A DNA stretch of 64,000 bases, from positions 1,612,001-1,676,000 of the forward strand of contig JBHGNT010000004.1 in NCBI GenBank assembly GCA_043228905.1, in the 5' to 3' direction. This stretch comes from Azolla caroliniana (taxonomy: Eukaryota > Plantae > Polypodiophyta). Positions 1-64,000 of this stretch are shown here, one piece after another. A model generated the notes under the pieces. It saw only the letters and a list, made by a program, of their open reading frames with translations, was not told the origin of the DNA and did no database searches. Positions within the stretch are counted from its first letter, which is position 1; each line of letters begins with the position of its first letter. Position numbers and translations under genes: made by a program.

Positions 1-1974
1 TGGCAAAGATGACAACGGTGTGGACCGTAATTGTGCTTGCCGCGGCGAAAGGGTGGCACCTCCATCAAATGGACGTCAAGAATGCCTTTCTACAAGGCGA
101 ATTAGAAGAGGAGGTGTACATGATACAACCACTCGGCTTCAACTTGAGCACCCATCCGAAAGCTGTATGCCGACTCAAGAAGCCACTCTACGGCACTCTA
201 CGGCCTCAAGCAAGCACCGTGTGCTTGGCATTTGAAGATAACACAATATCTTGATGAAATTGGATTCTATATGTCAAAATCGGACAACTCCCTCTACATA
301 CAAAGCGATTCCGGAAGTCCGATCGTCATCATATTATATGTGGATGACCTAGTCATTGGAGGTGAGCATCTCGTCGAAATCAATAAGGTCAAATCCCTCC
401 TTTCCGACAAGTTCGAGATGACGGACATGAAGGAGCTCCGCTACTTCCTAGGCATCGAGGTAATTCGAACTTTGGCCGGAATCATGATCTCTCAACGACA
501 CTATATCCTCAACTTGTTATACAAGTTCGGAATGGCTGAGTTCAAATATGTGACAACCCCTCTTGATCGCAATCTTAGACTAGATGCGAACTCCGGCACC
601 AAAGTGTGTGAGCCGACTCAGTATCGGCAACTCATCGGGAGTCTCATCTACCTCACAATCACTTGACCTGATCTCAGTTATCCGGTTGGTCTCCTTAGTC
701 AATTCATGCAAACACCACGTGATACTCACTTGGATTGCGCTAAGCGAGTTCTACGGTACGTGAGCGGCACAATGGATTGCGGCATCCTCTACAGGACCAC
801 GATGCCAATATGCCTCGAGGAGTACACAGACGCCGATTGGGCCGGCTACAAAGCTGATAGAAGATCAACCAACGGATTTGTCTTCTCCCTCGACGGTGGA
901 GCAATATCCTTGAGTAGCAAGAAGCAGCCTACCGTCGCTCTTTCGAGTACGGAGGCGGAATACAGGGGGCGCAGCCGTAGCTGCATGTGAAGCTGTATGG
1001 TTCAAGAGGATTTTGAAGGATCTGGGCGTACCCATCAAAGATCCGACTTCCCTTTACTGCGACAACATAAGCAGTATCTATCTGGCTCGGAATGGTGTTC
1101 CATGCACGGACAAAGCACATCGAAGTGCACTATCACTTCATCTGAGAGCGCATTCTAGCTGGCGATGTCAACCTACAACACATTAGCACCAATCTTCAAA
1201 CGACCGACATCTTCACTAAAGCCTTAGGAGCCGACAAGCTATGGCAATTCTTGACCGATCTCGGATTGACGATCCCTGACCTGCCAAGCTTGAGGGGGAG
1301 TACTGAAGACATTACGCAATAACGCGTGGATTCCGCAAACCACGCACACTACGCAATAACACGTGGATTACACAACGAAGCCGTGTGGATTACACAACCG
1401 TGCAACGAAGCCGATCTACCACACAAAGCCGCGAAGAAAGATGCAAGCCGAAGCGCAGACTTTGCAACTACGCACAACGCAAGCTAGAGCACGGATTCTG
1501 CAACTCCGCATAAATGCGAGTCGAAGAGGATTTCGGATATCGTCTGAAACCGACCCAACTTGACCTTGACGGGGCGTGTTGAGAATCAAGCTCAACTTGG
1601 TCTAGTGTGTGAACTCACCTTGAGAGTGAATAGACACTCTAACAGTCAAGAATCACCATTAAGTCACCTCTTTGTATTCTAACATTTAGTATGAGTCATA
1701 GAATCATATTCTATGAAACATAACTTATGAGCTTTCACATTCCCCATGCTCCATGAGCCTTGTAGTTAATGAAGAGAGAGGGTGACTATATAAAGCACCC
1801 TCCTCCCACCTTGTATTGGGTTGAGTCTTTCTCCTTTGTTAACATACTCTTACCTTGCGTATTCTCTGTGTCTTATTCCTTGTCTCTTTCACTCTCTCTC
1901 TCTCTCTCTCTCTCATACACACACATAACTCATATCTCTTCCGCTTCACAAGAATCCATATCCAATTCTTTACA
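1..1974 (+). mobile_element. 3' part of a degenerate Ty1/copia LTR retrotransposon (RT-RNaseH, PPT, 3' LTR)
   Basis: ORF pieces with HQMDVKNAFLQG, LYVDD, YTDADWAG..RRST, SSTEAEY and TKHIEVHYHF, broken by frameshifts and stops. Purine-rich tract at about 1568-1576, then an LTR TGTTGAGAATC...TTCTTTACA at 1577-1974. The 5' half lies upstream of the window. Confidence 0.95.
1577..1974 (+). repeat. copia 3' LTR (398 bp)
   Basis: TG...CA termini and TATATAAA near 1787. Its end matches the LTR end of the related copia at 42750-42766 and 50045-50063. Followed by ATTCC. Confidence 0.9.
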
Positions 1975-4569
1975 ATTCCACATAACTTTCGGAGTTATTG
2001 GCAAAATTCACAGTTCAAGGAATGTATTAATAACTTACCAACGAGTGTCATCGTATCCATTATTGACTTTGTAGAAAACTATACATTTAAAGTTCAAAAT
2101 GAGGTTCAATCAATGCATTGGTACAATGATCAATGTACAATACTTGTACATATTTGCTATTGGAGACAAGATGGTGAGTTACATAAGAAATCAATATTTT
2201 ACATTTCAGATGATAAAAAGCATGATACACTATTTGTTCAACATTGTTTTAAGCTTCACTATGCAGATTTATTGTCTTTAGGGTTTAGCTTTAACCGTCA
2301 TTGGGTTTGGTTTGATGGTGCTGCCTTGTAGTTTAAGGCGGCATGATCGTTCTACTTTATCGCCAGGTAATTTTTAATCCATATGTTTAGTACTTATAAT
2401 GCAATGTCTAAGGAAGTAAGTCTTGTGTTAGTGCATGCATACTAATTATGTTTGTAACTATTCAAATACAGTACTATTCAAATGGATGCATGCATACTAA
2501 TTATGTTTGTAACTATGTTAAGTGTTCTTGATTGATCACATAGTACCATCCTGTCACGTGGATCTGTCTTTATTATCTTTTAATCCATGTGGAGTGTTCT
2601 CCATAGACACATTGTACTGTGTTGTGTGTTGTATCTGTACTAAATTAGTATTTATTGAAGGATGTAAAGTACTCGTCTTGTACTCATAGTATTGGCCATT
2701 CTTAAGAGTTTGTACTAAGTATCTTTTAGTCCATGTTGAGTGCTCTCCATGGACACATTGTATTGTACCGTGTGTTGTATCTATACTAAATTAGTATTTA
2801 TTGAAGGATGTAAAGTACTCGTCTTGTACTCATAGTATTTTCCATCCTTAAGAGTTAGTATTAATTATCTTTAATCCATGTTAAGTGTTCTCCATGGACA
2901 CACTATATTGTACTGTGTGTTGTATCTGTACTAAATCAGTATTTATTGAAGGATGTAAAGTACATGTCTTGTACTCAGTACTGTCCTATATTGAAGAGTT
3001 TGTACTAATTATCTTTTAATCCATGTTGAGTGTTCTCCATGGACACACTGTATTGTACTGTGTGTTGTATCTGTACTAAATCAGTATTTATTGAAGGATG
3101 TAAAGTACATGTCTTGTACTCATAGTATTGTCCTATATTGAAGAGTTTGTACTAATTATCTTTTAATCCATGTTGAGTGTTCTCCATGGACACACTGTAT
3201 TGTACTATGTGTTGTATCTGTACTAAATCAATATTTATTGAAAGACACACGAAGTACATGTCTTGTACTCATAGTACTGTCCTATATTGAAGAGTTTGTA
3301 CTAATTATCTTTTAATCCATGTTGTGTTCTCCATGGACACATTGTATTGTACTGTGTGTTTTATCTGTACTAAATTAGTATTAATGGATGTAAAGTACTC
3401 GACGTCAACAACATAGTACTGTCCAATATTGACGAGTTTGTACTAATTATCTTTTAATACATGTAGAGTGTTTTGCATGAACACATTGTACTATGTTTTG
3501 TGTTGTATCCATACTAAATTAGTATTAATGGATGTTAAGTACAGATGGTTGACAACATAGTACTATTTATCTTTTAATTAGTGTAGAGTGTTCTCCATGG
3601 ATACGTTGTGTTATGCTTCGTTTTGTATTTGTGATTGACAACATAGTACTAATGTTTGTTGGAAACCTGGGATACAAAAGCAGATACTTCTCCTTATTCA
3701 ACATTCGTATGCAATGGAACTACTTCGAGTCTGGACATGGAAAAGGAGAGCATGATGGCGCGGGGGCTCTGATCAAACGTGCCCTTACAAGTGAGCAGTT
3801 GGATAATAATGGTGCTAAGTTACAAAATGCACATGATGTTGTGGAGTGGCTAACATGGAAGATGTCAAATGATGGTAAGAACAGATTGTTTGTTGAGGTT
3901 CGCGCCGATGAGGTCGATAGAACTAAATCATATGGTTGTAAAACCATGAAAGGCACACGAAGCACCCATTGTGTATTAGGGTTTAGCCGCAAGGACACAA
4001 CACAATTGTTACTCCATACTTTATCATGCTTTTGTTCCATGTGTATAGATGAAGCTTGGGAAAAATGCATCAACCTATCAATCGTGGATTCTTGGAAATT
4101 GCAGAAGCTTGAGCCTGAACGACAAGATGATATTGAAGAGGATGCACATTCAAACGATATTGTATACTACAACCAACATCAAGACTTGGCAGTTTTATTG
4201 GAAGTTGGAGATCATTTTGGGGTGCTCAAATCTCCTCAAAATGAAGATTTAGAATACTACTACATTGTGGTGTGCAAGCAAGGAAAGACATTATTGAAAG
4301 AAGTGGTGAGGGATGGCTGGGGCAACATGTTCAACGTTGGTGAGTCTGTCGTGTATGGAAACTATTATGCAAAGTTGCCGTAGTGCAAGAACACATATGC
4401 ATTACTAAAGGATGCACCCATTGCAATAATCTACACTGCTGCCATTCTTGCGATCAAGTTCAATATGACTCAAGCAAAGCACAAGGTTAAGGGATACAAC
4501 ATTGTCTACAAGGTCCCCCAAGAGGTTCATGAGCACATATTAGGGGAGGTCTCTCTGTTTAATGCCTGA
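1975..4569 (+). pseudogene. DDE/D-type DNA transposase, C-terminal part (Sola2-like motifs); 2 exons 1975-2366 and 3684-4569
   Basis: Motifs IDFVENY..QNEVQSMHW, YISDDKKHD, WFDGAAL*FK and WNYFESGHGKGEHDGAGALIKRAL, then LSCFCSMC..C. A GT..AG intron 2367-3683 joins IAR|YFSLFNI in frame. In-frame stops: TAG 2329, TGA 2344, TAG 4381. Superfamily assignment is from recalled motifs only. Confidence 0.75.
2572..3655. repeat. Tandem repeat with a ~146-bp unit, 7-8 copies, filling the transposase intron
   Basis: The TTATCTTTTAATCCATG unit anchor recurs at about 2585, 2731, 2876, 3021, 3168, 3317 and 3459, with a degenerate last copy. Confidence 0.95.
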
Positions 4570-5844
4570 AAGTTACCCTATTAATACATTATAGTTGGCA
4601 ACTGAAAAACATCCGCTTGTAGTTCACTATTTGATGTATTGATATATTAATTTTGATGATTGACAAATGAATCGATATATTTTGTCTTTCTTCTAAAGTG
4701 TTTAGAGTATTTATTGAGCTTGTTTTGTAAGTGTTCATGGTAATTATAGAGTTGCTTGTTTCTATGGTTTAGGGTGTGAAGTCTTCAATACTTAGCAGCA
4801 TCAATATGGCCCAAACTTATTCAACTATCAATACCAGTAGTCTAATCCCTATTGTGTTAAGTCTCTATTCGACTCTAACTATGTGCACTCAAGGAGACCA
4901 TACTTTGCAAGTATCAATATACATATTAGTTTAGTACTAATGTCAATTGTAAGTGTTCACTAATACATAGTAGTCTCCCGAAGTATCTCAGTTAGATGGA
5001 TACATACATCTTATTTTAGTACTAATGTGAATGTCAAATTGTTCCATACTACATTCATGGCTGCATGACAAATTGACAATAGAATAAAATCTCATTCTCT
5101 ACAATTAGCAATATAGAATTTTATTTGTAATCAACACAATCATGGCTGCATGACAATTGACAATAGAATCCATTTTCATTCTCTACAATTAGCAATGTAG
5201 AATTTCACATTACACTACAACACTAGATGGTTGGTCTGATCTTCATAGCATTTCACAGGGGCAATTTAGATAGTACGCTGGTAACAGTTCAGTTGTAGTT
5301 CAACACAATCATGGTTGCATGACAATTAACAATAGAATACATTCTCATTCTCTGCAATTGGCAATATAGAATTTCACATTACGTTAACAACACTAGATGA
5401 GTGAACTAGAGTCAGTACAACATTTCACATTAGCAATTTAGACAGTATTTTGGTATACCAAATAGTTCAAGTTCAGACATCACTAACAGTTCAACTATAG
5501 TTCAAGTACAATCGAAAGACAATCAAGCACCATTTCACAATTTCCCCGATCTTGTAATGCGCTTGTTATTGGTGCCGTTTTTTGTGATTTTACATTCTTC
5601 TTTATTTTAAAGCCTTTAGGTATCAGTGTACTAAGTGGCACTTCATCATCAGAGGCATCAGAGACAGGTGTGGATGTACGGGCACCTTGTACCAGTGGCA
5701 AGCTTGAGAGAGAAACTGTGTTTTCTGCAATTGCAATGCTTGTACACACATCCACAAAGGTACTGTTGATAGTCAAATTACCACCGTGCTCCCCCTCTTG
5801 GGTGCTCTTTATTGCCTGGTCCTCATGGGTGATGCTAGTATGCT

Positions 5845-6167
5845 CATTCTCAGTACAATCAGGCTCCTCTTCATTACTAGCTATATTATTTCCACACTCC
5901 TCATGGGCTTTTATAGACACTACTAGCACATTCTCAATACAATCAGGCTCCTCTTCATTACTAGTTATATTCTTTCCACACTCCTCATGGGCTTCTATAG
6001 AAACTACTAGCACATTCTCAGTACAATCAGGCTCCTCTTCAGTACTAGAGATATTCTTTCCACACTCATGGGATTCTTTAGACACTACTAGCACATTCTC
6101 AGTACAATCAGGCTCCTCTTCAGTACTAGCGATATTCTTTCCACACTCCTCATGGGATTCTTTAGAC
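5845..6167 (-). repeat. Coding tandem repeat, 4 x 81-84 bp (EECGKNIASTEEEPDCTENVLVVS-like)
   Basis: Units start at 5845, 5929, 6013 and 6094. Unit lengths are multiples of 3, so the frame of ORF 5495-6169 is preserved. Confidence 0.92.
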
Positions 6168-7279
6168 AAATTGTTGTTTGTACATGCCAGCTGCTCTTCA
6201 AATATGAATGCTTCCTTTTTCTCACAGTCCTCATGTGTGGAAGTTGTGCTCCCAGAGTCTGCCTCCGTGCAAAGGTTAATCCTAGAATTTGACTCTGCAC
6301 TTGTGCTCCATATAGTTCCCGATTCATTTGATTGCAGTTGGGAATCAGACTGCTCTTGTAAACCTAAATAATGGGATTCCAGAGAATATTAGTATCAACT
6401 CACATACTCAAAAGTTTGCAAACATACCAACAACAATGAACATAAGGTTAATAGCCACATTTTTACCTATTGTTACATCGTCATACTGTACAGCCGTAGA
6501 CAACCCATTGCAAGTGGTAGGCTCGGTCATCTTGTCCAAAACATCTAAGTGTTCAACAAGTTGGAGCTCATTGTCAATAGAAGATTTCATAATAGTATCT
6601 ATAGAATGCACCAAAAGCACCACTATAATAGGCTTGTTATGATCTAAATCATTGTTTTCTTAGAGGGCTTTTGACGTGTACTTGGGAGTGTGATAAATTC
6701 GTCTTCATGATCAGGTTTTGGACTCGTATCTCCCTCACCAAAGATCATTTCGTCATTAGCTAGTAACACAAGTACATGGTATTAGACAATGCATTAGGTT
6801 GACAACTCTCCGGACAGGTGAGAACATATATGACTCACCATTGCATTCAACTCTGCCTTTCTTGCCCTTTCCATACAACTTTCTTGCAACATTCCTCTTC
6901 TTAGTGGGCTCTTTTTTAAAGACATTAGGCATTCAACATACACACAAATGAGAATTAAGATATGCTAACTCAATTTGTGTTACCTAGATTGTTTTGATGT
7001 TGACCGGAGCTTGGGGAATTTGTTTGTAGAAGCATATGTTCCACTGCTCCAATGGCCCTTCTTATACATTCATTATCATCATAACACTCATAGGTTACTG
7101 GTAATGATGGCCCCTGAACCTTGGAATGTGCAGTAGATACCGAGGGTTTAGGCATAGGGGTTGGTTGTTCCATTACCTTCCCTAGCGTGGAGTTGCTTGA
7201 CACTACAACATTCATTGCAAGAAACAAAAAAACCTTCAATGTTAATACAGTGATATAAAAAATACAATGTAGGTCACAA

Positions 7280-8300
7280 GAACTGCATTACTAAATCATT
7301 AGGCTACACCTAGTTCCCATATTGCACATCTAGTACTAATCGTGAACAATGTATTACTCACTTAGTTCCCAAATTACACAACTAGTACTAATCACGAACA
7401 ATGTACTACTCACTTAGTTCCCAAATTACACAACTAGTACTAATCGTCAACAATGTACTACTCAATTTTGAAATTACACAAGTAGTACTAATCGTCAACA
7501 ATGTACTACAAGTATAGTGTGTACTAACACTAGTACTAGGCACGTTGTAATATAGATTGGACTAACATCTAATCCAACAAATGTAGATTGGACTTTAATA
7601 CTAATGTGGTATTTTGCACACAAGTAATACTAAACGTGATATGTGTTCTACACACCTAATTACATAACTAGTACTAATTACACCAACAGTATTAATCTTC
7701 AACATTATTAGTACTAAATGTGATGTGTTTGACACACCTCATTTCCAAATTACACAAATTGTACTAATCTTCAGCAATTTACCATACACCTTGTTCCCAA
7801 ATTACATAACTAGTACTAATCGTGAACAATGTACTACACAACTAATTCCCAAATTACACAAATAGTACTAATAGTCAACAATGTAATACAAGTATAGTGT
7901 ATACTAAACTAGCACTAGGCAAGTTGTAATATAGATTGGACGAACAACTTATCCAGCAAATACATCTAAACAACTTCCTTCTTTAGTACTAAATTGGTAT
8001 TTTGCATACAAGTAGTACTAATCATGATATGTGTTCTACACTCCTAATTCCCAAATTACAGGTTTATTACTAATCGTTCACAATGTACTACATACCTTGT
8101 GGTCAAATTACATAACTAGTACCAATCCTGAACAATGTCACACTTGGTTCCCAAATTACTCAAATAGTACTAATTCTGGAAAATATCCGTTCAACTACCC
8201 ATACCAATTATATATTAAGAGTATTGCCAATACTAACCCACATAAATAGGGTTCCACATATTAGTTGTTGGAGCTACACTAGTACTAATCCATTGTTTTC
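7280..8300. repeat. Degenerate ~50-bp tandem repeats rich in TAGTACTA in an intron of the RING gene
   Basis: Recurring TTCCCAAATTACACAACTAGTACTAATCG-like units, plus a larger duplicated block (about 7470-7650 vs 7850-8050). Confidence 0.85.
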
Positions 8301-10406
8301 CTAAATTTGAAGTATGAATTGTGGCGTTCACTAGTTCTAATCCAAATGTAAATTGACATCATATAATACAAACAATAGAATAGTACAGCCACATACCGTA
8401 CGGGTGTACTTTTAAACTCCAAGCATAGTACCACTCAGCAGCAACTGTAGTTTTACAGTCCATACATGTATTTTCTTTCTCAAAATGATACTTAGCACAT
8501 AGCACATGATATGTGTGCAAGCATGGTGTAATCACAACATCCATAGCCTTGAATCCGAGGCCACAAAATATACACCTGGTAGATTGCAAACACAAGTTAC
8601 AATATATTAGCTAATATGATATTTATACCACAGAAGTAGAAATAAATAACTTTTAAAGCCAATACCGTGATATAGCTATACTAGTAATGGTACTTTCCAT
8701 TCCACTTGGGTGCTCAATTACAGATGGATACAAAGTTTCAAAACCTTTTCATTTTAAATCTTGCATCAAGCACGCAAGGTTCTCAGAATGCAACTTTAAA
8801 GCTGTCAACTTATTATCTAGTTCACAATGTGCAATTTTGCAAGTATCAAGGTCTCTCATCTGTGATCCTAATTGAGTGCCCATATTGTTCAGCTCTTTCT
8901 TCAACTCCTCTTTCAACACCTCACTTTCTGAATTTTGGATTGTCGATGCAATCCATTCATATGTAGTCTTTATTGAAGAGAATTTCTTTTCTGCCTGTAT
9001 CTCAGCTGATTTAACTATTTCCAAATCAGCAAGTAGTGCTTGTATTCTTGAGCTCATAGAAGCTATGCAACCGGCCATCATCTGTTCATGCTTTTCAGTC
9101 ATTGTGGCCTATAGCTTTGCAGATTGAACTTGGTGGACAGGTGTTGTAGCCGGAATATCCACATGAGAGGTTCCCGATGACTTCAAGCCAGTGTTGGTAC
9201 TGGAGGAGCCTTTATAATGTTCTAATCGGTGACGATTAAAATCTTCCCAATCTACGTCGATGCCACCCTGAACTTCACATGCAAATGCACGTGCAAAAAC
9301 AGTACCCACTTCATTGTTACAAATTCGATTACTATCATAAACATGTTCATATCTCGTCTTCAATAAGTTCACATATTCCTTCTTCAATCCACTTATGTGG
9401 AATCCTCACCTTGTATCAGGATGTGGTGACCCCTAGGTTTTTATCAACCACTCTCTCAACTCTTCATAAACTTCAGGTCGTGCTCGAAGGAAATAACTCC
9501 ATCCGAGAGGTGTGTCTCGAATGATGGAGTGGCACATCTTCTTTCTCTGAGTTGATGAGTTCACCACCCTTTCTCTTGTGGGTGTCTTCTTGCTTTCTTT
9601 GATAGGTGTCCTTTTTCTTTCCTTCACTGGTGTCTTCTCTTTCTCTTTCACCAATGTCTTCTTTATGGGTGTCCTTCTCTTCATTGTCCTAGTCTTCACT
9701 ATTCTTGTTGAAAGAATATGCATGTACAAGAAGAAAACTCATCAAATTACCATCAACAACCAACAAATCATCATAGCCAACTCAATCTAAGTTGCATGTA
9801 CAAGCCATTTCAAACACACTTTAACCCTAAATAGTCGGAAAAAAACTCATCCATGTCAAACACACACAAAATAAAAACACACGGATAGGAAACACAGAAA
9901 ACAAAAACATACCAATTGGGCATGCGGCACATAGAATAGGAATTATCAAACCCTAAAAATGCAGCACAGAGAATACCTGGAGGTCGTGCAAGTTGCAAAT
10001 GGAACGATGGGTCGAAGGCAGATGGAGCCAAGGTAAGGCAGAGGTACCACATCGTGTTGATTTCTTCACCTTGGGAGCACACCAAGCCGAGAAAATCACC
10101 TATATGCAAGAGGTTGTTGACAAGGCTGCTGTAGAGGAGACAAACGAGCATACATAGAGAAAGCACATCAACAACAAGAACAACCAGCATAGAGGGGAAA
10201 CAACAATCTCTGCATATACAGAGTTCAAAGATTGTAGGGAAACAACAACAAAAATCAAGCACAAAGGGAACACAACAAGAATCACGCGAGGAAACAGAGA
10301 ATCGAAGGTGGAGTGAGAGAGAGCAAGAGAGAAAGAGAGAGATAGGTAATAGATATGTGTTTTGATTTCTAACTTTCTGCCACTCTCTGACTGACAACTT
10401 TGAGAC

Positions 10407-10440
<34 letters not shown>

Positions 10441-10562
10441 CACCAACTGACACATTCGAAACCTTCTCCAACTCTACCTAGGAGAATGAAGTTATAGTTA
10501 ATGTATTAAATACTGCCTTGGGACACTTTGATTGTGACGTATAATATCTTTGTACATTCGTA

Positions 10563-10914
10563 TTGAATTTGTTATTTGACCGAATGGGGAGGATAATAGG
10601 TGTAATGCACGAAACATGACTTATGCATCCGGTTCTGAGTTTTGGAGGTCTTGTGTTTGTGAAAAAGAACCATCATGTGAGTGGCATCGTCATACATGTC
10701 TTTTAAGAACATGTAAGGTTTGTCCGCTACCATTATTTTGTAGGCAGGAACTTGATTTGGGAAACAGTCATGTTGTGAAATGGAAATATTTAGAGTATGT
10801 GACTGAAAATATTGGCTAGGGACTTGTAACTAAGCGTATCAAGGAAGTATATAAGGAGACATGTGCTACTACCCTTATCTCAGAATTTAAGAAACAACTT
10901 GGGGAGTTCATTCT
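10563..10914 (+). pseudogene. Transposase segment that belongs N-terminal to 1975
   Basis: LNLLFDRM...SEFWRSCVCEK..CLLRTCKVC..VKWKYLEY..*..KRIKEVYKET..SEFKKQLGEFI reads in frame into PHNFRSYWQNSQFKEC at 1978 across a shared ATTCT/ATTCC pentamer. Confidence 0.75.
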
Positions 10915-11094
10915 TGTTGAGAATCAAGCTCAACTTGGTCTAGTGTGTGAACTCACCTTGAGAGTGGATAGACACTCCAACAGTCAAGAGTCACCATTAA
11001 GTCACCTCTTTGTATTCTAGCATTTAGTATGAGTCATAGAATCATATTCTATGACACATAACTTATGAGCTTTCACATTCCCCATGCTCCATGA
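10915..11094 (+). repeat. Truncated copia LTR (first 180 bp), same family as 1577-1974
   Basis: Aligns with 1577-1756 with about 5 substitutions and then stops abruptly. Confidence 0.93.
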
Positions 11095-12842
11095 CCATTT
11101 GAATCAACATATCATGCAATATATTCCTAGTTGCAATGAAACCACTTTGGGTGAGATGTATCAACTTTGGCAAATACCATTGTTGTACCACTCATCCATG
11201 ATTCACAACATGCAATGCTTAAAAAGCTCTTTGTCTTTTAGTTGAGCACATATTATGGACATTCATCGTATACCACAAAAATGGTATAGTTTCGACTTAA
11301 CTTAGATATATTGATCATCATAGCCCAGATGTTTGTATGGATGTTAAGGCAATCCCAAGCCTTTCCTAATTGCTAATGTATTTTGTTTTTCAAACATTTC
11401 ATCTTCATGATCACCACATCTTTGAGATAAAGTCATCAAATACCATATTTCCAATCTTTAGATCCAATATGCCTTAAAAAATCACTATAATCAAGATACT
11501 AGGATCATCAAACCCTATGTGTTGTATGGACAAGTTCATCCTAAGCCTTTTACTTCCTACTTGCTCGTGGTATGCTTTTTTCAATTATTTCACCTTCATG
11601 GGCATCACATCTTTGAAATAAACAGATCAAATCCCACCTCTTTAGTTTTTAGAACAATGAAAAGTAATGTACTTGTTTACTATTTGACCATGAAAAATAA
11701 TGTTATTCAAATATATGACTTTATTTTTCTTCATGGTACAAAAGTGAAGTGTTAAAGAAGATTCCATACATAGGGATGGTGTATGTGATTGGAGTGATAT
11801 CACCATATGAACATTGAAAACAAATAAGAAAGTGTCCAACTTTATCGCAAAATATCCTCTATGGTTTTTGGCAAAAAAGAAGAAATTTCATGTGTCTTAT
11901 GTCTCTCTCGTCGTCAATGTCAAATTGGGATACAGAGAGATAGTTACAAGAGACAGAGAGACAAATAATAAAGAAAGAGACATTCATACTAATGTACTAG
12001 ATTTTTTTAGCGTAAATTTTGTGCCAGATTATTGAATGTATTGTTGATGATGAAAGATTATGTTCGTGAGTGTATTATGTCAACTAACATTACAGACTGT
12101 ATTTTGCACATGAAAAAGGACATAGATGATGTGTTGTTGATTCGTAATGTCATGAATATGTTTAAGGCATGCATCCCTAGATTTGTTGTTGCATACTCAA
12201 CTCCCATTGTAGCCGCTACTTACCATCCTACAACATCATGCCCATCTGGTTGGGTTGAATGTTGCTTTGACATGGAATCTCTTCTTGTGATGGCCATTTG
12301 TCTTGATCAGAAAATTATCAGGAAATTTGTAGAGTAACTCACATGTATAATTAAGTGACATGACAAAAGCCTATCAAATATTTATAAACACTCAATCATA
12401 CAACCCATGGAGGACAATTGTATCTACATGTGATTATTTGTAATATGCAAATTATTTTAGGATAATTCAATTATTGTTTGTTCACCGTTAACCCTAAACC
12501 ACAAGAAATGACATGTGTGAACGTAACTAATACTCAATAACCAAACTAATCCTACATAAAGAAGGAGAAATTTACTCACAAACTTATGTGTATGTATATC
12601 AAACAACGCAACCCATGGCAATGATGGAACTCACAGAAGTAAACATGGATTATATCCGATGTCGTTTGTATAAAGTAGGAATCGGCCGTTCAGTTTCGGC
12701 TTAACCGGGTTGGCCTTGTCCAAACCAAACCGGTTATTATGCCTTAACTGGTTTGGAAAATTTCGAACTCGAACCAAAGTTTGGACAAACCGTTTTCACG
12801 TGGAGGTTTGTCTGTTTTTTGTTTTGTTTTGTTTTCACTTTC

Positions 12843-13082
12843 TTACGGTTTAGACGTGAACTCAGCTGAGCTGTTTGCTGAGCCGTATAAAAGTGCAAGA
12901 TCATGTGATGTCTGGCCCTCGAGTCTTGACTAGACGATCAAGAAGACTTGAGAAGACATTATTGATTGACATGACACATCGTTTACGGTTTAGACGTGAA
13001 CTCAGCTGAGCTGTTTGCTGAGCCGTATAAAAAGTGCAAGATTCTGTGATGTCTGAGCATTGAGTCTTGACTAGACGATCAA
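12843..13082 (+). promoter_or_regulatory. Duplicated ~100-bp promoter module upstream of RLK copy 1 with TATA-like and W-box motifs
   Basis: Direct repeats 12843-12941 and 12983-13082, each containing GACGTG, TATAAAA and TTGACT. An extra AGTCAA lies at about 13112. The module is 170-410 bp upstream of the ATG. Function is inferred. Confidence 0.5.
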
Positions 13083-13252
13083 AGCGTCGTGGTCGTGCAA
13101 AATTATTATGTAGTCAAAGTGAAAGCAGCGTAAAAAAAAGCAAAGGATCTGTCACTCTAATCCTTCTGTAGCTTCTGATGACTCAGTAATCTCAGTCTAC
13201 ATAAACCCCCCCCCAAAACCCTAAACCTCAAGTTGAAAGCTATCACCACATT

Positions 13253-20081
<6,829 letters not shown>

Positions 20082-21999
20082 TTTCAATGAACATGCATGT
20101 AGAAATAAATATGTATGCATGTATCATGCTATTATACAATTTGCATGCATTGTATTAATGATTGTTCACACTTTTGTTCTCACTTGCGATGGCCATTTTG
20201 TATTTTTCCAGTCACTTTATTTCAACTATACCTTATGCATAAGCTACCCTCATCATCCAAATGGTTAGGATATATATACCATATGAAAATAAATACTTTG
20301 TGACATGATTGATTTTGTTAATGAATACATACATATATTATGTGGTGAATTAATCATTGTTCTAAGGTGCAAAGACATTATAAACATGCATGTCTAGATT
20401 TTGGCTCCATACTCTTGTTTGTGGTCCTCATAATATTGTAAAACTGATTTAATTATCAACCTACCATCATTGCATGTTCATGTATTATATCTTGCATCAT
20501 ATCTCCTAAAGGGTGAGATTTATAGGGACCATTTATGGGTGTGAGATTTAATTAGCATGATTTTATCATATATCCATGACATGCGTGGAGTTTGATTTTC
20601 CATGATATTTTCCAATATCAATATGGTAATTCTTAAATTGGGGAGGATATTATGAGTATGGATAGAATTTTACTTACTTGAGCCAATATACACACTCAAT
20701 TATTGTAGATCTCAAATTGGTAGAATGTTACGAATACAAATATTAACATTATTTGACGGAGTCAATATACTTGAGATATATCCATTAGATCAAGAATTGT
20801 ATGAAGGCATACACCTAGATCATAAACAAAGAATATTTATTTACATAGACTACTTCATTCTCGAATTAAGCTACTGATTTGGAATCATACAACTAACCAA
20901 CAACAACTATGTTTCTCTCATCTTTAAGGAACTTCGCAACATTTGAGTAGTTTAATTAAACACAATAATACAAATTGATTACAATTGAATTGATAACATG
21001 TGAGTTGATATAATTACAATTGTGGTTAACTTTAAGTAGGCTACTACATACATCGAACTTAGAGTATGTGTAGGTGCCTAGGACTTCTTATTATAGCATT
21101 GCCTAACATGGCCTTCTCGCAACATGAGTGTAAGGACCTTGTTGACCACATACTCACTATTTAGACATGGTAAAGAGTAATCAGGAAAGAAAGCAAGACC
21201 AAGAGATTGCTAAGATTGAGTCCTATAAGTGCAAGATTATGTGATGTTTGACCCTTGACTAGATGATAAAGAATCCTACAAGAAAGAGTCATGGTTGTGC
21301 AATTGGCTTGATGCAAAATATCTAATCAAAGTTGGAACAATAAGGGAGGATTCCCCTCATACCAATGGCAACACACATCTCCTTACAATTATACTTCGAA
21401 ACATACTTACACACACACACACACACACATATGCACATTAAGTCAGACACTCTAAAGAAAAAAACACAAAACTAATATTTAGAACATGTATGTAAACATA
21501 TTAATGTACACCATATTCAAAGTGTACGCACATAATACATATAACTCCATATATATTTATATATATATATACATATATATGTATATACATACTCGCATAA
21601 ATATTGTGCATTTGCACCAAAGGGACACAGTCTTAAATACATTCTTAAAAGAATAATAACATATTTGAACACATACACCCACAGGTACATTTATACACAT
21701 AAATCCATCTTCTTACACACATATGTACATGAGTAAATTCTTTCATGCCAATTCTCTCACACACAAATATACAATCAAACCACATGTATTAATATAATCA
21801 AACACAAACACGTGATAAAATAGGATTATTCCATTCACACGAAGGTACTTGTCGGAGAGCTAATTAACTCCTCAAAGGAGAGGTAGCGCAAAGCCTAACA
21901 CCCTCAAGCTCTCTGTCCTCGAAGTCTCGAAATTGCAATCCTCTTTGGTTCAAGTCCCTAATGGTCTTGGTCATGTTTCACACGCACACGCGTAACTTC

Positions 22000-22265
22000 A
22001 CAACAGTTCTTGATGAGCGTCGCACTTTGTGTGCTCGACCTATCGAACTTGAGGGGGAGAAAGCTCGACAATGAACACAACCTACTTGATGTGAAGGATG
22101 ATGATCAAATCATGGTAGTTATGCTCGAAGGACATGATAATGATCATGACAAATACGAAGATATTCAACCTAAGCCTAGCGACGACTTGGCATGAGATGA
22201 GGTCTAGGGTAAGTCCGAAACCTGCTTGGAACTTGTCCACAAAGAAATCTAGTATAAGATGGATG
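22000..22265 (+). mobile_element. Old copia remnant (pol C-terminus and 3' UTR), the target of the young copia
   Basis: FLMSVALCVLDLSNLRGR with TTGAGGGGGAG parallels the pol end FLTDLGLTIPDLPSLRGS at about 1250-1300. The sequence resumes after 27724. Confidence 0.5.
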
Positions 22266-25200
22266 TGTCGAATACATGTGTATAATGGACGTATTCACAC
22301 TATCCCGTTTTGGCCATTTATGTAATTAGCATAAAGGGTAGTTGCCCTAAGTCGGTCACTATATATAGTGACCTTGTAACCTTTTTGTAAGGTTGGGTGT
22401 TGTATCATTACGTTGTGCAATAAGAAAGTCTTTTGTGCCTCTCTCTCTCTCTCTCTCTCTCTGTGCACGATCTATGATTCTGTTATACGCAGGTACTCAA
22501 CAGCAATCGAATGCTTCTTGATCTTCCGCATAGACGACCTCATCCCCAACATCTGGTATCAGAGCAGAGGTTCGGCCGTCATCACCGCCTGCACAGCATT
22601 CGGTTCTTCACTTCATCACGGCCTGCACAGTATTCGCGTCATTCGAAGAAAGAGAGAAGAAGAACAAAAACGAGGTTTGCACCTCATCGCGTTAGATCCT
22701 CTTGCTTGGAGTAAGCCATCAGGTTGTACTCTGTTCCTTGTGATCGTAACCGCTCGAGGTGAAATCCCCTTGTGCATCATTGACACGATCGTGCTCCATT
22801 CGGTTAAACGGCATCCGAAGAGGTAATCAAACGCTGCTCGTTGTAACCACTCGGTGCAGATCGGTCTCAAGACAACAACCCCAAATTCGTGCTTCATCTG
22901 GCTGATCGACATTCGGGAGGATCAGTTGGATCCGTCTCTCTCGTTGCTGCAGTCAACCGAAGCAGAATCGGTCCAGATAATCGGTTTCAATAATCGGTAT
23001 TCGGCATATATATCCGAAGCGAACCGGGCTCACTCCGACTCGGCAACATTCGGGAAGACCAGTCGGTTCTATCCCTCAAGCTACCGGAGTCAACTCGAGC
23101 AAGTTCCGAAGCCGAACCGACTCGGGTTCAAATCCGACTAGAACGATATCGGGTGAGCCAACCGGCTGCACTCCAACAAGGTTCGTAGTCAACTCCGAAC
23201 CGAGCTCCGTCAACCGAAACCAAATTTGATGGCATCAACATCCGGCTCGTCAGAAATGAGTCTACGCAAGTTCGATGGATCGAACTTCAACTTCTGGAAG
23301 GAACAAATGCAGGACTATCTCATAGTCAAGGGGCAAATCGATCCCATCGAAAATGAAGAACCTCCAGAAGGATACAAACCAATTGAGTGGCAGAAGCTGG
23401 ACAGAATCGTCCGCGCCACGATTCGGATGCACCTATCGGAATCGGTATATTTTACGGTGCAATCGTGTACGACAGCATTCGAACTGTGGAAAACACTGTC
23501 GGACACTTACGAAAAGAAGGTCGCCGCAACGAAGATGTTTCTGATCCGGCGCCTCTACAACTTGCGGATGAAAGAATCCGATTCGGTTCAAGCACACCTC
23601 AATGAGTACGAAAGCATAAGCTCCCAAATCTCGTCACAGGGGACGGCAATCGAGGATGAACTCAGAGCAATGATACTCATGAGTAGCCTTCCCTCATTAT
23701 GGGAAACTTTCGTCACAACCGTGTGCAACGCGTCAACCACGGCTGTTAAATACTCCGAAGTCACGAGCGCAATCCTGACCGAAGCAGCTCGGAGAAAGTC
23801 TTTCGCCAAAGACTCAACAGACGACGCTTATGTAGTACAAGGTTCGACAGACCGATCGAACATACGAGGAAGAGATTCCTCACGGCCGCCGAACAATCAG
23901 CGAAGACGGAGCCAGTCACGGGATAACCGAATCTGCAACTATTGCAAGAAACCCGGACACATCAAAGCCGACTGCCGCGCACTCAAGAACAAGAACAACA
24001 AGAAGAGTGGCCGGCATGAGGAGATCAATTACGTCAGCTTCTCGGCTGATGTACTACCGGACGACCCGAATATACTGTCAATCGAAAATCCAGTCGGATC
24101 CGAAGTTCTGCTCACGACTGAAGAATCGAGCACATGGCTCTTGGATTCGGGCGCGTCATTTCACGTGACTCCTCATAGATCCCAATTTCGGCAATATACG
24201 ATCCGTCACTCCGACTCAGTTCGAGTCGGCAACTCACAACACTGTGACATCATCGGAATCGGCACAGTAGAGCTCAACCTTGCAGGTGGCTCTACACTTG
24301 TACTTCACAATGTCCGACATGTACCCGAGCTCTCGAGGCCATTGATCTCAGTCGGACAACTAGATGAAGACGGCATTCGTGCCGGTTTTTCTTCGGGAGG
24401 GTGGACACTCCACAGGGGGAACCTCCTGCTTGCTAGAGGACCCAAGATACACTCCCTGTATCCGTTACATGTTACGCTCAGAGAGGGTAACCTGTTTTTG
24501 GTGGATATTCCTGTGTCATCACTATGGCACAGAAGATTAGGACACCTCAGCAAGGCCGGCATCACGCATCTATCTAGAGCCGGATACATCCCCAAACTCT
24601 CCTTCTCCGACCATCAATTCTGCGAGCATTGCCAGTATGGCAAACAAGCAGCCGCATCACACCCGACATCAGCACCAAGAGAAACGAGACCTCTCGATTT
24701 AGTCCACTCGGACGTCTGTGGCCCAATGCCGCATCAGTCTCTTGGCGGTGCCTCTTACTTCGTCAGTTTTATTGACGATTCGACTCGAAAGGTGTGGGCT
24801 TATCCAATTCGCACCAAAGATCGTGTCTTCTCGATCTTCACCGATTGGCTCGCTATGGTAGAAAATCAAACCGACCGAAAGCTGAAATGCCTTCGGACCG
24901 ACAATGGGGGAGAGTTCAAATCCGATGAATTCGTCAAATTCTGCTGACAACGCGGCATCCGACGTGAATTTACGGCACCACACAGTCCGGAGCAAAACGG
25001 GATTGCAGAACGAATGAATCGGACAATCCAAGAAAGGATAGTTTCCATGCTCCAACACTCCGGACTGTCGGATGGCTTCTGGGCAGAGGCTCTACTCACG
25101 GCAGTACACATAATCAATATGTCGCCAAGTAGACCTCTAGGACTTCAAATTCCTCAGGAACTATGGATCGGCAGTAAGCCGAATTACGACAAGCTGAGGA

Positions 25201-27719
25201 TCTTCGGATGCGAGGCGTACACCCTTATTCCGAAAGATGATCGCCGAAAACTTGCACCTCGGTCCAGGAAATGTATTTTCCGTGGATATGGATCCGACGG
25301 CGAAATGGGATACCGACTCTGGGACCCCGAACGCAGACAAATCGTCCGAAGTTCGGACGTTGTGTTCAACGAGTCGGCTATGACTCCATCAGTCGAAAAA
25401 CCGATCGAAGTTCGAAGGGTAACATTTTCCGATGTGCCGACCCTTCAAGAAGGCCCCGCTCTCAACACACGATCAGCTTCACGGGTAGCTGAACCTTACA
25501 CTACCGACTCGGACGACCCCGACTCGGCACAGCAGAACAATCCGCTTTCGGACCATCCGACCTCGATACCCGATGCGACCAGTCCAATCATACCTCGACG
25601 ATCCGAGAGACTGTCGCAACCTCCGGAGAGGTATTCTCCTGGAATTTTCTTCACCGACGCCGGCGAACCGACGTCTTACGAAGAAGCATCGACATCTGTC
25701 GATTCAGCCACCTGGCATCTGGCGATGGAGTCGGAAATGCACTCCATTCGGGCAAACAAGACTTGGGATCTGGTCGAATTACCTAGGAACCGACGTGCTC
25801 TTCCTTGCAAGTGGGTTTATCGACTAAAAGAGACGTCTGATTCGACCACCCCAAAGTACAAGGCCAGATTAGTTGCGAAGGGCTTCCGACAAGAATATGG
25901 CGTCGACTTCGACGAGATTTTTTCACCAGTGGTGAAAATGACAACCCTCCGTTTTCTACTCGGCGTAGTGGCAGCCGACAACTTGGAGCTAATTCAGCTA
26001 GATGTCAAAACAGCCTTCCTCCATGGTGATCTTGACGAGGAAATTTATATGGAGCAGCCAAAAGGCTTTGTGGCAACTGGCCAAGAACATCTAGTCTGCC
26101 GACTCAGGAAGAGTCTATACGGCCTCAAACAGGCACCGCGACAATGGTACAAGAAGTTCGACGACTTCATCCAATCGATCGGCTTCTCCAAAAGCGATGA
26201 GGACCATTGTCTCTTCACCAACACAGCTCAAGATGGATCACCCATCTTCCTCATCATTTACGTGGACGACATGCTAATTTCTGGACGCCACGCGGGCGAA
26301 CTTGCCGATCTCATTCGGCAACTGCGGTTGAAGTTTGCCATGAAGGACCTCGGTCCGGCACGACACATACTCGGCATGAAGATTAGTCGCCATCGCGACA
26401 AACGACATCTTTTTTTGTCTCAGACCGACTATATCGGACGTGTCTTGGAACGCTTCAACATGCAATCAGCCAAATCTGCTTCAACCCCGCTCCCAATGAA
26501 TCTTCGGCTCTCTCAGCGAGACTGCCCGACATCCGGCCCGGAGGGGGAAGATATGAAGTCGGTACCGTATGCACCGGCAGTCGGCTCCCTTATGTACCTG
26601 ATGGTCGCGACACGGCCTGATATTTCTCATGCCGTAGGAGTCGTTAGCAGATTTATGCACAATCCTGGCCGATCGCATTGGAACGCAGTCAAGCATGTGT
26701 TCAGATATCTGGCTGGCACAAAAGACCATGGCATTCTTTTCGGTCCGAACCGAACCTCAGGCGTAGTCGGTTACACCGACTCGGACTTCGCCGGCTGTAT
26801 AGACAGTCGGAAATCAACAACCGGATACTGCTTCAAATTCGGCAATGGAGCAATCTCGTGGAAGTCGAAACTTCAGGAGTGCACAGCGACCTCAACGACC
26901 GAAGCAGAATATGTAGCTGCGTCCGACGCAGCAAAAGAAGCTTTGTGGCTCGGTCAGCTGGCGCACACGTTTCGACAAGTCGACCATGACTCGGCTCCAG
27001 TTGTCTACAGCGACAGTCAAGGTGCTGTTGCCTTGTCGAAAAATCCAGTTCACCACAACGCCTCCAAACATATCGACGTTCGATATCACTTCGTTCGGGA
27101 CTGCGTCATTTCAGGGAAAATCGGTCTAGAGAAAATATCCACAACCGACAATGTCGCAGATGGAATGACCAAGTGTCTTTCGGCAGACCGTTTTCGGTCT
27201 CTTCGGCATCAGATGGGCGTAACGACAAACCAGTCCGGTTAGAGCCGGACACAGAGCAGGATGGTTCCCGACAACCGACATCAGTTCCTTAATGATCAGC
27301 TTCAACTGTTCCGACCCGACCAGTTCGGTCTTCTGCCTTCGGACCCTGCCGACTCGAACAAAGCTGATATGTCCGAGAACCTAAGTCTATACCTGTAATC
27401 TTAGATAACCCATGTATACGCCCATTACGGGGGAGTGTCGAATACATGTGTATAATGGACGTATTCACACTATCCCGTTTTGGCCATTTATGTAATTAGC
27501 ATAAAGGGTAGTTGCCCTAAGTCGGTCACTATATATAGTGACCTTGTAACCTTTTTGTAAGGTTGGGTGTTGTATCATTACGTTGTGCAATAAGAAAGTC
27601 TTTTGTGCCTCTCTCTCTCTCTCTCTCTCTGTGCACGATCTATGATTCTGTTATACGCAGGTACTCAACAGCAATCGAATGCTTCTTGATCTTCCGCATA
27701 GACGACCTCATCCCCAACA
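22266..27719 (+). mobile_element. Full-length, very young Ty1/copia LTR retrotransposon
   Basis: 5' LTR 22266-22551 and 3' LTR 27436-27719, identical except for one CT unit. TSD GGATG at 22261-22265 and 27720-27724. PBS TGGTATCAGAGC at 22554-22565 (tRNA-iMet). PPT at about 27429-27435. Confidence 0.98.
23229..27242 (+). pseudogene. copia gag-pol polyprotein with a single in-frame TGA at 24945-24947
   Basis: Gag (KFDGSNFNFWK, CNYCKKPGHIKADC knuckle), protease WLLDSGAS, integrase (WHRRLGH..CEHC, VHSDVCGP, RTDNGGEF, QNGIAER), RT (YKARLVAKG, YVDD) and RNaseH (TDSDFAG, TEAEY). ORFs 23226-24947 and 25014-27242 share one frame. Confidence 0.95.
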
Positions 27720-30576
27720 GGATGTAGGCTCGAGAATGCAGACCGGGTCTAGATAAGCTCGACAAAGTTTCAACACCCCCGAATTTTAGAGAACCAACTT
27801 TTTGGATTGACAATGCAATCGCACGATCAAACCGAGCACAGAGGATACCATGAAAACCTCAAACCGACAACATTGTGGCTGACAACACTACGGGAATCTT
27901 CGTAATGAATCACATTCAGTGTGGTCGAATATGGTTGGTTTATTTGATTCACATGTATATAATGCCCACGGGCCACAATGGCATATTGTAACATTGTTGA
28001 TGAATGAATCTTTTTCATCTTGTACTTTACCTCTTCCAACACTCTCTTGTAGAATGTTCATAATGACTAAACCCTAACTCTTTTTCTCAACTTCGCTCCT
28101 GTCACATACATCCACACAACACATTGCTTCCACATAAATGATTAGGAAACCCTATTTATTGACATACATACCTTGCATCATATCACCTAAAGGGAACTCT
28201 TCACTATGAGGGCAACATGTTTTTTGCTCCCAACTTAGTCACCAATGAGAACATTTGTTATTGCCGTCATCATGTTTGCTTCATTAATGGCAACGTCACT
28301 TGTGTATCATTTTCTAAGATGAAGATTTGGTTATCATGGTTTTGTTTATACCCACTTGGTAGACATGACTAAAGTATGAATTTTCATATTATCCACCATA
28401 GTGATTGTAGTTCTCCGTTCCTCAAAGAATATGGTTTTAGAGTAAGTCTTAATTGCGAATGGAAGTGTGGTTTGGTTCTTATTAGTATATATGTCATATA
28501 TCTAATGTACTCAATGGTTAGGTCCTATTGAGACCATAATTAGTTTCTTGGTTAGATGACTTGAACAAGAGAGGATAATGAGTGTTCATGGACTCTTGGT
28601 ATACTAGGTTAGCAACTTGAGAGTGCTTGATAACCACTCTCATTCGACTTGCCATCAAGACTTGGGAATACAATGTTCAAGCCCCCACATATAATCTTAG
28701 CGGGAAGATGGAACTATTCCATTTTGAGCATGCATTCGGTGGAAGCACCTTGAGATGACAGAATCCGCTCAGAGAGAAAGCTCAATTCACTAGTTCAATG
28801 TTATCTAGTATGGATATTCCCTCATATAAACATGTTTTATTGTAGGCATTACAATGATTTACTTAGCTCATGTACAATGGTTAGATAATTCACTTGATAT
28901 CGCATTGATTGTTTCACAATTTCAGTTGATCAAATCTTACAAAGTGTTTCCTTGTTCAGTCGAGGTGGACCCACAAGACCAACGAGTCACCGGTTGGAGC
29001 GAGCCCACAATTGAAGACATCCAATGAGGCCAACGAACCAATGATTGAGCTGAACATTTAAGAATAAACTATTGACATCTCCAATGATATGTTATAAGAA
29101 ACACACCACACACCAATATTTGATCTATTTCCTACACATATTACATCTATTTACACTAATAATCAAAATGGTAAACGCACTCTGCCAGATATATATAATG
29201 TGGTATGGTTAATTCACTGGACTTGATAATTATTCCTTATCATCAAATCGTGTTGGTTTGGGGTCCTTTCTCTTTCATTCTTCTTCTTGTGCTTCTTCTT
29301 CTTCCCCAATATTTCCATGTCAAAGCTCAAAACAATGAAGGTAATACAAGATTCTGGATGCCAACATTGTTTATTAACAGTAGATTGATCCCTTAGAAGT
29401 ATCCTTTAATTTGATCCTTACTTTCTCCTCCATTTGATCCCTACTTTGTCTCCATATGATCCGTCATTCAATCCTACTTACTTTCTCTTCCAATCTCCAT
29501 CGTTATTAACCCCATTAGCTAGTTTTAACTTGTTGAGGGCATTAAATCTAATGATTGCTTGCTTCAATTACAGTTCAAGCACTCCTGAGTATTAAAACCG
29601 CAGTTGGGGGTTCAGCTTCAATTATAACATCTTGGGATTGTTCTGCGCCAAATCCTTGCAATTGGACCGGGGTCACATGTTCCTCCTTTAATCGTGTTAC
29701 AGCACTGTAATTTCTCCTTAATTTTCCATGAATCTCTAACTCAATGCTAATTCTGGTTTGCTAATGCTAAAAATATACTATTCATGCCTTCTAATGCTAC
29801 TTATACTCCCTTAATGATAATCACATCTTGTAAGTGCTACTTATGGCTTATTTATAATGTTGAGTACAGCTAATTACATTCTAGTTAACGCTAATAATGT
29901 TCTAATTGTGATCTTCATGACTAATTTTGTTATTTAAATTGTTGGAATATGTCAAGATTTGGTCTACAAGGGACATTACCAAATGATTCCTTCGCTAGGC
30001 CTTACGGCACTAACATCATTGGATCTATATAACAATTCCCTCACGAGTCCTTTGCCATCAATGTCTACTATGACACAATTACATGACTTGTATGTCAAAT
30101 TTAGCCTCGTCATGGATGATAAAAAAATTCTATGCTATTCTTACACGAATCACATGCCCTTCAAATAAAATAATCTTCAAAGAAACCCAACCTTTTGATA
30201 ATTTCTGTTTACACTAATCATAATGCCTTACATTATGATTATATATTGCAGGAATTTATCAATGAATGCATTCAATGAGGAATTTCCAAATGATATACTA
30301 ACTTCTAAGGCCTTGTGCTATTGTAAATCTTTTTGTATCACTTGTTTTAGTTTTTACACCTAAGATTTGATACACATTCACAACTATATGGAAGTCGAGC
30401 TATAAAGATTTTATCATACAACCATTTAGCAATACATAAGGGAATCTATGCCTAATTGAAAGATAAAACAAAATAAATGGAACATGTATTAACATGTTAG
30501 AGGCCTTCAATGTTTCCAAGCACATGTCCAACAACAAATTCCAAGGTGCACTTCTAGAAGAAATATCTGTCTTATT

Positions 30577-32973
30577 TGTCACAAACACACCAAGCGCGGA
30601 CTAGGACGGAACACAGATGATGGGGCTACGAGTGACGGATGAACTTGGAGCTAGATGTGACGAGGCTAGGAACTCTAGATGTTGTGAGCAACATGACGGC
30701 ATGAAGACAAAAATAAAGATCAAGGAGACAAAGATGAGGCGAAACAAGAATACTAGATTGATGTGTCAATGACTGGTGTTGAATCCCTTAAAAGGGACCA
30801 AGGAGGTTACAAGTATTTATACTGTGAGTCGAAGTACATGGATTAGAATATTCGGGAGAATATTCTAGAACCCTCTAGAACCTTCTAATTCTAGAACTTT
30901 CTAAAAACTCCTAGAACTTGAAATAGATAATCTACTAATAATGTACTAAGATATACATAACATGACATATATCTGGATGTGTTGGTTAGAACACAACACT
31001 TGACTATATACAAGAGGTCAAGAGTTCAAATCTTTTTGTCATGTCTGTAACAATATCCTCCCCTTTACGGCCACCTTTTCGAAAGTGTGGTGTAGGGGTG
31101 AGCTGAAAGAGAAAACCAAAGTACGTTGAGGTGTGAGTGACCATGAGCAGTCCTCACCAGAAATAGGAGCATGGGTGAATGCGAGCAACCATGTGTGGTC
31201 CTCACCGGAGACTGGACACCAACATGAGCCTGAGCAACCATGTTCGGTCCTCACCGGAGACTGGAATACCAACGTGAGTGTGAGCGACCATGTGCGGTCC
31301 TCACCGGAGACCGGAACACCAACGTGAGTGTGAGCGACCATGTGCGGTCCTCACCGGAGACTGGAACACCAACGTGAGTGTGAGCGACCATGTGCGGTCC
31401 TCACTGGAGACTGGAACACCAACATGCGTGAACGACCATGTGCAGTCCTCACCAAAGACAAGAACACCAATGGGCGTGAGCGACCATGTGCAATCCTCAC
31501 CGAGAACTGGAACACCAACGGACGTGAGCGACCATGTGCGGTCCTCACCGAAGACAAGAACACCAATGGAAATGAGCGACCATGTGCGGTCCTCACCGGG
31601 AACTGGAACACCAACGAGTGTGAGAGACCATGTACGGTCCTCACCGGAGATGCAAACACCAAAGGGCGTGAGCGATCATGTGCGGTTCTTACCGGAGACA
31701 CAAACATTAATGGATGTGAGCAACCCTACATGGTCCTCACCGGGAACTGGAACACTTGACGACAATGACGACTAGGCAAAGTAGTGTTGATGATGACAAA
31801 AAGAGGGTTGAAGATGATGATGTCGAAGACGAAGCAATGAAGGCAATGATGTTGACAAAGCAACTTTGGAAGCAACGACTTTGACTATGGCAATGATGGA
31901 AGCGGAGAAAGAGATGAAGAGGATAAGAAACATAGAGATCGAGATGTTGAGGTTCTGAAGAAACACAAAGACACATATACAAAGGATGATAGAAAACACA
32001 AAGACTGGGATGAAGGTGATAGGAAACGCAAAGAAAGTGACGAAGATAATAAGAAACGCATAGATAGAGATGAAAACGGTAGGAAACACAAGGAGAAGGA
32101 TAACAATGACAAAAAATGCAAGACAGGGATGTGGAAGATGATAAGAAGTGCAGAGATAGAGATATGACGATGAGAAGAAACTAGGAGATAGAGATGTGAA
32201 GGATGAGAAGAAACTAGGAGATAGAGATGATGATGAGAAGAAACTAGGAGATAGGGATGTGGAAGAGGATAAGAAGCCAAACATAGGGATGATGATAAGA
32301 AATGTAGCGATAGATATGAACTAAAAAACAAAGACAATGAAGAGGAGAAATTAAAAAGACATAGATGACGATGAGAAGAAACTAGCAGATAGAGATGGTG
32401 AGGAAGATAGGAAACGAAGTGATGTTGACGATGGTAACTCTAGAAGCAAGGGCGATGACAAAGACGGGTGATGCTTCCAGTTGGAAGGGATTCAAACTAT
32501 CACAAACACACCAAGCGCGGACTAGGACGGAACACAGATGATGGGGCTACGAGTGACGGATGAACTTGGAGCTAGATGTGACGAGGCTAGGAACTCTAGA
32601 TGTTGTGAGCGACATGACGGCATGAAGACAAAAATAAAGATCAAGGAGACAAAGATGAGGCAAAACAAGAATACTAGATTGATGTGTCAATGACTAGTGT
32701 TGAATCCCTTAAAAGGGACCAAGGAGGTTACAAGTATTTATACTGTGAGTCGAAGTACATGGATTAGAATATTCGGGAGAATATTCTAGAACCCTCTAGA
32801 ACCTTCTAATTCTAGAACTTTCTAAAAACTCCTAGAACTTGAAATAGATAATCTACTAATAATGTACTAAGATATACATAACATGACATATATCTGGATG
32901 TGTTGGTTAGAACACAACACTTGACTATATACAAGAGGTCAAGAGTTCAAATCTTTTTGTCATGTCTGTGTCA
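30577..32973 (-). mobile_element. Non-autonomous LTR retroelement (TRIM/LARD-like, 2397 bp) inserted in RLK copy 2 exon 5
   Basis: Two 476-bp LTRs (30577-31052 and 32498-32973) with about 6 differences. TSD TTATT/TTATC. Minus-strand PPT AAAGGGGAGGA at 31056-31066. No gag or pol inside. Confidence 0.93.
31130..31757. repeat. About 12 tandem copies of a 50-51-bp unit inside the non-autonomous LTR element
   Basis: Unit GAGCGACCATGTGCGGTCCTCACCGGAGACTGGAACACCAACGTGAGTGT, e.g. at 31282, 31332 and 31382. Confidence 0.95.
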
Positions 32974-33166
32974 TTATCCGACCTACAAGAGTTGTGAGCA
33001 TGATAGATTGCTCTCATTACTCCTTTCAATTAAACCATCTAAGAAAACATACATACATACATATACATATACATCAATTCTACGTGGATGAAATATTTGG
33101 AATTAGTAGAGGTAGTGTGGGTTGATGCGTTGAAAATAATACGAATGATAAAATCTCTATGTCTAT

Positions 33167-33240
<74 letters not shown>

Positions 33241-33241
<1 letters not shown>

Positions 33242-34170
33242 ATCAACCGTTTGTATCTCAAAAGATTATACCATTATTTGGGATAAGTTGCAAGAATTAC
33301 TATCTTCGTATGAGTCAATTCCTGATTTAGATGGGGGAGCTCAAAAGGTTGATTGGACGTTTCTTGGAAATAGGAGATTGATTATGATCTCATCAAACGA
33401 TGCTTATCACAAGTTGATTGACAAACATAAGTGGATGGACGAAAGGGTTATAAAGATATGGGGTTTTCATAAGCCCGTTACCTGATGGTTTCATGTGATC
33501 AAGGCAAGTTCATGTTGTCGATTGATGCTATGAGCTAAGGTATTCATTTGGAGAGTTATGGTTGGAGTTTTAACATTGGGGGATGCATTAAAAAAAAGAA
33601 ATATTGCTAGAGGAACGTGTTTCTTTTGTTTTGTGAAATTGGAACATTGTAGCCATTGATTTCTTTCATGCCCGATGGCTATTAAGATGGTTTGGAGGTG
33701 CATCAATTTAGTGTGGATGTCTCTAATTGGAGCAAGAGTATATTCTTTCAATTGGGTTTTGGCCCATATGGAGAACAATAAATCAATGCCTCATTTCTAA
33801 ATTATTTTTGAATTCTTGAGGTATTGGGGGGTATAGTTCAATTGGAATATGGAATGCCTTCACTTTTGATTCACAAGTTGTGATGAGAAAATATGTTGTA
33901 ATTGACAATGCTAGAGAAGTCACAATCTCAACCATTAAGAGAAAGAACTTCTTTTGTAGCAATTGACAATGCTAGAGAAGTCACAATCTCAACCATTAAG
34001 AGAAAGAACTCTACACAATCACATATCATCATATTCGCCATTTGAATTGGTTGTGTAGGGTGGCATTGAGTTTGTAGTCATCGTAGTGTTTAGCTCCCTA
34101 GAAGGGTTCTATACTTTGTAGTAAGTTTTTCATGGTGGTGTTTTTTTCTTTTGTAAAGTTAGTCATTATT
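33241..34170 (+). mobile_element. Degenerate L1-like LINE 3' fragment between (GA)n tracts in RLK copy 2 intron 5
   Basis: C-terminal zinc-finger-like remnant GTCFFCFVKLEHCSH*FLSCPMAIKMVW with a Trp-rich context typical of the ORF2 end. Absent from the same intron in copies 1 and 3. Confidence 0.6.
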
Positions 34171-34206
<36 letters not shown>

Positions 34207-37200
34207 CCAAAATTGCATTTGCAGGTGGCTTGGAAACAACTCACTCACATCCATACCTGAAAGTTTTTCATCTCTTGTTCACTTGATTGTTTTGTAAGCA
34301 CAAATTATTTGATGACAACTCTTTTCAGTTTTTCTTTTTCCATATAGTTGTATGTACTTATAAGAATTGGATGTTTGTTGTTGACATTGTAAAGAACGGC
34401 TCACATGAACAATTTTAGTATGACACTGCCACCAATATGGGGTGTAATATGGGTCAACTTCTCATACTTGGAAGTGATCAACCTACTCTTATTATGAGGT
34501 GCAATCCAACGATTAAGGCTCTCATGCTCTATATACTATTAAGTCATTTCAGTGCATACAAGCCATTACGTAAAGTAATGATTTAAAAGAAGACATGTAG
34601 TCATGGGTGGTAAATGCATACATACCATTATCTTCATAATATTACGGGAGCATATGTATAGTTCTCTCAAGATCAATAATTGTCTTCATCGCATGATTGC
34701 CTAAATAAGCTTTTGTCGAACACTACTTTGTGTGAAGGGACTTGCCCCACTCTAGTTTGTTCTTTTGAGATAGTGAGCCTCGGGTATATCTTCAATTTCT
34801 TATTCAAGTTAAGCATTATGTTGACTAATATCAAACAAAATGAGCTCATTGTAAATCATTATTGATCAATCAATGATGCCCATTATAAGTTGGACCTAAT
34901 TTAGGGTCTTTTAAATAACACAACTTTGAATCAAGAAACATACAATTTAAAATTGTGTATATTGAAGTCTTCTTCTCCTCGACAAGAATTTGAATGATGC
35001 TCACCTAACTGGATCTTTACCAGAAGAGTGGGGAGCTAGCTTAACTAAACTGCAAAGGTTGTATGTATCCATTTTTCCACTTCACTTGATATAGTGAAAG
35101 AAGATTTTATTCTTTTAGATAACCATTGAATGGATTGATTTATGCAATTTTTTTTAATGTCATGAAGATGCAATTTAAAGTTTATTCTACTTCTTAATTG
35201 TATGTAGGCATCTTTATAATAATGAGTTGATAGGATCTATTCATGAGAGTTGGGGACTTGTATGCATAAAAAGTGTTTCTTATTTAAGGCAAAAAAATCA
35301 TGACAACCCAAAAATAACTCGTTACCTATAACTAAGTATCTTATTATATACACATGCAAATGTATAAGAATAAGCTTAGTGGCGTTGTTCCATCCTGGAT
35401 GCAAGATCTCCAATCTGATACTAACAAAATGTAAGACCCGAGCAAAAACTATTGTATGTAGGTTCATGTATACACACACACACACACACACATACGTGTA
35501 CATACTACACATGTAATATACATGTTGCAACATTTTTGTGTACTTACGGATGCTTAATATATGTATGGTATATACATTTCTATATACATGTACAAATGTA
35601 CGTAAATATACATACATAAATTCCTTTTAAAATCAATTTCCTACAAGGACCTTATGAATAGAAATTGTTAAACTTCATACATGGATTGCGGGGACTTTAG
35701 ATGCAATTTCCTACAAGGACCGTGCCTAACTTTCTCTGACGATATCACGTAAGTCATGTGCAAATGCATCATCACTCTTCCCCTAATAAAATATGAGATC
35801 CTATCAAGGGATAAATCATAACACTTCTAACCATTAAAGAGAGTCATTGAAAGTCAAAACAATATGGACATAAAAGTTATGACTATTGAAAGTTGATGGT
35901 TTAAAATTAGATTCCCGAAACTGGATAACAGAAAACTCTAGGAGTATTTTGGTAGCTTTGTCTAGATATATGAGAAACCAAATCCTTGCTCACGTTTGAA
36001 ACAATGATGTGAGAAGGCATAAAATAAATACTGATGTTTGTCCTCAATGATCTAGTTGGAAAGGAAATTGCTTTGATTTAGACTTTGGGGGTCACAAGGA
36101 AGTATACGGAGACAATACAAGTTGTGAGCAATTTCTAAGTTCTTGCAAAGACAATACAAGTTGTGATACATTTCCAAGTAAGCTACTTATTTTTTGCACA
36201 TGGAATTGATCATTTTTAGATTATGATTTGGTGCAATTTTAATATGTAGATTTCAAGTTTTAGTATAATCCTTTTCGATTATAGCATCTAGTACCTTTCT
36301 TTATTATATAGTAGAAATGTCCACGATCCTATCTCCACATGCACACAAAAAAGTAGTAAAAAGATGCTAAATATATTTTAGAGGCTTGTCAAAGGATTAT
36401 TGCTCTTTACAATCTCTTCTCCATAAGATTGCACGTCTTGTATATTTTCAAGCTAGGGAGGAAGAGGTGATACTTTTTTCTTTTCATCTATTGGTAACAC
36501 GTTGGCTTAAACTCAATGTCTTGCAACCAACAACATTGTGCCAATGATCATCGAAGAAACTCCATGTTTGGCAAATAACAAACTTTCATCTTTAAATATA
36601 CCAAATTCTTAATTGTTTATGAGCACTTAAATCTCAAACTTCTTGTATAGAGAAAAAAACCTTTCCTAGAAAAGCAATCGTTGGCTCTGTGCTTGGAGTG
36701 GTGGTGATCTTATGTGGAATAATTTCCTTACTCTGGTGGCTGAAGCCTTTTTCAACATCAAAGGATCATAAGAGACTTAGAAATGATTTGACACCAAACA
36801 AGGCATCTCCAAATTGTATACCTAACCTATATTTTCCTATTCGAGTTTTGGTCTTTTGAGATAGATCAAGATACTGGTGATAGGGAGGTTCCCCCTGGTG
36901 TCAAACGGTTTTCACACAAGGAGATTATAAAAGCCACAAAATCATTCAACAAGGATTGTGAAATAGGAGAAGGTAGTTTTGGAAAAGTCTACTTAGGACA
37001 ACTTGATAATAATAGACAAGTTGCAATAAAAAGGGCCTCCGATGTAAGTTTTCAAGGTATAAAAGAGTTCCAGAATGAAATTATGTTACTTAGTCGGTTA
37101 CACCATCACCATCTTGTTTGGCTTGAAGGATTTTGTGATGACAAAGATGAGTAGGTATATATTATTGTGTATGATGTCTCTAGGTTCTTAGTAATATATA

Positions 37201-37884
37201 TCTTAGAGCTTGAGCAAACATTTAAAAATTACTTATTTGTTTTCAACGTTGACTTTGTTGTAGATCCTCGTCTATAAATTTATGAAACACGGGAATCTAC
37301 ATCACCATCTCTTTAGTAAAAACAGGTAACTTTGAAATTATATTTAGAAATGAAGAGAAATTTCTCAAATAACATAGGCTTGAATTGGACCTTCTATAAT
37401 GATTATAAATATCTTGCTAAAAAGTTGAAACATCTAAACCAATTTGAAGGGAATTCACCGTTAATGCATCTCCGTTGGTGCTAATCGTGATGGCATGTGG
37501 CAGGAAAGAATGCATTGACTTTGAATTGGTATAGAAGGCTTGAGATAGCACTTGCCGTTGCTTAAGGCTTAGAATATTTTCACACTTTTGCTGTAAGTAC
37601 CTCTTGCTTGGTATACATGAGAAGGTCTTGAATGTTGTACAAGCACTATGAAACCTATTAGCCTTATCTTGCCTTCATTTCCCCTCCTCAATGAAATGGC
37701 ATACCAATACGTGTGTTAGTATTTTTCAAATTCTAGTCACTCCTACATTCCAATGCTCCCATTTGCACTTGCTTGCCAATGTGCCCTCTTTGGCAATGTT
37801 CGCCACTAGGGCACCCTTGTTGGCATCTAAAGTGAGTGTGGGCTCCTTTGCATACTTTGCCACCGCCTTAATGTTTTCTATATC

Positions 37885-37975
37885 AAATCGACACCCCATG
37901 TTGTGAACTATGTTTGCACCTGCACTATCGCCTCTAAAGACACGCCTTTCCATGTTGAGCTCATATGACATCATT
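37885..37975 (-). pseudogene. Captured fragment of a carboxylesterase (CXE/HSL-family alpha/beta hydrolase)
   Basis: Translates NMERRVFRGDSAGANIVHNMG, the GDSAG nucleophile-elbow motif in its typical NIVHN context. Lies in an insertion absent from copies 1 and 3. Confidence 0.55.
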
Positions 37976-38289
37976 AGTTTTGGACTCTCTTTTTATTTAT
38001 TTAGCCATTGAAAAATTCAAAAAAAGGTTCAATCTTGAGAAAGTGAGGACCACTAGGCCTTTAATCAATTACCAAACAACAATCACGAAGATATCCAATC
38101 ATATATAATGTAACGAGTTAAAATTGGCTATAACACACATTCCCTTGCTTCCACTAATTGCATAACAGGTAATGAATCATATCATAAGGGATTGGATGTA
38201 GAAGCTCACCCACTCATTGCATAACGGGGTAATGAATCATTTCATAAGGGATCAGATGTAGATGCTCAGACACCCTCCCATATTTTACT

Positions 38290-38484
38290 AACACAACTAT
38301 CTATATGCATGCATGCAAACCGATACATACATACACACACATACATATAAATATATACATGCATACATGTACATCGAGACATTACATACATACATATACA
38401 CATACACACATAGAAAAATGCATACATGCATACGTGTATATAGAGACAATATACATACATACAAGCAAGCAAACCTACACATAC

Positions 38485-38532
<48 letters not shown>

Positions 38533-38615
38533 TACATACATACATACATACATACATACATACATACATACATACACATCCACACACATATGTATGCATG
38601 TATGTATATAATAAG
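38290..38615. repeat. Compound microsatellite (CA)n/(TACA)n
   Basis: Visible directly; it generates several spurious ORFs. Confidence 0.95.
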
Positions 38616-39824
38616 AATGTAAATATATGCTTGGAAAAAAACACAAACAAACACATTCACCCATTGGATGCCGGTGAGCAAATTGCCATAGCAGTTGGGT
38701 AACAATGGTCGAGCGCTCAACGGTAATTGATGTAACAAGTTGTTTATATGTCCATCCCCATGTCACTTGCCTTCTATAGTTATCCACAATATATGAATGA
38801 TAAAACTATAATCTATTTTTAACGTTCATATATGTATGTATGTATGGATTTATCATCAATGTTTAACATTTGTTGACTCTTATCTTATTTCATAGATTAT
38901 AATGGTTTTTTTGAGATATCCATAATTTGTGTCTAATGGACAAATCTTCATTGACACAAATCTTATATAAAAACTTAGTTCTCTGTGCATGTAACATTGA
39001 AATTCCAAATAAGAGAATATATATCCTTGAAAAAAAAAATCTTTATTCATGTGTGTATGTGACTTATGTGTGGTGTGTGATGTATTGGACATTATGGATT
39101 GTTGAGAATCAAACTCAACTTCCCTAGTGTGGGAACACACCTTAGCATATTCAAGTGTGTGAACACCCCACCTCTTAATATAGTAACTAGTGTGTCATAG
39201 AACCTTAAAGTTCTATTACACATATTTAGTGTAGTTAAGTCTCCACCTCTCTTTAGTAAGTGGTGGTTGTAAAAAGAGAATATCGTGAGAAGGGGACTAT
39301 ATAAGCACCTCTCTCTCTCACACACTCTCTCTCCCCTTGTAATGTCGGTTGTCTTATTCTTGTTAAGACAGTTTTTCGGTGTTTTCTGTATACATTGTTC
39401 TCTCTCTCTCTCTCTCATTCTAAATCAAGATTTTAACATCCTAACAATAAACTAAATTCTAACATTATCCTTCCTTTAAGAAATAAAATAATCTCCAATA
39501 TAATGAATCATTGAAGATTTGAGATTTTATCATCTTCACTACATTTGTCTTTTCTTTCTTTCTGTCTAGTATGTTGCAAAATACCATGAAAGCCTAGGCT
39601 TGCAATATAGCAAAATTCACAATGCATGGATAGCTATCAAAAGAAAAAAATAAAACCATAATAAAAAACCAGAGAGGCTAAACTAATAAAAGTGAAAATC
39701 TTGTTGAATCTCTCTAGTAGTAATCTCTCTCTCTCTCTCTAAGTCAGTTTGTCTTTTTAATCATATAACTCTTCACAAATCTCCAAACTTCTCTCTTTTA
39801 TATCTCTTCGATGAGTTGAGCCCA

Positions 39825-40047
39825 CTACTGCCCAAGCTTGGCTTTTTGCTTCTACCACAACCTATCCACAACATTGTCTGCATTGCCTTGAGCTCTAACG
39901 AACCCTGAAAGTGTGAATGTGGTGAACTGGCCAGTGTAGTGACCGTTCTCATCCAAATGGCCTACATTCAATTGCACCGAAGCATGATCCTTGGCCATGA
40001 TCAATCAATTCGAAGCAAAACATTTCCTCTCCTTCTTCGTTCTGCAT
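39825..40047 (-). pseudogene. RPS21: Processed pseudogene of 40S ribosomal protein S21
   Basis: Minus strand reads MQNEEG[~23-nt deletion][65 protein letters not shown], a recognisable eS21 sequence with no introns. A 3'UTR-like stretch extends to about 39417. Confidence 0.92.
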
Positions 40048-40074
40048 CTTGAATTCATCTCAAATGTATGCATA

Positions 40075-42688
40075 GGTTTGATTGTGAGTAGGTTATTGAA
40101 GATAATAAACAACCACACTTGAGCATGAACCTTAATCGAGCGCCCATGTATTCGAACATGGTTGAGGATATGTTACAAATGACAAAGATACAACATGGTG
40201 CCACACTAGAATGCAAATGGGAAGCTTTCAAGAAAGTCATTCTCTCCTGTACAAACAAATGTTTTTCGACCAACCGCACATTGTGGAAATGCACCAAGAA
40301 ACTTAGGAAAAAATGGTTTGATAAAGAATGTTGTGAAGCTCGAAAGTGCCTTATGGTTTTGGATGTGGTTAAGGATAAAGAGAATTACCAAAAGCATGTG
40401 CATGAGTATAAAAGGCTTATTCAAAGAAAGAGAAGAATATGGGAAGTTACTAAACAATTTATCTAAACGCAAGAGAAAGCACATGCATGTGCTAAATTTT
40501 GGGGAAATCTAAAGGGGAAATGTGTCGAGAGTTATGGTGACTTAACTCTTCACGACTTGTCTATGCATTATAAGAATTTATATGAGTTATGTCTTGCCAG
40601 AAAGATGGTGTGTTATGGTTCTCTTTCACATACGTCTCCCTTCTTTACAATTGAAGATATATGTATAGGACTTAAGAAATTGGCTTCTCGAAAGGCAAGC
40701 GATCTTCAATGTATAAAGGCTGAAATGATAAAATTGACGGGAAAGGAAGCATATGTATGGATAAACGATATGTTTAATGATGCATTGCAACATGGTATGT
40801 CGTATGATTGGACTACAAATTGGATCAAACCTTTACATAAAGGTGGAGATGTAAATAATGTGAACAACTATCAAACCATCATGGTTGGCTCATCAATGGC
40901 AAAACTATTTGGATGTATAATGGAATCAAAGATAAATGTATGGGCTAAAAACATTGGTAAGAGAGCTTATGGACAAGTTGGCTTTCGAAAACACCATAAC
41001 ACCATTGATCACCTTGTCACCCTTCGAGTATTAATGGAGGAAAGTCGCCTTAGAGGTAAAGGTTTATATTGTTGCGTTGTAGACTTCAAGAAAGCTTTTG
41101 ATATGGTATCTCGTGAGAATCTTTGGAGGCGAATGGAAGAACTTGAGGAGCCAAGTGAATATATGCTTGCAATTTCCCGAATTTATCAGAAGGTTATATG
41201 TTGTGTGCGTATGAGAGATAGACTTTCAGATTTTTTCAATAGCACTATCTGTGTTAAGCAAGGATGCCCACTCTCACCAACACTATTTGATCTATGCATT
41301 AATGAATTGGAAGAAATGGTTACCAAGTTTGCAAAGGAAGAATGTGTTGAAGAAGTTGCCATTGGGAATGTTGTGATTATGCTTTTGTTATATGCAGATG
41401 ATGTAGTGCTTTTTGCAAATATGTTAGGAGATGCACAAAAGCTTATGAAGGCATTGAAATTTTTTTGCATGCACATACTAAATTAAGCGTCAATAGCTAT
41501 AAAACAAAGATTATGCTTGTGAAGAGCCAAAAAAGAGATAAACCATGGATTATGTACAACAATGAGCCACTTGATTGTGTGGAAAGCTTCAAATATCTTG
41601 GACTTGAAGTTCCTTCAAATCATAAATGGAATGAGTGTGCTACACGCCGCTTAGAGGCGGGTAAGAGAGCATACTATGCATTTGAGAACAGATGCAATCT
41701 TGGAGATATGAAGTGTTGGGTCCTCAAGAAATATCTTTTCGACACTCTGGTGACACCGGTTCTTCTCTATGGGGTGGAAGTATGGGGTAGTAGCATCCCT
41801 AAATCTACGTGGAATGAGTTTGAAAATGTCCAAAAATATTTTCTTACAAAGTTTCTACAAGTTAAGAAACAAACGTTGTACACCCTCCTCCTTGAGACGA
41901 GATCGCTTCCCATTGAGATCATGGCCATGGAAATGGTTGTTGAATACATGCTTAAGGTTCAAAAATGTCCCTCACATTGACTTCTTGGAATTGCATGGGA
42001 AGCAAGCAAAAAGATCCAAAAGACGCATAAAAGGAAAATTTTGTGTTTTGGTTGGATGCAAGATATAGAAAAGTGGTTTGGTAGATGGGATGGGAAACAC
42101 TTTTTTCATGATGCATCACTAGATTCCTCTATAAATGAGGCATTTTTGCAACACCAATGTATCATGACATGGGACAAATGTGGAGGCTCACGCTTCACAC
42201 ATTATACTACACATGTTGCACCTAACTACAAAACCATATTCTTTGTGGAATGGGGAAACCGTACACATTGATACATGTTAGAGCCCGTCCCATTATCTGT
42301 CATTCGAACCATTGCTTCCATGCAACTTAGCTCACATGCATTGCGATGTGAGATAGGGCGTTAGGGCACAAGTGATGAGAGTGGTCGGCTATGCATACTT
42401 TTCCCTAAACAAGTTTGCGAGTTTGAGTATCACACTTTGATAAAATGCTCTGCCTTTGATAATATTCGATCATGCTTTCTATATCTCTTTGATTGAGCCC
42501 AATCCTTGCTCAAATTTCTCTCACAACCACCATGTGCAATCTCGATTGCAACATTAATTGGTAAAGTTCTTGACCATCGAGAGTCACTACTCACTTTCAC
42601 ACGTATCACGTGAAATGTAATATTTTTGGTCTCATAGGTTATATTTGACCTTCGAAGAAGATAATATAATCTATCTATCTATCTATCT
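40075..42688 (+). mobile_element. 5'-truncated non-LTR retrotransposon (RTEX/RTE-like LINE) with an (ATCT)n tail
   Basis: KWFDKEC, QVGFRK, DFKKAFD, KQGCPLSPTLF, LLYADD, FKYLG and C-terminal HALRCEIGR..C..EYHTLIKC motifs, with frameshifts and stops. ATCT repeat tail at about 42669-42688. Confidence 0.9.
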
Positions 42689-42848
42689 CTCTCAGCCACA
42701 CACACACACACACACACACACACAAATATCTCTTCCATTGCACATAATCATATCCGATTCTTTACATGGTATCAGAGCGATTGGTAGCATGATCTAAGTG
42801 CATGATAGGAACTACACGCTCCAGATGAACAACGCTCGGCCACAACCG

Positions 42849-43455
42849 AGTTTAGAATCAAAACACAGAAACGGGGAATGAATGCACGACACGATGGAGA
42901 GAAGAGTACACAGGATGTTTACGTGGAAAACCCAAACATGGGAAAAACCACGGCAGTCCACTGCCTGCTAACTATCACTATGTAACAATATACAAAAAAG
43001 ATGAACACAGAGGCAACGACCTCTTGTTCACTGTCTTCGCCACAAGCGGCAGTTACAACAGAGGCAACGACCTGTTCGTGTCTTCCTATCTCTCTCTCTG
43101 TACACTGTTGCGCTCTAATCTTGCACCAACAAGAATGACAACCACCACACAATAAAAGAGTTTGCCCTAAGTCATATTTATACTAATATGACTTTTCGGC
43201 TATTTACAAATATAGCCCCGATGGACTCTCAGGAAACGTATTTATGAATATGTCCCTTCATCCGGTGAGCACTTCTCACCGGGCCTTCACCATCCGGCTC
43301 TTGCCGGGTACTCCTCATCCGGTTCTCACCGGGTCTTCCGTAGCCGGGTACTCCCCATCCGGTTTCTCATCAGCACTGTTCTCATCAGCCTCGATCGAGT
43401 TTCTCATCAGCACTGTTCTTCTCACTTCCCATCCGGAGGGACCTGTTTCCTAACA
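42849..43455 (-). mobile_element. Solo LTR (about 607 bp) inserted in the copia 5' UTR
   Basis: Ends CCTAACA; the other end is degenerate (AGTTTAG). Minus-strand TATAAATA near 43176-43182. Contains TTTACGTGGAAAACC..AAAAACCACG, a motif seen in plant LTRs. TSD not clean. Confidence 0.6.
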
Positions 43456-45002
43456 ACGCATTCATGTGTGTTGTGTCTAAGCCTACGCTAAGGAAGAACT
43501 GGTTGATCGTTGTAGCAGTTACCTACACAGTTCGTATCACAGAGAAGAAGAAGATTTATCATGAATACTTAGATGGGAATCGATCTTCCCACCAAGAAAC
43601 TCGACAAGAATAACTTTGCATCTTGGGAGTACAAGATGCACCAATACCTTGTCGACCAAGGCTATTGGGGTTATATCGAGGGAGCACAAGAAACACAACC
43701 CAACCCAAAAAATGCCGACTACCCAGCATGGGAGCACGTTGCGAGCAGTGTGTTGTACTGCCTTGCATCATGCGTTCATGATCACATGCTCGGCTACACC
43801 ACAAGAAGATTTTCGCGGCCAACACGGCTGCATACAAGCTTCAACAGAGGGACGTATCCATCGACAGCTACACCTTGAAGATCAAGGAGTTATGTGATGC
43901 CCTCGGGTCGATCAATGTCAACCTTGACGACGATGAAACAATGTAGATTCGTCTCGGACGCTTAACACCTCGATTCAGCGCCATCGATAGTCCTCGCGAG
44001 GGAGAATCCTCCCTCCTTTGATCTCTAGTCGATGCTGCTGGTTGAAGAGAATAAATGACATGTTCGAACAAGAAGCAATATGCAAGGACACATGCTCTAT
44101 TCAAATTTTGATGGAGGAAGAGGAGAAGATCGTGGAAGACGAGGTCGATTTGGCCAAGGCTGACACAACCAAGAACAACCCCGAGAACACAACTTCTACT
44201 ATTGGCAAGATGTTTCAAACGCGCGAGGCGGAGTGTCTAGTAGAAGGGGGTGCAATCATGTTGGAACACCCAACCGATAGAACAACTCCATCTAGTGCGG
44301 ATATTATGGAAAATTCGGCCACTACGAGGCAGAGTGTTGGGAAAAGAAAAGTGAGACAACATTCACTAGCCGACAACTCACCAACTACGCCTCAACCTTC
44401 GACTACGATGATCATGGTGGAATGTTCATGATGCGGCATAGAGTGAATTCGAAGACGACATCGTGTTTGACAAGCATTTGCAACTTAGATGATGTATGGC
44501 TTGTCGATTGGGGTGCATCTAATCACATGATGTCTCATAAAGATTGGTTTCAAGAACTTGGAAAGTCCGAACGACCTGACTATGTTGAAACTGGGGATGA
44601 CACAATCCACCCCATTCATCATGTCGAAAATGTCTCTTTCGGCGAATAGGGTAACCAAACCTAAATCTAGAACGTCTTGCATGTTATAACGATAATGAAG
44701 AATCTGGTCTCGGTCAGCTAGATCGTGGAATGGGGCATGCAAGTTCGCTTCAACGACAATGGGTGCTTCATCGAAAAGGAAGGCCGGATTATCGCTCAAT
44801 GTCGAAGAGAAGGACGAATGTTTATCCTCGACTCTCACAAGATGAAATCGACAATGTTTGGCAAGGGCCATAAAGCCGACGCCGACATAGAGATGTGGCA
44901 CAAACGAATCAACCACATTAATCTCTAGAAGCTCAAAGGAATGCAGTCGAAAAGCGTCTTCATCAGACTCCCGACCTTTACTAAGAAGGACATTATGGAC
45001 GT

Positions 45003-46250
45003 TGTCATGGGAGTCCGCGCTTGCATGTCGGATCCGGGCGCGACCACCAGGGTCATGGACCAGGAGGGGAGGAGTTGTCGGGGACCCGAATCTTCCGGAG
45101 CTTGCCGCGTCCCCGACCGGTTCGATCCTGGATACTCTCAGGACACGACCGGTAACTGCACGGGAAGCGAGAGAGTGCGCCCTCGTCCTTGCCGCCCCTT
45201 TCACCCATATGTACAAGGAGCCCAAAAGAGGCATGGGACGCGGCTCGGTTAACCGCGCCCGCACACACGCACACACCCATATACACACCCGGTTACAACC
45301 AACACCTCTACACCGGAGACCACACACGCACCCGCTCTCGGACCCTACGCTAACCGGACACACACACACACACCTACACACGCAACGCTCGCTACGAGGC
45401 CAGTTCCACACGGAGGGGAAGTGGGAACCTACATCCTAGGGCCGGTCGGGGAGCTCTCGGGCTCGTCCGCGCAACGGGACCCTCATGCAGGGCACGCCTC
45501 TTCCGGAACGACCGCCTCTTGTGCCAAGCCGCCTTCAGGGAGCGCACGTGCTCGCTGAACCGAGTGGGGTCTTGTGCGCCATGGAGGGAGACCTGCCAGC
45601 GAACCACCTAGCGCGTAGGCTCTGCATAAGCGATGGAAGCCATCACCTACACACACACACGCAGACATGCCGGATAGCGGAGTGCTAAGAGCCAACGAGC
45701 AAGAACTCGGGGGAAGCACAGACAGTCCGCATGCCAGCTACCACAACCGATCACACCACCTACGCACGCACACAGAAGTCACCGAAACCCTAACAGAAAA
45801 CTGAGACAACGCACCCCTCCACCAAGACGAAGAGAAGACAAAGTATATATATGTAAAGGGGGAAGATACAACCCCCGGCTTTGAGCTGGGCCACATCCAG
45901 AAGAAGAAGATCTTAACCCTAACAGAGCTTTGCCGCCATGGCTGCGACGCCCCACTTCTCAAGAAGGAGAAGAAGAAGAAGACTACCAAGAAGTTACTAA
46001 CCCTAGAAGTTCTTAACAAAATGACCCTCGACCAAAATGGTATACCCTTATGACTCAAAATGGGCAAACCCTTCACAAGAAACCCCCCCCTTCCTTTTAT
46101 AGCCCAAGGAGGGAGGGACATTACAATGTGGGATAAATACTCCCCGTTATTCTATACACCGTTTTCCTACTATACATGTGCACATGTTGCACACCACCGA
46201 CTCGCCCATTACACCTTGGTTTCACACTATAGCCGGAAATCTTCACGACA
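45003..46250 (-). mobile_element. GC-rich solo LTR (1248 bp, probably Ty3/gypsy) inserted in the copia integrase zinc finger
   Basis: Termini TGTCATG...CACGACA form an inverted repeat, flanked by ACGT/ATGT. Removing it restores MDV|CEACQFGKQHR. Minus-strand TATAAAAG near 46093-46100. Confidence 0.8.
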
Positions 46251-47171
46251 ATGTATGCGAAGCTTGCCAGTTCGGTAAACAACATCGTCAACCGTTCTTG
46301 AAAGAGAGGAACGTGAGCAAAGGGATCCTAGATGTAGTACATTCAGATGTATGGGGACCAACCCAAATGGCAACATTCGGTGGTTGCCGATGCTATACGA
46401 CGTTCATGGACAACTTCTCCAGACACAATTGGATCTACCTTATGCGGTAGAAACGCGAAGTGTTCGGTCACTTCCAAAAATTTAAAAACGAAGGCGAAAA
46501 GGCAATCGGTCGGCATGTCCGATGCCTTCCATTGGACGGCGGCAAGGAGTATTTCTCCGATGTGTTCACAACATACCTTTGACAAGATGGAATTCAGTGG
46601 GAGTTTACCTGCCGACACAAACCTCAGTAGAACGGAGTGGCCGAACAAAAGAACTAGCATATACTCGAGGTGGCAAGGGCAATGATGAATGAGAAATGTC
46701 TGCTCAATATTATACTGGGTTGAAGCGACGAACACAACCATCTATCTAATGAATCGGTGCAGAACATTCGAAGTGCACAGTGTCACCCCCCACGAAACGT
46801 TCTCTGGAAAGAAGCCGAACTTATCCCTCGTCAAGATATTTAGTTCTATCGCCTTCGTACATATTCCTGACGAGAAACGACAAAAGCTCGATCCTAAGTT
46901 AGAGAAATGTATCCTCGTGGGATACTCGCTCGAACAAAAGGGGTATAAGTGCATCAACCCTCTAACAAGAAGGTATGAGTGAGTAAGTATGTCGTATTTG
47001 ACGAATCGACATCCTGGTACATAGTCGACTCAACTCCATTCGACCTCATCGAAACAGATTTCGATATAATCAATTCAGAGGAGGATGATCGACAAAGGCT
47101 TACAACAGAGGCAAGTCCAATCTCAACCATGTTGTGTGGACCAAAGGAACCTCCAAACGACCAAATCACGT

Positions 47172-47710
47172 TGTAATGGAGAAAACCTGCCTTAGGTAGA
47201 ATCATGGAATTCGGCGCGTGAAACGGCACTTACGCATGTGCACTCAAACCAACACACTGCACATAACTAGGAATAGGACAGCATGATGTGTATATCCTAG
47301 GGAGAATATATTAATAGGCTAGTAAATCGAAGCGGATCTCTGTTCGAAGGGACAGAGAATAAAAGTGATGTGACCAGGATGTAACGGTCCCTCCCCGACG
47401 ACCTATAAAGGAAAGGAAAAGAACAAAAGAACAAAAACACAGGAAGGGGGGGGGGGGGATATATCGCATTTTGGCAAGGACAAGGTGCTATCGGACTGGG
47501 AACTGAGCTCTCTTTTACGTGAATGTGCATCTTGTTCAGATATGCATAGTGGTTCATTTAGCAGGCAAGCGCTATCAGTTGCAAACAGGCCTGACCGGCC
47601 TACACTTGCGCTCTTCTCCCACTCTGCCTTCTTCTCTCTCTTGCTCCTCGGTTCAAGGCCCCCGCGGTCCCGCCTTATTTCCTACGCGAAAGCGGAACAA
47701 CACGACAACA
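47172..47710 (+). mobile_element. LTR-like insertion (about 540 bp) between two copies of a 200-bp copia segment
   Basis: Begins TGTAATG, has CTATAAAG at 47403 and ends about CACGACA(ACA). The flanks 46968-47171 and 47726-47932 are diverged direct duplicates. Confidence 0.6.
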
Positions 47711-50700
47711 TCGGGGCCGAGTCCGAAGAAGGTATGAGTGAGTAGGGATGTCATATTCGACAAATCAACATCTTGGTGCACAATCAACTCAACTCCATCC
47801 GACCTCATCAAAACAAATTTCGATATAATCGACTTAGAGGAGGATGATCGACAAAGGCTTACAACAGAGGAAAGTCCAATCTCAACCATGCTGAGTGGAC
47901 CAACACAAGCCTCCAAACGACCAAAGCATGTCGCGGCTGAGTTCGAAGAAGGACAAAGCAAAGGCCAAAATGCCTGTGTACGAAGATTTGGAAGAAACGA
48001 ATCCGATCACTCACCTGAAAGTGAGTATGGTGGATTGGATGTGCCTATCATGAGGTCATCAGGAGCTGAGAAAGCGTTCACAAAGACAAGTGAACAACAT
48101 GTTGCTCCACCCGAGAAAAGAATTTAGTTAGCCGATTTGGCTACAATAGCTATATGGCATATCACTATCCATTCATGAAGAAGGTGGCGACAATCCGAGA
48201 GCAGGAAACATTTTCCAATGCCGTGAAGGACCCATGATGGGTCGAGATGATGAATGAGGAGATGCAAGCAGTCTCCAAAAATGAGACATGGGATCTCATC
48301 CCCTCTTCACCCCATCAAAAGGCAATCGAATGCCGATGGATATTCAAGGTGAAATACAATGCCGACGACACCGTTAATCGGTATAAGGCTCAACTTGTGA
48401 CAAAAGGGTATGCATAGACGCATGGGATCAATTACGAAGAGACCTTTGCCCCGGTGGCAAAAATAACAACCATTCAAACCGTGATTGCACTTGCAGCAGC
48501 AAAAGGGTGGTACCTCCACCAAATGGACATGAAGAACGCCTTTCTCCAAGACGAGTTAGAAGAGGAGGTGTGCATGGTACAACCACCCGAATTCAAGTCG
48601 AGTATGCATCCAACTATTGTTTGACAACTCAAAAAGCCTCTGTACGGTCACAAGCAGGCACTAAGAGCATGGCATTCGAAGATAACCGAATATCTTCACC
48701 AAATCGGATTTCAAAATGTCGAAGTCCAACAATTCTCTATTCATCCGGAACGACTCCATGGGACAACTATTCATCATAATTTATGTGGACGACTTGGTCA
48801 TTCGAGGAGAGCACATCAACGATATCGAACATACCAAGAAGCTACTCTACGACCAATTCAAAATGAAGGACATGAAGGAGGTCCATTACTTTTTGGGGAT
48901 AGAAGTAATTCGGACCCCTCACGTCATCATGATCTCGCAACGAGAAGCCTTATCTATCTCATCATCACTCAGCTCGACCTCAACTACCCAGTCGGCCTCC
49001 TTAGCCAGTTCATGCAGATACCATGAAACATTCATTTGCAATGTGCTAAATGAGTGTTATGCTATGTGAGTGGGATGATGGATTTCGGCATCCTCTACAA
49101 ATCAGCCACACCAATTTGACTAGAAGGTTACACCGATGCCGATTGGGGCAGTTACAAAGCCAACATGCAATCAACATCGGGATTCGTCTTCTCCCTCGGC
49201 AACGGTGCCATATCATGGAGCAGTAAGAAGCAGCCGACAATTGCAATGTCGAGCACAGAAGCTGCATACAGGGGCACGACTGTCGCCGCATGTGAAGCCG
49301 TTTGGCACAAAAGAATATTGATATGGGCGTTCCCATGAACAATCCGATTCTCATGTATTGCAACAATATGAGTAAGATTCATCTGCCTGGAACCTTGTCT
49401 TTCATGCTCGAACCAAGCACATTGAGGTGCACTATCATTTCATCCGAGAACATGTCCTGGTCGGAGACGTCGACCTACAACACATATTCACAAATCTCGG
49501 TCTCTCGATCACCAAACACCTGAGCTCGAGGGGGAGTATGGATAAGGAGCCTTCTGACATGACATCAAACGGACCAGAGCGAACATAGGAGTAAAGCCGA
49601 CCATCAAAGCCAAAGCCAAAGCCGAGTCAACGCCGACCCGAACTAACTTTTCGGCGATCGGATGTGTTTGAAGGGGCGTGTTGAGAATCAAAACTCAACT
49701 TCCCTAGTGTGGGAACACCCCTTAGCATACATATTCAAGTGTGTGAACACTGCACCTCCTAATATAGTAATTAGTGTGTCATAGAACTTTAAAGTTCTAT
49801 AACACATATTTAGTGTAGTTAAGTCTCCACCTCTCTTTAGTAAGTGGTGGTTGTAAAAAGAGAATATAGTGAGAAGGTGACTATATAAGCACTTCTCTCC
49901 CTCTCCTTGTAATGTGGGTTGTCTTAATCTTGTTAATGCAATTTTTCGGTGTTTTCTGTTTACATTATTCTCTCTCTCTCTGTCTCTCTCGGCCACACAC
50001 ACACAAACACACACACACACACATATCTCTTCCACTGCACAGAATCATATACGATTCTTTACATGGATATTCAAGGATCCTCCGGTTATCCATAGTGATG
50101 TGAAGCCTCTCAATAGTCTACCCGATGGCAATATGATTGCCAAAGTCTTAGATTTCAGCATATCCAAAGCAAATCCTGAAATGGATACACATATATCCAC
50201 AAGACTAGCATGCATTGTTGGGTAAGCATAGCTTTCATCTTCAATACAAAGAGAGACTTAAATGAAATGCCATTTGAATTATTACCTTATAGATATTTGG
50301 ATCCAGAGTACTTCCTACGCCGCCAATTAACTACTGCAAGTTATGTGTATAGCTATGGAGTTGTATTACTTGAGTTTCTTATAGATCAACTTGCCAATGA
50401 TCACAAGCTTCTTGAGGATATTAACCTAGTCGGTTGGGTAATTAGCTTATCTTTCAAACTTTCCTTTCTTTCTCTAGTTATTTAAGGATGTTTCCCAAAA
50501 TTGTTAATCAATTTGTTTGCTCCAAAAAATCGATAGAATACATAACAAATGCATACAATTCCGTTATATTACACATTGCTAGTTGTGCTCTTATGAGCAT
50601 ATGCATGCATTATACTACTGATAATTCACGACATAGGACAAAAGGGCCAAAGAAATTGTATATGTGGAACAATCAATGAAAAACTAAGAGATAAATAACA

Positions 50701-52673
50701 CACATAAAACTCTTACCAATAATGAAACTAGAGGTTGTATATAAGTCCCTCCAATGTTGATAAGGTAAACGGAAAACTGAAATGGAATGAGAACGAGAGG
50801 GCTATAATTTATCTGAGCCTTGGATCAAACTATCCAGTTGATGAATACAAACGAGTGATAGAGATTGCAATACAATGCACAACATATGGCAGAAATGATA
50901 AACCAAAAATGTAGGTGCGGATATATATATAGATGCATTTACACATACATATATGCGTTTGGACATGTGTAGATAAACAAGTTTAGATGAAGACAAAGAC
51001 AATTTGGACACACATAATTGCACAAGTACATGCATCCATACTTGCATACATCCATCCATCCAACCTTGCAAGTTTGGAGTAGATCTTGAACATGCTACAA
51101 CCTCCTCTTGAGCACATGATGGTAGTACCTCTTGAGAACAAGGACTCGACCAAACCACAAACAACTTGAATGACATCAAAATAACATATGTATCGGAAGT
51201 GGAACCATGTTGATTTCAATGAACCTGTATGCGGAAAAATGCATGCATGATGTATACATATACTCCATACATTCATATTCAAACCACAAACAACTTGCAA
51301 GAGATGAAAATAGGACATTCATATGGTTTGGGAGTGGAAGCACGTTGATTTCAATGGACATGCATTCATGCATCATGTATATATGCAACATACATTCACA
51401 TTCAGTATATACCATATATATACACATATTATTTATGCTTATGCATTTACGCCAATAAAGAATGTGTGTGCATGGCACCATGTCATAAGAACTTGAAAGA
51501 CATTTTTTCATTAAAATGTCAGTTTGAGTGTATCATGAGGTGGATATGGAGACCAAGTAGTTGTAGCCTGCTTGGAAATGTGGATCATCAGAGTCTGTTC
51601 AAGTTCATGTCATTTTTTGTGTTACTTGTCTGTAGATATTTTGTGGGGAGTTGATGGCTTACTTTACTTCTCAAGGTTTAAATATATCATAGTGGAATTC
51701 CATGCTAGCATATGTATCTCTAGGTTGATGTACATATATTTGACAAAATCATATAATGTCCAATATTGCTATACCTTGGTCCTTCAAACATGTAATGAAT
51801 GGTAAATAAGAGTGTCATGGTACATATATTTTATTAAGGGTTTGTCCCACATTTGTAATATTGCAATGGCCATTTTATATTTTTCTAGACCACTTGATTT
51901 CTAATTTAACTTTTACATGACCCATAATCATCATCCAAATGGTTAGGGTCCAATTTGTGAGGGTTTCCATTTCATTCAATCATAAGACAACATGCCATGT
52001 ATTTACTTACCAAATTTGGAGAAGTACTTTAAAGAAAAGAATTAGACGAAACCCTAACTTTAACCCTAGACCCTAAACCTAACAATAGATGGAACTCTAG
52101 AATATAAAGCATACCCCTTGAATGCAAACCCTAACCCTAGAAACGTATGGAAGAATTGAAAATACACACATTTTAGTAAAACCCAAACCCTCAAACAAAC
52201 AATATCTGTAGACTGTATACAATGCACAAATGTATAAGAAACGGAAACGGAAATAAATAGCTGCACGAATGAATCAAAAACCCTTGGGTCAATGGAAGGA
52301 TCACGCAAGAACAAGCAACGACAATATCCCAAGATTTAACAACAAACTATTGACACCTCCAATGTTTGATCCATTTTCTACGCAGTTTACATCTATTTAC
52401 ACCAAGAATCAAAATGCTATTTGCCAAAAACTCGAAAATATATAATGTGGCATGGTTAATTCATTGGACTTGATAATTATTCCTTGTCATCATATATCAT
52501 CCTCAAGGTTTGGGGTCATAAAGCTAATTATAAGTGGGACATGCCAAAAGAAATAAAATCGTAGTTGGAACAAGGAGTGTATCCTACTCTGTGCGTGCAT
52601 CATTATCACATATAAAGTAAATTAAAGTCGACACCATTTTAAAGGTTTGAATACTTTATGTAATTCAAAGCTT

Positions 52674-52709
<36 letters not shown>

Positions 52710-52712
<3 letters not shown>

Positions 52713-55545
52713 CGTGTCTAAATACATACAAAAATTGAAGAGGGCAAGTGAGGGAATCACGAAGAGGGACGATGCAGATCGTGCAGCCAAGGGCACGTGC
52801 AATCTGCACTGTCTGATGTGGAAAAAAAATACACGAAGAAATGATTGGTTATTAGGGATCCTAACTAGGAGGCTCGATCACTAATCAGGAGCTCGACTAG
52901 GAGCCCTACTCATTAATCAAGAGCCCGACTAGGATCCTTGCTCATTAATGAGCACTGACTATAAAAACCCTAAATCGCTCATTTTGAACCTATTTTTCAA
53001 ACAAAGTTTTAGGGTATTTAGAGGAAAGAATTAGAGAGGAGCACCACTTTCCACCAACGAGCACTTCCCAACCACCTACCATCCTCATTCGATCTGCAAA
53101 ATGAAGGCGATAATAGGTATGTATTTTGATGGTTATTTCTATTTTTTACATCGACATATCTTTTCATTTCATTTACATTTGATCAAGGCTTTTAATCTTA
53201 TGGTTTGCAAGCTTTCATTCATGTCTCTTTCTTTTCTCTCTTGAATGCAATGGACATATTGGTGGTTATTGAAGATTGAATGTGGTTTGTACAAATGACT
53301 AGTTGGTCCAAGACCTTCATAGACTTTGATGCGAATTGGGGGTGAAACAATACCCTATGAAGGGAGGTATGGCTTGAATCATTTCCCAACTATATATTGT
53401 GTATAAATAGTGATGTTTGTCTGCTAACGTGAATGATGGTTTAAGGTTTTTGTAAGAAAGGGTGGTAGGTGCCCCAAATCCAACGATATGGATGCTGAAA
53501 ACATCATTACTGAAAAGCCTATGAATGACTCGAACATGGATACGAACCCCATACACGACGTGGGACCATCTGTTGAAGATGTCAAACTAAATGGTGAGCT
53601 AATGTACATTTTTGTAATCATTATTGAAGTAAGTATTATTGGGTTTTTCTAATGCAAATGTCACACCAATGTTGTAGTAGACCCTATGTCCCTCTACAAG
53701 TGTGGAAGAGAGTCGATAAGTAACAAATGTCACACATGTATCGTTGGAGATTCATGCAGAAAAGAGGTACGAGGTTTTGCAAGAAAGCTGAGATGGAGGA
53801 TCACTTACAGAAGGCACATGACATTCATGTAATATTGCCTCGGGGGTGAAGATAGAGGAAGGCCCTAGTAAGTCAATAATGGAGAAGATAGGCAAGAGAT
53901 AGACTCTCTGAACATTGCACTAAGGTACACAAAGTAATCTACAATAATGTTATATGGAGAGTTTAATTGCTACTATATATGTGGAAAGACATTAGCAATT
54001 TATCAAGTATACTACCTTGAGAGGAAAAATAACCCGATCAATTACCAACCTTGTGCATGTCTTAATCGAGGACAATGAAACTAGCACTTGCATCGGAGGA
54101 AAGATCGTAGAGTAGTACAAGCAATGACAAGAAATATGTGAGAGTGGTGGATGTGCACCCCGTGCAAATTGTAGGGATAAAAGGTCACAACTTAAAGTGG
54201 TGGAGAGAATATTGGAAAGGTATGTCAATGATACTTCCAAAATGCATATTGTGGATGAGGCCCGATATTGGTTTAGAATCTTGAGTATGACGACTCCCAC
54301 TCTATGGTATAATGTCTGACTCCAATGCTCATGTTGTGATTTCCAAGACCTTGTGAGTAAATGTAATGATTTACTCGGTATCCAAATGATTATTGAGAGG
54401 CACATGCCACATTTATGTGGCTCATTACCTTTTATAGATCACGCGACCCAAATGTGAATGGACCATAATACGGAAATAGATGTGGAGACAGAGGTAGGAC
54501 GAGTCCAAAATACAAACGACCGAGGAAGCACTACAATGTCCCAAGCAAAGGTTATAAACCTTTGACCGTGCAACTATTTTGGAATGTATACAAACATTGG
54601 AAGATATGACTAAGAAGGTGTATCGTGTTGGTGCACCAAAATCAACCAACGACGAAGATGGAAAATCAATAAGTCGTAACCAACAAATCGGTGCCAAAAG
54701 AAGCGCAACAATAGACATCTTGCAAGAACTTATTGGCAACTCCTCAAACACTTCCAAATCCCACACTGGAAAACTATAAAGAGGTGCAGGTCGGGCTAGG
54801 TGGCAATTGCAGATATGTTACCATGAGAAGGTTCGGTGTTTGCGTTGCGATGGCTTGACCTTGACTTCTGAATCAAGGGACTCGATTGTTACATGCTGTA
54901 AAAATTGTGGTTGCATTTTGCCATCATCCCGACATGAGCCATAATTGTTATATGTGACGTGTGTATTCATATTTCATTTTAGGGTTCCAAAGCTTGGATT
55001 ATTCCCATTGTCAACATTTGACGTTTCAATCTTTTATGTAAGACTTGTTATTTGAATCTTTAAGTTGATTTGTTATTAGATATAAGTTTGTGTGATTTTT
55101 GAGTTTTAAGTTTTAGGTTTTAGGTTTTGAGCAATTGGAAGTTCAGGATTTTTTGAGTAATTTTATGCGTCATTTTCATGGCAAATATTTGTTGTACACT
55201 TACAATTTTTTGGTGTTTTTGATGTTTTTTTCCAAGTGGCTCCTACCCTGAGTCGGTCGGGCTCCTAGTGACAAAGGTTGTCAGACAACGGGGCTCTTTT
55301 TGGCACAGTCGGGCTCCTTGTTACAAAGGTTGTGAGATGGCGGGACTCCTTATGATTGAGTTGGGGTTCTAGTGACAGAGGCTGTCAGAGAGTCGAGCTC
55401 CTGGTGACAGTTCGTTGTCAGCTTTTTATCCACATTGGGCGGTGGAGATCGCACGCACCATCAGAGATGCGACCTGCACTGTCCGCGCCCGCGATTCCCT
55501 CACTTGCCCTCTTAAATTTTTGGTAGTAGTTAGTCACGAGCGCGC
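52710..55545 (+). mobile_element. Mutator-like (MULE) element with ~130-bp degenerate TIRs and a SWIM-finger transposase remnant
   Basis: 52710-52830 (AAAAATTGAAGAGGGCAAGTGAGGGAATC...ATGTGGAAAAAA) is the reverse complement of about 55421-55545. Subterminal GAGCCCGAC/GTCGGGCTC repeats at both ends. Internal QCSCCDFQDLVSKCNDLLGI (SWIM-like) near 54323-54383. No TSD identified. Confidence 0.7.
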
Positions 55546-56324
55546 AAGTGCGTGCGTGCGAGCGCATAGTGACCATGGGCAACCATTGACATACAAAAAG
55601 AAACATTTCACATTTTATGTTCTTCTGTTTGTGAGTAGTAACTGTAATGAGAAGATTGTGTATATTATTATATCCGACAAAGTTCTCACATTGGATTCAG
55701 TCTCCATCTTATTTTTAACGTCCTTCCATTTTTTCTTCTAACGCCCCTTCGAGTCTATTAAAGATATCAATCACATCGCACATCAAGTTGTGATTTGTCC
55801 TCACAAGTTAATACTGTGTTGGTGGACTTGGTTCTTCCTTATCATCCTTATCATCATCATCCTCAATATTGTGTTCAAGGTTGCAATTATCTCAATTATT
55901 GATATATGTAGTGGTAGTATAGTGTTTTCAAATGTATGTAATATGTTGATTATGATCCTAAACCTAATTATGGATGGGACATGGCGAAACCAGAAAATTG
56001 TCACTTAGGAGCAAGGAGTGTTGTGAATTAGTCCTACTTTATCCACTGCCATAAATTATGGATGGGACATGCCTGAAGACCCATTCTCACAAAGAATAAA
56101 CTGATGATGTCTTCCTACATATTTTCAAATCAATGGTGGGGATTTGTCCTCAAACAATCAATCAATGGTGGGGTTTTGAACGTTCCTACGAAGTTTGATC
56201 ACTGCTTTCCTCTTCTGCACAGCTACCTAATTACCATCAGCTTCAATGAAGATAATTAAGCCAAATTTCTTATGAAACCAAATTCCCTGCTTCATTCATG
56301 TTGAAACCCCTTGATCACCACATC

Positions 56325-63385
<7,061 letters not shown>

Positions 63386-64000
63386 TTTCGATGAAAATGC
63401 ACATAGAAAGAAATATTTACGCATGTATCATGCTACTATACAATTTGCATGCATTGTAATAATGATTGTTCCCACTTTTGTAATCTCACTTGTGATGGCC
63501 ATATTGTACTTTTCCAATCACTTTATTTCTACTTTCCCTTATCATCCAAATTGTTCTAGGATATATATGTATGTCATATGAAAAAAATTACTTTGTGACA
63601 TGATTGATTTTGTTAATGAATACATACATATATTATGTGGTGAATTAATCATTGTTCTAAGGTGCAAAGACATTATAAACATGCATGTCTAGATTTTGGC
63701 TCCATACTCATTTTTGTGGTCCATATAATATTGTAAAACCGATTTCATCATCAACCTACCATCATTGTATGTTCATGTATTGTATCTTGCATCATATCTC
63801 TTAAAGGGTGAGATTTATTGGGACCATTTATGGATGTGACATTTAATTAGCATGATTTTATCATATATCTATGACATGCATGGAGTCTTATTTTCCATGA
63901 TATTATCCAACATCAATATCATAATTCTTAAATTGGGGAACTCATAGTATAGTATAGATAGCATTTACTTACTTGAGCCAATATACACACTCAATTATTG

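Follow-up and report, generated by a model that had tools for sequence, protein, structure and literature searches.

The LTR element and its host gene

The window, by which we mean the whole 64-kb stretch of DNA analysed, includes a host gene for an LRR receptor kinase (LRR-RLK) on the plus strand and, inserted into it, a complete LTR element on the minus strand (Table 1). The gene is recognised from Pfam matches to LRRNT_2 (29555-29707) and to a kinase domain (36792-37151), with a transmembrane stretch near 36650. Its coding sequence can be read as ...FQGALLEEISVL up to 30574, where the element intervenes near the end of an LRR exon, and continues beyond it as ...DLQEL, followed by a GT donor. 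The sequences flanking the element, TTATT and TTATC, form a 5-bp target duplication in which four of the five positions match. An insertion into an RLK exon had been proposed in a first-pass annotation of this DNA, and it is indeed an LRR exon of the LRR-RLK gene that is cut. This copy has also disabled the LRR receptor-kinase gene.

Table 1. Features of the element and of its insertion site, in window coordinates.
Feature	Position	Strand	Remarks
Complete LTR element	30577-32973	minus	2,397 bp, 476-nt LTRs
5' LTR, TG..(C/T)A	32498-32973	minus	476 nt; direct repeat of 30577-31052
3' LTR	30577-31052	minus	476 nt; own copy of the TATA box and own copy of the 11-mer (30779-30789)
TATAAATA octamer (TATA box)	32742-32735	minus	Read from sequence
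U3 arm GGTCCCT	32714-32720	minus	Possible pairing partner of 11-mer nt 2-8
Predicted self-primer AAGGGATTCAA, putative first 11 nt of the RNA	32710-32700	minus	Exact complement of the PBS
Helix extension, 5' arm	32679-32698	minus	RNA nt 13-32
Helix extension, 3' arm	32496-32514	minus	Last 17 nt of U5 plus GT
Primer-binding site (PBS) TTGAATCCCTT	32495-32485	minus	2 nt (GT) past the 5' LTR end at 32498
Leader hairpin directly past the PBS	32440-32480	minus	RNAalifold prediction
Low-complexity internal region, 30-33-nt repeats	31900-32430	minus	Same type in family copies
Tandem array, 48-50-nt units	31183-31699	minus	10.6 copies; array also in family copies
Polypurine tract (PPT) AAAGGGGAGGA	31066-31056	minus	3 nt ahead of the 3' LTR
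Target-site duplication, left copy TTATT	30572-30576	plus	Flank comparison
Target-site duplication, right copy TTATC	32974-32978	plus	Flank comparison
Interrupted LRR exon of the LRR receptor-kinase gene	30467-30574	plus	Exon reading and domain search

When the two LTRs are aligned to each other, 470 of 476 positions are identical (6 differences, 98.7% identity), which bears out the earlier estimate of about 99% and the recent insertion deduced from it. The LTRs start with TG and end with CA, save that the 5' LTR of this copy ends with TA, a C-to-T change with respect to the family. The family LTR end, ...CCGTGACA, is confirmed by variable flanks in public contigs (loose ends at 32506). The polypurine tract is kept as AAAGGGGAGGATAA ahead of the LTR starts in two of the family copies described below (L002 and L020). 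A plus-strand orientation of the element was considered and rejected, because the PPT, kept ahead of the LTR start in L002 and L020, and the TATA box, kept at a fixed spacing throughout the family, fit the minus strand only.

Within the 1,445-nt interior there is no Pfam domain in any ORF, no Rfam family and no tRNA. The first-pass annotation had described the element as protein-free, with an interior of tandem repeats and low-complexity DNA, and both descriptions stand: no Pfam match lies inside the element, and the interior comprises 30-33-nt repeats and an array of 48-50-nt units. All coordinates in that annotation also held when the sequence was read again. Hairpins predicted within the tandem units are no more stable than those of shuffled sequences (z about -0.6). 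With two LTRs, a PBS, a PPT, a target duplication and no coding capacity, the element has the makeup of a non-autonomous LTR retrotransposon, and since it encodes nothing it would be mobilised in trans.

Pairing of the predicted RNA 5' end with the primer-binding site

The proposal under study is that the RNA of this element primes its own reverse transcription. The predicted self-primer AAGGGATTCAA starts 24 nt past the end of the octamer TATAAATA, or 32 nt from it when counted start to start, and TTGAATCCCTT is its exact reverse complement. The 11-nt complement located 2 nt past the LTR in the first-pass annotation is thus exact. Of 20,000 trials with a shuffled LTR, 9 gave a complement of at least 11 nt to some site whose start lay 0-7 nt beyond the LTR (~4.5e-4). 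The absence of a tRNA-type PBS, also claimed earlier, was borne out as well, as the 18 nt that follow the LTR contain no TGG.

As a tRNA-primed control we used a copia element that lies 3 kb away and looks intact, with LTRs at 22266-22551 and 27435-27719. It has a classical tRNA-iMet site, TGGTATCAGAGC, 2 nt past its LTR, and that site has no complement of at least 6 nt to the element's own LTR.

When the RNA between 32710 and 32470 is folded, its 5' end is brought onto the PBS in a duplex that runs beyond the 11-mer. In this extension, the GT spacer is paired with RNA nt 13-14, and the last 16 nt of U5 with nt 17-32. The extended duplex, with arms of 34-37 nt, has a predicted energy of -34.9 kcal/mol, which was reached by 0 of 2,000 shuffles, and no other LTR window comes close to it. 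The pairing of the extension agrees in a single-sequence fold, a duplex fold and RNAalifold.

The limits of the perfect part of the helix are sharply drawn. Complementarity stops exactly at nt 1, the start predicted from the TATA box, and positions -1 and -2 in U3 face C-C mismatches. At the other end, an invariant unpaired C (C12) lies directly past the perfect 11-bp duplex. These 11 bp adjoin the required start of minus-strand synthesis, 2 nt from the LTR end. Two changes specific to the 5' LTR of this copy, at 32696 and 32499, each add a pair to the helix. Neither is taken as evidence for the pairing, as each is a C-to-T change at a CAG site, for which post-insertion deamination is the simpler explanation.

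Conservation and covariation among family copies

Family copies at 24 loci were collected from ENA metagenome contigs by a scan for the LTR-end/PBS junction. Most of these loci were fetched with a pattern that included the standard PBS, so the identity of the PBS in most of the fetched copies is fixed by the way they were selected, and because several contigs are near-duplicates from different samples, the independent copies are fewer than the contigs. Of the 17 copies that retain enough upstream LTR, 16 have the exact 11-mer; the remaining one, L021, has two substitutions. Where the box TATAAATA is kept, the 11-mer nearly always lies 24 nt past it, the exception being L013, which has a 3-nt insertion; L014 is without the box. 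The length of R-U5 ranges from 52 to 246 nt in the family. All 24 loci have non-coding interiors in which a low-complexity region is followed by a tandem array. As all of the fetched interiors are non-coding and of the same type, the non-autonomous design is the normal state of the family and not a one-off deletion.

Public sequencing runs from four related organisms each contain 1,104 to 3,287 contigs with at least 80% likeness to the LTR. Summed word depth on the LTR in these four organisms is 5e4 to 4e5, compared to about 70-120 on unique flank, and the deepest part of the LTR extends from the TATA box to about R+25. Among the best-supported differences listed for the four organisms, no frequent variants fall in 32479-32498 or 32697-32744 save those at 32711, 32696 and 32499, the three positions at which the family majority differs from this copy. 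This absence of frequent variants around primer and PBS suggests conservation. We also see inverted joints at the 11-mer in three contigs, which might be fossils of snap-back cDNA; nothing is concluded from them, because library fold-back artefacts at a rate of 0.1% would give the same depth for a family covered at 5e4-3e5.

The first-pass annotation had suggested looking for covariation between the 5' 11-mer and the PBS, and the outcome was positive in one variant element, L002. There, TATAAATA (1324-1331) is followed after 24 nt by AAGGTGAACAA (1356-1366), and TTGTTCACCTT (1528-1538), 2 nt past the LTR end, is the exact complement of AAGGTGAACAA. Compared to the standard pair, four matching positions have changed on each side, and the changes are compensatory. 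Within the 11-mer, this covariation counts only once, as a single block change within a subfamily. The variant R start is also found in contigs of two other organisms (loose ends at 32702). A mismatched combination occurs in L020, where at 2870 the variant PBS stands behind a standard LTR; this copy is part of a tandem array of the form LTR-int-LTR-int-LTR, and in R-U5 it does not differ from the variant. The simplest reading of the L020 sequence is that the mismatched copy is a recombinant.

Compensatory changes are found in the extension too. A C-G pair is replaced by U-A at alignment pair 27/246 in L011/L017, and in a different subfamily, L002b/L023, the same double change is seen at alignment pair 30/243. 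Pairs were counted in an alignment of 15 sequences (12 distinct rows), with the helix defined from those same sequences: 93.6% of alignment cells pair, compared to 31-44% when the partners are slid by 1-3 columns, and six pairs have changed on both sides, a count that 0 of 500 shuffles match. RNAalifold independently predicts the same ~30-bp helix. The program also places a leader hairpin of 9 pairs directly past the PBS (columns 275-283 with 307-315), in which changes are one-sided only; this prediction is a weak indication that the leader hairpin is conserved. As far as sequence comparison can tell, the primer-PBS pairing is under selection in a plant.

The U3 arm brings a further partner for the primer. 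It has the same sense as the PBS, and by pairing with nt 2-8 of the 11-mer it could form a hairpin at the U3/R border. In L002 the arm changes along with the primer, and the hairpin there has 12 bp (z -6.1).

Proposed priming mechanism and its relation to known systems

We consider it very probable that the element replicates by self-priming of the Tf1 type and that it belongs to a highly abundant, non-autonomous family of fern LTR retrotransposons. Transcription would start ~32 nt past the start of the TATA box, at 32710, and the first 11 nt of the RNA would fold back onto the site 2 nt past the 5' LTR. RNA nt 13-32 would pair with the end of U5, placing the 5' end and the PBS in one ~30-bp helix that closes off R-U5 as a loop, an arrangement seen both in the sequence and in its covariation. 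By analogy with Tf1, RNase H supplied in trans would cut after nt 11, at the invariant unpaired C12, and the cleaved 11-mer would prime minus-strand DNA. Gag, protease, RT/RNase H and integrase would be provided by another element of this genome, autonomous and likewise self-priming.

Predictions of self-priming in plants cover 83% of 1,500 Tcn1 chromoviruses, which were reported from moss and clubmoss only, and, among 203 TAR copia elements, 89% (PMC6317226). As it is predicted for both, the helper could come from either lineage. A Tcn1-type chromovirus is our preferred candidate and probably the right one, Tcn1 being the lineage typical of non-seed plants (PMC6317226). That self-priming is right and the helper is instead a TAR-lineage Ty1/copia element seems rather unlikely to us: copia elements are common in the window, but the only one with readable LTRs and PBS uses tRNA-Met, and a copia element nested in L003 has a degenerate site of the same tRNA-Met type.

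An autonomous copy sharing these LTRs or this PBS was not found in the window or in the 24 fetched loci. The 64-kb window contains no further copy of the LTR, and the RT motifs in it are of copia and LINE type only, with no gypsy motifs. Likewise, the 24 loci contain no gypsy RT motifs and no sense gag-pol behind a family PBS. Coding pieces at some of these loci were rejected as helpers: the gag in L003 belongs to the nested copia element, which has its own LTR, and in L005 and L016 the copia sequence is either antisense or flanking. Two scans of a viral-contig collection found nothing, and neither did a first scan of genome contigs. A second scan of genome contigs gave a single 21-mer match in a Prevotella MAG, which was discounted, as there is no similarity around it and about one chance match is expected.

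Among the closest known systems are Tf1 of Schizosaccharomyces pombe and the Tf1/sushi group of self-primed Ty3/gypsy chromoviruses, where a tRNA PBS is likewise absent and a site directly beyond the 5' LTR is complementary to the opening 11 nt of the RNA (PMC10085805, PMC4600332). Other features in common are a PPT, a target duplication of 5 bp, and pairing between U5 next to the PBS and the part of the LTR that comes right after the primer. The fern element differs from Tf1 in its host, in being without gag-pol, and in having the extra U3 arm able to pair with the primer. To our knowledge, self-priming has been proved experimentally for Tf1 only. In the Tf1/sushi group, self-priming is a hallmark and needs a 'pretzel' of three duplexes, in which the sequences on either side of the PBS each pair with a part of the LTR downstream of the primer (PMC10085805). 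Of these, the fern family has the upstream-adjacent duplex, which covaries, whereas its downstream-adjacent sequence is predicted to form a local hairpin. The predicted structure of the fern RNA is thus one near-coaxial ~30-bp duplex plus a local leader hairpin, compared to the three-duplex pretzel of Tf1.

The Tf1/sushi-Tcn1 clade is characterised by gag-pol with a chromodomain integrase. No Pfam domain is found in the fern element, and as it has no protein to compare, it does not count as a member of the clade on that basis. It resembles Tcn1-clade chromoviruses in its non-seed-plant host, in predicted self-priming and in a 5-bp target duplication (PMC6317226), although Tcn1 elements are autonomous, about 6.4 kb long, carry chromodomains and were reported there only from moss and clubmoss species. 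In the Selaginella element SM-Tcn1, no PBS at all was found (PMC2864245). Like the TAR Ty1/copia elements Houba and Osr-1, the family has a target duplication of 5 bp and is a plant element with predicted self-priming (PMC6317226), but Houba and Osr-1 are autonomous copia elements of seed plants, and no sequence link between them and the fern family was found.

Like TRIM and LARD elements, the fern family has LTRs, a PBS and a PPT without coding capacity, and a high copy number. The TRIMs and LARDs that have been described have tRNA-type PBSs, and TRIM elements are under about 1 kb in length, with LTRs of about 100-250 bp. At 2,397 bp with 476-bp LTRs, the fern element is larger than a TRIM and falls between both classes, and its PBS is not of tRNA type. 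A search of the literature found no description of a non-autonomous self-priming LTR family.

A different reading accepts the helix and denies that it supplies the primer: it would be an R-U5 panhandle serving packaging, dimerisation, export or strand transfer, with some other primer in use. At ~30 bp the helix is far longer than priming requires, there is covariation outside the 11-mer, and the architecture is unlike the Tf1 pretzel (PMC10085805), all of which would suit such a role. However, there is no alternative primer site adjoining the LTR, the sole nearby TGG (at +19) is TAG in roughly half of the family copies, and the perfect part of the helix comprises exactly the 11 nt that adjoin the start of minus-strand synthesis. 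We therefore regard the panhandle as improbable.

Priming by a tRNA or tRNA fragment, with the LTR complement a coincidence, is very improbable. Some copia lineages are known to use half-tRNAs as primers (PMC6317226), and there is a loose likeness between the PBS region and a tRNA T-loop (GTTTGAATCCC), but that likeness is in the sense orientation and not the complement, is gone from the variant PBS TTGTTCACCTT and comes with no tRNA or Rfam match. The complement has a low chance frequency (see above), and if a host tRNA defined the site, the site would not be expected to covary with the LTR.

Returning to self-priming, we tentatively raise one extension of it. The U3 arm, the self-primer and the PBS may constitute a three-part covarying module which, with the ~30-bp coaxial helix that replaces the Tf1 pretzel, would amount to a distinct, regulated form of self-priming. 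The arm would form a hairpin with the primer copy carried by the 3' LTR, or by plus-strand strong-stop DNA, and so mask it, leaving only the true 5' end of the RNA for the PBS. A protein-free family that outnumbers its helper would then exploit this regulated self-priming across several fern species. We offer the three parts of this proposal jointly, as a possibility that is less likely than not to be correct as a whole.

The mechanism of self-priming is already known from Tf1 and predicted in plants, and the fern element is a further case of it. In plants, self-priming has so far been a matter of bulk prediction by pattern matching, to which this family adds compensatory changes both in the primer-PBS duplex and in its extension. 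The reach of the mechanism would be widened to a fern, and to a protein-free family with thousands of copies in several related species. Small, abundant and recently active, with a defined RNA structure as predicted by folding, the 2.4-kb element may offer a convenient model for self-priming in plants.

Host gene and neighbouring retroelements

The table collects features of the window and of related family copies on public metagenome contigs. The apparently intact Ty1/copia element has LTRs of 286 nt that are about 99% identical, a PBS of tRNA-iMet type (TGGTATCAGAGC), and long ORFs for gag-protease-integrase and RT at 23226-24947 and 25014-27242. In the region of the LRR receptor-kinase gene, GA/AG microsatellites are also present past the insertion (33126-34300).

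Features in the window and in family copies (contig positions follow the colon)
Feature	Location	Strand	Description
LRR receptor-kinase gene	29555-37151	plus	LRR exons small and numerous; split by the element
Ty1/copia element, looks intact	22266-27719	plus	LTRs, PBS and long ORFs
Two further copia-type RT remnants	337 and 48782	plus	YVDDL motif
LINE-type RT (one)	41391	plus	YADDVV motif
Hairpin across the U3/R border	32703-32720; L002:1337-1364	minus (window)	U3 arm pairs with primer sequence
Tandem arrays of the element's family	L020:700-3928; L002:1100-3261		LTR-interior-LTR-interior-LTR

R-U5, tandem arrays and interior of family copies

In one family copy (L010:985-1057, minus), R-U5 measures just 52 nt; all of the sequence between the two helix arms has been deleted, and both arms are retained. 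The L020 array combines the standard and variant forms, the latter carrying a four-position compensatory change in primer and PBS. Its middle LTR has the standard primer and is followed by the variant PBS, and the R-U5 of this LTR agrees with the variant subfamily, which places the exchange point inside the first 11 nt of R.

The depth of public contigs drops within window positions 32300-32420: the leader stands at about 6e4, whereas sequence left of about 32347 is covered little more than a single-copy stretch would be. This indicates that the low-complexity interior of the window copy has few close relatives; despite this, the low-complexity interior design is common to the family.

PBS/R-start joints and the U3/R border hairpin

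Three public contigs, all from one run, join the PBS (32484-32496) to the R start (32700-32710) on opposite strands, with the joints falling exactly on the 11-nt overlap. Such joints match the product expected if the 3' end of a cDNA snapped back onto its complementary site, although library fold-back artefacts would look identical at the depth of this family.

Early U3, read in antisense, resembles a tRNA T-arm, with a GTTCGAA-like loop between two stem strands (window about 32936-32954, minus; L002:1112-1135); neither ARAGORN nor Rfam made a call on this stretch.

At the other end of U3, directly upstream of the 11-mer that forms the predicted RNA start, lies an arm that shares the sense of the PBS and is able to pair with the primer sequence. 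The pairing in the window element is GGTCCCT/AGGGATT, and the L002 variant forms a 12-bp stem (-18.6 kcal/mol, z -6.1). As the U3 arm varies along with primer and PBS, there are three covarying sites. The arm could mask the primer copy in the 3' LTR, or it could hinder snap-back of the strong-stop DNA.
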